Shown here: positions 1 through 64,000 of the stretch, piece after piece
Position numbering within the stretch: position 1 is the first letter of the stretch
Layout: every line of letters begins with the position of its first letter
NCBI RefSeq assembly: GCF_025211055.1
Contig: NZ_JAOARO010000068.1
Coordinates: 3,095 to 67,094, forward strand
Source of the DNA: Vallitalea sp.
GTDB lineage: Bacteria > Bacillota > Clostridia > Lachnospirales > Vallitaleaceae
Reading direction: 5' to 3'
DNA: 64,000 nt
Made by a program: the position numbers and the translations under genes
The notes under the pieces: generated by a model
The model's input: only the letters and a program-made list of their open reading frames with translations
Database searches by the model: none
What the model was told of the DNA's origin: nothing

Positions 1-17
1 AAGGAATGTATATAATT

Positions 18-830
18 ATGGCGCAAAAAGAAAGACTAGATATATTACTATTCAATAAGGGTCTTGCTGATTCAAGAGAAAAAGCAAAATCGATTATTAT
101 GACTGGAAATGTTTTCGTAAATGGTGAAAGAGAAGATAAACCAGGTACCAAATTTGATATTAAGTCAGAGATAATTGTGAAGAAGAACCCTAATCCATAT
201 GTAAGTCGTGGAGGATTAAAATTAGATAAAGCTGTAAAAGACTTTGGCTTGAAATTAGAAAACAAAATATGTGCTGATGTGGGAGCTTCTACAGGTGGAT
301 TCACTGATTGTATGCTACAAAATGGTGCCAAGAAAGTATATTCCATTGATGTTGGATATGGACAATTCGCTTGGAAATTAAGACAGGATGAACGAGTTGT
401 ATGCATGGAAAAAACTAATGTTCGTTATGTTACAAAAGATATGTTAGATGACGAAGTTGATTTTGTCTCCATCGATGTTTCTTTTATATCTCTAACAAAG
501 GTATTAGAACCTGTTAAAAAATTGATGAGTAAAGATAGTGAGATGGTTTGTCTTATAAAACCACAATTTGAAGCTGGAAGAGAGAAAGTTGGTAAAAAGG
601 GTGTTGTAAGAGATAGAGCTGTTCACGAAGAAGTTATCATAAAAATTATAAAACATGTTTTGACAATAGATTTTTCTATAATAGACTTGAGTTTTTCACC
701 AATAAAAGGTCCTGAAGGAAATATAGAGTATTTGCTTTACTTGACTAATAAAGGGCAATTAACTATGGATGACAAAGAAATTATTAGTATTGTAAAAACA
801 GTAGTTGATAAAGCTCACGAAAAATTATAA
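18..830 (+). CDS. tlyA: TlyA-family rRNA (cytidine-2'-O)-methyltransferase / hemolysin A-like
   Basis: ORF 6..830. S4-like N-terminus (ERLDILLFNKGLADSREKAKSIIMTGNVFVNG) plus FtsJ-type SAM motif DVGASTGGFTD. In-frame ATG at 18 (MAQKERLD) taken as start. Confidence 0.85.
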   Translation: MAQKERLDILLFNKGLADSREKAKSIIMTGNVFVNGEREDKPGTKFDIKSEIIVKKNPNPYVSRGGLKLDKAVKDFGLKLENKICADVGASTGGFTDCMLQNGAKKVYSIDVGYGQFAWKLRQDERVVCMEKTNVRYVTKDMLDDEVDFVSIDVSFISLTKVLEPVKKLMSKDSEMVCLIKPQFEAGREKVGKKGVVRDRAVHEEVIIKIIKHVLTIDFSIIDLSFSPIKGPEGNIEYLLYLTNKGQLTMDDKEIISIVKTVVDKAHEKL

Positions 831-922
831 AATATAAATGTGCCATTATTTAGGAAATGAACATGATATTCTAATAGAATTCTGTAAAATAAGTATTTCC
901 TGAATTATAGAAGGATGGTTTT

Positions 923-1783
923 ATGAATAAATTTGTAATAATACCTAATCTAACTAAGGATAAAAAACTAGAAACAACAAAGTTAATTGTTGATTGGTTA
1001 GAAAAAAATGACTGTATAATATGTTTACCAGCACAAATAGCTAATTATATCAATAAGCAACAATATAGCTGTTCGGAAAGTAATATATATAATAATGCTG
1101 ATTGTGCTATTGTATTAGGAGGAGATGGAACGATTCTTAATGCAGCAAGAAATTTACTAAAATATGATTTGCCTATACTTGGTGTTAATCTAGGTAATCT
1201 AGGTTTCCTGGCTGAAGTAGAAAAAAAAGATGCACTTAGTACTTTATCAAAGATCATTAAAGGTGATTACTATGTCCAAAGAAGAATGATGTTGGATGTA
1301 AAAAGATTAATTAATGATAAAGAAGATTTAATTGGAGTTGCATTAAATGACATTGTAATAGCTAGAACGTCTATATCTAGAATGATGAAATACAGTATTT
1401 ATGTTAATGATGGACATGTTAACAATTATTCTGCAGACGGTATAATAGTTTCCACACCTACAGGTTCTACAGCATATAATTTGTCTGCTGGAGGTCCTAT
1501 ATTGGACCCAAAGAATGAAATGATGGTTATAACACCTATATGCCCTCATACATTGATGTCTAGAAGTATTGTACTTTCAAAAAACGATGTAGTTAAAATA
1601 TCACTAGAAAATAACAGAAAGAGTTGGAATGAAGATACTATGATTACTATTGATGGTCAAGAGAGTATTAACATAGACCAAAAAGATAAAATCGTAATAT
1701 CTAACTCTTATAAAAGTGCTAAACTAATTACATGTAATAAAAATGGATTTTATACGATTCTAAGGAAGAAATTGGGTAATTAA
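923..1783 (+). CDS. nadK: NAD(+) kinase
   Basis: GGDGT motif (VLGGDGTILNAAR), NLGNLGFL, and ADGIIVSTPTGSTAYNLSAGGPI signature. Confidence 0.9.
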   Translation: MNKFVIIPNLTKDKKLETTKLIVDWLEKNDCIICLPAQIANYINKQQYSCSESNIYNNADCAIVLGGDGTILNAARNLLKYDLPILGVNLGNLGFLAEVEKKDALSTLSKIIKGDYYVQRRMMLDVKRLINDKEDLIGVALNDIVIARTSISRMMKYSIYVNDGHVNNYSADGIIVSTPTGSTAYNLSAGGPILDPKNEMMVITPICPHTLMSRSIVLSKNDVVKISLENNRKSWNEDTMITIDGQESINIDQKDKIVISNSYKSAKLITCNKNGFYTILRKKLGN

Positions 1784-1847
1784 TTATATTGAACTTATTG
1801 AAATGGCTGTTATAGATGTTTAAGTCAATATATATAGGAGGGAAAAG

Positions 1848-2306
1848 ATGAAAATTGAACGCCAAACTAAGATTCTTCAATTAATTAATCATTATGATAT
1901 TGAGACTCAGGAAGATTTAGCAAGTAGACTTATCGAGGAAGGGTTTATAGTAACTCAAGCAACTATATCAAGAGATATCAGAGAATTAAGGTTGACTAAG
2001 ATTGCTACATTAGATGGAAAGCAGAAATACGTTGTATTAAATAATAAAGAGACCAAATTAAATGAAAAATTCATAAGAGTATTCAAAGATGGTTTTTCAT
2101 CTATGGACCGAGCAGGTAACATTATTGTTTTGAAGACATTAGTTGGTATGGCTATGGCTGTGGCTGCTGCTATTGATGCACTTAGTTTTGATGATATAGT
2201 GGGATGTATAGCTGGTGATGATACTATTTTCTGTGCAGTAAGAACAGAAAACGATGCAATTAGAATTATGGAAAAAATGAATAAATTGGTTAATAATAAC
2301 CTATAG
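1848..2306 (+). CDS. argR: arginine repressor ArgR/AhrC
   Basis: Winged-helix N-terminus (QEDLASRLIEEGFIVTQATISRDIRELRL) and C-terminal GCIAGDDTIF arginine-binding/oligomerisation motif. SD GGAGGG upstream. Confidence 0.9.
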   Translation: MKIERQTKILQLINHYDIETQEDLASRLIEEGFIVTQATISRDIRELRLTKIATLDGKQKYVVLNNKETKLNEKFIRVFKDGFSSMDRAGNIIVLKTLVGMAMAVAAAIDALSFDDIVGCIAGDDTIFCAVRTENDAIRIMEKMNKLVNNNL

Positions 2307-2359
2307 ATTCAATTGGATATGATACTATTATACTTTCTATCAAGTAGGAGGAAATTAAT

Positions 2360-4057
2360 ATGTTATTACACCTTCATGTAAAAAATTATGCGTTAATTGA
2401 TGAAATCAACGTAGATTTTAACGATAACCTAAATATATTAACTGGTGAAACAGGAGCAGGAAAATCTATTATTATTGGTTCTATTAATGCTGTTCTTGGA
2501 GGGAAAGTTAGTAAGGACATGATAAGGACAGGTTGCGAAAGTGCTATAATTGAACTACTGTTCTATGTTGATAATAATGTTGTTTTAAGTAAATTACATG
2601 AATATGATATTAGCATGGATAATAATAAAGAACTCCTTATAACTAGGAAAATAAATATTAATGGTAGAAGTGTGTTTAGAATGAACGGACAAGTTGTTAC
2701 TACATCCATAGTGAAGGATATTTCAACTAAGCTAATTGACATTCATGGTCAACATGAACATCAATCTTTACTAAATAAAAAGAATTATCTATCCTTATTA
2801 GATACTTTTTGTGGTGTGGATGTATTAGAATTAAAAGATAAACTTAGAGAAAAGTATACATATTATATGGAGCTCAGTAGTAAAATAGATCATTTTATGC
2901 TTGATGAACACACTAGAAAAAAAGAAATATCTTTTTTAGAATATGAAATAAATGAGATAATATCAGCTAATCTGATAATTGGTGAAGATAAGAAACTCAA
3001 AGAAGAATACACTTTACTCTCAAATGGTAAAAAGATTATTAAGTCTATGTCAGAAATACATACTTATGTTAATGGAGACAGTACCAATATCACTGGTGCA
3101 ATAGACCATATAGGGCAAGCAGTAAAGCTACTGTCTGGAATAAAGACACTAGATAAAAATATAATGAACATGGAAGAACAAATCTCCAATATTGAAATTA
3201 TGTTAAGTGATTTTAATAGAGATATAAACGACTATATAAGTAGTTTTGAGCTAGATGAATCAAGATATTTTGAGATTGAAGATAGAATAGACTTAATTAA
3301 TAATTTAAAAATGAAATATGGAGATACTATAGAAGAGGTATTAAATTATAAAGAAGAAAAAGAAAAATATCTAGAAGAATTAATCAATCATGAAGAACAC
3401 TTGAATCAAATAAATGAAGAAATAAATAATCTAAAAAATGAAATCGAAGTTTACTGTGGCGACTTAACAAGAATTAGAAAAGAAAAAGCTGTACATATCA
3501 GTAAATTGATTATAAATGCATTAAGGCACATTAATCTGTTGAATACTAATTTTGTAATAGAAGTCAACAGAGCCAACAAATTTAATGCAAATGGATGGGA
3601 TGATATTGAGTTTTTAATTTCTACAAATGTAGGAGAACCATTGAAATCACTTAGTAAAGTAGCCTCAGGAGGAGAGTTATCAAGGATTATGCTGGCTATC
3701 AAATCAGTTCTAGCTGGTAGTGATGATATTGAATCATTGATTTTTGATGAAATTGATACTGGTATTAGTGGAAAAACTGCAGGACTGGTTGCAGAAAAAC
3801 TGGTTCAGATTTCAAAAGAACATCAAGTCATCTGTATTACTCATTTGGCTCAAATAGCTGCTATGGGAGATGCTCACTTCATTATCCAAAAGAAAGTGAA
3901 AGACAATATCACACATACTTTAATAAATAAATTAAATAAAAAAAGCTCAATTAATGAACTAGCAAGATTACTTGGTGGTATAAAAATAACTGATGCTGTT
4001 ATTGCAAATGCAAAAGAAATGAAGGACTACGCAGAAGAAGTTAAAAAAAACTCATAA
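2360..4057 (+). CDS. recN: DNA repair protein RecN
   Basis: Walker A GETGAGKSIIIGSI, long central coiled coil, SGGELSRIMLAIK signature, Walker B LIFDEIDTGISG. Conserved argR-recN-spoIVB-spo0A order. Confidence 0.92.
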   Translation: MLLHLHVKNYALIDEINVDFNDNLNILTGETGAGKSIIIGSINAVLGGKVSKDMIRTGCESAIIELLFYVDNNVVLSKLHEYDISMDNNKELLITRKININGRSVFRMNGQVVTTSIVKDISTKLIDIHGQHEHQSLLNKKNYLSLLDTFCGVDVLELKDKLREKYTYYMELSSKIDHFMLDEHTRKKEISFLEYEINEIISANLIIGEDKKLKEEYTLLSNGKKIIKSMSEIHTYVNGDSTNITGAIDHIGQAVKLLSGIKTLDKNIMNMEEQISNIEIMLSDFNRDINDYISSFELDESRYFEIEDRIDLINNLKMKYGDTIEEVLNYKEEKEKYLEELINHEEHLNQINEEINNLKNEIEVYCGDLTRIRKEKAVHISKLIINALRHINLLNTNFVIEVNRANKFNANGWDDIEFLISTNVGEPLKSLSKVASGGELSRIMLAIKSVLAGSDDIESLIFDEIDTGISGKTAGLVAEKLVQISKEHQVICITHLAQIAAMGDAHFIIQKKVKDNITHTLINKLNKKSSINELARLLGGIKITDAVIANAKEMKDYAEEVKKNS

Positions 4058-4071
4058 TTATTCATAACCTA

Positions 4072-4097
4072 ATCAAGAATCTAATTCTTGATTTTTT
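4072..4097 (+). terminator. rho-independent terminator after recN
   Basis: Stem ATCAAGAAT (4072-4080) / ATTCTTGAT (4084-4092) with 3-nt loop, followed by a T-run. Confidence 0.7.
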
Positions 4098-4311
4098 CAT
4101 ATTTATTGGTTGTTTACAATGATATTTATATTTGAATAATGATTATTATGGATAGAAAAATTCTGGTTTATTTGTATAGTCAATAATTTCATATATTGAT
4201 TCTATTTACTAGCATAATAAGATTTGCCTAAGGGAATTTTAATAGTACACAAATAATGAGAAGTGAGAAGTATTAAAAATCCCAAAAGAATAGTAAATAG
4301 GATGTGAAATA

Positions 4312-5595
4312 ATGAGAAGCAAAGGATACAGATTTAGAATTTTTCTGTTTTTTAGTCTATTAGTCATTTTAGTAATTAACGTTGGATCAGATCTAATTAT
4401 TAGCAGGTATTTACCAGGTGAAATCAAAATTTTAGTTAACGAAGAACGTGACTTCCTATTTAATGTTCCATTAGACGCTAAAATAAATGGAAACCTAGAA
4501 GGCGTTGTAATGGTTAATCAGGAACCTGTCAAAGATAATCTTGTACTCAATCTACAAAAATCTTTTACAATTAAACCTAGAAAAACAGGTGTTATTGATG
4601 TAGAACTAAAATTATTTGGTATATTGCCAATAAAAAAAGTAAAAGTTGATGTAATAGATAAAAAAAGGGTTGTTCCAGTAGGTAAAACCATAGGTGTTAC
4701 AGTATATACAGATGGAATTTTAGTACTTGGAACTGGTTTGGTGTATGGTGAAGATGGAAAAAAGTATAATCCCGCAAAAGGAAAACTATATACTGGTGAT
4801 TATATTAAAGCAGTAAATGGAAAACAAATATCAAGAAAAAAAGAATTAATAGAGATTGTAAAGAAAAATCAAGGTGAATCTATAGAATTAGATGTCATAA
4901 GAAATGATATAAAACAAAAAATTAACATTACTCCTGTTAGAACTATAGAAAATAATCAATATAAAATCGGAGTTTGGGTTCGAGATGATACTCAAGGAAT
5001 TGGAACAATGACATATATGGATTTGGATAAAAAAACTTTCGGGGCATTAGGACATGGTATAACAGATGTTGACACAAAGCAGCTTATAGATATTGAGACT
5101 GGGGAAATCGTTAATACAATGATTACAACAATTAAAAAAGGCGAAAATGGAGTGCCTGGAGAGATATCTGGAATCATAGTTGGTGGTGAAGGAAATCGCT
5201 TAGGTGAAATAAAGAAGAATACATCTCATGGTATTTTTGGAGAAGCATCTAATGAAGGAATAGACCAAGTTCTAGATAATGATATAATTCCCATAGGTTT
5301 TAGATATGATGTACATGAGGGAAAAGCCTTTATTCGAAGTGATGTTAGCGGCAGATTAAAAGATTATGAGATATTAATTAAAAAGATTTATCTAGGTGAT
5401 GAATCTAATAAAGGTATGATTATTGAAGTTGTTGATGAAGATTTGATAAAAACAACAAATGGAATCATTCAAGGGATGAGTGGAAGTCCTATTATTCAAG
5501 ATAATAAATTAATAGGTGCAGTTACACATGTTTTTGTCCAAGATTCAAAAAAAGGGTATGGTGTTTTTATTGAAAATATGTTAATTGAGGAGTAA
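4312..5595 (+). CDS. spoIVB: SpoIVB peptidase (stage IV sporulation protein B, S55 serine peptidase)
   Basis: N-terminal TM segment, PDZ-like region, S55 motifs GIGTMTYMD, FGALGHGI and catalytic GMSGSPI. Sits directly upstream of spo0A. Confidence 0.9.
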   Translation: MRSKGYRFRIFLFFSLLVILVINVGSDLIISRYLPGEIKILVNEERDFLFNVPLDAKINGNLEGVVMVNQEPVKDNLVLNLQKSFTIKPRKTGVIDVELKLFGILPIKKVKVDVIDKKRVVPVGKTIGVTVYTDGILVLGTGLVYGEDGKKYNPAKGKLYTGDYIKAVNGKQISRKKELIEIVKKNQGESIELDVIRNDIKQKINITPVRTIENNQYKIGVWVRDDTQGIGTMTYMDLDKKTFGALGHGITDVDTKQLIDIETGEIVNTMITTIKKGENGVPGEISGIIVGGEGNRLGEIKKNTSHGIFGEASNEGIDQVLDNDIIPIGFRYDVHEGKAFIRSDVSGRLKDYEILIKKIYLGDESNKGMIIEVVDEDLIKTTNGIIQGMSGSPIIQDNKLIGAVTHVFVQDSKKGYGVFIENMLIEE

Positions 5596-5623
5596 TATAT
5601 ATAGGGAATATGTATCTTGAGCA

Positions 5624-5630
5624 TGTCGAA
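5624..5630 (+). promoter_or_regulatory. candidate Spo0A-binding site (0A box TGTCGAA) upstream of spo0A
   Basis: Exact TGTCGAA heptamer 158 nt upstream of the spo0A start. Single site only, no promoter mapped. Confidence 0.3.
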
Positions 5631-5787
5631 TCTTGCGAATATTATTTATTGAATTAATATATAGATAGTATTATAATTATATCATGTCATATGGTAACGT
5701 ATTCTCTATATAAATGAATAAACAGGATATCATAAGATAATAATATGGAACGTAATATCGTTTCAAGGAAGAGAAGGGGGAAAAAGG

Positions 5788-6588
5788 TTGAGCGATACAA
5801 TCAAAGTATTGATTTCAGATGATAGCATAAAAATGTGTACTATTTTATCTGAATATTTAAATGCAAAAGAAGATATCACTGTAGTTGGAGTTGCTAATAA
5901 TGGTGAGGATGCATGTAAGCAAATAAAGGAAAAAGAACCTGATGTTGTTTTACTTGACATTATTATGCCACAACTAGACGGGCTGGGAGTATTAGAGAGA
6001 ATGTACGAAGATAAAGACATTAAGAAAGTTCCTATGTTTATTATGTTGACAGCAGTAGGGCAAGAAAAAATAACATCTAGTGCACTTAATCTGGGAGCGG
6101 AATATTATATAATGAAACCTTTTGATAATGAGACAATCGTTAAAAGAATAAGACAATTAAAAGGTAAGATGCAGTTAATTAAACGGGATAGAAGAAATGA
6201 TTTTGTTTCTGAAACTGAAAAAGCTTATTCAGCAAGAAGTCTAGAAGCTGAAGTAACTAATATAATTCATGAAATTGGAGTTCCAGCACACATTAAAGGT
6301 TATCAATATCTTAGAGATGCTATAATAATGGCTATTAATGATATGGACATACTTAATTCCATAACTAAATTACTATATCCATCTATAGCAAAGAAATTCA
6401 ATACAACACCTAGCAGAGTTGAGAGGGCTATCAGACATGCAATAGAAGTGGCATGGGGAAGAGGTAAGATGGATACTATTGATAAATTATTTGGATACAC
6501 AATAAATCATGGTAAAGGTAAACCAACTAATTCGGAATTTATTGCTTTAATTGCTGACAAGTTAAGATTAGAGCTTAGAGTAGGATAA
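5788..6588 (+). CDS. spo0A: sporulation master regulator Spo0A (response regulator)
   Basis: TTG start behind GAAGGGGG SD. Receiver domain (VLISDD ... [13 protein letters not shown]) and Spo0A-specific DNA-binding segment [19 protein letters not shown]. Confidence 0.95.
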
Positions 6589-6776
6589 ATTCACTATTAA
6601 TATAATGTATATAATTTTTATTCAAGGATATAATAAATATTGTAAAGTTAATGATTTAATTTCACTATCTTTACGCTGACTTATAAGTGAGGTGTTAGAG
6701 CCAATGTACATTTAATAGAAGTTATTAATGTAACTGTTTTAGATGTAATGAGGTAATCAGCATTTATAAGTATTAA

Positions 6777-6808
6777 AGCTAGTAATTGTAAAAGATTACT
6801 AGCTTTTT
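6777..6808 (+). terminator. rho-independent terminator about 190 nt downstream of spo0A
   Basis: 10-bp perfect stem AGCTAGTAAT (6777-6786) / ATTACTAGCT (6795-6804), 8-nt loop, T-run 6804-6808. Confidence 0.7.
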
Positions 6809-6848
6809 AATACCACAATAATACTATTTGGAAATATGGAGGGCTATA

Positions 6849-6995
6849 ATGGCTAAAGAAAAAGTAAAAGACAAAGGTGGAACTCTTGGTGGACTATCTA
6901 AAAGTCATAACAATAATAGGAGTGTAAATGGGAAAATTAAAAATTCTAAGGATACCACAAGTTGTGATTCAGATAATTTGAGTCATAAAGATTAA
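6849..6995 (+). CDS. small hydrophilic protein, 48 aa (MAKEKVKDKGGTLGGLSKSHNNNRSVNGKIKNSKDTTSCDSDNLSHKD), absent from the ORF track
   Basis: ATG 5 nt after GGAGGG (6838-6843). Uninterrupted 48 codons between the spo0A terminator and the TetR promoter. No family recognised. Confidence 0.45.
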   Translation: MAKEKVKDKGGTLGGLSKSHNNNRSVNGKIKNSKDTTSCDSDNLSHKD

Positions 6996-7022
6996 ATTAT
7001 TTGATATTTTTTGGTATTATTA

Positions 7023-7072
7023 TTGACACTAATGACTATAATAGTATATAATTGTTTTAGTCATAAGTGTCA
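7023..7072 (+). promoter_or_regulatory. sigma-A-type promoter flanked by a 15-bp inverted repeat (probable TetR auto-operator)
   Basis: TTGACA (7023-7028), 18-nt spacer, TATAAT (7047-7052). Arms TGACACTAATGACTA (7024-7038) and TAGTCATAAGTGTCA (7058-7072) are reverse complements with 1 mismatch. Confidence 0.55.
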
Positions 7073-7116
7073 TTAATAATTACTACATAGTTTTAGGTCA
7101 AAGAAAGGAAATGATT

Positions 7117-7680
7117 ATGCCTAAAATAGTTGATGCAGAAGCTATAAGAATAGAGATAATAAAAAAAGCATTTAATGTTTTTGTTAAGAAAGGCTATTAC
7201 AAATCAAGCATGATGGATATTACCAAGAGCTGTAATATGAAGCGAACAACAATTTATCACTATTTTAAAAATAAGGATGAGATATTTGAACATACTATAT
7301 TATATGTTATAGAAACTCTTGAGAATGATATTATAGATATTTCTAAAGATGATGAGATGACTTTAATAAAAAAAAAATATCTAACTAATAAATGGGATAA
7401 TGAATTTAACAATAATAATATTCTATTACTGCTTGTTGAAATGTGGTTTGCCATAAAAAGAGAAGAAGGAGAATTATTTGATAGAATCAAAAATAGAATA
7501 ATATTAATGAACAAATCTATCAATAAAATTGTTGTGCAAAAAGCAAAATATATGGTTAATTCTAAGAGAGATAAAAAGCAGTTAATTGAATACTCAATGA
7601 TAATGTCTATGCTTAATCAGATTACCAGTGAAAAAGAGTTTTTGAGCGAAAGTATAATATCTGTTATATCATCTTTTTAA
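7117..7680 (+). CDS. TetR/AcrR family transcriptional regulator
   Basis: N-terminal TetR HTH (KKGYYKSSMMDITKSCNMKRTTIYHYFKNKDEIF). ORF opens at 7111; ATG 7117 has better spacing to the AAAGGAA SD. Confidence 0.85.
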   Translation: MPKIVDAEAIRIEIIKKAFNVFVKKGYYKSSMMDITKSCNMKRTTIYHYFKNKDEIFEHTILYVIETLENDIIDISKDDEMTLIKKKYLTNKWDNEFNNNNILLLLVEMWFAIKREEGELFDRIKNRIILMNKSINKIVVQKAKYMVNSKRDKKQLIEYSMIMSMLNQITSEKEFLSESIISVISSF

Positions 7681-7754
7681 GTAGTTTCATATGTTTAGGA
7701 ATAATTTATACAAAGCATTATTATATATAAGCTTATTTAAATAATTTAACCTTG

Positions 7755-7896
7755 TTGTTAAAAGGGAGTAGCTTCAAAGTTATAAAGTCAACAACCGCGG
7801 TATGTAATACCTGGCTTTATAGTCCTGTAATGGAAAGCAAGACTTTTATGACAAAATGTAGATAACTAATCTGCAATTGTCATAAAAGTCTTTTTA
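7755..7896 (+). promoter_or_regulatory. yybP-ykoY (Mn2+)-class riboswitch candidate with terminator expression platform
   Basis: Conserved strings AAAGGGAGUAGC (7761-7772) and AGCAAGAC (7836-7843). P1 pairs 7759-7764 with 7843-7848. Helix 7781-7789/7813-7821 encloses hairpin 7799-7811. Terminator 7839-7853/7878-7892 plus U5 shares the P1 3' strand. Confidence 0.7.
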
Positions 7897-7931
7897 AATT
7901 ATATAAGATAAATATAAAGGAGGTCATTTTT

Positions 7932-9302
7932 ATGAAATCACCAAAATCATTTTTTAGTAAGGTAGCAATAAAAGAAGGTATAAAATATTTAGAAAAAGAT
8001 CCTATAACTAATTTTCCAAAGCTTATTGATTGGGCAGGTAAGATTCCTATGTTACCAACCCAAAGGCATCAATATGAGGCAATAATTGATATATGGCAAG
8101 ATAAAAACTCTATATGGCACGATTTTATAGAAAGAATATTGACTAAGATACATCCCAATATTAGAAAGACACTTTTAATGAATTTTTCTATCAATGCTGG
8201 AATAGAAGGACTAAAGCTTATTAATGAGAACAAAGAGAAATATGACTGTAACATACCATGGGCGATTTTAATGGATCCAACTTCTTCATGTAATCTAAAA
8301 TGTATTGGCTGCTGGGCTGCAGAATATAAGAAAAATGATTCATTAGACTATGATACCTTGAGTAATATAATAAAACAAGGTAAAGAACTAGGTACATATA
8401 TGTATATTTACTCTGGTGGCGAACCTATGGTTAGACGAGATGATATAATAAAACTTGCAAGAGAACATAATGATTGTGTATTCTTGGCATTTACTAACGG
8501 TACTCTTTTTGATGAAGACTACGCAAAAAGACTTCAGGATGTCGGGAATGTTACATTTGCTATAAGTATCGAGGGTTATGAAGAACAAACAGATATGAGA
8601 AGAGGAAAAGGTACATATCAGAAAGTAATCAAAGGAATGGATATATTAAGGGAGCATGGTATTCCTTTTGGATTTTCTTCATGTTATCATAATAAAAATG
8701 AAGAGATAGTATCTTCTGAAGAATACATAGATTTTATGATTGAAAAAGGTTGTTATTTTGGATGGATATTTACTTATATGCCATTAGGAAAAGATGCAGT
8801 ACTTGACCTATTAGCAACAGCTGAACAAAGAAAAGATATGTACTATAAAGTACGTGAATATAGAAAAACAAAACCAATATTTACTATGGACTTTTGGAAT
8901 GATGGAGAATATGTTAATGGATGTATTGCTGGAGGAAGAAATTATCTTCATATCAATGCAAATGGTGATGTTGAACCTTGCGCATTCATTCATTATTCAA
9001 GTGCTAACATCAAAGATGTAAGCCTATTAGATGCATTAAAGCAACCTTTATTCAGACAGTATAGAAAACATCAACCTTTCAATGATAATATGCTTAGACC
9101 TTGTCCATTACTTGATAATCCAGAAATGCTTAAAAAAATGGTACATGATTCAGGAGCTCTTTCAACACAGCCAATGGATAGAGAGGATGTAGACGACCTT
9201 ACAACTAAAACCAAAGAAGTTGCAGAAAAATGGGCACCCGTAGCAGAAGAACTTTGGCAAGAATCACATAGATGTATTAATTGTAAAGCTGCTAACCAAT
9301 AA
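7932..9302 (+). CDS. radical SAM protein with C-terminal Cys-rich (twitch/SPASM-like) region, function unknown
   Basis: CX3CX2C at SSCNLKCIGCWAAEY and GGEPMVRRDD glycine-rich SAM motif. C-terminal cysteines: NGCIAGGRNYLHINANGDVEPCAF, RPCPLL, HRCINCK. About 110-aa N-terminal extension. SD AAGGAGG. Confidence 0.85.
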   Translation: MKSPKSFFSKVAIKEGIKYLEKDPITNFPKLIDWAGKIPMLPTQRHQYEAIIDIWQDKNSIWHDFIERILTKIHPNIRKTLLMNFSINAGIEGLKLINENKEKYDCNIPWAILMDPTSSCNLKCIGCWAAEYKKNDSLDYDTLSNIIKQGKELGTYMYIYSGGEPMVRRDDIIKLAREHNDCVFLAFTNGTLFDEDYAKRLQDVGNVTFAISIEGYEEQTDMRRGKGTYQKVIKGMDILREHGIPFGFSSCYHNKNEEIVSSEEYIDFMIEKGCYFGWIFTYMPLGKDAVLDLLATAEQRKDMYYKVREYRKTKPIFTMDFWNDGEYVNGCIAGGRNYLHINANGDVEPCAFIHYSSANIKDVSLLDALKQPLFRQYRKHQPFNDNMLRPCPLLDNPEMLKKMVHDSGALSTQPMDREDVDDLTTKTKEVAEKWAPVAEELWQESHRCINCKAANQ

Positions 9303-9382
9303 TTTAATAAAAGCTATATAATGGGACATAATACTTTGCAATAAAGGATTATAGTTTTTAATCATTTTGGGAGGATGGCACT

Positions 9383-10087
9383 TTGAAACGAGACAGGCGA
9401 ATCAATGCATTATTACTTTTTTTGAAATTATTTTCCATTTTTAATGTTGTGCTTATTGCTATTATTATAAGCCACTATTGGGGAAAAATTACACCAGAAG
9501 ATATTTTTAATTATGTTCCTGATAATTACTTATTAGCTGCTATTACTATTATAGGGTTATTTTTGATTAAATCACTTAGCGTGGTATTACCTTTGATGGC
9601 TCTTTACATTAGTTCAGGAATGATATTTTCGCCGTTGTGGGGTATTATTGTTAATCTGATTGGATTGTTTATTAGTTTGACAATACCTTATTTGTTAGGT
9701 AGATTTTGTGGAAAGGGTTTATTAGATAGATTATTAGTGAAATATAAAAACATAGAGAAGCTTAAGACAATTAAGAGTAAGAATGAATGGTTTTTATCAT
9801 ATATATTGCGTATGATTGGTATTCTACCAGGAGATATAGTTAGTATGTCACTAGGAGCTATGAATATTAATTATAATAAATATATAGTGGGTTCAATAGT
9901 GGGATTATTGCCTAGAATGGTAGTAGCTACATGTCTAGGTTCAACCATAACAGATCCTACCTCACCAGTATTTATACTGTCGTGCGTAATTACGGTTGTG
10001 TTAACTGGAGGGTCAATGTTCTTGCATCAGAGATTTATGAAAAAAGAAGATGGTAGAAATAATGCTAAAGTAATAACCAGATTATAA
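9383..10087 (+). CDS. TVP38/TMEM64 (VTT domain, DedA superfamily) integral membrane protein
   Basis: TTG start 7 nt after GGGAGG. Multi-pass membrane protein with the SNARE-associated/VTT-like segment LRMIGILPGDIVSMSLGAMNINYNKYIVGSIVGLLPR. Confidence 0.7.
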   Translation: MKRDRRINALLLFLKLFSIFNVVLIAIIISHYWGKITPEDIFNYVPDNYLLAAITIIGLFLIKSLSVVLPLMALYISSGMIFSPLWGIIVNLIGLFISLTIPYLLGRFCGKGLLDRLLVKYKNIEKLKTIKSKNEWFLSYILRMIGILPGDIVSMSLGAMNINYNKYIVGSIVGLLPRMVVATCLGSTITDPTSPVFILSCVITVVLTGGSMFLHQRFMKKEDGRNNAKVITRL

Positions 10088-10273
10088 TTAGCCAAAAAAG
10101 GAGTTTAACTTAATAAGATAATTAAGTTTGCTTCTTTTTTTTTACCTAATATTACTTAAGTACAAAAATTCTCTTTATGATATTTAATTATTATGTTAAT
10201 ATTAAGAGTAATGAGTACTAAGAAAATGGTATATTCCAAACATCTTTTGGCAAGTAACGAGTATTGGGGGAAT

Positions 10274-11365
10274 ATGATGCAAGATAATTATTATAATGAG
10301 GAAAAACTATTATTTGATAACGAAGTAAAAGTAAACTATGGTATAGCAAAAGTTCTATTCTATATTGCTATAACAGTTATTCCATTAGTGATAGTTCTAC
10401 AGTTACTTGGAGTGTTCATATATTACATGGTTGATGCAATAATGGCAATAGTAACTGCTTTTATTCTTTTAATTATGCCTAGAATACTAACAATAGTACA
10501 TGTACATAAAAAGAAGTGGTTTAAGTATATACTATTGATTTTAGTTGTAATGATATTACCATTAATTTATTTAGAATATGATTATATGGTATTGATTTTA
10601 TGGATATTTCCACTATTGATAAGCTGTATGTATTTTTCTAATAAGTTTAATACCATTACGGTAATTTTTGATGTTGTTGTGTTAGGTTTTACAAGTTACT
10701 ATAGATCCTATCAAAGATTACAAAACAATTTGATTTCTAAGCGTATCGGAGGATTGTTCAAAGATTTCATTATAAGCTATATAACTTATGCAATGCTAGT
10801 CATAATATCATATGTTATAATATTTTTATTAACTAAGAAAACCAATGAGTTATTACAGGATGCTATAAAAAAGAAGGAATTTGAAATTCTTTCAATAACT
10901 GATTCAATGACGGGAATGTATAATCATAGATACTTAATGAGTGAATTAGAAAAGAATCAAGAACAATTTCATAATGAGAATATTCCATTTGCTGCTGTTC
11001 TTTTTGATGTGGATCATTTTAAAAGTATCAATGATACATACGGTCATGTTGAAGGTGATTGTGCATTGCAGGCAATAGTTAAATGTCTACAGAAAATAGT
11101 AAGACAAGATGATGTAATAGGTAGGTACGGCGGAGAAGAATTTTTGGTTATCCTATCTAACACTACAGTTAATGAAGCATATATGATAGCTGAAAAATGC
11201 AGACAAGCAGTATCTAGATTAAAGATAGAAAATATTGATAGATATATTACAATAAGTGGTGGTGTGGCTGAGTATAATGGGGAAGACATAAGAGATTATA
11301 TTAGGAGTATGGATGAGAAGATGTATGATGCTAAGAACAATGGAAGAAATATAATAATAGCATAG
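10274..11365 (+). CDS. membrane-anchored diguanylate cyclase (GGDEF domain)
   Basis: About 6 predicted TM helices, then a GGDEF domain with active-site GGEEF and I-site RQDD five residues upstream. ORF opens at 10193; ATG 10274/10277 follow a GGGGG SD. Confidence 0.85.
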   Translation: MMQDNYYNEEKLLFDNEVKVNYGIAKVLFYIAITVIPLVIVLQLLGVFIYYMVDAIMAIVTAFILLIMPRILTIVHVHKKKWFKYILLILVVMILPLIYLEYDYMVLILWIFPLLISCMYFSNKFNTITVIFDVVVLGFTSYYRSYQRLQNNLISKRIGGLFKDFIISYITYAMLVIISYVIIFLLTKKTNELLQDAIKKKEFEILSITDSMTGMYNHRYLMSELEKNQEQFHNENIPFAAVLFDVDHFKSINDTYGHVEGDCALQAIVKCLQKIVRQDDVIGRYGGEEFLVILSNTTVNEAYMIAEKCRQAVSRLKIENIDRYITISGGVAEYNGEDIRDYIRSMDEKMYDAKNNGRNIIIA

Positions 11366-11406
11366 ACTTTAATAAGCTAAAAGAAAAAGTGAGTATTATA
11401 TAATGT

Positions 11407-11444
11407 AAAACACTAGTGTTATGTCGATTCATTAGTGTTTTTTT
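11407..11444 (+). terminator. rho-independent terminator after the diguanylate cyclase gene
   Basis: Stem AAAACACTAGTG (11407-11418) / CATTAGTGTTTT (11430-11441), followed by a T-run. Confidence 0.65.
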
Positions 11445-11578
11445 ATATATAAAAAATGTTTTATAAATTGTTAACTTTAGTAATTAATGATATAATGTTA
11501 TAGGTCTTATTTGTCTCATTAGATAGTAAGATTATTAATAATATACTATAATGATAAGATATATAATAGGAGATAAAG

Positions 11579-12022
11579 ATGAAGTTTAACAAAAAATTAT
11601 TAAATATACCAATTGTTTTAATGATAGTCATTGCAGTACTTTGCTTATTGAATGTTCCGTCAAGAATTAATATGCTGAATGGAATTTCAGGTGCAGAAAA
11701 AATAGGTATAATTAATATAAACTATAATACTGAACAACAAAAAAATGAATATGGTGAAGAGATTTTTGTTACAGATAAACAGGAATTATTTAATATCATC
11801 AATACCATCAATAACGGTAAAATCGATACAGAAGCTACTCCAGACAGGGGTGGGGCAAATTATGAATTAAGATTTTATAAGGATGGTAAAAGTACTAAAG
11901 CAGATTATTGGCAGAATGAAAAATATAATCTAAGTGTTGAAGGGGTTGAGGGAGAAATAATTGTTGATAAAAAGTTGGAACAGATTATAGAAAGAATAAT
12001 TCAAGAAAATAGTAATGAGTAA
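11579..12022 (+). CDS. hypothetical membrane-anchored/secreted protein
   Basis: SD AGGAG upstream. N-terminal hydrophobic anchor IPIVLMIVIAVLCLL. No recognisable domain. Confidence 0.6.
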   Translation: MKFNKKLLNIPIVLMIVIAVLCLLNVPSRINMLNGISGAEKIGIININYNTEQQKNEYGEEIFVTDKQELFNIINTINNGKIDTEATPDRGGANYELRFYKDGKSTKADYWQNEKYNLSVEGVEGEIIVDKKLEQIIERIIQENSNE

Positions 12023-12050
12023 GTTGGTTTTGTTATGGAGGTAAGTTTAA

Positions 12051-13013
12051 ATGAAAAGAACAACTACAATAATTGGTTTATTATTCGCTATTATGCTGAT
12101 GACATCAAATGTTTTTGCTGGGAATACTGAAACACTACAAAATAATTTTGAAGAGAGTGAGGATATATATATTGAACTAAGTGAACCTATTCTTTCAAAA
12201 GCTCGACAATATGTAGACGGACTTATGAATGCTCATTTCGACCAGGTATTTGCTTATTCTAATGAGGGATTTATGTTGTGTTTATATGAAACTCTTTATG
12301 AAGATTCGGATAAATACTTAAATGAAGGCAAAGTTGTTAGTAGTGAAGGTGAACAGATTCCATTTTGGGATCCACATCAGGAGAGAATGCTTAGAATTGA
12401 TAGGTTAGTTAAAGATGGTTATATAATGGAAGATGAGCTTACTATAGAAATAGATAGAAAAGTGATAGCTTCAATACTTTATCGTATTTATAAAGATAAA
12501 ATACCCTTCAAAGGTTCTGTTGATTATCCAGATACGGAAGATATAGCTCTTAGATGGGCAGGTGAAGTTGGATTACCAACGTTTGCAGTTAATACAGGAT
12601 TGAAGATTAATCCTGAGGATTCTATTAAGAGTGATGAAAATTTTAGCCTTTTATACTATCCAAATGATTATCTGAAAATCATTACTTATGCGTACTTAAT
12701 GTTTCCTAATCCTTATTCTGGTAATTATGTGGACTTAGAATTTATTAAGGAAGATGTTAAGGATATAAAAGCTGAAAAAGTTAAGGAATTAATCACGTTG
12801 ACAAGGAAAGAAGTAATGAAACCCAGATTAGGAGATTTTCCACGTGATGTGTTGAATAATGAGAATATAGGAACTAGAGTTGATTCTTATCAAAAAACTA
12901 AGTCACATGAAACTCTCAAGAAATTATATCAAATTCTAAAGGACAGTTTTAATCTATTTGAATATCAAGATAATATTGGTTACTTACGCTACAAATTTAG
13001 TGTATGTAAATAA
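12051..13013 (+). CDS. hypothetical secreted protein
   Basis: SD GGAGG upstream. Signal peptide MKRTTTIIGLLFAIMLMTSNVFA. No recognisable domain. Confidence 0.6.
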   Translation: MKRTTTIIGLLFAIMLMTSNVFAGNTETLQNNFEESEDIYIELSEPILSKARQYVDGLMNAHFDQVFAYSNEGFMLCLYETLYEDSDKYLNEGKVVSSEGEQIPFWDPHQERMLRIDRLVKDGYIMEDELTIEIDRKVIASILYRIYKDKIPFKGSVDYPDTEDIALRWAGEVGLPTFAVNTGLKINPEDSIKSDENFSLLYYPNDYLKIITYAYLMFPNPYSGNYVDLEFIKEDVKDIKAEKVKELITLTRKEVMKPRLGDFPRDVLNNENIGTRVDSYQKTKSHETLKKLYQILKDSFNLFEYQDNIGYLRYKFSVCK

Positions 13014-13091
13014 ATCAAATATATTATCTTATGAAAAATTGTTCTTAGTATCTATTTATAAATTAGCATGTAATAATATTTGGAGGAAAAA

Positions 13092-13712
13092 ATGACAAGA
13101 TTATACTTAACAAGACATGGAGAAACCGAATGGAATCTTATTAAAAAAGTTCAAGGCAGTAGAGATTCCAATTTAACACAAAAAGGCATTATACAAGCAA
13201 CAAAACTAGGTAAATATCTAGAGAACACTGATATTGATGTGATTTATTCAAGTTCCAGTGGTAGAGCCTATAATACTGCAAAAATAATAGCTGGTAATAG
13301 GAATATAGAAGTAATTAAGATGGATGGCTTGAAGGAAATGAACTTGGGTATCTGGGAAGGTAAAACTTTTGAAGTGATAAAAGAAGACAATGAAGAGATG
13401 TATGATACTTTTTGGAACAAGCCTCACTTAGTAAAAGAGTTTCCAGGAGAAAGCTTCAGTGAATTTGAAAAAAGGGTTGTAGGAACAGTATTGGATATCG
13501 CTGAGAGCAATAAAGGGAAAGATATTTTAATAGTTGCTCATGCTCTAGTACTAAAAGTTGTTATGAGCTTTTTTGAGAATAGACCATTGGAAAAATTGTT
13601 TGAGGATCATTTCATGTATTCAACTTGTCTTAATGAAGTTGAGATACTAGATGGTGAGTATAAAATAGTAAAATATAATCAAACAGATCATTATGATATT
13701 GAAGTTGGTTAA
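13092..13712 (+). CDS. histidine phosphatase family protein (phosphoglycerate mutase-like)
   Basis: RHG motif LYLTRHGETEWN and downstream catalytic His (LIVAHALV). ATG 13092 lies 5 nt after GGAGG; the track's 13080 start is a TTG inside the SD. Confidence 0.85.
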   Translation: MTRLYLTRHGETEWNLIKKVQGSRDSNLTQKGIIQATKLGKYLENTDIDVIYSSSSGRAYNTAKIIAGNRNIEVIKMDGLKEMNLGIWEGKTFEVIKEDNEEMYDTFWNKPHLVKEFPGESFSEFEKRVVGTVLDIAESNKGKDILIVAHALVLKVVMSFFENRPLEKLFEDHFMYSTCLNEVEILDGEYKIVKYNQTDHYDIEVG

Positions 13713-13837
13713 GTAAGTTTTATAATTATAAAAAGCATTTTGGAGATAATAATAAGTATATATGTTGAATAAATAATTGCAATAGAGACAGTGATTATTC
13801 AGCTATTCAACTAATAGCTTATACCAAGGAGGTTACT

Positions 13838-15487
13838 ATGAAATCGTTAAGAACAATTTTGACAGTAGTATTTAGTTTCGCTGTAGTTGCAGCTGTTATT
13901 CTATATACACAAATCAAGAAAATAGCTAGTTCAAATAATCAATCAAAAAAACAAGTAGATAAACAAGAAAAAGATATAAAGACAACAGCAAAAAGACCTC
14001 TTGATTTTTCAGCATTTGAATCGGATCTTAATAAATTAGGAGACCAAAGATACAAAGAGATTGAAAAATCATTGATTGAATCAGATATTAAATCTATACA
14101 AAAAAGTATTGAATCAGGAAATCTAACTTATGAAGAACTTGTATTATTTTATATAAAAAGAATTAAGGAAATTGATAATAACAGATTAAATACAGTTTTA
14201 CAACTAAATCCAGATGCTGTAGTAGTAGCCAGAGAAATGGATGAAAAGAAAAATAATGGTGAAAAACTTAGTGATTTGCATGGTATTCCAGTCCTTCTAA
14301 AAGATAATATTGGAACAGGAGATAAACTTACTAATACTGCTGGTGCCAAAGTATTAGAAGATTCTTCATGTGATAGAGATGCTTATATTGTTAAGAAACT
14401 AAGAGAGGCAGGAGCTATAATATTAGGAAAGACTAATCTAAGTGAATGGGCTAATTTTATGAGTATTGATTCATCTAATGGTTATTCTGCACTTGGAGGA
14501 CAAACCCATAATCCTTATGGTAATTATGATGTTGGAGGGTCTAGTTCTGGTTCAGGAGCAGGAGTTTCTGCTAATTTTGCTCCATTAGCTATTGGTACAG
14601 AGACAGCCGGATCAATTATATCTCCTTCTAGTCAAAATAGTGTAGTAGGAATCAAACCTACAGTAGGTCTTTGGAGTAGAGATAGAATTATCCCTCTTGC
14701 TATTGATTTGGATACAGCAGGACCTATTGCGAGAACTGTTGAAGATGCAGCTATGTTACTAGGCGAATTAGTTGGTGAAGATGAGAATGACATTGTTACT
14801 TCTGATGTACCTGAAAAAGAAGATTATACAACATACTTAGATAAAAATGGTTTACAAGGTATGAGTATTGGAATAGTAACTAACAAAGAAGTGACTTCTA
14901 GTTATCGTAATGATGATAGTGATATTATCAATAAAATTAAGGAAGAATTAATTAATCTAGGTGCTGATGTAAAAAATGTTGAATTGGACGATAAAGCTTT
15001 TAGGATAGATGAACATGTAGATATGATGGCTTATGAATATAAAACAGGAGTAGAAGAATATCTGAATGCCATAGGTGACAATGCTCCAGTCAAGACTATA
15101 AAAGAAATAACAGGTTTTAACAAAAGAGATTTAGACAGCAGAGCATATTATGGACAATACTTTATTGAAAAAGCAAGGGATATCAATATTACAGAGGATG
15201 AAAATACAAAAATTTTGTCCCATAATAGATCAAATACTGGTTCTGCAATAGATGAAGCACTAGAAAATGACAAAGTTGACGTTTTAATCTCTCTTAATAA
15301 TTATTTATCAGGGATTTACCCTATAGCAGGTTATCCTGCAATCACAGTACCAGCAGGATATAGAGATTCTGGTGAGCCTATAGGTTTAACAATAACCAGT
15401 ACTAAATTTAGTGAAGGTCTATTAATAAAAGCGGCATATGCTTATGAACAAGGTACTAAGCATAGAATACAGCCTAATATTAAATAG
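13838..15487 (+). CDS. amidase-signature family protein with N-terminal membrane anchor
   Basis: AS-family Gly/Ser-rich signature GGSSSGSGAGVSANFAPLAIGTETAGSI and upstream conserved Lys region (LLKDNIGT). N-terminal TM helix. Confidence 0.85.
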   Translation: MKSLRTILTVVFSFAVVAAVILYTQIKKIASSNNQSKKQVDKQEKDIKTTAKRPLDFSAFESDLNKLGDQRYKEIEKSLIESDIKSIQKSIESGNLTYEELVLFYIKRIKEIDNNRLNTVLQLNPDAVVVAREMDEKKNNGEKLSDLHGIPVLLKDNIGTGDKLTNTAGAKVLEDSSCDRDAYIVKKLREAGAIILGKTNLSEWANFMSIDSSNGYSALGGQTHNPYGNYDVGGSSSGSGAGVSANFAPLAIGTETAGSIISPSSQNSVVGIKPTVGLWSRDRIIPLAIDLDTAGPIARTVEDAAMLLGELVGEDENDIVTSDVPEKEDYTTYLDKNGLQGMSIGIVTNKEVTSSYRNDDSDIINKIKEELINLGADVKNVELDDKAFRIDEHVDMMAYEYKTGVEEYLNAIGDNAPVKTIKEITGFNKRDLDSRAYYGQYFIEKARDINITEDENTKILSHNRSNTGSAIDEALENDKVDVLISLNNYLSGIYPIAGYPAITVPAGYRDSGEPIGLTITSTKFSEGLLIKAAYAYEQGTKHRIQPNIK

Positions 15488-15847
15488 AAATTTGATAAAC
15501 GTTATTTACGAGGATAGACTGTGTTATCAAATCCAAGTGAAGATAATGAAAAGAGAATCTTTGTCAAAATTATAGTAATAGACGAACTAGTTTACTTATA
15601 TTTATACTATTATTCATCGTATTACCTTTACTTATTGTATGGTTGATTGACATTTTAACCATTATATGGTAATCTTAAGAGGGATAGACGTCCGAACATA
15701 TTACTTAATAAAAATCGCATATTAATATACTTATTAAACATATATTTGAAATAAAACCTAACTTTTTTCAACTATATGTTTTTTTATTCTATTGTAAATT
15801 TCTTATATTTGAGTATTATTTAATTTCATTAAAACTTAATTAGGGAG

Positions 15848-16330
15848 GTGGTTTGGATTAAAAAGATTATTATTTGGTTTATAGCTAAGATAATAGGAAG
15901 AGGGTTACAAGCAACAGTCAGAATGGATTACAATGCCCGTGAAGAAATCATTAAATGGAAAGATGGTTATACAATTGTAATCGACACTTATAAGAATGGA
16001 CCTAAAATCTGTTTTGTCAAGCAGGGAAACAGTTTATTAAAAAAGAAATATCAGGATGATATGAAAACTGATATTAGAATAATCTTCAAATATACCAATA
16101 TAGTATATGAAATATTTACAGGACAGATTGGGCTTGACAAGGCATATGCCCAGAATAGAATGATCGTGAAGGGAGATATATTTCAAACACTAAAAATAGT
16201 TAGAATGTTTTATATATGTGAATGTTATTTGTTTCCAAAATTCATTTGGAAAAAGATTATTACCGAGAAACCTAAATTGACTTCTAATACATTTAACATA
16301 TATATGGCTACAATATTCGGGTTAAAATAA
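15848..16330 (+). CDS. SCP2 (sterol-carrier-protein-2)-like domain protein
   Basis: Segment IFTGQIGLDKAYAQNRMIVKGDIFQTLKIV resembles the SCP2 C-terminal helix pattern (GKLdpqkAFfsGrLkikGn). Start uncertain because the GTG overlaps the SD (see findings). Confidence 0.5.
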   Translation: MVWIKKIIIWFIAKIIGRGLQATVRMDYNAREEIIKWKDGYTIVIDTYKNGPKICFVKQGNSLLKKKYQDDMKTDIRIIFKYTNIVYEIFTGQIGLDKAYAQNRMIVKGDIFQTLKIVRMFYICECYLFPKFIWKKIITEKPKLTSNTFNIYMATIFGLK

Positions 16331-16348
16331 GGAAGGAGGAGAGACAAT

Positions 16349-17530
16349 ATGAATTCAGAGTATTTTGAATATCAAAACCGTGGGAAACTACTTTCAGGGA
16401 AAAATGCTATTGATCATATAGCTTATGAACTTAATAATATGATGTGTAAGAAACCGCTTATTATTACTGATAAGATGCTAGTTAAATTTGGTCATGTAAA
16501 TATATTATTGAAAGCGTTAAAAGAAGGGGATATAGATAAGCCACTTATATATGATGATGTACCAGCTGACTCTAGTGTTGAAGTGTGTAATGCTATTGCT
16601 AGTATATATAGAGATAATGAATGTGATTGCTTAATAGCATTAGGAGGAGGTTCGGTTCTAGATACTTCCAAAGGAGTTAATTTAACACTATCGTCGGGAG
16701 CAGATAATTTATTAGATATAATGGGACTTGGGATTATACAAAGAAAAACTGTACCGTCGATTATGATACCAACTACTTCAGGAACAGGTTCAGAAGCAAC
16801 TTTAGTAGCAGTAATAGCTGATAAATTACAAAATGTAAAAATGGAATTTATCTCATATAATTTAGTACCAGATGTAGCTATATTAGACCCAAGAATGACA
16901 TTGACACTACCACCAAAATTAACAGCGGCAACTGGATTTGATGCTTTAGTTCATGCTATTGAGGCTTATACATGTAAACAAAAGAATCCAATCAGTGATG
17001 TATTTGCTATAAGAGCTATAAAATTCATATGCGACTATCTAATAAAAGGAGTGGTGGATGGTAAAGATGAAGATGCTAGACTTGCTTTAGCTAACGCATC
17101 ATATATGGCTGGTACAGCTTTTTCTAATTCTATGGTGGGTATTGTTCATGCTATTGGTCATGCACTTGGTGGAGTTTGTCATGTGCCTCATGGATATGCA
17201 ATGTCTATTTTACTTCCTTACTGTATGGAATATAATTATGATGCTGTTGGAAATTTATATGGGGAACTTCTACATCATTTTATAGGGATAGAAGAAGCAG
17301 CTGTAATCCCAAGAAGTGAACGTGGGATAAGATGCATTGAAGAAATCAGAGAAATGTTGAATAAGTTAAATGAAGTAAGTGGATTACCCATTCGCCTTAG
17401 AGATGTAAAAGTTTCAAAAGATGACTTTAAGAAAATAGTTGAAAATGCCATCAATGATGGAGCAGCTATAGTTAATTATAGAAATGTAAGTAAAGAAGCT
17501 GTTCTTGCCATATTAAATAAAGCTTATTAG
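16349..17530 (+). CDS. iron-containing (group III) alcohol dehydrogenase family protein
   Basis: GGGS(V/I)LD motif (ALGGGSVLDTSKG) and metal-binding His cluster (DALVHAIE, VHAIGHALGGVCHVPHG). Confidence 0.88.
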   Translation: MNSEYFEYQNRGKLLSGKNAIDHIAYELNNMMCKKPLIITDKMLVKFGHVNILLKALKEGDIDKPLIYDDVPADSSVEVCNAIASIYRDNECDCLIALGGGSVLDTSKGVNLTLSSGADNLLDIMGLGIIQRKTVPSIMIPTTSGTGSEATLVAVIADKLQNVKMEFISYNLVPDVAILDPRMTLTLPPKLTAATGFDALVHAIEAYTCKQKNPISDVFAIRAIKFICDYLIKGVVDGKDEDARLALANASYMAGTAFSNSMVGIVHAIGHALGGVCHVPHGYAMSILLPYCMEYNYDAVGNLYGELLHHFIGIEEAAVIPRSERGIRCIEEIREMLNKLNEVSGLPIRLRDVKVSKDDFKKIVENAINDGAAIVNYRNVSKEAVLAILNKAY

Positions 17531-17664
17531 GTTATTTCCATAATTTTATTTGGTTGTCTATTTCACCTTTTGTTTTTTACTGCATTGTAGTATAATAATG
17601 AATTAACAAATGATTTATATTAATTATTAATAATTATTTACTATAAATAGAAAAGGTGATTAAA

Positions 17665-18591
17665 ATGCCAATTAAAGTTGATAATAACTTACCAGCAAAA
17701 CAAGTTCTAAAGCAAGAAAATATATTTGTAATGGATGAAGATAGAGCTATGCGACAAGATATACGTCCTTTACAGATTGCTATACTTAATTTGATGCCAT
17801 TAAAACAGGCTACAGAGACTCAGCTATTACGTTTACTCAGTAACACACCTTTACAGGTTGAGATTACGCTATTGCATCCTGAGTCATATGAGTCTAAAAA
17901 TACATCTAAGGAACATTTATTAAGTTTTTATACAATATTTAAGGAGATAAGACATAGGAAATTTGATGGTATGATAATAACAGGAGCACCTGTAGAACAT
18001 ATGGATTATGAACAAGTTGGATATTGGGATGAGTTAAAAGAGATTATGGAATGGACTAAAACTAATGTTACATCAACTTTTCACATATGTTGGGGAGCAC
18101 AAGCAGGATTATATTATCATTATGGAGTCAATAAACATATGCTTTCTAATAAAATGTTTGGTATATTTGAACATAATGTGTTAAAGCCTAACTATAAATT
18201 ATTACGAGGTTTCAATGATAGTTTTTTTGTTCCCCATTCAAGACATACAGGAATTAATAGAGAGGATATCATTAATAATCCTGAACTAGAACTTTTATCA
18301 GAATCCAATGAGGCAGGAGTATATATTGTTATGTCCAAGGATGCTAAACAGATATTTGTTACTGGACATTCAGAATACGATCCTCTTACTTTAAAACAAG
18401 AATATTTTAGAGATAAGGAAAAAGGTATGGACGTGAAGTTACCTAAGAACTATTTTCCTTACGATGATGAAAATCAGTATCCTAAGGTATCTTGGAGAGC
18501 ACATGCTCATCTTATATATTCAAACTGGTTGAATTATTATGTATATCAGCAAACACCATACCTTATGGATGAAATTGGTGAGGAAAGCTAG
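17665..18591 (+). CDS. metA: homoserine O-acyltransferase MetA (acetyl/succinyl)
   Basis: [12 protein letters not shown]-terminus, [17 protein letters not shown] and [15 protein letters not shown] motifs. ATG 17665 follows an AAAGGTGA SD. Confidence 0.92.
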
Positions 18592-18649
18592 GTTTTACGG
18601 GAATTATATTTGATAAAAATGATATGTAGTGATAAAATTAAAATAAAAA

Positions 18650-18917
18650 ATAAAGGCGAAGAAGAGAAGGAGTAAATATACTTGTATTATTAAGAGAGAA
18701 GATGGGTACTGCGAATCTTCACAATCAATATATTGAAGTAGTCTCAGAGCCTTGAACCGAAATAATAGTAGGCTTCAACGGAAATCCACCGTTATCATAG
18801 GATAGAGTATCGGTAATATAAGTTGCCTGTACTTGATGAGTGTAGAGATTATCTCTGAATTTAGGTGGTACCACGGATTAAGAATTCGCCCTAAGCTATT
18901 AAAGCTTAGGGTTTTTT
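18650..18917 (+). promoter_or_regulatory. T-box riboswitch leader (probable Val specifier) with terminator; no intact downstream gene
   Basis: Stem I elements (GAAGAGAAGGAGTA, AGAGAGA, GGTACTGCGAA). Specifier region GAAGUAGUC (18735-18743). T-box AATTTAGGTGGTACCACGG (18858-18876). Terminator CCCTAAGCT/AGCTTAGGG (18889-18911) plus T6. Confidence 0.8.
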
Positions 18918-18932
18918 AATGCAATCTTATAA

Positions 18933-19106
18933 GATGAAAATGGAGTAGTTAATATATCACCTAGAAAATAAAGTGAAATATTAGGTGTTAGTAAATCTTC
19001 TGTAAGTAGGAGTCTTAGAAAACTTGAAGATAATGGTGAAATTTACATAAGGAGTAGATATACAAGTGATGGTTGCAGATTGGTAAATGAGTATATAGTG
19101 AGATGA
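18933..19106 (+). pseudogene. decayed HTH (replication-initiator / winged-helix-like) gene fragment
   Basis: Frame reads DENGVVNISPRK*SEILGVSKSSVSRSLRKLEDNGEIYIRSRYTSDGCRLVNEYIVR, with an in-frame TAA and no start codon. Confidence 0.45.
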
Positions 19107-19122
19107 AGTGGTTAAGGAGGTT

Positions 19123-19334
19123 TTGTTTGTCTTAGTACTTGGATATGTTAGTTATTGTGATATTAAGACTAGATTAATACTCGAAAAAGTTCATATTATG
19201 ATTATTTTGCTAGGACTTATTAATATTGATTGAATACCTTCAATTTTATGATTAGTGTTAGTGCCATTACCTTTTTTGGGGGTGGGGTATTTATTAATTA
19301 TGGTAAATTATTAATGTATATATTATGTTTATAG
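19123..19334 (+). pseudogene. fragments resembling an A24-family (prepilin-type) aspartic peptidase
   Basis: Two short ORFs in different frames: 19123-19233 (VLGYVSYCDIKTRLILEKVHIMIILLGLI) and 19248-19334 (AITFFGGGVFINYGKLL). They resemble the two Asp-motif regions of small A24 peptidases but are truncated and shifted. Confidence 0.3.
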
Positions 19335-19823
19335 AAAAATATATAAGTTGAAAGTAAAAAAGGAGATACTATAAAGGGGGATTATTGGCAATGCAATAGG
19401 TATAAAATGATATTATATTTTATAATGAAATTCTGTTGGAGACATAGTTTTTTAATATATAAACTCAAAATGAGCAAATTTCATTGCTTTATTTAGATCT
19501 ATAGTATTATCAAATATCATTTAAGACACCTTCGTAACGATGTTAATGGTCAATAGGTCAACTCATTCTATTCAATATACTGTGAGAAATTCAATATGTT
19601 AATACGTATACATTACTGATATATAATGCGATTATATGCTAAAAGATATAAAACAAGTAGTTTAAAAAGTTGTCTTAAATTAGAGAAAAAACAATACTTA
19701 TCGAATATTAGATAAAAAAGCTTTATTGACAACATTATATTTATAATATAAAATATTAAAGTAATGATTGTAAATATTAAGAATACATATTTATATCGAA
19801 TATAAACACAAAGGAGAGTGCTT

Positions 19824-20033
19824 ATGAAAAGAAATGTATTGATTTTAATTTTATTAATGATTTTTATATTGAATTTTTTTAATGTTAATGCAAAAGAGGA
19901 AGAAAAATATCTTGATAAAAATAACATAAGAATATTAGCTGAATATCATATTAATGAATATCTTGAGAGAGAATTAAATGAAGAAATTATAATTACTGAT
20001 AATGAAATATTATTAGATGATGTAACGATATAA
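19824..20033 (+). CDS. small protein with signal peptide (possibly the N-terminal piece of a disrupted gene)
   Basis: ATG 19824 behind AAAGGAGAG. MKRNVLILILLMIFILNFFNVNA signal-like N-terminus. Stops at 20031; an open frame continues in the +2 frame from 20021. Confidence 0.45.
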   Translation: MKRNVLILILLMIFILNFFNVNAKEEEKYLDKNNIRILAEYHINEYLERELNEEIIITDNEILLDDVTI

Positions 20034-20377
20034 AAAATAAGTTTTTAGAGTATGCTAGAAGCAAGAATGTATACTTATATGCAAGAACATACGACAACCC
20101 ATCATATCTAGATAATATTGATAAAACTTCAAATTTTATTAAAGAAGGATTAAGTATAGACTCTCCAGTAGCAATGATGCAACATGATGACGATGACTTT
20201 ACTGGTGACTTAAATCATTTTAATTGGCATTGGACAACAATAACTAAATATTTTAGAAATAATGATACTGATGATCGTTTTATTGCCATTTCATCATGGG
20301 GAGAAAGGTATTCATTTAATTTAAAATTGCTTGTAGATGCATATCCTAATACATATATTTATTTTAAAAAAGTATAG
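20021..20377 (+). pseudogene. C-terminal lobe of a papain-like cysteine peptidase, lacking the catalytic-Cys N-terminal lobe
   Basis: Open frame without a plausible start until 20174. NHFNWHWTTITKY...RFIAISSWGERYSF resembles the His / (Asn)-Ser-Trp-Gly region of papain-fold peptidases. Confidence 0.3.
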
Positions 20378-20379
20378 AG

Positions 20380-20883
20380 GTGATTTATATAAAAAAACTT
20401 TTATTTATAACATTATTAATAATAATATCACTCATTATAATTAGCAACTTGGCTTATAAGAAGAATAGTGCTCAAAAAATTAAAACAAGTGAATCAGAAA
20501 AATTCACTGAATCATTAGAAGAGTTAATTTATATTGATGAAGTTGAGTTAATCTATCAAATAAATTCTATAACATGTTATCTGGGGGTAAATGATAGCTT
20601 TGATAAAAGCCACCTTAATAATATATTACAAATAGCAAGAGAATTTACCACAATAGAAAATATGGTGGAAATAAGAAAAAAGTATTCAGAATCAAGTCAA
20701 CCACCTAGTGAGTTTACAATAGAAATATATTATGGCAGTATTAAAAAAGATAATATTCCTAATTATCGCTTAAGAACAAGCTATAGCAATCCAATTCATA
20801 CTGAAATATATGATTATAAAATATGGGATATATTTAAAGACGATAAATTAATTGACTTAGATAATCAAGAGAATGAGAAGTAG
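20380..20883 (+). CDS. hypothetical membrane-anchored protein
   Basis: GTG start. N-terminal TM helix LLFITLLIIISLIIISNL. No domain recognised. Confidence 0.45.
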   Translation: MIYIKKLLFITLLIIISLIIISNLAYKKNSAQKIKTSESEKFTESLEELIYIDEVELIYQINSITCYLGVNDSFDKSHLNNILQIAREFTTIENMVEIRKKYSESSQPPSEFTIEIYYGSIKKDNIPNYRLRTSYSNPIHTEIYDYKIWDIFKDDKLIDLDNQENEK

Positions 20884-21190
20884 GTATTAATGAAGTTCAA
20901 TAAAACAATATAAAACTGGGAAATTATATCTTTAAAAAAGAAATCATTGTCACCTTCAAGAGTATATATTGATATATAAAGAGAATGCTTAATTAGAGTA
21001 AATAGATATTAATTGTTTATAATAAAACTAATTATGATCAATTCTTAGAAATGATTTTTCCAGAGTATCTCATGTTATAGGTCAAAAGATGTCATAATGC
21101 TATCTACAGATAGAATTACTCCCTAAATGACGACAATTATTAACTAAAATTATATGTGAAAAAGTAACTTAAGTAACAAATAGATATGTA

Positions 21191-21219
21191 AAAAGATCTT
21201 CATATTTGAAGATCTTTTT
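21191..21219. terminator. bidirectional hairpin terminator
   Basis: 12-bp perfect stem AAAAGATCTTCA (21191-21202) / TGAAGATCTTTT (21207-21218). A-run and T-run on either side allow function on both strands. Confidence 0.6.
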
Positions 21220-21463
21220 GTATGTCTATTTTAGAATTTCTTAATATATCTTATATTTTGGGGGTAATCCTATGTGTACTTATGTAATACAGATTGGAAA
21301 TTAACTGTAAATAAAAGGGAATTGGACAAATGGATTGATATAAATTCTGGTAACTGGTAATTGACGAAATATTAAAATCTGAGTTATAAAAATCAAGCCA
21401 TTTGTGCTAATACTAAAAATCACTACATATCAATTTATGAAAAATATTTCACCATCCTACCAA

Positions 21464-22996
21464 TTACCTCTTTTTCCTATTTAAAATAAAATTAACCTCA
21501 GTAATATTAACACTTCCTGTCAATAGGAGAAGAGGGATACATATTATCATGAATAAACAAATATTAATTAAGGTATTTACCAATAATGAAAATGGTAAAG
21601 TAATGTATTTGCCTAGTAAATCTATTAATAAAACGGATGCTAAGCAAACTAAAATTGGTTTGACCAACCAATTACCTACTTTGAAATTAATTGAGGTTAT
21701 TCGTACAAGATGTATAATATTAAGTGTAGAAACTATAACAAAACTACATAGTAAACCCCATAGATATCCCTTTAATCCGTACATGGGAATCAATATAAAA
21801 ATAAAAGCGATTCTAATACTAAGACCTATTACATTATTTCGAAAAACAATTAATTGCTTATTAAGTCCATTCAAGATACTTCCTAGAGTGGTTTGCAGAT
21901 AAATAAATGGACATAACCAAGCTAGTATAGTTAATAAAACTCCTACATATTCTTCTTTATATACTATAACTCCCAATGTTTTACCAAAAGACAAAAATAA
22001 AAATGTACTTAATATTCCAATAAGAATAGTAAATTTCATTGTTTTAGTTGTAGTGAAGTTGATCATTGATTTATTTTTGTTAGCAGAAGCTGCTGATACC
22101 GTTGGTAATAACATAAGGGATATGGAGTTAGTAAACACACTAGGAAATAGGATCAGTGGTAGAGCCATACCAGTTAAAATACCATATATACCTAAAGCAC
22201 TAGAATGAGATAAGCCGAATAATTGTAATTGTGTTGGAATAAGAATAGTCTCAATACTAGTCAATATAGTGGTAATCAATCTATTGGAAGTGATTGGTAC
22301 TGCAATGGCTGATATTTTTTTTAATATTATAAAATAACTTTGAGGTGAACTTGACCTTTCCTTCAATGAATTGAATTTATAAGCTACTACTACTATTACA
22401 AAAGAAACTATTTCTCCACCTACCATCCCGATTATAGCCATGGCACAAGCATAAGTAAGTCCTTTTGGTACAAATAATGATGATAAGAAGTATATTATTG
22501 TTATTCTAGTTATTTGTTCTATAATCTGAGAAACAGCAGGTACAGTAGGATATTTCAGCCCGTAGAAATAGCCTTTGATACATGATATTATTGCGGTAAA
22601 TGGTATTGATATTGCCATAATTTTGATTGCTAGGGCTGTTCGTGGTTCATTGATTAATTTGCTACTAATTAATTCAGCGTTAAAAATAAGTACTAACATC
22701 AAGATAACAGCTAAAGTAAAAGCTATGATTGAAGATGTACGAATAATCCTTTTTAGATTAGAATAATTGTTTTTGGCTTTTTCCTCAGCAACAAGTTTTG
22801 AAACAGCGGTAAAGATACCTGAACAACATATAGTATAGCATATCATATATATAGGAAACACAAGTTGGTAGAGCCCCATACCTTCAGCACCAATTAAATT
22901 ACTTAAATATATTCTATTAGCGAATCCTAATATTCTAGTAATTAGTGCAGCTACAGTCAATATTATGGTTCCTTTTATTACTGAACTTCTTTTCAT
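21464..22996 (-). CDS. spoVB: stage V sporulation protein B / MOP-superfamily (MurJ-like) flippase
   Basis: N-terminus MKRSSVIKGTIILTVAALITRILGFANRIYLSNLIGAEGMGLYQLVFPIY...SKLVAEE is typical of SpoVB. About 14 TM helices. ORF opens with TTG at 23026; ATG 22996 preferred. Confidence 0.8.
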   Translation of the reverse strand: MKRSSVIKGTIILTVAALITRILGFANRIYLSNLIGAEGMGLYQLVFPIYMICYTICCSGIFTAVSKLVAEEKAKNNYSNLKRIIRTSSIIAFTLAVILMLVLIFNAELISSKLINEPRTALAIKIMAISIPFTAIISCIKGYFYGLKYPTVPAVSQIIEQITRITIIYFLSSLFVPKGLTYACAMAIIGMVGGEIVSFVIVVVAYKFNSLKERSSSPQSYFIILKKISAIAVPITSNRLITTILTSIETILIPTQLQLFGLSHSSALGIYGILTGMALPLILFPSVFTNSISLMLLPTVSAASANKNKSMINFTTTKTMKFTILIGILSTFLFLSFGKTLGVIVYKEEYVGVLLTILAWLCPFIYLQTTLGSILNGLNKQLIVFRNNVIGLSIRIAFIFILIPMYGLKGYLWGLLCSFVIVSTLNIIHLVRITSINFKVGNWLVKPILVCLASVLLIDLLGKYITLPFSLLVNTLINICLFMIICIPLLLLTGSVNITEVNFILNRKKR

Positions 22997-23187
22997 TTTT
23001 CTTTCAATCCTTTCATTATGTAACAATAATATAGCTAATTAATTCCTTTATAATCTATTTGTACTTATAATGGAGATTGACCTAAGTAAGTAGCCTAAAG
23101 TAATATATTCTTTAATGCTTTTCCATATTCATTTAATTTGGTATAATTAACACTAAGTATTTAGTGAAATACAGGGAGGAGGATATA

Positions 23188-23634
23188 ATGAGATATTTTA
23201 TTATTACACCATTATGTTTTTTGATTGACCAGATATGTAAGATTAATGCAGTAAATAAGATGAATAATACAACTTGTAAGCCAATACTTAAGAATAATAT
23301 ACTATTGAAGCTTAATTATAATGAAGGTGCTTTTCTAGGATTTCTTAAGAATAAAAAGGGGTTTTTACTATTGATTAATATTCTCTCGGTAATAATATTG
23401 ATCTGTCTTAGTGTAACTTATGCTATTATGAAGGGTAACAATATACTAACTATAGGATTAGCTTTCTTGACAGGGGGAGCACTCAGCAATGTTTTTGATA
23501 GAATACGTATCAAAAAAGTTATTGACTATTTTTCTTTTAAGTGGAAACCAGATTTGATTTTTAACCTTGCAGATATGTTTGTCTTTTTAGGTTGCATATT
23601 ATTGATTATTAGTGAAGTAAAACCAAGTTCCTAA
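23188..23634 (+). CDS. lspA: lipoprotein signal peptidase II
   Basis: NYNEGAFLGF, GGALSNVFDR and FNLADMF motifs (both catalytic Asp present). ATG 23188 follows GGGAGGAGG; the track start at 23164 is a GTG. Confidence 0.85.
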   Translation: MRYFIITPLCFLIDQICKINAVNKMNNTTCKPILKNNILLKLNYNEGAFLGFLKNKKGFLLLINILSVIILICLSVTYAIMKGNNILTIGLAFLTGGALSNVFDRIRIKKVIDYFSFKWKPDLIFNLADMFVFLGCILLIISEVKPSS

Positions 23635-23662
23635 TATGATATTAATACTATTATGGTAGAAT

Positions 23663-23699
23663 AAAAACAGTGTATTAATAATTTGATGCACTGTTTTTT
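23663..23699. terminator. bidirectional terminator between lspA and the convergent orphan gene
   Basis: Stem AAAAACAGTG (23663-23672) / CACTGTTTTT (23689-23698), with flanking A and T runs. Confidence 0.65.
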
Positions 23700-23760
23700 A
23701 TTCTTTAACGTTAAGTCATTTCTTATAATTATAGTGGCATCATTATTTGTTTTGAGATAA

Positions 23761-24861
23761 TTATATTTTAGATTCTTTGATATCCTTCAACAAACTAGCC
23801 ATTTCAGATTGGATTTGTGCTGATTTAGCTTCTAGTTTAGCTATCTTGATATCATAAGATTCCACTCTCTTTAGATACATGCTAACTAAATCTTGGTTTT
23901 TTGTTTCGTTGGCTTTATCCAGTTTTTGATTTAAAGTTTCTCTTTTTGCATTAGCTTTATCAATTCGTTTTTGAATTTTATTATATTTCTTAAGTAGTTC
24001 AGCGTATTTTTGCATTTTGCTATTAATATCGCTGAATTCAGATGTTTTTTTATCCATTAATTTCATGAAATCCTTACCAAATTTATCACTCATTTCATCA
24101 GTATTAATAGAATTCTTTAGTTCATTTAACTTATCAATATCATTATTAATTTCATTAGTATATGATAAAATCCTATTCATCAAATCAGAAGATGATATAA
24201 TATCATCAGGTGAATTCTGTATTAGCATATCTCTTAACTTTTTCATTTTATCACTGATTTTATTTGTATAATCAAACATATCAATTGCTTTCGTAAAAGT
24301 ATTATAGGTCTTAAAATCCCCCAGATCCATAGTACCTATCTTATTACTTATATACGTGTCTAATTGTAGTTTTGAGCCATCTACAAAATAATCTTTTGTG
24401 GCATTTGCAATTTTAGAGAAAAGATCGCTAAAAGATTCTTTATCTAATGAGCATTCCATATCGCTGTTAGAAAAACATTTTTTAATTTTATTAAACATTC
24501 TATTACATTCATCACCTACAGCTTTTTGAAAGGCTGAGTCTAATTTATCCAAATATGCTGTACGTTTATTCTCTGGAGCATTATCCATGATTTTGTTGTA
24601 TACTTCAGCGTATTTCTTACCATATTCTTTGATGATACCATTAGTAGTATAAAGTTTATTAGATTCCATATTATCAGAAATTTTGTTAAATGCACCTTCA
24701 TCAAAATATTTATTTACAGCATCTTCAGATATATTAATAGTTGCACTAATATTATTTTTATCATTTTGATCAGATGCATATTTTTTATTTATTAGATGTA
24801 TGTTTTTCAGTGGGTTAGTAATAATATTATTTGTTCCTAAGTCGTTATAGTGAATTTTCAA
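23761..24861 (-). CDS. hypothetical 366-aa soluble protein with a C-terminal coiled coil
   Basis: TTG start 7 nt after GGGGGG SD (reverse strand). No TM or signal peptide. The last ~110 aa form a Lys/Glu-rich heptad-like region (KYAELLKKYNKIQKRIDKANAKRETLNQKLDKANE...). No family recognised. Confidence 0.65.
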   Translation of the reverse strand: MKIHYNDLGTNNIITNPLKNIHLINKKYASDQNDKNNISATINISEDAVNKYFDEGAFNKISDNMESNKLYTTNGIIKEYGKKYAEVYNKIMDNAPENKRTAYLDKLDSAFQKAVGDECNRMFNKIKKCFSNSDMECSLDKESFSDLFSKIANATKDYFVDGSKLQLDTYISNKIGTMDLGDFKTYNTFTKAIDMFDYTNKISDKMKKLRDMLIQNSPDDIISSSDLMNRILSYTNEINNDIDKLNELKNSINTDEMSDKFGKDFMKLMDKKTSEFSDINSKMQKYAELLKKYNKIQKRIDKANAKRETLNQKLDKANETKNQDLVSMYLKRVESYDIKIAKLEAKSAQIQSEMASLLKDIKESKI

Positions 24862-25039
24862 TTAAATTCCCCCCTTATTATTATAATTTTTATAAATGTT
24901 ATAATTTAATTTAATATTACCTATACCATATATCGGCATGTTTTTATAAAAGTTAATTAATTTTTTAAGACAATTATTATAGCTTGATTTATGAATAATT
25001 GAAATCATAATAGAGAAAATAATAATAAGGAGGGATGAG

Positions 25040-25243
25040 ATGGGTAAAATTAAAAGAAGAGATTTCAAATTCTATCACAACAGTATTATAACTAGAAATA
25101 TTCTTGAAAATTCATTTAATTATGAAATAGGTACAATGCTACCTGAAAAATTTATTGAATCTAATAGAGATATAGAAGAGGAATATCTGGATGAAAGCGA
25201 TATAATAAAAAATGACCTTAATGGTAAAAAATTTTTGAATTAA
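25040..25243 (+). CDS. hypothetical small acidic protein (67 aa)
   Basis: ATG 7 nt after AAGGAGGG. Followed by the long hairpin at 25253-25302. Confidence 0.5.
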   Translation: MGKIKRRDFKFYHNSIITRNILENSFNYEIGTMLPEKFIESNRDIEEEYLDESDIIKNDLNGKKFLN

Positions 25244-25252
25244 TACTAAAGG

Positions 25253-25302
25253 GGCTGACGGATAATACATTTTGGAAAATAGACATGTATTATCCGTCAG
25301 CC
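25253..25302. terminator. 18-bp perfect hairpin between convergent genes (no U-tract)
   Basis: GGCTGACGGATAATACAT (25253-25270) / ATGTATTATCCGTCAGCC (25285-25302), 14-nt loop. GC-richer than its surroundings. Confidence 0.55.
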
Positions 25303-25314
25303 TAAGTAAACTAA

Positions 25315-26166
25315 TCAGTATTGATTGTTTTCAATAGGTATTAGGTATACAATCATAGTGACGATTACAAATATTAAGGTAGTCAAAATTCCCCCTTCTA
25401 AACCAAAATCTCCACCTGTTAAGAGGTTATCATGAATTATCCTAATGGGATATACAGAATCCCACAATGTGGAACCACTAACATTAAAACCGAAAAAACC
25501 ACCTTGAAAGAAATTCCATGTAATATGATATCCAATAGCCATTAAAATATTTTTTGTTTTCAAAGTCATATAAGTAAATAAAATTCCTATAAGTACAATA
25601 TTAATAAGACCAACGATACTAACATTAGGATTAAGAAAATGTAATGCTGAAAATATTACTGCTGGAATAATGTAAACTACATATTTGTTGTTATATCTGT
25701 TAAGAGTATGGACTATATAGCCTCTAACCAATAATTCTTCATCAATTCCAACTAGGATAAATATTATCAATACATAGATAATATTAGAAGAAAAAATTGG
25801 TTTATCAAAACTGTATGTAAGTGTAGCATTATCAGTTGCAAATAATAATAATGCTATAATAGTGATTGATAATGCACCAAGTATCAAACCTATTAATAGG
25901 TGCTTTAATGATTGTTTGGAAAAGATTACTCCAAATTTTCTTGGTGATCTTTTTTCTAGTTTATAGACTAATATAAATGCAATTATTAATGCAATAACAG
26001 ATAGAGATTTGATTAGAATATATACTATATAATAGTTAGTAAAATCTAGTGGATTAAATAATAAAGAAGCTACTTTCTGGAAGGTAAAATAAAATGTAAT
26101 AAAAAGTGTTATTTTGATACCAGAATAAATCTTGTTATGTTTATTCTTAAAAAAATTCATTAGCAT
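25315..26166 (-). CDS. CPBP-family intramembrane glutamic endopeptidase (CAAX protease / Abi-type)
   Basis: Motif 1 EELLVRGY, motif 2 FSALHF, motif 3 HITWNF, set in a 7-8 TM protein. Confidence 0.85.
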   Translation of the reverse strand: MLMNFFKNKHNKIYSGIKITLFITFYFTFQKVASLLFNPLDFTNYYIVYILIKSLSVIALIIAFILVYKLEKRSPRKFGVIFSKQSLKHLLIGLILGALSITIIALLLFATDNATLTYSFDKPIFSSNIIYVLIIFILVGIDEELLVRGYIVHTLNRYNNKYVVYIIPAVIFSALHFLNPNVSIVGLINIVLIGILFTYMTLKTKNILMAIGYHITWNFFQGGFFGFNVSGSTLWDSVYPIRIIHDNLLTGGDFGLEGGILTTLIFVIVTMIVYLIPIENNQY

Positions 26167-26215
26167 TACCCCTTAGATATAATTTTATTAGACTTTTAAG
26201 TAGTTATTTTTTACT

Positions 26216-26584
26216 TTACTCGTATAGTAACTTGATTATTTCAATCAATTCATCAATGCTTAACCCAAGCATTTTACTTTCTTCTATTATTTTACTTAGC
26301 TTATTCTCAATCATTTGCATCCTTTTTTCTCGTATTAGTTCGTCATTTTTAAGCGCAACGTAGAATCCTTTTCCTCTAACTGATTCAACAAAGCCCTCTT
26401 TTTCTAATTCTTCATAAGCACGCTTGGTTGTTATAACACTAATTTGAAGTTCTTTCGCTAGTTTTCGTATAGATGGAAGAGGCTCTGTTTCTTTTAGATC
26501 ACCAGTAATAATATATTTTTTTAATTGATTAGTAATCTGTAGATAGATTGGATCCGAACTAGAGTTTGATATGATTATATTCAA
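26216..26584 (-). CDS. GntR-family transcriptional regulator, short YtrA-like subfamily
   Basis: 122 aa. wHTH PIYLQITNQLKKYIITGDLKETEPLPSIRKLAKELQISVITTKRAYEELEKEGFVESVRGKGFYV with a short C-terminal helical tail. Confidence 0.88.
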   Translation of the reverse strand: MNIIISNSSSDPIYLQITNQLKKYIITGDLKETEPLPSIRKLAKELQISVITTKRAYEELEKEGFVESVRGKGFYVALKNDELIREKRMQMIENKLSKIIEESKMLGLSIDELIEIIKLLYE

Positions 26585-26610
26585 AGTTTAACCTCCTATC
26601 CGTTAATACC

Positions 26611-26631
26611 GTGCATATTATATATATACAC
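26611..26631. promoter_or_regulatory. imperfect palindrome downstream of a TTGACA promoter element; candidate GntR operator
   Basis: GTGCATAT-tatat-ATATACAC (8-bp arms, 1 mismatch) lies between a reverse-strand TTGACA and the GntR SD. Confidence 0.3.
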
Positions 26632-26701
26632 AATAAACATATATATATCATTTGTCAAGAATAAATTATCATTAATCAAAAAAACTAACGTAAAATGAAT
26701 A

Positions 26702-27505
26702 CTATTTTTTTGATTTGATTAGTGCGGTAATTAAATAGGCTACACTTGATAATATTATAATAGTTGCACCAGAAGGTATGTTGAAATAATAAGAGAAGAC
26801 CAGACCCAAGAAGCATAAAATAATACCCATTATTGAAGATAATAATATTATAATGTTAAAATTATATGTAATTAATTTAGATATTGCTGGAGGAACTGTT
26901 AATAGGGTTATTACTAATATGATACCAACTACTTTTATTAAAATAACTATACTTAAGGCTATAAGAATAAATAGAAAGTATTCTAAAAAAGTAGTATTAA
27001 CCCCTTTGCTGCGTAGAAAAACTTCATCAAATAAATAACTTTTTATATAATTAAATAATGCAAATGAACTTATAAGGATAAAGAGGGTCAAAATAACCAT
27101 AAGATAAATATCCTTCACTGAAACGGTTAATATATCTCCAAATAAATAAGTAGTCATATCTGGTGGGTAACCAGGTGTAAGAGATATAAATAGTATCCCA
27201 AGTGCCATACCTAATGACCATAGCATACCTATGATTGTATCGGAAGTAGTATTAGTCTTTCTTTTTATACTGACAATAGCAACTGCTGATATTATTGCAA
27301 ACAAAAGTCCTCCTATTATAGGTTCAAACCCTAATAGAAAACCAAGACCTATACCTCCAAAAGATGCATGGGCGATACCGCCACTCATCATTACTAATTT
27401 TTTTTCTACAACAATTGTTCCAATTATTCCACATACAATACTAGCTAAGATAATACTTACTATAGCATTCTGCATGAAACCATATTTACATATTGCTTCT
27501 AACAT
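26702..27505 (-). CDS. znuB: metal (Zn/Mn-type, ABC-3) ABC transporter permease
   Basis: 8-9 TM ABC-3 permease (AICKYGFMQNAIVSIILASIVCGIIGTIVV, MMSGGIAHASFGGIGLGF). ATG 27505 (MLEAICK) abuts the upstream ATPase stop. Confidence 0.8.
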   Translation of the reverse strand: MLEAICKYGFMQNAIVSIILASIVCGIIGTIVVEKKLVMMSGGIAHASFGGIGLGFLLGFEPIIGGLLFAIISAVAIVSIKRKTNTTSDTIIGMLWSLGMALGILFISLTPGYPPDMTTYLFGDILTVSVKDIYLMVILTLFILISSFALFNYIKSYLFDEVFLRSKGVNTTFLEYFLFILIALSIVILIKVVGIILVITLLTVPPAISKLITYNFNIIILLSSIMGIILCFLGLVFSYYFNIPSGATIIILSSVAYLITALIKSKK

Positions 27506-27507
27506 AA

Positions 27508-28200
27508 CTACTTTCCTTTCGTATAAAATAAATTTTGAAAATGACAAGGATCTATTGTTTCGTCATTGTCATGAACATGCATGGTCTTATTAATACATGC
27601 AAATTTTTTTACATTATGTTTTATCATACCAATGTCGTGGCTAACCATAATTATGGTCATTTCTTTATTCAATGTAGTCAAGATATTATAGATTTCCTCT
27701 TTTGCATCAGTATCTAGACTAGCTGTTGGTTCATCAAGTAATAAAATATCTGGATTGGTTACTAATGCTCTTGCAAGCAATACTTTTTGTAATTGACCAC
27801 CAGATAGTTGATTGATTCTCTTGTTGGCTAGATAATTAATTTTCAACTTATCTATTGCAAATGTAACTTTGCTTCTATCATTTTGTTTATAACGGTAAAA
27901 CAATTTATAATCTGATGGAAGAGTACCACTCAATATCACATCAAATACTGTTATAGGAAAATCCCTGTTAAATGTGGAGAATTGAGGAACGTAACCTATA
28001 ACTACATTTGGTTCTATAACTATTTTGCCTTTATCTGGAGTAATATCACCTATTATGGATTTTAGAAGAGTTGTTTTACCACTTCCATTAGGTCCTATTA
28101 TTCCAATATAATCGTTTTTATTAACTTTTAAGTTTATATTATCCAGTGCTATATAATTATTATAGTAAACGGATAAATTCTTTATTTCTAATAATGCCAT
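27508..28200 (-). CDS. znuC: metal ABC transporter ATP-binding protein
   Basis: Walker A GPNGSGKTT, signature LSGGQLQ, Walker B LLLDEP. ATG 28200 (MALLEIKNL) follows an AAGGTGA SD. Confidence 0.85.
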   Translation of the reverse strand: MALLEIKNLSVYYNNYIALDNINLKVNKNDYIGIIGPNGSGKTTLLKSIIGDITPDKGKIVIEPNVVIGYVPQFSTFNRDFPITVFDVILSGTLPSDYKLFYRYKQNDRSKVTFAIDKLKINYLANKRINQLSGGQLQKVLLARALVTNPDILLLDEPTASLDTDAKEEIYNILTTLNKEMTIIMVSHDIGMIKHNVKKFACINKTMHVHDNDETIDPCHFQNLFYTKGK

Positions 28201-28213
28201 ATTAGTCACCTTA

Positions 28214-29110
28214 TTAATATGAAGATACAAAAGTATCAACAATCTTTTTGTAGTTATCAATATATTCTTTTGATAAAATATCCAGAGAAATTACTTTCCC
28301 ATTAATCTCGTCTGCAATGACAGTTGCTTGTTTGCTATCAAATTCTTGTTGATAGAATACAACTTTTATATTTTGTTCTTTTGCAGAATTAATCACATTA
28401 GTCATAGTTTCAATGGTTGCAGTTTTACCATCCTCTTCAATAACCATCATTTTCAAACCGTAATCGTTAGCGAAATAACCAAGTGAAGGATGATATATAA
28501 TAAAATTATCTATATCAGAGTCTTTCAAAGTTTCTTCGATGTAAATATCTAATTTTTCTAATTCTGCAATATATTTAGCTGCATTGTCAACATAGTAATC
28601 TTTATTCTCAGGGTCAATATCACAAAGAGAATCTCTGATTGAATTAATCATAACTATTACTCTTTTTGGTGACATCCATATATGTGGGTCTATTACCTTG
28701 CTAGTTTCTTCTTTCTCATTTTCGGTAGTTTCATCATGTTCATGGGAATGACTATCTAAATAAAGAATAGGGTATTCTTTTTCAGAGACATCCTTAAGTG
28801 AGATAACTTCTGTATTATTACTTACTATCTTGGGTAATATATTATTTTCAGAGGCTACTCCAATGGTAAAATACAAGTCAGCATCACTTATATGTTCTAA
28901 TTCTTTTGGCGAAGGCTGATAGTTTGCAGGACTAAAGCCTGGGGGTATTACGGTAGTGACAGTGCCTTTATCACCAAGTACAGCGTTAACAAATGCTTCT
29001 TCTGGTCCAATTGATACTGCTATATTAATTTTATTGTTATTTACAGATTTGCCAGAACATCCAGATAATATTAATATTATAGATGCTAGTAATAATAAAC
29101 TTCTTTTCAT
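28214..29110 (-). CDS. znuA: zinc ABC transporter substrate-binding lipoprotein (cluster A-I SBP)
   Basis: Lipobox LSGC. His/acid-rich loop DSHSHEHDETTENEKEE typical of Zn-specific ZnuA/AdcA-type SBPs. DPHIW motif. Confidence 0.82.
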   Translation of the reverse strand: MKRSLLLLASIILILSGCSGKSVNNNKINIAVSIGPEEAFVNAVLGDKGTVTTVIPPGFSPANYQPSPKELEHISDADLYFTIGVASENNILPKIVSNNTEVISLKDVSEKEYPILYLDSHSHEHDETTENEKEETSKVIDPHIWMSPKRVIVMINSIRDSLCDIDPENKDYYVDNAAKYIAELEKLDIYIEETLKDSDIDNFIIYHPSLGYFANDYGLKMMVIEEDGKTATIETMTNVINSAKEQNIKVVFYQQEFDSKQATVIADEINGKVISLDILSKEYIDNYKKIVDTFVSSY

Positions 29111-29123
29111 ATAAATCCTCCTA

Positions 29124-29160
29124 TATAATTTAAATGCAAATAATTTGCATTTAAATTATA
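29124..29160. promoter_or_regulatory. 37-bp perfect palindrome, probable Zur operator of znuACB
   Basis: TATAATTTAAATGCAAAT-A-ATTTGCATTTAAATTATA centred on 29142. Begins 14 nt upstream of the znuA start, next to its SD, in the znuA/zur divergent region. Confidence 0.6.
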
Positions 29161-29285
29161 CTATTTAATTATAGTATTGACAAGTACATTTTTACTAAAA
29201 GAATTAATTTTATTAGTTAAAAAAATATTAGTATATGTTATAATAAATTAACGACAAGTAATCTTCTTAGAATAAAGGTGTTTAT

Positions 29286-29720
29286 ATGGATTTTAATAAA
29301 GTTATTGACCTATTAAAAAATAATGGTTATAAATTGACTAATCAGAGAAAGATTATAATAGAAGCTCTGTATCATAGTGATAAACCAATATCTATGGAAG
29401 AATGGTTATTGTTAACTAAGGATAAGAATCCAGGTATTAATCTATCAACCATTTATAGAAATATTGATGTATTAGAGGATCTGGGGCTACTAGAAAAAAT
29501 CAGACCAAAAGATGGTAACATTAAGTATACTCTTAATCTAATGGAAAATCATGCCCATTTTCTCATTTGTAAAAGATGTGGTAAAGCAGAAGCAATAGAA
29601 TGCTGCCTTAGTAATGAGTTCAAAAAAATTATTGAGGACAAAGAGTTTGATTTGATTGAACATAACTTAGAATTATATGGATACTGTAAAGAGTGTCATA
29701 GTGAATTGGATAAAAAATAA
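29286..29720 (+). CDS. zur: Fur-family metalloregulator, probable zinc uptake regulator Zur
   Basis: Fur-family wHTH (TNQRKIIIEALYHSDKPIS...STIYRNIDVLEDLGLL), HFLICKRCGK and YGYCKECH Cys4 site. Divergent from znuACB. Confidence 0.8.
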   Translation: MDFNKVIDLLKNNGYKLTNQRKIIIEALYHSDKPISMEEWLLLTKDKNPGINLSTIYRNIDVLEDLGLLEKIRPKDGNIKYTLNLMENHAHFLICKRCGKAEAIECCLSNEFKKIIEDKEFDLIEHNLELYGYCKECHSELDKK

Positions 29721-29755
29721 CAATGGGTTGTTTCACATAGTGAGACAACCCATTG
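29721..29755. terminator. bidirectional hairpin between zur and aroC
   Basis: CAATGGGTTGTTTCA / TGAGACAACCCATTG stem (one G-U). Confidence 0.6.
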
Positions 29756-29770
29756 TTATTATTATTGTGG

Positions 29771-30868
29771 CTAAGAATAGATTTTCTTAAGGTTATCAAT
29801 TCTGCTGGTTACATTCCTGAACAACATGTCAACCAAAGTAATAGCTACCATTGATTCTACGACAATTACAGCTCTTGGAACTATAATAGGATCATGTCTA
29901 CCTTTTATGTTGATATCAATGTTTTCTCCAGATTTGTTAACTGTTCTCTGTGTGGTTTTAATTGAAGGAGTAGGTTTAACAGCGGCTCTTAATACAATAC
30001 GAGAACCATCACTAATACCTCCTAATATACCACCAGCATTGTTTGATTCTTTTTCAATTACATCATTTTCATATTTATAGAAATCATTGTTCTCAATACC
30101 TGTTAACTTGGAAGCTGAAAATCCATTACCTATTTCAAAACCTTTGATACTACCTATTGACATGACAGCTTTTGACAGTTCTGCATCTAGCCTATCAAAA
30201 ACAGGTTCACCAAGACCTGATGGAAGATTGTCTACTCTACATTCTATTATTCCTCCACAAGAATTACCTTTTTTCATTAAATCAAGTAGATAGTTTTCAG
30301 CTTTCTCTACACAAGCTTTATCAGGTATACATAGGTCATTATTCCATATTTCATTTTCATGGAAATCTGTGCTTGTGGATATATTCCCAATGGATTTTGT
30401 ATATGTTGTTAGTTTAATGCTAAGAGTAGATAATATTTTTTTTGCAATTGCACCACCAGCTACACGTCCTATGGTCTCTCTACCCGAAGAACGACCTCCA
30501 CCTCTATAGTCTCTAAATCCATATTTCATATCATAAGTCATATCAGCATGTCCAGGACGATAAAATCTGGATATTTCGGAATAATCTTTTGACTTTTGAT
30601 TATTATTATAAACAACTATAGATATAGGAGTACCTGTGGTTTTCCCTTCAAACACACCAGATAATATATTAGCCTTGTCAGACTCTTTTCTTGGTGTAGA
30701 AAAAATAGATTTACCAGGTTTTCTTTTGTTTAATTCAATTTGAATATCTTCTTCTGTTAATTCAATACCAGCTGGACATCCGTCGATAACCACTCCAACT
30801 GCTTCACCATGGGATTCTCCCCATGTAGATATTGTAAATAATTTTCCAAAGTTGGAACCTGTTGACAT
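29771..30868 (-). CDS. aroC: chorismate synthase
   Basis: FGKLFTISTWGESHG N-terminal signature, GRSSGRETIGRVAGGAIA, RHDPIIVPRAV. ATG 30868 follows an AAGGTGA SD. Confidence 0.92.
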   Translation of the reverse strand: MSTGSNFGKLFTISTWGESHGEAVGVVIDGCPAGIELTEEDIQIELNKRKPGKSIFSTPRKESDKANILSGVFEGKTTGTPISIVVYNNNQKSKDYSEISRFYRPGHADMTYDMKYGFRDYRGGGRSSGRETIGRVAGGAIAKKILSTLSIKLTTYTKSIGNISTSTDFHENEIWNNDLCIPDKACVEKAENYLLDLMKKGNSCGGIIECRVDNLPSGLGEPVFDRLDAELSKAVMSIGSIKGFEIGNGFSASKLTGIENNDFYKYENDVIEKESNNAGGILGGISDGSRIVLRAAVKPTPSIKTTQRTVNKSGENIDINIKGRHDPIIVPRAVIVVESMVAITLVDMLFRNVTSRIDNLKKIYS

Positions 30869-31147
30869 ATAATCACCTTCTATACTTAATAGCTTGCCAT
30901 ATATTATATACAATTCTTAACAATTAAACAAGATAATAATAATTTTTTGTATCAAAACTAGTAAATAGTATAAAAAAAATTACATTTTTTGACATGAATA
31001 TAAAAAAATATTTATAAATGTGATATAATATATTAGAATAAATATAAAGGGTAAATTTGACAATTAATAAAAGATATTAAGTATATGGTTATGTTGAATT
31101 TTTAAATTATATTATAAACAATAATTTTACTAAGATGGGGTGTTCAA

Positions 31148-33460
31148 ATGGAGATATCTGAAAATTTTTATTACGCCTTAATTAACAATATATTTAGCGG
31201 ATATGCATATCATAAAGTAATTACAGATTCTGATGGGAATCCTGTTGATTATGAGTTTATAGATATTAATGATGATTATTGTAAATTATTGGGATTAAAA
31301 AGAGAGGATATTATTGGAAAAAGAATAACTGAAATTATTCCAAGTATGGTAGATGAATCATTTGATTGGGTTAATTTTTTTGGTAAGATAGCAATAGAGG
31401 GTAGTAATGGTTCTACTATACAATATTTTAAATCATTTGATAAATGGTATCAGGTAAATGTGTTTAGTGATAAAAAAGGGTATTTTGCAGAAATTTTTAC
31501 TGATATTACTGAGATGAAAAAAAAAGAATTGTTATTGGAAAAAAAGAATGAACAGTTGAGTAAGTTATTTGAGGAGATTACGGCATCAGAAGAAGAACTA
31601 AGACAGCAGAATGAAAAACTTACTCAAGTATATGAAGAGATTGCTGCATCAGAAGAAGAATTAAGACAACAAAATGAACATATTAGCGGATTGTATGAAG
31701 AACTGGTTGCATCAGAAGAGACTCTAAGTGAACAAAATAGGTTGTTAAAACAGAGTAATGATTTAATAAAAGAAAAAGAACAAGTTTATAAATTGATTTC
31801 AGAAGCGTCAAATGATGGTATCTGGTACTGGAATATGAGCAATGGAAAGCGTAACATATCATATGACTGGTATAAGGAGCTTGGAATTAATCTTGAGATA
31901 TTCTCTGATATTAATACTTGGGATAAAATTGTTCATCCAGATGACCTTGAAAAAGCTAAAAAAACCTTGGATGATTGTATTACTGGAATAACTTCAAGTT
32001 TTGAAAGTATCTATAGAATTCGTACAATAAGGGGAGAATATAGATGGATAATTTCTAGAGGAAAGGTCTTAAAGAATGCTGATGGAAAACCTTGTTTGAT
32101 GGCAGGTGCACATATTGATATAACCAATAAGAAAATTAAAGATGATAAGATTAAGTATTTAGCATATTATGATACTCTTACAGGTCTACCTAATAGAGCA
32201 TATCTATTAGAACAATTAAGTAGAAATTTAGATACTAATGACAAAATTGCATTGATAGTAATGGATGTTGATAACTTCAAGAGTGTTAATGATAGTGTTG
32301 GTTTTTTAATAGGTGATAGTATTCTAAAACAAGTAGGATTAAGATTATCAAGAGCCATTACTAAAAATGATTTTATTGCCCGTCTTAGCGGTGACGAATT
32401 TGCAGTTATCTTGAATAATGTTGATAATAACGAAGATATAATTGAAAGAGCCAATTTGGTAAAAGATTGTTTTAATGAACCATTTATTGCTGAAAATAAT
32501 ATACATCAATTGAGTATTAGTCTAGGAATTGCTGTTTCTCCTTATGATGGAGTTGATTCAAAAGACTTGCTCAAGAATGCTGATACTGCAATGTACAAAG
32601 TTAAAAACATGTGTAAAAACAGCATATCTTTTTTTACACAAGATATGAAAGAAGAATTTTTGAAGAGAATTAATATTGAAAAACAATTGAAATCAGCATT
32701 AGAAAATAATGAGTTCAAACTTTTTTATCAACCTCAATTTGATATGAAAACTGGTAAGATAAGAGGTTTTGAAGCATTGCTTAGATGGATTAATTCAAAA
32801 CTAGGATTAGTAAGTCCTATGACATTTATTCCAATAGCAGAAGAAATAGGAATTATTAATGAAATAGGAGAATGGGTATTGAAGGAAGCATGTAATCAAT
32901 ATAAGAAATGGAACTGTGAGTATTCATTTAATGGTATTATATCTGTAAATATTTCTCCTATTCAGTTAAAAACACACAATTTTTATGATATCGTACATAA
33001 TATTTTAAAAGAAACAGGTATCAAATCAGGTTGTTTGGAACTAGAGATTACTGAGAATTTATTTATTGATGCTCTAGATTCGGCAAAAATGCTACTGAAT
33101 GAATTGATTGGATTAGGAGTTAGAATATCATTAGATGATTTTGGAACAGGATATTCTTCGTTAAGTTACCTAAAATCATTACCAATAGATACTCTTAAAA
33201 TTGATAAATCGTTCATTAAGAATACTACATATACAGGAGTAGAAAGAGAAATTACTAGATCGGTTATAGATCTAGTAAGGAAAATTGGTCTTGAAACTAT
33301 AGCAGAAGGAGTGGAAAATGATAAACAACTTAACTTCCTTTATCAGTCATTATGTGATAACATACAAGGATTCTTAACAGGTAAACCAATGCCCGCAGAA
33401 CTAGTAGTTGATATAATAAAAGAGGGAAAAGTAGACTTAATACAATATATAGATAAGTGA
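31148..33460 (+). CDS. PAS / coiled-coil / PAS / GGDEF / EAL signalling protein (c-di-GMP turnover)
   Basis: Two PAS-like segments. GGDEF domain with SGDEF in place of GGDEF and no RxxD I-site. EAL domain with FEALLRW, DDFGTGYSS, EGVE motifs. Confidence 0.88.
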   Translation: MEISENFYYALINNIFSGYAYHKVITDSDGNPVDYEFIDINDDYCKLLGLKREDIIGKRITEIIPSMVDESFDWVNFFGKIAIEGSNGSTIQYFKSFDKWYQVNVFSDKKGYFAEIFTDITEMKKKELLLEKKNEQLSKLFEEITASEEELRQQNEKLTQVYEEIAASEEELRQQNEHISGLYEELVASEETLSEQNRLLKQSNDLIKEKEQVYKLISEASNDGIWYWNMSNGKRNISYDWYKELGINLEIFSDINTWDKIVHPDDLEKAKKTLDDCITGITSSFESIYRIRTIRGEYRWIISRGKVLKNADGKPCLMAGAHIDITNKKIKDDKIKYLAYYDTLTGLPNRAYLLEQLSRNLDTNDKIALIVMDVDNFKSVNDSVGFLIGDSILKQVGLRLSRAITKNDFIARLSGDEFAVILNNVDNNEDIIERANLVKDCFNEPFIAENNIHQLSISLGIAVSPYDGVDSKDLLKNADTAMYKVKNMCKNSISFFTQDMKEEFLKRINIEKQLKSALENNEFKLFYQPQFDMKTGKIRGFEALLRWINSKLGLVSPMTFIPIAEEIGIINEIGEWVLKEACNQYKKWNCEYSFNGIISVNISPIQLKTHNFYDIVHNILKETGIKSGCLELEITENLFIDALDSAKMLLNELIGLGVRISLDDFGTGYSSLSYLKSLPIDTLKIDKSFIKNTTYTGVEREITRSVIDLVRKIGLETIAEGVENDKQLNFLYQSLCDNIQGFLTGKPMPAELVVDIIKEGKVDLIQYIDK
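31571..31759 (+). repeat. three in-frame tandem 63-bp (21-aa) repeats inside the PAS-GGDEF-EAL gene
   Basis: Units 31571-31633, 31634-31696, 31697-31759 encode EEITASEEELRQQNEKLTQVY / EEIAASEEELRQQNEHISGLY / EELVASEETLSEQNRLLKQSN. Confidence 0.85.
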
Positions 33461-33593
33461 AACCATACATATAATTAGTAGATGTAGGATAATTGGTCTA
33501 TTAAGATTGAGTTAGATTGTATAATATGTTCTTGAAATGTTAATAAATTAGTTGTATACTTGGTAGACGTGTAAAAAAACAAAAAATTGACGA

Positions 33594-34727
33594 ATGGTGA
33601 TTAAAGTGTATAAATTATTGAATGTAGATGGAAGAGCAAAAAGAGCTGAAGTGCACACGGTTCATGGTGTTATTCAGACTCCGGTTTTTATGAATGTTGG
33701 TACTGCAGGGGCTATTAAAGGAGCAGTCTCAAGTATGGATTTAAAAGAAATCAAGTGTCAAGTTGAATTATCAAATACTTATCATCTTCATGTCAGACCT
33801 GGAGATGATGTAATTAAGAAATTAGGAGGACTTCACAAATTTATGGTATGGGATAGACCTATACTTACGGATTCTGGTGGATTCCAAGTTTTTTCTCTAT
33901 CTGGTCTTAGAAAAATTAAAGAAGAAGGAGTATATTTTTCTTCTCATGTGGATGGACGTAAAATATTTATGGGACCAGAAGAGAGTATGCAAATTCAATC
34001 AAACATTGCTTCAACAATAGCTATGGCATTTGATGAATGTGCTCCTTATCCAGCGACAAGAGAATACATGCAGAATTCTGTTGATAGAACAACTAGATGG
34101 CTAAAAAGATGTAAGGCTGAGATGAATAGACTTAATTCTATTGAAGATACTATTAATAGAAAACAAATGCTATTTGGAATTAATCAAGGTGGAACTTATG
34201 AAGATATAAGGATAGAACATGCAAAAGTTATTTCCGAATTAGACTTAGATGGATATGCTGTTGGAGGACTAGCAGTAGGAGAGTCTCATGAAGAAATGTA
34301 TAGAATTCTAGAAGAAGTAGTCCCACATCTTCCACAGAATAAACCAACATACCTTATGGGGGTAGGAACACCAATTAATATATTGGAATCTGTTGAAAGA
34401 GGAATAGATTTCTTTGACTGTGTTTATCCAGCCAGAAATGGAAGACATGGTCATGTATACACTAATTTTGGTAAACTTAATCTATGGAATGCAAAATTTC
34501 AACTAGATGATAGGCCAATTGAAGAAGGCTGTCAGTGTCCAGCATGTAAGCATTATAGTAGAGCATATATAAGACATCTTCTAAAAGCTAAAGAAATGTT
34601 GGGTATGCGATTATGTGTACTTCATAATTTGTATTTCTATAATACACTTATGGAAGAAATAAGAGACGCTATTGATAAAAATGAATACCAAGAATATAAA
34701 AATAATAAAATAGAAAATATGTTATAA
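33594..34727 (+). CDS. tgt: tRNA-guanine(34) transglycosylase (queuine tRNA-ribosyltransferase)
   Basis: TPVFMNVGT, LTDSGGFQVFS (catalytic Asp), Zn site CQCPACKHYSRAYIRHL. Alternative GTG start at 33606 behind GGTGA. Confidence 0.92.
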   Translation: MVIKVYKLLNVDGRAKRAEVHTVHGVIQTPVFMNVGTAGAIKGAVSSMDLKEIKCQVELSNTYHLHVRPGDDVIKKLGGLHKFMVWDRPILTDSGGFQVFSLSGLRKIKEEGVYFSSHVDGRKIFMGPEESMQIQSNIASTIAMAFDECAPYPATREYMQNSVDRTTRWLKRCKAEMNRLNSIEDTINRKQMLFGINQGGTYEDIRIEHAKVISELDLDGYAVGGLAVGESHEEMYRILEEVVPHLPQNKPTYLMGVGTPINILESVERGIDFFDCVYPARNGRHGHVYTNFGKLNLWNAKFQLDDRPIEEGCQCPACKHYSRAYIRHLLKAKEMLGMRLCVLHNLYFYNTLMEEIRDAIDKNEYQEYKNNKIENML

Positions 34728-34929
34728 AAAATTATATAAAGATTTTCTAGTAAGTATCAATGAAAATATATTGAACTAATTGAAATGGGTGTATAGATGA
34801 TTAAGTTCAAATATATGGATAAAATAGTTGACAGGAAGTTATTAACAGTGTATCTTATTATATAAGAATAGTGATTCATATAAGCTACTGAATAGATAAA
34901 TTTCTGTGTAAAAACAAGGAGGAAAATTT

Positions 34930-35310
34930 ATGTTAAGTTTATTTGTATTAGAAGCTGGAGCTGGTGCACAACCATCTACTGCTGGTAGTATAGGTGCTAT
35001 GTTAATACCTATGGTAATTTTATTTGGTTTTATGTACCTAATGCTTATTAGACCTCAAAAAAAGAGACAAAGAGAAATAGACCGAATGCAGTCAAGTATT
35101 AATATTGGTGATTCTGTTATGACTAATGGTGGTTTCTATGGAAAAGTTGTTGACTCTGTTAATAATGTTCTTATAGTTGAACTTGGTACTAACAAAAGTG
35201 TAAGAGTTCCTATTGAAAGAAATGCTGTTGCAGCAGTTAAAGAACCAGATTTAACGATTAATAGAGATGACTTAATTGAAGATAAAAAAGAAGAAAAAGA
35301 AGAAGAATAG
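34930..35310 (+). CDS. yajC: preprotein translocase subunit YajC
   Basis: Single TM then LIRPQKKRQRE...GDSVMTNGGFYGKVV core. Conserved tgt-yajC adjacency. Lys/Glu-rich tail. Confidence 0.85.
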   Translation: MLSLFVLEAGAGAQPSTAGSIGAMLIPMVILFGFMYLMLIRPQKKRQREIDRMQSSINIGDSVMTNGGFYGKVVDSVNNVLIVELGTNKSVRVPIERNAVAAVKEPDLTINRDDLIEDKKEEKEEE

Positions 35311-35328
35311 AATTAATGGGTTTTACAC

Positions 35329-35354
35329 AAGGGCTGTATATGATTACAGCCCTT
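35329..35354. terminator. bidirectional hairpin between yajC and the PHP gene
   Basis: AAGGGCTGTA (35329-35338) / TACAGCCCTT (35345-35354), 6-nt loop. Confidence 0.6.
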
Positions 35355-35382
35355 AATATTTTCCCTTTAGAAAATCTATAGT

Positions 35383-36231
35383 CTATTTTGTTGTTTTGTT
35401 CTTGATAGCTTCAAGTATAGAATAAGGAATTTCTAGATTACCTCTTCCCACACCAAGGTCGATATCGGGTTTATTACTACCGTGAAAATCAGAACCACCA
35501 GAAATTACAAGATTATATTTATCTGCGAAGTATTTCAAATATTTTTCTTCAGATTTGTTGTACAAAGAATAAAGTCCTTCAATACCTAATAGACCTATTT
35601 CTGATAATTCATTAATAAGATTATCTAATTGTCTAGGATCCATATTGTATAGAGTTGGATGTGCTAGAATGGGTACACCACCACATGATAAGACAAGTTG
35701 AATTGCCATTTCTGGAGTCACTTTTTCTCTAGGCACATAGCAAGGACTATCATTGCCTATATATTTATTAAAAGCTTCTCTCATAGATGAAACATAGCCT
35801 TTTTTAAGCATTGCTTTAGCAAAATGAGCTCTAGTATAGACATCAGAACTAGATGTAGACAAAACATCTTCTAGGGAAATGTTTATTCCATAATTATTGA
35901 GTTTTTCTATCATCTTAATATTCCGTGATTCTCTAGCATCTACTATTTCATTTAATCCATTTACAAATGTTTCATCGGTTTCATCAATATATAAACCCAA
36001 AAGGTGTATTTCTGTATCATTATATCTTGTTGAGAATTCAATTCCGCTAACTATCTCTACATTATATGATTCACCGCATTTTTTAGCTTCCTTAATTCCA
36101 GAGATACAGTCATGATCAGTTATAGCAATAGCAACAATATTTTTTTTGGAAGCATATTCTACTAATTCACATGGCTTATAAGTCCCATCAGAAGCAGTTG
36201 TATGAACATGCAAATCTATAATTTTTTTCAA
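35383..36231 (-). CDS. PHP-domain metal-dependent phosphoesterase (TrpH/YciV-like)
   Basis: N-terminal DLHVHTTASDG, ITDHD, and C-terminal GGSDFHG motifs. Confidence 0.85.
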   Translation of the reverse strand: MKKIIDLHVHTTASDGTYKPCELVEYASKKNIVAIAITDHDCISGIKEAKKCGESYNVEIVSGIEFSTRYNDTEIHLLGLYIDETDETFVNGLNEIVDARESRNIKMIEKLNNYGINISLEDVLSTSSSDVYTRAHFAKAMLKKGYVSSMREAFNKYIGNDSPCYVPREKVTPEMAIQLVLSCGGVPILAHPTLYNMDPRQLDNLINELSEIGLLGIEGLYSLYNKSEEKYLKYFADKYNLVISGGSDFHGSNKPDIDLGVGRGNLEIPYSILEAIKNKTTK

Positions 36232-36371
36232 ATAAAATCATTCCTCTCTACATAATATATATGTGTAATACATAATATGAATATTTATAAACCATAATTT
36301 AACTTAAAAGCATGGCATATTTTAAATTATAGCACAGTATAATATTATATGGAACAATAAGGGGGAGGATT

Positions 36372-36767
36372 ATGGGCAGAACATCTCGAATTTCAAAGAA
36401 ACCAGACATTAACACACAAAAAATAATAGTGAACATGCTAAAAGCTATTATGATTGGATACATAATTACTATTTTATGTGTACTGCTTCTTTCATTCATC
36501 GTATATAAATATGATCCTAGTAATAGTCAGATTAATATAGGAAGAGTCGTTATTATAATATTAGCAACTATTATTATGGGCTTATTAATAGGAAGAGGCA
36601 TAGGTAAAAATAAATGGATGTACGGTGCTATTGCTGGAGTTATTTATTTTGTTATATTCGTCATAGCATCTATAATAATTAACAAGAATAGTGGAATTTC
36701 TGGAGACGCAATAAGTTTGTTCTTTATGTGCGTTGGTGGTAGTACATTAGGAGGAATGCTAGGATAA
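36372..36767 (+). CDS. small multi-pass membrane protein (TIGR04086-like, clostridial)
   Basis: ATG behind GGGGGAGG. 4 TM helices. Placement next to yajC/scfA is typical for this clostridial membrane protein family (assignment from memory only). Confidence 0.55.
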   Translation: MGRTSRISKKPDINTQKIIVNMLKAIMIGYIITILCVLLLSFIVYKYDPSNSQINIGRVVIIILATIIMGLLIGRGIGKNKWMYGAIAGVIYFVIFVIASIIINKNSGISGDAISLFFMCVGGSTLGGMLG

Positions 36768-36862
36768 GTTATAAGTTACTTGAAAATCTACTTTTAAAAG
36801 TGACAATCTTATGATATAATGTTTTAAGTTAAAGTAACATGTGCTTAAAGGAGGAAAAAGCA

Positions 36863-37003
36863 ATGAAGCATATTAAAACATTAAACTCAGCTACTCTTAA
36901 AAAGAGTTTAAAAAATGGTGGATGCGGCGAATGCCAAACATCATGTCAATCAGCATGTAAAACATCATGTACAGTTGGGAATCAAACTTGTGAAAACAAA
37001 TAA
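36863..37003 (+). CDS. scfA: six-cysteine ranthipeptide precursor SCIFF (46 aa), absent from the ORF track
   Basis: MKHIKTLNSATLKKSLKNGGCGECQTSCQSACKTSCTVGNQTCENK. GGCGECQTSCQSACKTSCTV core with 6 Cys. ATG 7 nt after AAAGGAGG. Immediately upstream of its radical SAM maturase. Confidence 0.9.
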   Translation: MKHIKTLNSATLKKSLKNGGCGECQTSCQSACKTSCTVGNQTCENK

Positions 37004-37017
37004 TTTATAAGTTTATT

Positions 37018-37041
37018 AAGCAGTGACGTTAGTCGCTGCTT
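37018..37041 (+). promoter_or_regulatory. intercistronic hairpin between scfA and scfB
   Basis: AAGCAGTGAC (37018-37027) / GTCGCTGCTT (37032-37041), 4-nt loop, one G-U, no U-tract. Confidence 0.5.
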
Positions 37042-37131
37042 ATATTAGGTTTAATGGATACTTCATTATTGAAGTATTCTAATAATTTAGCTGAATTACA
37101 TATAGCTAAGCATAAGAAAGGAAGAATAACA

Positions 37132-38487
37132 ATGGTACATCAATATAAAATGGGCGATATGAACATTGTTGTAGATGTTTATAGCGGTGGAATTCATGTA
37201 GTTGATGATATTGTTTATGATGTAATAGAAAGTTATGAAGAGTTATCTAGGGATGACTTAATAAGCAAACTTTCTTCAAAATACGATAAGAAAGTAATAA
37301 TTGAATCAATTAATGAAGTTAAAGAACTTATTGATAATGAATTACTTTTTACTGATGATACATACAAAGAAGCAATTATCAGCTTTAAAAAAAGAGAGCC
37401 CGTTGTAAAAGCTTTGTGTTTACATATAGCACATGATTGTAACTTATGTTGCAAGTATTGCTTTGCAGGTGAAGGTGAATATCATGGAGACCGTTCACTT
37501 ATGACTACTGCAATAGGTAAAAAATCCATTGATTTTCTATTAGAGAATTCAGGTAATAGAAGAAACCTTGAAGTAGATTTCTTCGGTGGAGAACCATTGA
37601 TGAATTTTGAAGTAGTAAAAGATATTGTAAAATACGCAAGATCTAAAGAAAAAGAATATAATAAGAATTTTAGATTTACAATAACTACTAATGGAATATT
37701 ACTTGATGATGATATCATGGAATTTGTTAATGAAAATATGTATAATGTAGTACTTAGCATAGATGGAAGAAAAGAAGTAAATGATAGAATGAGAGCATCT
37801 AAAAATGGCAAGGGTAGTTATGATATTATTATGCCTAAGTTCAAGAGAATGGCTGAAAGTAGAAATCAAGAGAATTATTATGTAAGAGGAACGTTCACTC
37901 ATTTTAATCTTGATTTCTCACAGGATGTATTACATCTAGCCGACCAGGGCTTCAAGCAGATATCTATAGAACCCGTTGTTGCACCCGCTGATATGCCATA
38001 TGCTCTTAAGGAAGAGGATATACCATATCTATGTGAACAATACGACATATTAGCAAAAGAAATGATTAAGAGAAGAGAACAAGGTAGAGATTTTAATTTC
38101 TTCCACTTCATGATTGACTTATCACAAGGACCATGTGTGATAAAGAGGCTTTCAGGTTGTGGTTCAGGAACTGAATATATTGCTGTTACACCATGGGGAG
38201 ATCTATACCCATGTCATCAATTTGTGGGAATAGATGAATTCAAGCTTGGAACCGTTGATGAAGGAATAACTAATCTAGAAAAACGGAAAGAATTCAAAGA
38301 ATGTTGTGTATATTCAAAAGAAAAATGTCAAAATTGTTGGGCAAAATTCTATTGTAGTGGTGGATGTACAGCTAATGCATATCAATTCCACGGTAATATA
38401 TATGATACATATGAAATAGGGTGTGAACTTGAGAAAAAACGAGTTGAATCTGCTATTTATATGAAAGCAAAAGAAATGATGGAATAA
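37132..38487 (+). CDS. scfB: SCIFF radical SAM maturase (thioether cross-link-forming, SPASM domain)
   Basis: CX3CX2C at AHDCNLCCKYCFA. C-terminal SPASM cysteines (CGSGTEYIAVTPWGDLYPCHQF, CQNCWAKFYCSGGC). ATG 37132 (MVHQYKMGD) follows AAAGGAAG; the ORF opens at 37054. Confidence 0.9.
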   Translation: MVHQYKMGDMNIVVDVYSGGIHVVDDIVYDVIESYEELSRDDLISKLSSKYDKKVIIESINEVKELIDNELLFTDDTYKEAIISFKKREPVVKALCLHIAHDCNLCCKYCFAGEGEYHGDRSLMTTAIGKKSIDFLLENSGNRRNLEVDFFGGEPLMNFEVVKDIVKYARSKEKEYNKNFRFTITTNGILLDDDIMEFVNENMYNVVLSIDGRKEVNDRMRASKNGKGSYDIIMPKFKRMAESRNQENYYVRGTFTHFNLDFSQDVLHLADQGFKQISIEPVVAPADMPYALKEEDIPYLCEQYDILAKEMIKRREQGRDFNFFHFMIDLSQGPCVIKRLSGCGSGTEYIAVTPWGDLYPCHQFVGIDEFKLGTVDEGITNLEKRKEFKECCVYSKEKCQNCWAKFYCSGGCTANAYQFHGNIYDTYEIGCELEKKRVESAIYMKAKEMME

Positions 38488-38505
38488 TACAATATATAAA
38501 TTATC

Positions 38506-38534
38506 TTGACTAATTTTAAGATAATATTTATAAT
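38506..38534 (+). promoter_or_regulatory. sigma-A-type promoter for secDF
   Basis: TTGACT (38506-38511), 17-nt spacer, TATAAT (38529-38534). Confidence 0.45.
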
Positions 38535-38700
38535 TTAACGTAGTATGTAAGTTATAATATATAGATATAAGTCTGATATTTATTTAAGTATAACTTACAA
38601 AATAATTAATATATATTGATATCTATAGAATATATTATAGATTCAATATAAAAATATTAGAAAATAAATATGATAATGTACAAAGGAGGATATTGTTGCA

Positions 38701-40854
38701 ATGAAGGGGAAAAAAATTATTACCCTATTGCTTTTAGTTGTTATAATCGCATGTTCTGTATTTGTAGCAGTTAAAGGAGTAGGAAAAGATGAAATTGGTG
38801 GAGCAAACAATGTAAAATTAGGTCTTGACTTAGCTGGTGGTGTTAGTATAACATACACTACTGTCAAAGAAAAACCAACTGACAAAGAGCTAGATGATAC
38901 AGTTTTTAAAATTAGAAAAAGAATAGACGGAATGGGTTATACGGAAGGACAAGTTTATAGAGAAGGTTCTGACCGTGTTAATGTTGATATTCCTAATGCA
39001 ACAAATGCAGAAGAAGTATTAGAAGAACTTGGTAAACCAGGTAAACTAGAATTTTTAGATCCAGAAGGAAATATAGTATTAACAGGACAAGACGTAAAGA
39101 ATGCTACTGCAAAAATGATAGCTGGAGAAGTTGATCCATATATTATATCCCTTGAACTTAATGAAAGTGGAAAAGACAAATTTTATGAAGCTACCAAAAA
39201 ATTTGTAGGTAAGAGAATAGCCATTGCTTATAATGGTGAAAACATAATGGAGCCTATTGTAAATGAACCAATCAAAGATGGTAACGCTTCTATCAGTAAT
39301 ATGGGAAGTATGGAAAGAGCAGAAGCAATGGCATCTAATATTCGTATCGGTGCGCTACCTCTAGAACTTGAAGAATTAAGATCAAATGTAGTAGGAGCGA
39401 CACTTGGTGAAGAAGCAGTTAAGACAAGTATAAAAGCTGGTATTATTGGTCTTGCTTTGATATTATTATTTATGATAGTATTTTATAGAATACCTGGACT
39501 TGCTGCTGATATAGCATTAGTATTCTATTCTTCATTAGTAATTATCATATTAAGCGTATTCGAGATTACATTAACATTGCCTGGTATTGCAGGTATTATC
39601 TTATCAATTGGTATGGCTGTTGATGCCAACATAATTATATTCTCAAGGATAAAGGAAGAATTAGCACTTGAGAAAACACTTAGAGCTTCACTGAAAGCTG
39701 GATTTAAAAAAGCTACATCAGCTATTTTGGATGGTAATATTACAACATTGATAGCATCAGCTATCTTATATCTAATGGGAACAGGACCAATCAAAGGTTT
39801 TGCTCAGACTCTTGCAATTGGTATTATTGTTTCTATGTTTACAGCTTTAGTAATTACTAGACTTATACTCGGAGCATTTGCTGGATTAGGAATTAAGAAT
39901 AAAAAATTATATGGTATTGCTCAAAAAACAAGAACTATAAAAGTTGTTGCTAAGAGAAAAATTTGGTTTAGTATCTCAATTGTTATTATAGTTATAGGAA
40001 TCCTTGCAATGCCAATATATAACGCTTCAAAAGGTACTCCCCTTAACTATGATATAGAATTTAGTGGTGGTTCTACAACTCTTGTTAACATAGGAAAAAC
40101 AATGAGTAAAGCTGAAATGGATAGTGAGTTGACACCGATAGTTGTTGAAGCAACTAATGATAAGAGTCCTCAATTCCAAGCAGTTACAGATAAGAAACAA
40201 GTTATTATCAAAACTAATAAATTAGATAATGAAACAAGAACTAAATTACAAGAAAAATTGATTGAAAAATATGGTATAACTTCTGAAGATATTGAAAGCG
40301 AAAGTATCAGTCCAACAATAAGTAATGAGATGCGTAAGAGTGCTATGCTATCTATAATATTAGCAGCTATCTGTATGTTAATATATATAACATTAAGATT
40401 CAAAGATTATAGATTCGGTGTTAGTGCGGTTGTTGCATTAATTCACGACGTATTAATTGTATTAGCAGTATATTCATTATTTAGAGTACCTATTAATAAT
40501 TCATTCATTGCTGCAATGCTAACAATTGTTGGATACTCAATCAATGATACAATAGTTTTATTTGACCGTGTTCGTGAGAATCAAAAATATATGAAACGTG
40601 GAGATTTCAAAGGTGTTGTTGATACATCAATAAGTCAAACAATGTCACGTTCAATTAATACATCCCTTACAACTTTTGTTATGGTTGCAATACTATATAT
40701 AATTGGTGTTACTTCAATTAGAGAGTTTGCTCTACCATTAATGGTTGGTATCCTTTCAGGAACATATTCTTCAATATTTGTTGCCAGTCCATTATGGTAT
40801 GTATTTAAAAGAAAAGAAGAAAAGAAAATTCAAAAAGCACATCAACAAAGATAA
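38701..40854 (+). CDS. secDF: fused protein-export membrane protein SecDF
   Basis: 717 aa. SecD-type periplasmic domain and 6 TM, followed by SecF-type region (second TM bundle, FDRVRENQ motif). SD AAAGGAGG. Confidence 0.9.
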   Translation: MKGKKIITLLLLVVIIACSVFVAVKGVGKDEIGGANNVKLGLDLAGGVSITYTTVKEKPTDKELDDTVFKIRKRIDGMGYTEGQVYREGSDRVNVDIPNATNAEEVLEELGKPGKLEFLDPEGNIVLTGQDVKNATAKMIAGEVDPYIISLELNESGKDKFYEATKKFVGKRIAIAYNGENIMEPIVNEPIKDGNASISNMGSMERAEAMASNIRIGALPLELEELRSNVVGATLGEEAVKTSIKAGIIGLALILLFMIVFYRIPGLAADIALVFYSSLVIIILSVFEITLTLPGIAGIILSIGMAVDANIIIFSRIKEELALEKTLRASLKAGFKKATSAILDGNITTLIASAILYLMGTGPIKGFAQTLAIGIIVSMFTALVITRLILGAFAGLGIKNKKLYGIAQKTRTIKVVAKRKIWFSISIVIIVIGILAMPIYNASKGTPLNYDIEFSGGSTTLVNIGKTMSKAEMDSELTPIVVEATNDKSPQFQAVTDKKQVIIKTNKLDNETRTKLQEKLIEKYGITSEDIESESISPTISNEMRKSAMLSIILAAICMLIYITLRFKDYRFGVSAVVALIHDVLIVLAVYSLFRVPINNSFIAAMLTIVGYSINDTIVLFDRVRENQKYMKRGDFKGVVDTSISQTMSRSINTSLTTFVMVAILYIIGVTSIREFALPLMVGILSGTYSSIFVASPLWYVFKRKEEKKIQKAHQQR

Positions 40855-40866
40855 TTAAACTTACAT

Positions 40867-40899
40867 CCCTCTAGCAAATCTTTGCTAGGGGGATTTTTT
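40867..40899 (+). terminator. rho-independent terminator after secDF
   Basis: CCCTCTAGCAA / TTGCTAGGGGG stem followed by T6 (40894-40899). Confidence 0.65.
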
Positions 40900-40912
40900 G
40901 GAGGTTGTTTAT

Positions 40913-42988
40913 TTGGAACCAAAATACATCTGGAACTTAAAACAAAAAAATGAAAAGATTGTAGACCAATTATCTGAAAAATACAAGATGTCTACTATAA
41001 TGGCAACTATATTAGCTAATCGTAATATAGTAATCGAAAAAGATATTGTCAGATTTCTTAATGCAGATAAAGACAAATTCTATGATCCATACTTAATGAA
41101 AGATATGGACAAGGCTGTAGAACGTATCATTACAGCAATAGATAATAATGAGAAAATAACTATATATGGAGATTATGATGTGGATGGAATCACAAGTACA
41201 TCAGTTCTATATATGTATTTAAAAGAAAATGGTACTCAGGTTGATTACTATATACCCAATAGATTAGAAGAAGGATATGGGGTTAATGATGATGCTGTAA
41301 AAAACATATATCAAGGTGGTTCGAAGTTAATTATTACTGTTGATACAGGTATTACAGCTATATCACAAGTAGATTTAGCTAATTCATTAGGCTTGGATAT
41401 GGTAATAACAGACCACCATGAATGTCAAGAAAGAATACCTAATGCTGTAGCTGTGATTGATCCCAAGCAAAAAGACTGCCAATATCCTTTTGATATGTTA
41501 GCAGGTGTAGGTGTAGCATTTAAAGTAATTCATGCATTATCAATAAAATTAGGTAATATAGATTCTATATGGAAGTATTTAGATATTGTCGCTGTTGGTA
41601 CAGTGGCTGATATAGTACCTTTAAAAGATGAAAATAGGATTATTACCAAGTTAGCTTTTAAAACTATGAAAGATACTTGGAATGTGGGGTTAAAAGCACT
41701 AATAAAAGTATCAGGAAATAAAAAAGATGATAAAATAACGGCTGGTATAATTGGATTCCGTATCGCTCCTAGATTAAATGCAGCAGGTAGACTTGGAGAT
41801 GCCAAGAGAGGAGTAGAATTATTTATCACAGAAGATAAAATTAAAGCGGCTAATATTGCTGAAAAACTCAATGAAGAAAATATTCAGCGACAACAATTGG
41901 AGCAAGAGATATTCGAGGAAGCTGTACATATAATTGAAGAAAATATTGATATAGATAATACTAAAATCATAGTAATAGCATCAAGTAATTGGCATCATGG
42001 AGTAATTGGTATTGTAGCTTCTAGAATTACTGAGAAGTATTATAGACCAAGTATACTATTAAGTATTGAAGATGGGGTAGCTACTGGATCAGCTAGAAGT
42101 GTAGATGGGTTTAACATATTTGAAGCTTTATGCTCTACTAAAGAGGTGTTTATAAAGTTTGGAGGACATGAGATGGCAGCTGGTATGTCATTAAAAGAAG
42201 AGAATATAGATAACCTTAGAGAACTTCTCAATGAATATGCTAAGAATACTATGGAACCTGATACACTAATACCAAAATTAACTGCTGATATGGAAATAGA
42301 TATAAAAGATATCAACATACCTCTTATTGAAGAAATAATAAAGTTAGAGCCTTATGGTGTAGGAAATCCTGAACCGAAATTCATATGTAAAGGGAAAGTG
42401 AATGATGTTAGAAAAATAGGTAAAGAGAGTAACCATCTTAAAATGAGAGTAGATTATAATAAAAATTACTTAGATGGAATAGGATTTGGAATGGCACATT
42501 TCTATGATTATATTAATGTGACTCATGATATATCATTGTTAGGAACATTGAATATAAATGAATGGAACGGTACAAAGAAACCTCAAATCATGTTGAAGGA
42601 TATTAATCCTAATAATGAATTTATAGTATCAATAAAAAGATATTATGATAAATTTAAGAACTTTAAAAATTCGAATTTTGATGGGAATACAAAAGGATAT
42701 CTTCAAGATGAACAAGTAATTCCAACTAGAAAAGAGTTTGAAGTTATATATAGAACTCTCCTGAATCTAGAAAAACAGATGAAAGAAACTGTTATAGTAA
42801 CTAAATTATTACAGATGCTAGGTTTTACTAAACCTAATAAAATATTGACTTTATTAATTTGTCTAGAAGTATTTTGCGAACTTAGATTATTAGAATATAG
42901 AGTAGATAACATGAAATTGATTTTTAAATTGAATAAAGGTATCAAAGTAAAGTTAGATGAATCGAGTATATACAAAAAAATAATTTGA
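40913..42988 (+). CDS. recJ: single-stranded-DNA-specific exonuclease RecJ
   Basis: DHH motifs (YGDYDVDGITS, TVDTGI, ITDHHE) and DHHA1 (GGHEMAAG). The track start TTG 40898 lies inside the terminator T-run; TTG 40913 is 8 nt after GGAGG. Confidence 0.9.
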   Translation: MEPKYIWNLKQKNEKIVDQLSEKYKMSTIMATILANRNIVIEKDIVRFLNADKDKFYDPYLMKDMDKAVERIITAIDNNEKITIYGDYDVDGITSTSVLYMYLKENGTQVDYYIPNRLEEGYGVNDDAVKNIYQGGSKLIITVDTGITAISQVDLANSLGLDMVITDHHECQERIPNAVAVIDPKQKDCQYPFDMLAGVGVAFKVIHALSIKLGNIDSIWKYLDIVAVGTVADIVPLKDENRIITKLAFKTMKDTWNVGLKALIKVSGNKKDDKITAGIIGFRIAPRLNAAGRLGDAKRGVELFITEDKIKAANIAEKLNEENIQRQQLEQEIFEEAVHIIEENIDIDNTKIIVIASSNWHHGVIGIVASRITEKYYRPSILLSIEDGVATGSARSVDGFNIFEALCSTKEVFIKFGGHEMAAGMSLKEENIDNLRELLNEYAKNTMEPDTLIPKLTADMEIDIKDINIPLIEEIIKLEPYGVGNPEPKFICKGKVNDVRKIGKESNHLKMRVDYNKNYLDGIGFGMAHFYDYINVTHDISLLGTLNINEWNGTKKPQIMLKDINPNNEFIVSIKRYYDKFKNFKNSNFDGNTKGYLQDEQVIPTRKEFEVIYRTLLNLEKQMKETVIVTKLLQMLGFTKPNKILTLLICLEVFCELRLLEYRVDNMKLIFKLNKGIKVKLDESSIYKKII

Positions 42989-43236
42989 TTGAAAAAATAA
43001 ATAATATTTCCTTAAGAAAAATTTGAAAAAGCTTTGCTAGAAGTTATTAAATTTGGTATACTTATATTGTATGTTTAATTATGTTTGAAAAGCGATAAGT
43101 AAACATATAAATTTGATAAATAAATATCCTTTTAAGGCACTACTATTTTTAAAAAGTAATTAATGATATACATTATTTTATATTATGATAGTCTAATTAA
43201 TTCCTTATAGGGTATTACGAAAAGGAGTAAGGAAGT

Positions 43237-43749
43237 ATGGATCTTAAAACTCTTATAAGAGAAGTACCTGATTTTCCAAAAGAAGGTATTTTATTTTATG
43301 ACATTACTACAATTTTACAAAATCCAGAAGGATTAAAGGCTTCTATCGATCAGATACAAGCTAAATTGGAAGGTATTGAATTCGATTACATAATTGGACC
43401 AGAATCAAGAGGCTTTATTTTTGGTGTACCAGTAGCTTATAATATGGGTAAAGGATTTTTACCTATTAGAAAAGCTGGTAAATTACCATATAAAACGAAA
43501 AGTAAAGAATATGCTTTAGAATATGGTACTGCAACTATTGAAATGCATATTGATGCTATTAAACCAGGCGATAAAGTTGTAATCATAGATGATTTATTAG
43601 CGACAGGTGGAACATCAAAAGCTACCGTAGAATTAATTGAAAGTTTAGGAGGAGAAGTTGTAAAGTTAGTATACTTAATCGAGCTTGACTTCCTAAAAGG
43701 TAGAGACAAATTAAAGAATTATGATGTAGATTCTATTATACATGAATAA
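43237..43749 (+). CDS. apt: adenine phosphoribosyltransferase
   Basis: PRPP-binding motif VVIIDDLLATGGT. IRExPDFPKEGIxFxDIT N-terminus. Confidence 0.93.
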   Translation: MDLKTLIREVPDFPKEGILFYDITTILQNPEGLKASIDQIQAKLEGIEFDYIIGPESRGFIFGVPVAYNMGKGFLPIRKAGKLPYKTKSKEYALEYGTATIEMHIDAIKPGDKVVIIDDLLATGGTSKATVELIESLGGEVVKLVYLIELDFLKGRDKLKNYDVDSIIHE

Positions 43750-43750
43750 A

Positions 43751-43796
43751 AATAAGACCTTTACTCTGAATAAGTTAAAGTAAAGGTCTTATTTTT
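43751..43796 (+). terminator. rho-independent terminator after apt
   Basis: 14-bp stem AATAAGACCTTTAC / GTAAAGGTCTTATT followed by a T-run. Confidence 0.75.
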
Positions 43797-44085
43797 ATTA
43801 TTATTCATCTTATAGGAAAGTCATTAGCATATGTGGTATAGATAACTTCTTGGAAGACAAGACGTATGTCTTTTCATCTATAGAACATTTATTCAGTAAT
43901 AACGTATAATACATATTAAATAATAATATATATGATTATGCTTAATAGTTTATAGTTTAGAGTGCAATAATTCTTGCATTTTGTAAGAAAAAAAACTATA
44001 ATATATAGATATATTAGATTCATCAATAATTCAGTTTAAAAAACTAGAAATACTAAATAAAAATGTAAATAGAAGCGGTGATGAA

Positions 44086-46296
44086 ATGCCTGATAAAATT
44101 TATATGGATTTATTACAAGTAATAAGAAAATACCACCCATCCGAAGATTTTTCGATGATTGAAAAAGCGTATCAACTTGCTAAGACAGCTCATGAAAGAC
44201 AGCTTAGAAAATCAGGGGAGCCTTATATAATACATCCTTTGGCTGTTGCTCATTTGTTAGCTGAACTAGAGCTTGATAAAGAATCGATAATGGCGGGTAT
44301 ACTTCATGATGTTGTAGAAGATACAGAATATACAATAGAATATATTACAAATGAATTCAGTAAGGAAGTTGCTCTATTGGTTGATGGAGTAACTAAACTA
44401 GAAAAAATCCCTTATTCTACAGATAAAGAAGAAATACAAGCAGAAAATTATAGAAAAATGTTTTTAGCTATGTCAAAGGATATACGTGTAATTCTTATTA
44501 AGTTGGCAGATAGACTTCATAATATGCGTACTCTAAGATATAAGTCAGAAGAAAAGCAAAAAAAGATTGCTAAGGAAACATTAGATATTTATGCTCCTTT
44601 AGCCCATAGATTAGGTATTTCAAAATTTAAAATTGAATTAGAAGACCTATCTTTTAGATATATTAATCCCGAAGCTTATTATGACCTAGTTGAAAAAATA
44701 GCTAGAAAAAGAGATGATAGAATAAGCTTTGTTGATAAAATTGTTGTAGATATAAAAGGTGAAATAGATAGAATTGGAATAAAAGCAGAAGTAGACGGTC
44801 GACCAAAACACTTCTTTAGTATTTATAAAAAAATGGTTGGACAGAATAAGACTATTGATCAAATATATGATCTTTTTGCAGTAAGAGCTGTTGTAGAATC
44901 AGTAAAAGATTGTTATGGAGTCTTAGGTGTAATCCATGAAATGTATAAACCAATACCAGGAAGGTTTAAGGACTATATTGCTATGCCTAAGCCAAACATG
45001 TATCAATCGTTACATACAACGGTTATTGGTCCAGAAGGAGAACCTTTTGAAATGCAGATTAGAACATATGAAATGCATAGAACGGCTGAATATGGTATAG
45101 CTGCTCACTGGAAATATAAAGAAGGTAAGACAACACAGTCAATGGAGCAGAGCGAAGAACAAAAATTAAATTGGTTAAGACAGATTCTAGAATGGCAGAG
45201 AGATATGTCTGATAATAAAGAATTCCTAGATGTTCTCAAATCCGATTTAGATGTTTTTGCCGATCAGGTATATGCATTTACGCCTTCAGGTGATGTAATA
45301 GATCTACCAGCTGGTTCAACACCTATTGACTTTGCTTATCATATCCATAGTGCTGTAGGGAATAAAATGGTTGGTGCCAGAGTCAATGGTAAAATAGTTA
45401 CATTTGATTATAAAATCAAAAATGGAGATAGAATTGAGATAATTACTTCACAGAATTCTCATGGTCCAAGTAGAGATTGGTTAAACATCATAAAAAGCTC
45501 ACAAGCTAAAAGTAAAATCAACCAGTGGTTCAGGAAAGAATTTAAGGAAGACAATATTATCAGAGGTAAAGAATTAATAGAAAAATATTCAAAAGGCAAG
45601 GGGATACCCCTTAGTGATATAATTAAGCCAGAATTTACTCAAGCTGTTAAGAGGAAATATGGTTTCAAGGATTGGGATGCTGTATGTGCTGCTATAGGTC
45701 ATGGAGGCTTAAAAGAAGGACAGATAGTAAATAGGCTTTATGAAGAATATAAGAAGAAGATTAAGACAATAGGTAAGAGTAATGAAGTAGTTGAAGAAGT
45801 ATTTGATATAAACACTTCAACAGCAAGACAGTCCAAAAGTGGTATTGTTGTAAAAGGTGTAGAAGATTTGGCTGTTAGATTTAGTAAATGCTGTAATCCA
45901 GTGCCTGGGGATGAAATAATAGGATTTATTACTAGAGGCAGGGGTGTATCGATACATCGAACGGATTGTAGTAACATCATTAATCTATCAGAATTGGAAA
46001 GACATAGATTGATTGAAGCTGAATGGCAAAATCTGGATGAAAAAGAATCTAGTCGTCTATATCAGGTTGAAATTCAGATAATAAGTTCAAATAGAGTAGG
46101 GTTATTATATGATGTATCAAAAGTATTAACTGAAGAAAGAATCCCTGTAAAATCATTAAATGCTCGTTCTAATAAGGGTGATAAATCTATCTTTAATGTA
46201 ACTATGGATATCAATGGCGTTAATCAACTGAATAAACTTACTAAAAAGTTGAGAAATATTGAAGGTGTTGAAGAAATAATAAGAACCAATAGCTAG
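44086..46296 (+). CDS. relA: bifunctional (p)ppGpp synthetase/hydrolase Rel (RelA/SpoT homologue)
   Basis: HD hydrolase domain (HPLAVA...HDVVEDT), synthetase domain (RPKHFFSIYKKM...YQSLHTTV), and TGS and ACT C-terminal domains. Confidence 0.93.
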   Translation: MPDKIYMDLLQVIRKYHPSEDFSMIEKAYQLAKTAHERQLRKSGEPYIIHPLAVAHLLAELELDKESIMAGILHDVVEDTEYTIEYITNEFSKEVALLVDGVTKLEKIPYSTDKEEIQAENYRKMFLAMSKDIRVILIKLADRLHNMRTLRYKSEEKQKKIAKETLDIYAPLAHRLGISKFKIELEDLSFRYINPEAYYDLVEKIARKRDDRISFVDKIVVDIKGEIDRIGIKAEVDGRPKHFFSIYKKMVGQNKTIDQIYDLFAVRAVVESVKDCYGVLGVIHEMYKPIPGRFKDYIAMPKPNMYQSLHTTVIGPEGEPFEMQIRTYEMHRTAEYGIAAHWKYKEGKTTQSMEQSEEQKLNWLRQILEWQRDMSDNKEFLDVLKSDLDVFADQVYAFTPSGDVIDLPAGSTPIDFAYHIHSAVGNKMVGARVNGKIVTFDYKIKNGDRIEIITSQNSHGPSRDWLNIIKSSQAKSKINQWFRKEFKEDNIIRGKELIEKYSKGKGIPLSDIIKPEFTQAVKRKYGFKDWDAVCAAIGHGGLKEGQIVNRLYEEYKKKIKTIGKSNEVVEEVFDINTSTARQSKSGIVVKGVEDLAVRFSKCCNPVPGDEIIGFITRGRGVSIHRTDCSNIINLSELERHRLIEAEWQNLDEKESSRLYQVEIQIISSNRVGLLYDVSKVLTEERIPVKSLNARSNKGDKSIFNVTMDINGVNQLNKLTKKLRNIEGVEEIIRTNS

Positions 46297-46313
46297 AAAG
46301 GATAAGTAGTATT

Positions 46314-46763
46314 ATGAGAGTTGTAATACAGAGAGTTAAACATGTATCTGTAAAAGTTGAAGGCGAATTGATTGGTGAAATAGGTAAAGGAATATTAGTG
46401 TTAGTAGGTTTTTTGGATAACGATAATATAAAAGTATATGATTATATGCTTGATAAAATAATTAACCTAAGAATATTTGAGGATGAAGATGATAGAATGA
46501 ATCTGTCAGTCAAAGATATTGAAGGTGAGATAATTATTGTTCCTAATTTTACTTTATATGGTGATTGTAGAAAAGGACGTAGACCTAGTTATTCATCAGC
46601 TGCTAAGCCGGATAAAGCTAGAATAATTTTTGATGAATTCATTAAGAGAGCTAATGAAAAATATGATGGTTTAAAGCAAGGTATGTTCCAAGCTGATATG
46701 AAGGTAGAGCTATTAAACGATGGACCTGTAACTTTACTTTTAGATAGTGAGAAAATGTTTTAG
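46314..46763 (+). CDS. dtd: D-aminoacyl-tRNA deacylase
   Basis: MRVVIQRV N-terminus, SQFTLYGD-like NFTLYGD, NDGPVT motif. Conserved relA-dtd pairing. Confidence 0.92.
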   Translation: MRVVIQRVKHVSVKVEGELIGEIGKGILVLVGFLDNDNIKVYDYMLDKIINLRIFEDEDDRMNLSVKDIEGEIIIVPNFTLYGDCRKGRRPSYSSAAKPDKARIIFDEFIKRANEKYDGLKQGMFQADMKVELLNDGPVTLLLDSEKMF

Positions 46764-46837
46764 CATAGTGTTAATCAAATTGATAGTAGTGGGATGTTAT
46801 TGCTGGTAGCTATCTATTTGTAAGAGGAGGAGTTATT

Positions 46838-47464
46838 ATGAAAGTTAAAACAATGATGTTAGGTATTTTGCAGACAAATGTTTACATTGTTTATGATGAA
46901 GAAAGTAAAGAAGCAGTAGTTATTGACCCGGCTGGAGAAGAAGATAGAATCATTAGATTTATTGAAGAGACGAATTTAAGATTAATGGGAATTCTTGTTA
47001 CACATGGACACTTTGATCATATTGGAGTAGTGGATGCTATTAGGAATAATTATGGAGTACCTGTATTTACTAGTAGAGAAGAAGGGAAGCTTATGGCGGA
47101 TCCTAATCAAAATTTATCTCTGAATCTTATGAGAAAAGTTGTTGTAGTAGAAAATGATGAAGTTGTTGGAGATAAAGATATTCTTGAATTTGGTGAATTA
47201 GTGTTTGAGTGTATTGTTGTTCCAGGTCATTCGCCAGAAAGTGTGTGTTATTATAATAGAGAGAATGATATATTGTTTTGTGGGGATACATTGTTTGCTG
47301 GCTCTATAGGTAGAACTGATTTTTATGATGGACCCCAAAATACATTGATTAATAATATAAAGGATAGACTTATGAGTTTACCAGAAGAGACAAAAGTTTA
47401 TCCAGGGCATGGTTTTCAAACAACTATTGGTTATGAGAAAAAAACCAATATATACATGTGTTAA
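46838..47464 (+). CDS. MBL-fold metallo-hydrolase (glyoxalase II-like)
   Basis: THGHFDH motif, PGHSPES, downstream GDTLF and PGHG metal ligands. Confidence 0.85.
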   Translation: MKVKTMMLGILQTNVYIVYDEESKEAVVIDPAGEEDRIIRFIEETNLRLMGILVTHGHFDHIGVVDAIRNNYGVPVFTSREEGKLMADPNQNLSLNLMRKVVVVENDEVVGDKDILEFGELVFECIVVPGHSPESVCYYNRENDILFCGDTLFAGSIGRTDFYDGPQNTLINNIKDRLMSLPEETKVYPGHGFQTTIGYEKKTNIYMC

Positions 47465-47509
47465 GATTAATTATGTTAAAAAGAGTTTAATATATAGGAG
47501 TAAGATTTA

Positions 47510-48973
47510 ATGTATTTATTACTAAGAGGTCATGATTATGAATATGAAGTCAAAATGCTACTTAATTTATTTTATCATGGGGAAGATTATAATATTGTAG
47601 AAGATATAACCAGGGAAGGTATTACAATTGAGACAGTAGTATGTGAGGATTATTATAAAGCTGCATATTATGAAAATGGTAAAATTATAGAAACTTCTTC
47701 TTTTGACAAGGAGTATATTAAAGAACTACCAATTGAACCTCTAGAAAGAAGAAAACAATCAAAAATGTTGTTGAAGATATTACTTTATAATATAGCTTCA
47801 AAAGTAACAGGTATAAAGCAACCGTGGGGTATATTGACAGGTATAAGACCTACTAAGATAGTATTTGATTTAATAGATAGATACGGTAATGATGAGAATA
47901 AAATTAGATATTGTCTTGAAAATCATTATAAGATATCGCCAATGAAAATTGATTTGATGATGGAAATTGTAAGAAATGAAATGGGGATATTAAGCACTAA
48001 TAAAGATGATGAAATTAATATATATTTAGGGATACCATTTTGTCCTACTAGATGTTTGTATTGTTCTTTTACGTCATATCCAATAGATAAATGGATGTCT
48101 CGTGTTATGGATTATCTGGAAGCTTTGGAAAAGGAAATGGAGTATGTTTCAAAAGAATTATTGGCTAGTAAGAAGGTTAAAACGATTTATGTAGGTGGTG
48201 GTACACCTACATCTCTTAATGCTGAACAGTTGGAAAGGTTTATGATAATGATAGATAAGCATTTTGATGTTGAATCATTGGAAGAATTTACTGTAGAAGC
48301 AGGTAGACCGGATACAATCAATGTGGATAAGTTAGAAGTATTAAAGAGATATGGTGTTACAAGGATTTCAATTAATCCTCAGACCATGAATGATGAGACA
48401 TTAGAGATTATTGGAAGACGGCATACAGTTGAGGATATATATAGTGCTTTTTCTATGGCTAGGAGAGTAGGTTTTGATAACATTAATATGGATTTAATAA
48501 TAGGGCTTCCTGGGGAGAATTTTTTTGATGTAAAGGAGACAATGGAACAGATAAAGAAGTTAAATCCTGAGAGTGTTACAGTTCATATTATGGCAGTGAA
48601 GAGGGCTTCTAGGTTAAAAGAGAGTATTAATAGTTATGATTTGGCTAGTGATAAGATAATTAGAGATATGATTGATATGGTTTATCATGAATGTAAGTTA
48701 GTAGGATTGAATCCATATTATATGTATAGGCAGAAGAATATGGTTGGTAGATATGAGAATGTGGGATATTGTTCAATAGGGAAAGAATGTATATATAATA
48801 TTGAGATCATGGAAGAGGCACAGACTATTATTGCTCTTGGTGCGGGTTCTGTTTGTAAGATTGTATTTAGGGGTGAGAATAGAATTGAGAGGATTGAAAA
48901 TGTTAAAAATGTAGAACAATATATTGAGCGGATTGATGAGATGATTGATAGGAAGAGAAAATTTTTTGGTTGA
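47510..48973 (+). CDS. hemZ: HemZ-type oxygen-independent coproporphyrinogen dehydrogenase-like radical SAM protein
   Basis: CX3CX2C at IPFCPTRCLYCSF, GGGTPTSL motif. Long N-terminal extension typical of HemZ. Confidence 0.8.
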   Translation: MYLLLRGHDYEYEVKMLLNLFYHGEDYNIVEDITREGITIETVVCEDYYKAAYYENGKIIETSSFDKEYIKELPIEPLERRKQSKMLLKILLYNIASKVTGIKQPWGILTGIRPTKIVFDLIDRYGNDENKIRYCLENHYKISPMKIDLMMEIVRNEMGILSTNKDDEINIYLGIPFCPTRCLYCSFTSYPIDKWMSRVMDYLEALEKEMEYVSKELLASKKVKTIYVGGGTPTSLNAEQLERFMIMIDKHFDVESLEEFTVEAGRPDTINVDKLEVLKRYGVTRISINPQTMNDETLEIIGRRHTVEDIYSAFSMARRVGFDNINMDLIIGLPGENFFDVKETMEQIKKLNPESVTVHIMAVKRASRLKESINSYDLASDKIIRDMIDMVYHECKLVGLNPYYMYRQKNMVGRYENVGYCSIGKECIYNIEIMEEAQTIIALGAGSVCKIVFRGENRIERIENVKNVEQYIERIDEMIDRKRKFFG

Positions 48974-49083
48974 AAATATAAATCGTTCAGGTTAAATCAT
49001 TATAGATATATATATCTACTGTGCTAATAATAGTAATAGAAAAATTAAGCTTTGTATTCATAATCTTAGGAGGGTTATATGAT

Positions 49084-50871
49084 ATGTTTAAAAAGAATCT
49101 AGTGATATTTGCAATATTATTTTTTTTAGTTGGTTGTCAAAACCAAAATTTAAGTAATACTGATAAAATAGATAACTCTGATTTAGAAAATGCAGATAAA
49201 ATTGAAGAAGATAAAGAAGTTATTGACGATAATATCTTAGAATACAAGCTAGTATTCAATGAAATAGAAGTAGACCTAAATTCTACTATTACATTCAAGG
49301 AAATTAGTAATATATCAAAGGAAAATTTGAGTATATTAAGAAATGCAATTTTTGCTAAGTATGGTTATGTATTTAGTACTTCCAAATATGATATTTTCTT
49401 TAGAAAGCAAAGTTGGTATGAGCCAGATGAAACAATTACTGATATAAACGTGTTATTAAATGAAAACGATAGGCTTAATATAGACTTAATACTAAAAATA
49501 GAAAAAAACTTCAATGTTTTATCTAATAATTTAACTACTGTTGAACAAAGCTTAGTTGGGTTATGGCATGATTCACCTTATGTTGCAGCTGGATATGGGG
49601 AATTATATACATTTAATAGTGACAGAACTTACTCATTTCATTTTAGTCAGTATATTGGTGATAATAGAATTAGAGCATATATGGGCAAGTGGTTTATACT
49701 AGATAATAAGTTGTATTTGCAACCTATACAAGAGGAGTATTATCAAGGGGGAAAGTTAGTTAAGGCATCCCCATCTATGGTAAGTGAGAATGAATTAACT
49801 GGTGGGAAACTCATTATACAAGATGTCACTGACATAAGCATTGATGAATTGGCCCTTGATTTTAATATTAAAACCGATAAACATGAACCGCTAGCTGTAA
49901 AGTTTGGAGATAAAATATTTTATTATTTATCTGCAGATAGTGAAGAAGAAGTAAAAGAAGAAGTAAAAGAAAAAATAAATGAAGAAGAAATTATAATACA
50001 GGATATAGAAAGCTATAATCATCCAACAAAAGAAGCTCTTGAATATAGAGGATATAAATTATTAAAGATTGAATTAAAAAATAAAACATATCCTATTTAT
50101 TATGTAGAGCATGACCAATTGCATGATATATATTCTTATAACTTAATAAAAGAGATTGCAGAAAAAAATGCTTTTTGGGATTTTAAAATAGTAGATGATA
50201 ATGGATTTATTGAGGTTCAATGTGATAGAAAAACTAAAAGTATATTAAAAACAAAAACAGATAAAGGTGTTACAGATTACACTATCTATAATTTTTCTAA
50301 GTATGAAGGGGAATGGTACGATACTTCATTTATTAATGTTAATGACGGTGTTAATATGATAAAACTACATTTTTTAGAGGATAATAAAAGTGCAATGATA
50401 ACATTAGTTAGCAGTTCAGAGGAAAAGGGTTTGGCAGAAATAAAAACAGAAACTAAATTTGACTATTTTGGGAAAGGAATTTTTTCATTTAATGACGATT
50501 TGTGGGGAAATAAAGGTAGAGGTGAGATATGTATATCAGAAGATACTGTTAGCATTAAAGTTGAAGAAATAGAAAAAACAAATAGTGAAAAAGGATTTTC
50601 ATTAGGATTTGGGAATTATGTCACAAAGAAAGATTATAATGGCATAAAGAAAGCAATGAATATTCTACATAAAGATTATGACTATGAGGACAATCATAAG
50701 GGTTCATATATTCCTAAAACAGATGATAATGATTCAGTGTATTTCGCATATGAAGGTATAGACGAACAAGGAAGATATATAATTGGAGTCAGAAAATGTA
50801 AAGATACAGTCATTGTTGCTTGGTATTATTTTGAACCAGATACACTTGAAGTAGAAGTTGAAGAGATGTAA
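49084..50871 (+). CDS. large lipoprotein with an N-terminal YARHG domain
   Basis: Lipobox FLVGC (MFKKNLVIFAILFFLVGCQN). YARHG-type segment LSILRNAIFAKYGYVFSTSKYDIFFRKQSWY. ATG 49084 follows AGGAGGG. Remainder unrecognised. Confidence 0.7.
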   Translation: MFKKNLVIFAILFFLVGCQNQNLSNTDKIDNSDLENADKIEEDKEVIDDNILEYKLVFNEIEVDLNSTITFKEISNISKENLSILRNAIFAKYGYVFSTSKYDIFFRKQSWYEPDETITDINVLLNENDRLNIDLILKIEKNFNVLSNNLTTVEQSLVGLWHDSPYVAAGYGELYTFNSDRTYSFHFSQYIGDNRIRAYMGKWFILDNKLYLQPIQEEYYQGGKLVKASPSMVSENELTGGKLIIQDVTDISIDELALDFNIKTDKHEPLAVKFGDKIFYYLSADSEEEVKEEVKEKINEEEIIIQDIESYNHPTKEALEYRGYKLLKIELKNKTYPIYYVEHDQLHDIYSYNLIKEIAEKNAFWDFKIVDDNGFIEVQCDRKTKSILKTKTDKGVTDYTIYNFSKYEGEWYDTSFINVNDGVNMIKLHFLEDNKSAMITLVSSSEEKGLAEIKTETKFDYFGKGIFSFNDDLWGNKGRGEICISEDTVSIKVEEIEKTNSEKGFSLGFGNYVTKKDYNGIKKAMNILHKDYDYEDNHKGSYIPKTDDNDSVYFAYEGIDEQGRYIIGVRKCKDTVIVAWYYFEPDTLEVEVEEM

Positions 50872-50948
50872 GTATTTCTATACCTATTAATCATGAATTA
50901 TAAGCTACGCTTACTAACTTAATAAATATTAAAATATTAATTTAAATA

Positions 50949-50977
50949 TTTACAAACATAATAAAATATGTTATAAT
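50949..50977 (+). promoter_or_regulatory. near-consensus extended -10 promoter of the trp leader
   Basis: TTTACA (50949-50954), 17-nt spacer ending in TGT, TATAAT (50972-50977). Confidence 0.6.
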
Positions 50978-50983
50978 CTGATA

Positions 50984-51246
50984 AAATATTTTAAAAATCT
51001 GTGATTGGAAAGAGTACTTTTCTGAATTTATTACAGCGAGCCGTCGGTAGGTGTGAGGTACGGTATAGATGATGAATAGGAATGGCTCCATGAGATGCTA
51101 GATGAAAGGTTATGGACTGAGTAGTTGATGCCGGGAACTCCCGTTATTGAGTTAGGATATCGATGTAATTCTGTATCTGAAAATATAGCATAGATTTGAG
51201 TGGTTAACGGTCTTTCGTCTCAACATGACGAGAGTACCGTTTTTTT
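50984..51246 (+). promoter_or_regulatory. T-box riboswitch leader, Trp specifier (UGG)
   Basis: Stem I elements (AGAGTA, AGCGAG, GGTAGGTGTGAGG). Specifier GAAUGGC with UGG at 51083-51085. Antiterminator TTGAG/CTCAA with bulge UGGUUA (51196-51223). Terminator 51207-51240 plus T6. Confidence 0.8.
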
Positions 51247-51295
51247 ATTATTATAAGTTTATTATTAAAATAGACTTATAGATTACTGAATCTAT

Positions 51296-51354
51296 AGTTG
51301 GGTGGCATTAGCGAAAAACCATTTCGTCCCAATAGGGGGTGGAGTGGTTTTTTT
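51296..51354 (+). promoter_or_regulatory. second T-box-like antiterminator/terminator module lacking a Stem I
   Basis: AGTTGGGTGGCATTAGCG (51296-51313). A1 helix TTGGG/CCCAA (51298-51302/51328-51332), inner helix CGAAA/TTTCG (51312-51316/51322-51326). Alternative terminator 51317-51349 (14 bp, 4 G-U) plus T7. Confidence 0.5.
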
Positions 51355-51382
51355 GTATTCAGAATTAAATGGAGGTAGTGTG

Positions 51383-52777
51383 ATGGATAAAATTAAACTA
51401 GTACCTTATGTGGAAACAATTTCAGGAGATACAGAGACACCTATAACGTTGTTTAAGAAATATGTGAAAGATCAGGTAGGTTTTCTCCTTGAGAGTAAAG
51501 AGCAGCCTAAGGGTAGATATTCGTTTTTGTGTATTGATCCTTTTATAGTAATTAAAGCTTTTGAATATCAAGTATTCATTAGTGAAAATGGAGTTGAGAG
51601 AAAGGAAGAAGGTAGGGCACTTGATATTGTTAAATCATATTTAGAGAGATACGATTTGATTAATACAACTAATATTCCGTTTATAGGAGGAGCTGTAGGT
51701 ACTGTTGGGTATGACATTATAAGACAATATGAATATCTACCAAATGAAAATAATGACAAGGTAAAGTTACCAGATTTACATATGATGTTTGTTAAAGAAT
51801 TGATTGCGTATGATCATTTTCTTAACAAAATTAATATTATCGTTTTGGAAAAAGAGGATGAAATGTCAAGTTTAAGAGCTAATAAGAAGATTAATATTAT
51901 AAAAAATAATCTACAGAAAAATATCAAATGTAATGAGAGATGCAACAATAGAGTAAAGGTTTCATTTCATAGTCATAGTACACAGGAAGAATTTGAGGAT
52001 GCAGTGAAAAGGGCTAAGGAATATATTTACGAGGGAGACATTTTTCAAGTGGTTATTTCTAGAAGATGGAGTGGGAAAAGTGAGATACTTCCTTTTGAGC
52101 TGTATAGGAAACTTAGACAAGTTAATCCATCTCCGTATATGTTTTATTTTAATTTTGGTAGTTATAATGTTATAGGTAGTTCTCCAGAAATGCTGGTTGA
52201 ATTGAGAAAAGGGAAAATACTTAATTGTCCAATAGCAGGGACAAGAAAAAGAGGGGTGAATGATAAGGAAGATAAGGAATTGGCTGATGATTTACTGAAT
52301 GATGAAAAAGAAAAGGCAGAACATGTAATGTTGGTTGACCTTGGTAGGAATGATATGGGGAAAGTCTCAAAGATATCTTCTGTTAAAATAAAATCTTTTA
52401 TGCAAGTGCACAAATATTCTCATGTTATGCATCTAGTATCGTTGGTTTGTGGTACAAAAAGGGATGATAAAGATATGTTTGATGTATTAATGAGTTTCCT
52501 TCCAGCGGGTACTTTATCTGGAGCTCCTAAAATAAGAGCTATGGAGATTATTGATGAGTTGGAGAAAGAAAAGAGAGGTATATACGGAGGGGCTATTGGA
52601 TATTTTGGATTTGATGGTGATATGGATATGTGTATTGCTATAAGAACTATGGTAGTTAAGAATGATACATTATATTTACAGGCAGGAGCAGGTATAGTTG
52701 CTGATTCTGACCCAGTTAAAGAATATGAAGAGACTGAGAATAAGGTAAAAGGTTTGATAATAGCTATAAAAAGCTGA
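51383..52777 (+). CDS. trpE: anthranilate synthase component I
   Basis: Chorismate-binding domain motifs (LESKEQ, GDIFQVVISRR, SPEMLV, GGAIGYFGFDGDMDMCIAIRT). ATG 51383 is 7 nt after GGAGG; the track's upstream extension is leader RNA. Confidence 0.92.
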   Translation: MDKIKLVPYVETISGDTETPITLFKKYVKDQVGFLLESKEQPKGRYSFLCIDPFIVIKAFEYQVFISENGVERKEEGRALDIVKSYLERYDLINTTNIPFIGGAVGTVGYDIIRQYEYLPNENNDKVKLPDLHMMFVKELIAYDHFLNKINIIVLEKEDEMSSLRANKKINIIKNNLQKNIKCNERCNNRVKVSFHSHSTQEEFEDAVKRAKEYIYEGDIFQVVISRRWSGKSEILPFELYRKLRQVNPSPYMFYFNFGSYNVIGSSPEMLVELRKGKILNCPIAGTRKRGVNDKEDKELADDLLNDEKEKAEHVMLVDLGRNDMGKVSKISSVKIKSFMQVHKYSHVMHLVSLVCGTKRDDKDMFDVLMSFLPAGTLSGAPKIRAMEIIDELEKEKRGIYGGAIGYFGFDGDMDMCIAIRTMVVKNDTLYLQAGAGIVADSDPVKEYEETENKVKGLIIAIKS

Positions 52778-52803
52778 TAATCGTTATGAAGGAGGACTTA
52801 AAA

Positions 52804-53379
52804 ATGATAATAATTATTGATAACTATGATTCTTTTACTTATAACCTATATCAATATATTGGTGAGTTCATAAAAGATATTAGAGTATATAGAAATGATA
52901 AAATCACTGGAGAAGAAATATTGGAACTTAATCCTGAGAAGGTTATTATTTCACCTGGTCCGGGAATACCTAATAATGCGGGTAACTGCTTAAGTATTAT
53001 TAAAATTATTGCTGGTAAGATACCCATACTAGGTATATGCTTGGGACATCAATGTATTGGTCAAGCTTTTGGGGGAAATATAACTCATGCCAAATCCTTA
53101 TTTCATGGGAAAAGTAGTTTGATTAAACATAATAACAGGTATATTTTTAGAGGTATAAAGAACCCTTTGAAAGTTGCAAGATATCACTCGTTGGCAATTG
53201 AAAAAGGAAGTTTGCCTTTATGTTTAGAAAACATAGCGGCAACAAGTGATGGAGAAATAATGGCTGTTAAACATAAGGAATTAAATATTATTGGATTACA
53301 ATTTCATCCTGAATCTATAATGACAGATGAGGGGAAAAGATTAATTAAAAATTTTGTAGATGAGGAGTGCTGTGTATGA
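52804..53379 (+). CDS. trpG: anthranilate synthase component II (glutamine amidotransferase)
   Basis: IIDNYDSFTYNL, catalytic GICLGHQ, QFHPES. ATG 52804 follows GGAGG. Confidence 0.92.
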   Translation: MIIIIDNYDSFTYNLYQYIGEFIKDIRVYRNDKITGEEILELNPEKVIISPGPGIPNNAGNCLSIIKIIAGKIPILGICLGHQCIGQAFGGNITHAKSLFHGKSSLIKHNNRYIFRGIKNPLKVARYHSLAIEKGSLPLCLENIAATSDGEIMAVKHKELNIIGLQFHPESIMTDEGKRLIKNFVDEECCV

Positions 53380-54389
53380 TAAGAGATGTTGTTAATAAAT
53401 TAAAATTAGGTATTGATTTGTCAGAGGCAGAGATGATGGATTGTGTTGAAAAGATAATGACAGGAGAAGTTAGTGATATATTAATAGCAAGTTTCTTGAC
53501 TGCAATGACTATAAAGGGTGAAACAATAGAGGAGATTACTGGAGGTGCAAAAGTTTTAAGAAGAAAAGCAGTTCCAGTAAACCTTAATGATCTATATACA
53601 GTGGATACATGCGGTACTGGTGGAGATGGGTTTTCAACCTATAATATCTCAACAACAACATCAATAGTGATAGCAGCAGCAGGAATTCCGGTAGTTAAGC
53701 ATGGAAATCGTTCTGTATCAAGTAATTGTGGGAGTGCAGATGTGCTAGAGAGATTGGGCATTAATATTGACCTTACTCCTAAACAGTCAGAATTAATGGT
53801 AAGGGATATTGGTATATGCTTTCTATTTGCTCCTAAGTATCATCAAACCATGAAATATGTTGCACCAGTTAGAAGGGACTTAGGATTTCGAACAATATTT
53901 AATATATTAGGTCCATTGGCTAATCCTGCAAAAGCGAATGCACAGATAGTTGGTGTCTATGATGAAAATATGATGAATAAGATTGCTCATGTATTAAGTA
54001 ATCTAGGAGTTGAAAGAGCCTTAGTTGTTCATGGAAAAGATGGTTTAGATGAATTGACTATTACATGTGATAGTAAAGTCACAGAACTAAATAATAAGAG
54101 TATAAAAACCTATGAAATAAATCCACGTATGTATGGGATAGAAAAAGCCAAGATGAAGGATATTACTGGAGGTACAGCTCAGGAGAATGCAGAGATAATA
54201 AGGAAATTGTTAGATGGAAAAAAAGGGGCTAAGAGGAATATATTAGTTCTTAATGCAGGAGCTGCCATCTATGTTGCAGGAAAAGCAGATTCTCTTGAAA
54301 AAGGAATAAATATTGCAGGAGAAATTATAGATTCAGGAAAAGCAAGATTAAAATTAGAAGAATTTATTAGATATTCAAATAGTTTTTAG
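53376..54389 (+). CDS. trpD: anthranilate phosphoribosyltransferase
   Basis: DTCGTGGDG and KHGNRSVSSNCGSADVLE motifs. ATGA start/stop overlap with trpG. Confidence 0.92.
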   Translation: MIRDVVNKLKLGIDLSEAEMMDCVEKIMTGEVSDILIASFLTAMTIKGETIEEITGGAKVLRRKAVPVNLNDLYTVDTCGTGGDGFSTYNISTTTSIVIAAAGIPVVKHGNRSVSSNCGSADVLERLGINIDLTPKQSELMVRDIGICFLFAPKYHQTMKYVAPVRRDLGFRTIFNILGPLANPAKANAQIVGVYDENMMNKIAHVLSNLGVERALVVHGKDGLDELTITCDSKVTELNNKSIKTYEINPRMYGIEKAKMKDITGGTAQENAEIIRKLLDGKKGAKRNILVLNAGAAIYVAGKADSLEKGINIAGEIIDSGKARLKLEEFIRYSNSF

Positions 54390-54401
54390 AGAGGTGATGA
54401 A

Positions 54402-55187
54402 ATGAGAGATAGAATATACCTAGAAGACATTATAAAAATGAAGAAAAAGAGGATTATCGGTAAAAATTATGATATCCATACATTATTACAAAAGATTAGT
54501 AAAGTTAAGACCAGACCATCATTTTATGACGCTATGAAAAAAGAAGGTCTATCAATTATTGGTGAAATAAAAAAAGCTTCTCCATCAAAAGGCTTAATAA
54601 AAGAAGATTTTAACCCTATAGCTTTGTCCAGTATATATAATGATTCAGTTGATGCAATCTCTGTACTTACTGAAGAAGATTATTTTCTAGGAAGAGACAG
54701 TTATCTTAAGGAGGTAAGTGAAAATGTAGATATACCAACTCTTTGTAAAGATTTCATTATTGATAAGAATCAAATATATAATGCTAAATTATTAGGTGCA
54801 AGCTGTGTGTTACTTATTGTAGCTATATTAGATAAAGAAAGGCTTAATGAATTTATAACTATCGTTCATGGACTATCAATGGATGCCTTAGTGGAAGTTC
54901 ATTCAAAAGATGAAATAGAAAAAGCGTTAGATGCAGGAGCTAAGATTATAGGAATAAATAATAGAGACCTTAAGACATTCAAAACTGATATAAAAACTAC
55001 TTTACAGTTAAGAGATTATATTACTGATGGTTGTTTGGTTATTAGTGAAAGTGGTATTGATAGATTGAATTATATGAAAGATTTGAAGAAAGCCAATGTA
55101 GATGGAATATTAGTAGGTGAAACTTTTATGAGATGTGATGACATAGGAAAAATGGCTAAGGAGATGCGACTTGTATATGACACCTGA
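54402..55187 (+). CDS. trpC: indole-3-glycerol phosphate synthase
   Basis: IGEIKKASPSKG, CKDFIID, INNRDL, ESGI motifs. Confidence 0.92.
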   Translation: MRDRIYLEDIIKMKKKRIIGKNYDIHTLLQKISKVKTRPSFYDAMKKEGLSIIGEIKKASPSKGLIKEDFNPIALSSIYNDSVDAISVLTEEDYFLGRDSYLKEVSENVDIPTLCKDFIIDKNQIYNAKLLGASCVLLIVAILDKERLNEFITIVHGLSMDALVEVHSKDEIEKALDAGAKIIGINNRDLKTFKTDIKTTLQLRDYITDGCLVISESGIDRLNYMKDLKKANVDGILVGETFMRCDDIGKMAKEMRLVYDT

Positions 55188-55803
55188 TATAAAGATTTGT
55201 GGAATAAAAAATATAGAAGAAATTAAGATAATCAACAAATACCCTGTAAGCTATGTAGGTTTTATATTTGCAGATAGTAAAAGAAAAGTTACAGAGGACA
55301 AAGTAATAGAACTTAGTAAACACATTAGAGAAGATATTAAGGTTGTTGGGGTATTCGTTAATGAAAATGTTGAATATGTTAATAGATTAGTACATTCATG
55401 TAGGTTGGATATAGTACAGCTTCATGGAAACGAAAGTAACGAGTATTGTAAAAATATATGTTGTAAAGTATGGAAGAGTATAGCTGTTAGTGATGAGAGT
55501 AGCATAAGAATCATTGATTATTATAAGGATGTTGATGGTATTTTATTAGATACTTATCATAATGGAAAAAGCGGTGGTACAGGGAAAGCTTTCAGTTGGG
55601 AATTGGTGAAGAAAATTTCTAAGAGTAATCAGATAGTATTAGCAGGAGGTTTAACACCTGATAATATAGTGAAAGCAATTAATATAGTAAAACCTCAGAT
55701 TATTGATGTTAATTCAGGTGTAGAAACTAACTTTAACAAAAATGAAAATAAGATAAGACAGTTATTTATTAGATTACAAGAGTACAGGAGGAAGAATGAA
55801 TGA
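55177..55803 (+). CDS. trpF: phosphoribosylanthranilate isomerase
   Basis: IKICGI N-terminus, [20 protein letters not shown] 55177 overlaps the trpC end. Confidence 0.9.
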
Positions 55804-56972
55804 AAAGAAAATTTGGTGATTTCGGAGGACAATATGTTCCTGAAACATTGATGTATCCCCTAAAAGAACTGGAAGAGGCTTATGAGAAATATAAAATAGA
55901 TGAAGAATTTATTAATGAGTACAAGTATTATCTTAAGGAATACGTTGGAAGACAGTCACCTTTGTATTATGCGGAGACATTAACTAATTATCTAGGAGGT
56001 GCTAAGGTCTATCTAAAAAGAGAAGATCTTAATCATACGGGAGCCCATAAAATCAATAATGTCATTGGTCAACTTCTACTAGCAAAAAGAATGGGTAAAA
56101 CTAAGGTTATAGCAGAGACAGGAGCAGGGCAGCATGGTGTTGCAACTGCAACAGGAGCTGCTTTATTCGGTATGGAATGTTCTGTTTTTATGGGTAAAGA
56201 GGATATAAGAAGACAAAAACTCAATGTTTTCAAGATGGAGCTTTTGGGAGCAAAAGTACAGCCGGTAGTATCTGGTACAGGTACATTGAAAGATGCTACT
56301 AATGAAGCAATAAGAGAATGGGTTAGATTGGTTGAAGATACTTTCTATGTAATCGGTTCAGTAGTAGGACCACATCCATATCCAACAATGGTTAGGGATT
56401 TTCAGAGAATAATTGGTGATGAAGCTAGACAGCAGATATTAGCAAAAGAAAATAAACTACCAGATACAGTAATAGCGTGTATTGGTGGAGGAAGTAATGC
56501 AGCAGGTATATTTTATCCGTTTATAGATGATAAGGAAGTATCGCTAATAGGAGTTGAAGCAGGAGGAGAAGGTATTGGTAGTGGAAAACATGCTGCGGTG
56601 CTATCTGATGGTGCAGATGGAAAAGTTGGAGTTCTACATGGTATGAAAACATATCTATTGACTGATGATGATGGAAATATAAAACCAGCTTTTTCTATAT
56701 CAGCAGGACTAGATTACCCAGGAACTGGACCTGAACATTCATTTTTACATAATACTGGTAGAGCCAAATACGAAGCTGTAACTGACCAAGAAGCTGTACA
56801 AGCGTTCAAGTTATTATCCGAAACAGAAGGTATCATACCAGCTCTAGAAAGTTCGCATGCAGTTGCATATGCATTAAAAATTGTACCAAAGATGGCAAAA
56901 GATGAAGTCGTCATTATTAATATATCTGGGAGAGGGGATAAAGATGTACAAACAATTCTAAATTTCATATAA
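55800..56972 (+). CDS. trpB: tryptophan synthase beta chain
   Basis: [16 protein letters not shown] lysine region [23 protein letters not shown] overlap with trpF. Confidence 0.95.
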
Positions 56973-57044
56973 ATGATTTGAAAGCACAAATTCTCTGGTG
57001 TTTTATACTAAGTAATATAATAACAAATAATGGAGTTGATAGTA

Positions 57045-57818
57045 ATGAATAGAATAACCAAAAAATTTCAACAATTACAATCTAAGAATAAAAAGGCTTT
57101 TATAGGGTATCTAACAGCAGGTGACCCTAGTATAGAAAAAACAGAAAAATTTGTTTATGCTTTAGAAAAAGGAGGAGCAGATATTATTGAATTAGGGATA
57201 CCTTTTTCTGACCCTTTAGCAGATGGGCCTGTAATACAAGATGCAGGACTGAGAGCATTGAATGCAGGTGTGACAGTTGACAAAATAATGGATTTAGTCA
57301 AGAACATAAGAAAAAACACTGAGATTCCTCTTTTGTTTTTAGTTTATTACAATACTATTCTAATATATGGAAAGGAAAAGTTCATAAGAACTTGTGAAGA
57401 AATAGGTATCGATGGATTAATAATACCTGATTTACCTCTTGAAGAAAGAGATGAGTTAGAAGAAATAATGGATTATGAAAAAATATGTTTAATACCTCTA
57501 GTTGCACCAACATCAAAAGATAGAATCAAAAAGATAATTGAGGGATGTAACGGTTTTGTATATTGCGTATCTTCTTTAGGAGTAACAGGTGGAAAATCTA
57601 ATTTTTATTTGGATATTAAATCATATCTACAAGATGTAAAAGAAAATTCAGGTCTACCAATAGCTGTAGGATTTGGTATTTCTTGCAGGGATGATATAAA
57701 AAGATTAGAAGATCATGTTGATGGTGTTATAGTAGGTTCTGCTATAGTAAGAGAAATTAAACGCTCAAAAGGGGATCCAATAGTTTTAAAAGAATATATT
57801 AAGAGTTTGACTCAATAA
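57045..57818 (+). CDS. trpA: tryptophan synthase alpha chain
   Basis: AGDPS, ELGIPFSDPLADGPVIQ, GFGIS motifs. ATG 57045 (MNRITK) preferred over 57030. Confidence 0.92.
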   Translation: MNRITKKFQQLQSKNKKAFIGYLTAGDPSIEKTEKFVYALEKGGADIIELGIPFSDPLADGPVIQDAGLRALNAGVTVDKIMDLVKNIRKNTEIPLLFLVYYNTILIYGKEKFIRTCEEIGIDGLIIPDLPLEERDELEEIMDYEKICLIPLVAPTSKDRIKKIIEGCNGFVYCVSSLGVTGGKSNFYLDIKSYLQDVKENSGLPIAVGFGISCRDDIKRLEDHVDGVIVGSAIVREIKRSKGDPIVLKEYIKSLTQ

Positions 57819-57944
57819 TCAATATAGAATAATAATATATCATAAGATAATGGGTCAATTTAAAGGAAAATATTAAAAAGTACTTGACAAATCGTTAATA
57901 AACGAATAAACTGTAAGAAACTATTTTACTAAGAAGATATCAAT

Positions 57945-58199
57945 AAAACGTTGAAGAGGAAAAGTAAATTATGTCCACCTATGCAGAGAGAGAAGCCATT
58001 AGCTGGAAAGTTTCTTATAGACCATGATTGAAGGACACCTTAGAGTGATTCGTTGAACGCTAACACTAGTAAGCGAGTTCGGTTCATCACCGTTAACAGA
58101 TTAGAGTGGAAGCAAGTGCTTCTATTAGGGTGGTACCGCGGAATGAATATGATTATATACATCTCGTCCCTGACTATTAAGTCAGTGACGAGATTTTTT
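57945..58199 (+). promoter_or_regulatory. T-box riboswitch leader of hisS-aspS (overlapping GAC/CAC specifier)
   Basis: Stem I (GTTGAAGAGG..AGTA, AGAGAGAGAAG, GCTGGAAAG). Specifier region GAAGGACACC (58030-58039). Consensus T-box ATTAGGGTGGTACCGCGG (58124-58141). Terminator 58161-58193 plus T6. Candidate promoter TTGACA 57884 / TAAACT 57907. Confidence 0.85.
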
Positions 58200-58240
58200 A
58201 ATTATATGGATTATTAATAAACGAATAGGAGTGAATAAAT

Positions 58241-59512
58241 ATGTTGACAAATGCACCAAGAGGAACGAAAGATATATACGGTAGTTATATGAATACTTGG
58301 AAAAAACTTGAAGACACAGTAAATGAAATATGCACTAATTTTGGTTTTAATGAAATCAGGACTCCTATTTTTGAACATACAGAACTTTTCCAAAGAGGCG
58401 TAGGAGAAACTACGGATATTGTTCAAAAAGAGATGTATAGTTTTACTGATAAAGGTGATAGAAATATTACCCTTAAGCCAGAAGGAACAGCTGGTGTGGT
58501 TAGAGCTTATCTAGAAAGAAAAATGTATGCTGATGTACAACCTACAAAATTATTTTATATAACACCTGCTTTTAGATACGAAAGACCTCAAGCAGGTAGA
58601 TATCGTCAGTTCCACCAGTTTGGAGTAGAGCTTTTTGGCTCTGATAAGCCATCAGCTGATGCAGAAGTTATTGCTCTTGCAGCTAATATGTTAAAGAATC
58701 TAGGGATTACCAATGTAGAACTTCATATCAACAGTCTAGGTGGTCCTGAATGCAGGAAGAAATATAATAATACATTAAAAGAATTCCTAAGTAAAAACAT
58801 AGATTCATTATGTCCTACTTGTTTGGAAAGGTATGAAAAGAATCCATTAAGAATTCTAGACTGCAAAAATGAAAAATGTAGGGAAGTATTAAAAGATGCA
58901 CCTCTAGCAAAAGATGAATTAGATACTGAATGTAAGGAGCACTTTGAAGAACTACTCAGATTATTAGATGCTATGGAAATTGAATATACAGTTGATCCTT
59001 GGATTGTTAGAGGATTGGATTATTATACTAGAACAGTATTCGAGTTCATATCTAAGGATATTGGTGCTCAAGGAACTGTATGCGGTGGTGGAAGATACGA
59101 TAAATTAATTGAAGAATGTGGTGGTTCACCTACTCCAGCAGTTGGATTCGGCGCTGGTATAGAAAGACTGATTATGACTATGGAAGCTATTAATGGGTCT
59201 AACCAAGATAAACCTACTCGTGATATCTATTTAGGATATGTAGGAGAAAATGCTAAGAAAACAACATTTGCAATTGTTAATGAATTAAGAAAAAACAATA
59301 TATCTGTAGAGACAGACTTAATGTCAAGAAGTGTAAAAGCACAAATGAAATATGCTAATAAAATTGGAGCCAGATATTCAGCTATAATTGGTGATAATGA
59401 ATTAGAAGAAAACTCAGTAAGAATTAAAAATATGGAAACAAGAGAACAGATAGATCTAAATATTGAAGAAATAGTTAAATATATGAAAGAGAACAAAAAT
59501 TTTTTAGACTAG
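58241..59512 (+). CDS. hisS: histidine--tRNA ligase
   Basis: Class II motifs: PRGTKD N-terminus, YERPQAGRYRQFHQ, GGGRYD. C-terminal anticodon-binding domain. Confidence 0.95.
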   Translation: MLTNAPRGTKDIYGSYMNTWKKLEDTVNEICTNFGFNEIRTPIFEHTELFQRGVGETTDIVQKEMYSFTDKGDRNITLKPEGTAGVVRAYLERKMYADVQPTKLFYITPAFRYERPQAGRYRQFHQFGVELFGSDKPSADAEVIALAANMLKNLGITNVELHINSLGGPECRKKYNNTLKEFLSKNIDSLCPTCLERYEKNPLRILDCKNEKCREVLKDAPLAKDELDTECKEHFEELLRLLDAMEIEYTVDPWIVRGLDYYTRTVFEFISKDIGAQGTVCGGGRYDKLIEECGGSPTPAVGFGAGIERLIMTMEAINGSNQDKPTRDIYLGYVGENAKKTTFAIVNELRKNNISVETDLMSRSVKAQMKYANKIGARYSAIIGDNELEENSVRIKNMETREQIDLNIEEIVKYMKENKNFLD

Positions 59513-59523
59513 GAGGTAACAAA

Positions 59524-61317
59524 ATGAGTGAATCAATGCAAGGATTGAAACGAACGAATAAATGTACAGAGGTAAGTGCTAAAAATATTGATGATAAAGT
59601 AACTGTAATGGGATGGGTTCAAAAAAGAAGAGACTTGGGTGGTGTTATTTTTATCGACCTTAGAGATAGAACAGGATTGCTTCAAGTAGTTTTTGATGCT
59701 AGTAGTATCGGTGATGAAGGATTTGCAAAAGCTGAAAAGCTTAGAAGCGAATTTGTAATTGCTGTTGAAGGTATTATTGAGAGTAGATCTGATGAAACAA
59801 TTAATCCTAACCTAAAAACTGGTGAGATTGAAGTTAGGGCTCATTCACTTAGAATATTATCAGAGGCAGAGACACCACCTTTCCAAATTGAAGAAAACAG
59901 TAATGTAAAAGAGGACTTAAGATTAAAATATCGTTACTTGGACCTTAGAAGACCTGATTTACAAAGAAATCTTATAATGAGACATAAAGTTGCCATGATT
60001 ACAAGAGAATTTTTAAGTAATGAAGAGTTTCTTGAAATAGAAACACCAATGCTAACTAAAAGTACCCCTGAAGGAGCTAGAGATTATCTCGTACCAAGTA
60101 GAGTTCATCAAGGTAACTTCTATGCATTGCCTCAATCACCACAGATTTTCAAACAATTATTGATGTTATCAGGATATGATAGATATTTCCAAATCGCTAA
60201 GTGTTTTAGAGATGAAGATCTTAGAGCAGATAGACAACCAGAATTTACTCAAATAGATATGGAATTATCATTTGTTGACCAAGAAAAAGTAATTGATGTA
60301 AATGAGAGACTTATGCAGAAGTTATTTAAGGAAGTACTTAACTTTGATATTGAAATTCCAATGCAAAGATTGACTTATAAAGAAGCTATGGATAGATTTG
60401 GTTCTGATAAACCAGACCTTAGATTCGGTATTGAACTAGTTGATTTATCTGATATAGTGAAGGATTGTGGATTCAAAGTATTCTCTGGTACTGTTGCAAG
60501 CGGTGGAAGTGTTAGAGGTATTAACGCAGAAGGATTAGGTAATCTTCCAAGAAGACAAATTGATGCATTAGGTGAATTAGCTAAGACATACGGTGCAAAA
60601 GGAATGGCATGGATTGTTATTAATGAAGATGGAACTTACAAATCAGCTATAACAAAATTCTTAACAGATGAAGAAGTAGAAAACATGGTAAAAGCTATGA
60701 ATGGTAAACCAGGAGACTTATTACTTTTCTGTGCTGATTCTAATGATGTAGTATATAGTACACTTGGAAACTTGAGACTTGAAATTGGTAGAAGACTTGA
60801 GCTTCTTGATGACTCAGTATATAAATTCGCTTGGGTTACAGAGTTCCCATTACTTGAATGGAACAAAGAGCATAAGAGATATACAGCTATGCACCATCCA
60901 TTTACAATGCCTATGGAAGAAGATCTACAGTATCTAGAATCTGATCCCGGTAGAGTTAGAGCAATTGCATATGATATGGTTCTTAACGGATGTGAGCTTG
61001 GTGGAGGTAGTATAAGAATTCACCAAAGAGATATCCAAGAGAAGATGTTTGCAGCACTTGGATTCAGTAAAGAAGATGCCTATGACAGATTTGGTTTCTT
61101 ATTGAATGCATTCAAATACGGTGTACCACCACATGGTGGATTAGCTTTTGGACTAGATAGAATTGTAATGCTAATGACAAAATCTGATAGTATAAGAGAC
61201 GTAATAGCTTTTCCAAAAGTAAAAGACGCATCTTGTCCAATGACAGAAGCTCCAGGTACTGTTGATGATAAACAGTTAAATGAATTAGGACTAAAGATTG
61301 ATACTATTGAAATTTAA
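59524..61317 (+). CDS. aspS: aspartate--tRNA ligase
   Basis: OB-fold N-terminus, FYALPQSPQ, FRDEDLRADRQPEFTQ, GGGSIRIH, GLDRIVM. Bacterial-type insertion domain. Confidence 0.95.
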   Translation: MSESMQGLKRTNKCTEVSAKNIDDKVTVMGWVQKRRDLGGVIFIDLRDRTGLLQVVFDASSIGDEGFAKAEKLRSEFVIAVEGIIESRSDETINPNLKTGEIEVRAHSLRILSEAETPPFQIEENSNVKEDLRLKYRYLDLRRPDLQRNLIMRHKVAMITREFLSNEEFLEIETPMLTKSTPEGARDYLVPSRVHQGNFYALPQSPQIFKQLLMLSGYDRYFQIAKCFRDEDLRADRQPEFTQIDMELSFVDQEKVIDVNERLMQKLFKEVLNFDIEIPMQRLTYKEAMDRFGSDKPDLRFGIELVDLSDIVKDCGFKVFSGTVASGGSVRGINAEGLGNLPRRQIDALGELAKTYGAKGMAWIVINEDGTYKSAITKFLTDEEVENMVKAMNGKPGDLLLFCADSNDVVYSTLGNLRLEIGRRLELLDDSVYKFAWVTEFPLLEWNKEHKRYTAMHHPFTMPMEEDLQYLESDPGRVRAIAYDMVLNGCELGGGSIRIHQRDIQEKMFAALGFSKEDAYDRFGFLLNAFKYGVPPHGGLAFGLDRIVMLMTKSDSIRDVIAFPKVKDASCPMTEAPGTVDDKQLNELGLKIDTIEI

Positions 61318-61577
61318 TAAAATATGAAGAACATTAAAAGGGATTGCCATAGATATTAGCACTAAAAGAAATTTTAACTAAAATATAATATATAAAAAAT
61401 AAATAATATACACAATGCAAAAAAATCCATAGACTTATAGTAAACATTTTGATACTATAAAGGAAATGGATTTTTATTTACTTTGATTTTTATAAGTTGA
61501 ATGGAACTTAATAATTGCTGACTCTATAGCTATTATTTAATTAAACTTATATAGATAACATTAAGAGAGGTGAAAAT

Positions 61578-62009
61578 ATGGCAGAAACAGGCATTGTTAT
61601 AAAAGAAACAGGAAAATATGTAACAGTAAAACTTGAAAGAAGAGAAGCATGTGCTAAGTGTAGAGCATGTACAGCAGGTTTTGAGACAAAGGATATGATT
61701 ATTGAGGCTGAAAATATTTGTGATGCAAAAGAAGGAGATGAAGTAGAAATATCCTTAGAACAAAGTAATTTTCTAAAAGCTGTGTTAATCATGTATACTG
61801 TTCCATTAATATTTTTATTTGTTGGTTTAGGAGTGGGTTACTTAATATCTTATGCACTTCATTTACAGAGTGTAGAGATAATAGCTGTTATATTTGGTTT
61901 TGTTCTTTTAGCAATTTCATATTTGATTATCAGATCAAATGAAGATAAATGGAGAGATAAGAAATTTAGGCCAGTAGCTAATAATATTGTTAGAACCAAG
62001 GAAATATAA
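61578..62009 (+). CDS. RseC/MucC-family (SoxR-reducing system RseC-like) membrane protein
   Basis: N-terminal Cys motif ACAKCRACTAGF after a beta-rich segment (GIVIKETGKYVTVKLER), then two TM helices. Confidence 0.7.
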   Translation: MAETGIVIKETGKYVTVKLERREACAKCRACTAGFETKDMIIEAENICDAKEGDEVEISLEQSNFLKAVLIMYTVPLIFLFVGLGVGYLISYALHLQSVEIIAVIFGFVLLAISYLIIRSNEDKWRDKKFRPVANNIVRTKEI

Positions 62010-62129
62010 TTGGCTCAACTTTCCCACCTTTAATTTAATACAGGTAAATTAAGGGTTATAGGTTTGGTTTGCAGAATAAAAAGATAGAAGAAACACCTAA
62101 TATTAATGTAGAAACTAGGAGGTTATATC

Positions 62130-63020
62130 ATGAAATTCGATATTGCCAAAGCATCAAAAAAATTATCTCAATTAGACTTGAAGTTTTCTAAGGGTTCTTT
62201 TGACATTGAGATGTTTTGGTTTAGAGTTATGACCGTTGAAGGTCAATGGAATATTGCTAGACATACTCATTCTGCTTATGAATTTCATTTTGTTGCAGAT
62301 GGTATGTCAATAGTAAAAATGGATACACATGAATTTAAAATAGGTAAAGGTGAATTTTATATAACTAAACCTGGTGAGTACCATGAACAGACTAACATTG
62401 ATGGTAACAAATATGTAGAATACTGTATGAATTGTCATGTTTCATTAAATAATGAAAACAATATAGAAGATTTAATAATATACAAATTCATTAATGATAA
62501 TAAGTGTAAAGCATATAATGACTATAACGGTATCATTAATTTATTCGAAAAAGTACTATCTTGTGCATATTATGAGAAGATAGGTTACTATAATCAAATA
62601 CAACTTTATATTCTTCTGATTATAATATCATCAGTTCAAGTGATAAGTAGGAATAAAGAGTATAATTATGAAGTTCCTGTTAAACACAAAAAAGATGATT
62701 ATCGATTTACTCAAGTAACACAATATATATTTGACAACATTGGTAGTAAGGTAAGTGGAAAAGATATAGCTGATTATATGTATCTAAGTGAAAAACAAAT
62801 AAATAGAATAATAAAAAAGAAAACAGATTTGTCTACTAAACAATATATTAACAAAATAAAACTGAAAAAGGCTAAGGATTTACTTAAGAATACTGATTTA
62901 CTTGTAAAAGAGATTTCAGAGCAATTAGGTTTTTCCAGTGAATATTATTTCAGCCAGTTTTTTAAAAGAGAAGAAGGGTATCCTCCTGGAATATTTAGGA
63001 TAAATATAATCAATTTTTGA
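62130..63020 (+). CDS. AraC-family transcriptional regulator (cupin sensor + HTH_18)
   Basis: N-terminal cupin-like HTHSAYEFHFV. C-terminal AraC HTH (LVKEISEQLGFSSEYYFSQFFKREEGYPPGIFR). Confidence 0.85.
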   Translation: MKFDIAKASKKLSQLDLKFSKGSFDIEMFWFRVMTVEGQWNIARHTHSAYEFHFVADGMSIVKMDTHEFKIGKGEFYITKPGEYHEQTNIDGNKYVEYCMNCHVSLNNENNIEDLIIYKFINDNKCKAYNDYNGIINLFEKVLSCAYYEKIGYYNQIQLYILLIIISSVQVISRNKEYNYEVPVKHKKDDYRFTQVTQYIFDNIGSKVSGKDIADYMYLSEKQINRIIKKKTDLSTKQYINKIKLKKAKDLLKNTDLLVKEISEQLGFSSEYYFSQFFKREEGYPPGIFRINIINF

Positions 63021-63195
63021 GTTTAATACAAGGTATCAATATTCAATTTCAAAATGTCCCAAAATATTAAATAATAGTCTAATATAAATATTTTATTCAT
63101 AGCATTCTCCAAATATAATAAAGGCATATATAAGTGTCTTTTTTATATTGGAGATTTTTTTATTTACTAATTAACTATTAAGAGGAGGTCACAAG

Positions 63196-64000
63196 ATGTT
63201 TTTTGAGATTGAAAGAATAGGTAAATTGTTAGAAGAACTCAAGGAATTGAGATATGTGAAAAAATATACCTTTGAAAATATTCAGATGAAAGAAGGCTTC
63301 TATAAGGAAAGATGTGAAGCAGATGAATCTGCTAACCTATGGAAAGCATTTAATAAAGATGATAGATGGGGTGGCAAAGATAAATATGCTTGGTTTAGAG
63401 GAGAATTTGAGGTAACAGAAGAATATGCAAACAAGAAACTAGTTTTCCAAGTACTTACAGGTAAAGAAGGTGGATGGGATGCTAATAACCCACAATTCAT
63501 TATCTTTGTTAATGGTAAATTAGTACAGGGACTTGATATAAATCATACTGAAATAGTTTTAACTAATCAGGCTGTTGCAGGTGAAAAATTCGTTATTGAT
63601 CTTCAAGCATATAGTGGAACAATTGATAGCTTATCAGAATGTAGAAATGTAGTTAGTATATTTGATGATACTGTGGAAAAATTATACTATGATATATATG
63701 TACCACTAGAAGTTATAAAATTACTTCCTAAGGAAAACAAAGATAGAATAGATACAATAAAGTTTTTAACTAACGCAGTTAACAAAATTGATTTGAGAAA
63801 ACCATATAATAAAGAATTCTATACAAGTATAAATGACGCATTGGATTATCTTGAAGACAAATACTATCATGAATTCTGTGGAGATAAGAGTGTTGTTGTA
63901 AAATGTGTTGGACATACACACATTGATGTAGCGTGGTTATGGGATTTAGATCAAACGAGATTAAAGGTTCAAAGAAGTTTTTCAACAGTTCTAGAACTAA
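63196..64000 (+). CDS. GH38 alpha-mannosidase, 5' partial (runs off the window)
   Basis: ATG 63196 behind AGAGGAGG. DRWGGKDKYAWFRGEF and the GH38 metal-site signature VGHTHIDVAWLW at the window end. Not in the ORF track because no stop is reached. Confidence 0.8.
   Translation, partial: MFFEIERIGKLLEELKELRYVKKYTFENIQMKEGFYKERCEADESANLWKAFNKDDRWGGKDKYAWFRGEFEVTEEYANKKLVFQVLTGKEGGWDANNPQFIIFVNGKLVQGLDINHTEIVLTNQAVAGEKFVIDLQAYSGTIDSLSECRNVVSIFDDTVEKLYYDIYVPLEVIKLLPKENKDRIDTIKFLTNAVNKIDLRKPYNKEFYTSINDALDYLEDKYYHEFCGDKSVVVKCVGHTHIDVAWLWDLDQTRLKVQRSFSTVLEL

Follow-up and report, generated by a model that had tools for sequence, protein, structure and literature searches.

In a stretch of 64 kb from a Vallitalea sp. 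(64,000 nucleotides, the whole of which we call the window), the RNA leader at 7759-7848 is very probably a functional aptamer of the yybP-ykoY (Mn2+) class, in a three-way-junction form devoid of the P2 helix and coupled to an intrinsic terminator at 7839-7895. Riboswitches of this class normally control genes of Mn2+ efflux or homeostasis, such as those coding for MntP, TerC/YkoY, YybP, UPF0016 and P-type ATPases. Here, instead of a gene of this kind, the first gene behind the leader codes for a radical SAM/SPASM enzyme and the second for a membrane protein with a VTT domain. As an RNA it is an ordinary representative of a known class, and a characterized precedent exists for its architecture; what had not been described is the recurrent radical SAM output. 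In the openly accessible literature that we searched, no paper linking yybP-ykoY to radical SAM or DedA/VTT genes was found. The YybP protein of Bacillus subtilis is one of the very few outputs of Mn2+ riboswitches that are not transporters (PMC13598126).

The class fold consists of two coaxial legs (P1.x-P2 and P3.x-P4) that meet in a four-way junction, with the metal held between loops L1 and L3 (PMC11672702, PMC12153347). An invariant adenosine of L3 confers selectivity for Mn2+, and the switch helix P1.1 is common to the aptamer and the expression platform (PMC11672702, PMC12153347). A first-pass annotation of the window, made from the sequence alone, had pointed to two conserved loop strings, AAAGGGAGTAGC (also written AAAGGGAGUAGC) at 7761-7772 and AGCAAGAC at 7836-7843, an outer helix P1 of 6 bp (7759-7764 with 7843-7848), a long helix (7781-7789 with 7813-7821) and, inside the latter, the hairpin GGUAU-GUA-AUACC at 7799-7811. 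All of them are found at these positions, and the long helix can be extended to 7780-7790/7812-7822. The helices and their order also reproduce the known multi-helix layout that had been invoked, with the exception of P2, which is missing.

Specifically, and reading along the + strand, on which all the features described here are located, the 5' strand of the switch helix P1.1 (UAAAAG, 7759-7764) pairs with its 3' strand (CUUUUA, 7843-7848), which is common to the 5' arm of the terminator. The 5' side of L1 (GGAGUA, 7765-7770) lies inside the GGGAGUAGC block at 7764-7772, whose invariance across the related elements was built into the search pattern used to find them, and the 3' side (AAGA, 7839-7842) is at the same time the beginning of the terminator's 5' arm. 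Helix P1.2 is formed in the minimum free energy (MFE) fold by GCUU (7771-7774) and AAGC (7835-7838). It is followed by a junction linker, CAAAG (7775-7779), at the site occupied by P2 in the four-way-junction members; since the P2 hairpin is absent and only these 5 nt are found in its place, the junction is three-way. The helix P3.1 (7780-7790 with 7812-7822, 3' strand UGGCUUUAUAG) is backed by both the fold and the alignment, and leads to the L3 loop ACAACCGC (7791-7798), closed by GUCA/UGGC and aligned to GUCA-ACAUACU of Escherichia coli mntP. The hairpin P3.2 (GGUAU-GUA-AUACC, 7799-7811) and a small P4 hairpin (UCC-UGUAAU-GGA, 7823-7834) complete the fold. Both P4 and the absence of P2 had escaped the first-pass annotation.

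The validated E. coli mntP element has the block order GGGGAGUAGC, P2 hairpin, GUACGUGUCAACAUACUCGUU...AACGUGGCACGUAC, P4 hairpin, AGGCGAGACC. The window leader has every one of these blocks in the same order, P2 excepted. Its two L1 blocks, GGGAGUAGC at 7764-7772 and AAGAC at 7839-7843, have the same counterparts in mntP, and they agree with the conserved L1 loop of the class, GGGGAGUAG at the 5' side and AAGA/GAGA at the 3' side, including the adenosine of a cross-helix A-minor contact (roles according to PMC12153347). For L3 the family consensus is ACAUACU (PMC12153347), with a conserved A (PMC12153347, PMC11672702); the window keeps A7791, the stacking adenosine, and A7793, at the site of the conserved adenosine that contacts the metal, and differs from the consensus at positions 4-7. 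The same variant, ACAACCG, was found in three metagenomic elements that precede a TerC gene (L143), a VTT gene (L102) and a radical SAM gene (L139). A single copy of the motif GGGAGTAGC-N8-18-GTCAACA-N28-55-GCRAGAC is present in the 64-kb window, and 100 dinucleotide-preserving shuffles yielded no copy. Taken by itself, the aptamer folds no better than shuffled sequences do (z = -0.57).

The first-pass annotation had named a cmsearch score below the RF00080 gathering threshold as a result that would refute it, and formally this is the case, the score being 16.0 bits against 45. RF00080 gave no match at the gathering threshold over the whole window (Rfam 15) and none at E <= 10 in a search of 401 nt; in a search of 116 nt it was the sole Rfam family that matched the aptamer. 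That match aligns GGGAGUAGC, GUCAACA and UGGC, sets the L1 block against GGGGAGUAGC of E. coli mntP and collapses the P2 hairpin of the model, whose 17 positions shrink to 3 nt. The controls indicate how such scores should be read. The validated mntP riboswitch itself obtains 41.6 bits, also below 45, with its 5' GGGGAGUAGC strand left unpaired, and ten elements without P2 located before genes for GDT1, TerC or P-type ATPases obtained 34.5, 19.7 or 18.4 bits or were unreported. Since mntP and these exporter-linked elements also fall below 45, the RF00080 threshold is not diagnostic for the three-way form. The Rfam searches at gathering threshold of the window and 20 loci, and those with E-value thresholds on several stretches, were uninformative for this subtype. 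The gathering score is an operational threshold for annotation and not a structural or defining feature of the class. Because the model under-scores the three-way form and even E. coli mntP, many Mn2+ riboswitches, together with the regulons that they govern, are likely to go unnoticed when genomes are annotated with Rfam.

The identification of a yybP-ykoY leader before the radical SAM gene stands on other grounds, namely an independent covariance model. We scanned metagenome contigs with the motif given above and obtained at least 120 stretches, with 80 loci (66 unique) among the matches listed. The short first gap of the pattern leaves no space for P2, so that the scan selects elements devoid of it. 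Among the matches listed, the downstream genes, checked with Pfam, coded for GDT1/UPF0016, TerC, P-type cation ATPases, a Na/Ca exchanger and TerB, and also for an M48 peptidase, a carbonic anhydrase fusion and, in one locus each, a VTT protein encoded by itself (L102) and an orthologue of the radical SAM enzyme (L139). Elements whose gap measures 18 nt form a subgroup located before MntP. From 23 window-like elements located before GDT1, TerC or P-type ATPase genes, i.e., with no radical SAM leader among them, we built the model R1. These 23 elements gave a clean alignment, from which RNAalifold recovered P1.1, P1.2 and P3.1; of the 20 pairs, 13 vary in a compensatory manner.

R1 matched the window at 7754-7853, over positions 1-101 of its 101, with 62.9 bits (E 1.8e-15 for 626 kb), a score that is partly circular because the search pattern came from the window and about 23 matching bases were guaranteed. 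The match is the only one in the window and falls within the range obtained for the classical elements themselves (59-95 bits). The model also detects the validated E. coli mntP (29 bits, E 2.4e-5). The presence of the same motif and architecture before classical exporter genes is independent of the R1 score. The metagenomic three-way elements (L089-L168) have the same helices, spacing and loops as the window leader and differ from it only in the gene that follows.

An alignment of 31 related elements shows that the helices are conserved by compensatory change. Over the whole alignment 96.3% of the cells pair, with double changes in 13 of 20 pairs. By helix, P1.1 has compensatory changes in 6 of 7 pairs, P1.2 is paired in 100% of the cases, and P3.1 is 97% paired, with compensatory changes in 6 of 10 pairs. 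None of 500 shuffles reached any of these measures, and controls in which the alignment was slid gave 21-50% pairing. Two other alignments were discarded, a joint MAFFT alignment of three-way and four-way leaders that the P2 insertion had misaligned, and one that mixed both subtypes of L3 context. The P3.2 hairpin varies in the same compensatory manner, with GGUAU/AUACC in the window, GGUAU/AUGCC in L002, GGCAU/AUGCC in L083 and GAC/GUC in L139. The stem of P4 is kept, with differing loops, in L002, L082, L083 and L139.

The four-way junction typical of the class is replaced in the window by the linker at 7775-7779. The missing P2 is not disqualifying, given the precedent of E. coli alx, an accepted member of the class without P2 that forms a three-way junction (PMC12153347), and given that P2-less elements are common before classical genes. 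The window leader shares with alx this architecture and the class. Alx-like elements, reported only from Enterobacterales, have the U-first L3 loop UCAUUAC, act at translation, are coupled to pH and precede a TerC exporter gene (PMC12153347), whereas the window leader has an A-first L3, a terminator platform and a radical SAM output, in an anaerobe of the Clostridia. The window element is therefore outside the alx-like subgroup. Compared with the terminator-type members, Lactococcus lactis yoaB and B. subtilis yybP and ykoY (meeY), it has the same L1 (GGGAGUAGC...AAGAC), an L3 starting with ACA inside the GUCA/UGGC helix, and a P1.1 3' strand common to the terminator, which would give the corresponding ON logic (PMC11672702, PMC13598126). 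It is unlike them in being three-way without P2, in having ACAACCGC rather than ACAUACU in L3, and in controlling a cytoplasmic radical SAM/SPASM enzyme rather than an exporter of the TerC, MntP, GDT1 or P-type ATPase kind. There are partial links to such genes, since one related unit includes a P-type ATPase (L083) and another has a VTT gene as sole first gene (L102). Gene context backs the membership in the RNA class but does not define it.

The intrinsic terminator at 7839-7895 has an outer stem (7839-7854 with 7877-7892), an inner stem (7857-7863 with 7869-7875) and a T-run at 7891-7895, and its hairpin is very stable (-26.9 kcal/mol, z = -8.0). The overlap with the aptamer that had been claimed was borne out, the 5' arm including the 3' strand of the outer helix and five U following the stem. 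Positions 7843-7848 have two alternative partners, 7759-7764 in the aptamer and the opposite strand of the terminator stem, and the two pairings are mutually exclusive; this design recurs in five further leaders. In the MFE fold of the full leader it is the terminator and not P1.1 that is formed. In L002, L082 and L083 the outer stem is conserved and the inner part has undergone deletion or change. A consensus terminator scan did not report the terminator of the window, because its stem is AU-rich. Two other roles for the hairpin were considered and rejected: it is not the terminator of the upstream tetR gene, because L002 has the leader and the hairpin without tetR, and its arms are not a TetR operator, as L082 does not preserve the portion GACAA/TTGTC.

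The arrangement suggests how the switch would work. In the absence of the metal, positions 7839-7848 (the 3' side of L1 and the 3' strand of P1.1) would be drawn into the far more stable terminator stem, and transcription would stop upstream of the radical SAM gene. At high cytoplasmic Mn2+, the presumptive ligand, L1 and L3 would dock around the metal and stabilize P1.1; held closed, this helix would prevent the terminator from nucleating and allow read-through into 7932-9302 and 9383-10087. Such metal-stabilized docking, with P1.1 blocking the terminator, would give in vivo the ON logic established for the class.

A ribosome binding site (AAGGAGG, 7917-7923) precedes the ATG start of the radical SAM gene at 7932 (7917-7934 for the whole feature). 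The gene immediately upstream of the leader codes for a TetR-family regulator (7111-7680, TetR_N in Pfam) and is probably co-transcribed with it. Only one strong promoter was found in the vicinity. It is located upstream of tetR, at 7023-7052, has a perfect TTGACA-N18-TATAAT and lies within a 26-nt inverted repeat (7016-7041/7055-7080) that is a candidate TetR operator. No promoter was detected in the interval from tetR to the aptamer. The transcript would probably begin at 7023-7052, under the control of TetR, and run through tetR, leader, radical SAM and VTT genes; if so, expression would need both the release of TetR repression and high Mn2+. In L002, which has no tetR, a perfect promoter is found ca. 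75 nt upstream of the leader.

The two downstream genes are those that had been reported, a radical SAM enzyme (7932-9302) and a VTT-domain membrane protein (9383-10087). The first one codes for 456 amino acids of an uncharacterized family, with the Pfam domains Radical_SAM (2.7e-22) and SPASM (9.7e-8). Its CX3CX2C motif (C120-x3-C124-x2-C127, residues 120-127) is invariant in 27 homologues, and the layout is that of radical SAM/SPASM enzymes, in which this cluster motif belongs to a partial TIM barrel and the auxiliary-cluster domain SPASM is C-terminal. The protein shares 96% identity with its counterparts in V. guaymasensis and V. maricola. Among anaerobes the family has a very wide distribution and a high degree of conservation, with thousands of homologues at least 55-60% identical. 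It corresponds to no specific NCBIfam family, and neither a PDB sequence search nor a fold search with Foldseek found a close solved structure. Foldseek with the AF2 model (pLDDT 89) retrieved only generic SPASM maturases (SuiB, SkfB, anSME); the lipid synthase GDGT-MAS appeared at rank 48 with a TM of 0.38, i.e., with no special similarity. The second gene codes for a protein of the TVP38/DedA superfamily (VTT_dom in Pfam).

We compared the window with 80 loci of reference genomes that encode orthologues of the radical SAM enzyme. In a blastn search of the leader against them only two Vallitalea loci, L001 and L002, gave a match. The first-pass annotation had proposed to survey orthologous genes in other Clostridia for the same leader. 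In the set of 80, these two and two Spirochaetaceae loci carry a leader resembling a Mn riboswitch, and 76 do not. Between the window and L002 the leader is conserved at ca. 95%, against 78% identity for the protein and a diverged flanking intergenic DNA; 9 nt of the terminator loop have been deleted in L002 and the stem was kept. The contigs of closer relatives and the metagenome scan provided three more distinct copies, L082, L083 and L139. The gene order is TetR, radical SAM, VTT in L082 and TetR, radical SAM, SAM synthetase (MetK), P-type cation ATPase in L083, with the same leader. Five distinct Vallitalea-like sequences thus have a three-way leader with the radical SAM gene as the first one behind it, and the aptamer core is nearly invariant among them while their proteins differ by up to 22%.

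Other relatives have decayed versions. In L081 (Oceanirhabdus) GGG has changed to AUG and there is no terminator, and in L086/L087 the part from CAAGAC to the terminator alone remains. The neighbors also vary. VTT follows the radical SAM gene in L001, L002, L081 and L082, and among the reference loci it does so only in Vallitalea. A TetR gene directly upstream was recorded for at least 31 of 74 reference loci, and for most orthologues TetR is the sole partner. A general link of the radical SAM gene to metal transporters was rejected, a P-type ATPase being found within 3 kb in 1 of the 80 reference loci. In L102, where a near-identical aptamer precedes a lone VTT gene, the upstream gene was considered as a possible radical SAM family member and rejected; it codes for a nitrogenase-like oxidoreductase.

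The same pairing of riboswitch and enzyme was found in a different phylum. Leaders located before radical SAM genes of this family in Spirochaetaceae (L077, 4453-4620; L079/L215, 1318-1475; L213, 2294-2460) represent three lineages, the third of them (L213/L214) retrieved by a second search, and in all three the leader is followed first by the radical SAM gene. These leaders are GC-rich and carry GGGGAGUAGC, an asymmetric loop of 7 nt with GUCAA, GCAAGACC and a terminator that overlaps the aptamer and whose arm starts at AAGAC. Their L3 is U-first (UCAAUAC, UCAAGAC or UCAAAAC), P2 is kept, resulting in a four-way junction, and their MFE folds, computed without constraints, have the same layout as E. 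coli mntP. R1 finds them weakly, with 17-22 bits and E values of 3e-4 to 7e-3, at exactly those positions, and RF00080 gave no match to them. Compared with the window leader they have the same enzyme family first but differ in the P2 helix, the U-first L3 and the lack of VTT. A terminator arm that begins at AAGAC, followed by a U-run, is common to the 6 of 6 leaders of both lineages (z from -5.8 to -8). The gene after the radical SAM one codes for an acyltransferase in L077 and L213 and is unrelated in L079/L215; no transporter gene was found in the units controlled by the spirochaete leaders. The aptamer architecture differs between the two lineages, which speaks in favor of an independent recruitment and of the enzyme as a real target.

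A real riboswitch could nevertheless have as its true target the membrane protein (VTT in Vallitalea, the P-type ATPase in L083), with the radical SAM enzyme as a passenger. We consider this rather unlikely. It would account for the near-identical aptamer that drives a VTT-domain gene alone in L102, for the P-type cation ATPase, a classical output, found as third gene in L083, and for the 76 of 80 reference orthologues that lack such a leader. Yet the VTT protein of L102 is only distantly related to that of the window (26% identity over 78 residues), and the spirochaete units have no transporter. Actually, across the combinations of radical SAM with VTT, with MetK and ATPase, with acyltransferase (L077, L213) and with unrelated genes (L079/L215), the radical SAM gene alone is shared, being the sole gene common to all eight distinct arrangements that carry a leader.

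The first-pass annotation had left room for either a new Mn-responsive function or a new ligand specificity. The former is favored by our analysis. That the aptamer is a specificity variant which senses another divalent cation or pH, hence its atypical output, we regard as very improbable. The L3 loop ACAACCGC does depart from ACAUACU at four positions (PMC12153347), P2 is missing, the first gene is no exporter, and some members of the class respond to Ca2+ or are coupled to pH (PMC11672702, PMC12153347). However, the three-way form is also found before genes for GDT1, TerC, P-type ATPases and Na/Ca exchangers, and both L3 adenosines and all the L1 bases are kept. Since in L143 a TerC gene is preceded by the same aptamer, with the identical ACAACCG variant of L3, a change of ligand is unlikely. 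Besides, the leaders with a radical SAM output have no variant feature in common that would go with it, as the spirochaete ones have another L3 (UCAAUAC and similar) and four helices. Finally, the view of the leader as a relic in decay or a resemblance due to chance, with the long hairpin simply terminating tetR, is hardly credible in spite of the decayed leaders of L081 and L086/L087 and the sub-threshold RF00080 score, since the motif is absent from shuffles, the E value with R1 is about 1e-15, the nearly invariant core of the five sequences shows compensatory changes and L002 keeps leader and hairpin without tetR.

Returning to the enzyme as the target, the recurrence of the pairing in spirochaetes makes it probable that the radical SAM family takes part in the response of bacteria to an excess of manganese. 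A more specific reading, to which we give somewhat less than an even chance, is that the radical SAM/SPASM family would be a genuine effector of this response, for which Mn2+ riboswitches were recruited independently, three-way in Vallitalea-like Clostridia and four-way in Spirochaetaceae. If true, the enzyme would act beyond efflux, possibly in the remodeling of the membrane or envelope, given its TetR, acyltransferase and VTT/DedA neighbors, or alternatively by protecting or replacing Fe-S-dependent chemistry poisoned by Mn2+. A link to Mss, the synthase of membrane-spanning lipids (PMC13159169), is a candidate lead of a circumstantial kind, drawn from the anaerobe-only distribution and the acyltransferase, TetR and VTT neighbors. 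Mn2+ riboswitches have been seen as fail-safe switches of exporters, and here the output is a cytoplasmic radical SAM enzyme in two phyla, a hint that the response of anaerobes to manganese excess includes enzymatic remodeling besides efflux. Induction by Mn2+ provides a testable way into the function of a very large and highly conserved enzyme family. As for the closer spirochaete relatives (L209-L212), they have the gene without the leader, and in one of them, L212, it is preceded by an ArsR-type regulator and a heavy-metal ATPase.

The sensitivity of the Rfam model for the yybP-ykoY family (RF00080) was examined with elements of different architecture. The validated leader of the Escherichia coli K-12 mntP gene (L088, 962-1058) reached 41.6 bits with the Rfam 15 version of RF00080, below the gathering score of 45. 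Three-way-junction elements, i.e., those lacking helix P2, located before GDT1/TerC genes in metagenome contigs (L107, L143, L121 and others) scored between 18 and 34 bits or were not reported at all. Many Mn2+ riboswitches are probably being missed by Rfam-based annotation.

We have found another reduced version of the aptamer in 24 of the 80 metagenome loci among the matches listed, many of them from the human gut (loci L090, L092, L098, L103, L105, L115, L122 and L140-L163). At the position of P2 it has an 18-nt stretch that includes a very short hairpin, while the small hairpin P4 is replaced by a linker of only 7 nt, and the genes that follow code mostly for MntP. Decayed copies of the leader were also detected upstream of orthologous radical SAM genes, at 2815-2930 of the Oceanirhabdus seepicola locus (L081) and at 2750-2815 of L086 and L087. 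The O. seepicola copy reads AUG in place of GGG and has a divergent 3' half and no terminator; in L086 the part from CAAGAC to the terminator is all that is left. Searches with R1, a covariance model built from 23 P2-less elements preceding GDT1, TerC or P-type ATPase genes, gave no match to the decayed leaders of L081 or L086.

In some lineages the radical SAM gene is found in operons with metal-related genes. One of them (L083, 3001-7497) contains, in this order, the riboswitch, the radical SAM gene and the genes for SAM synthetase and for a P-type cation ATPase. In another (L212, 1-3898), devoid of the riboswitch, the radical SAM gene lies downstream of an ArsR-type regulator gene and a gene for a heavy-metal P-type ATPase. 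Besides, a lone DedA-type VTT-domain gene followed by feoB was located behind a three-way-junction Mn aptamer in a metagenome contig (L102, 10039-10916, minus strand), and the metal-binding loop L3 of this aptamer is identical to that of the window. VTT/DedA proteins may represent a class of Mn2+ riboswitch output that has gone unrecognised. In the window, the VTT gene is followed by a gene for a membrane-anchored GGDEF diguanylate cyclase (10193-11365, plus strand).

The radical SAM core of the window enzyme is preceded by an N-terminal domain of ca. 105 residues (1-105; window 7932-8246), confidently predicted to be all-helical. The closest structural matches are peptide maturases, which carry winged-helix RRE domains, and the predicted domain is unlike these RRE domains.

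Upstream of the leader, a perfect sigma-70-type promoter (TTGACA-N18-TATAAT, 7023-7052) lies 5' of tetR, enclosed by an inverted repeat (7016-7041/7055-7080) whose 26-nt arms are 88% complementary and which is a candidate TetR operator. This arrangement implies that the riboswitch may be inside a TetR-controlled operon. Between spo0A and the tetR/leader region, both Vallitalea genomes have a conserved small ORF of ca. 48 amino acids (MAKEKVKDKGGTLGGLSKS...; window 6850-6996, L002 2525-2671).

Other riboswitch-type leaders were detected. The window has two T-box leaders on the plus strand, at 18650-18896 (127 bits) and 57942-58174 (121.5 bits), against a gathering score of 93. In the metagenomic contig L110, a c-di-AMP riboswitch (RF00379; 3001-3171, plus strand, 94 bits) occurs together with a Mn riboswitch-P-type ATPase unit.
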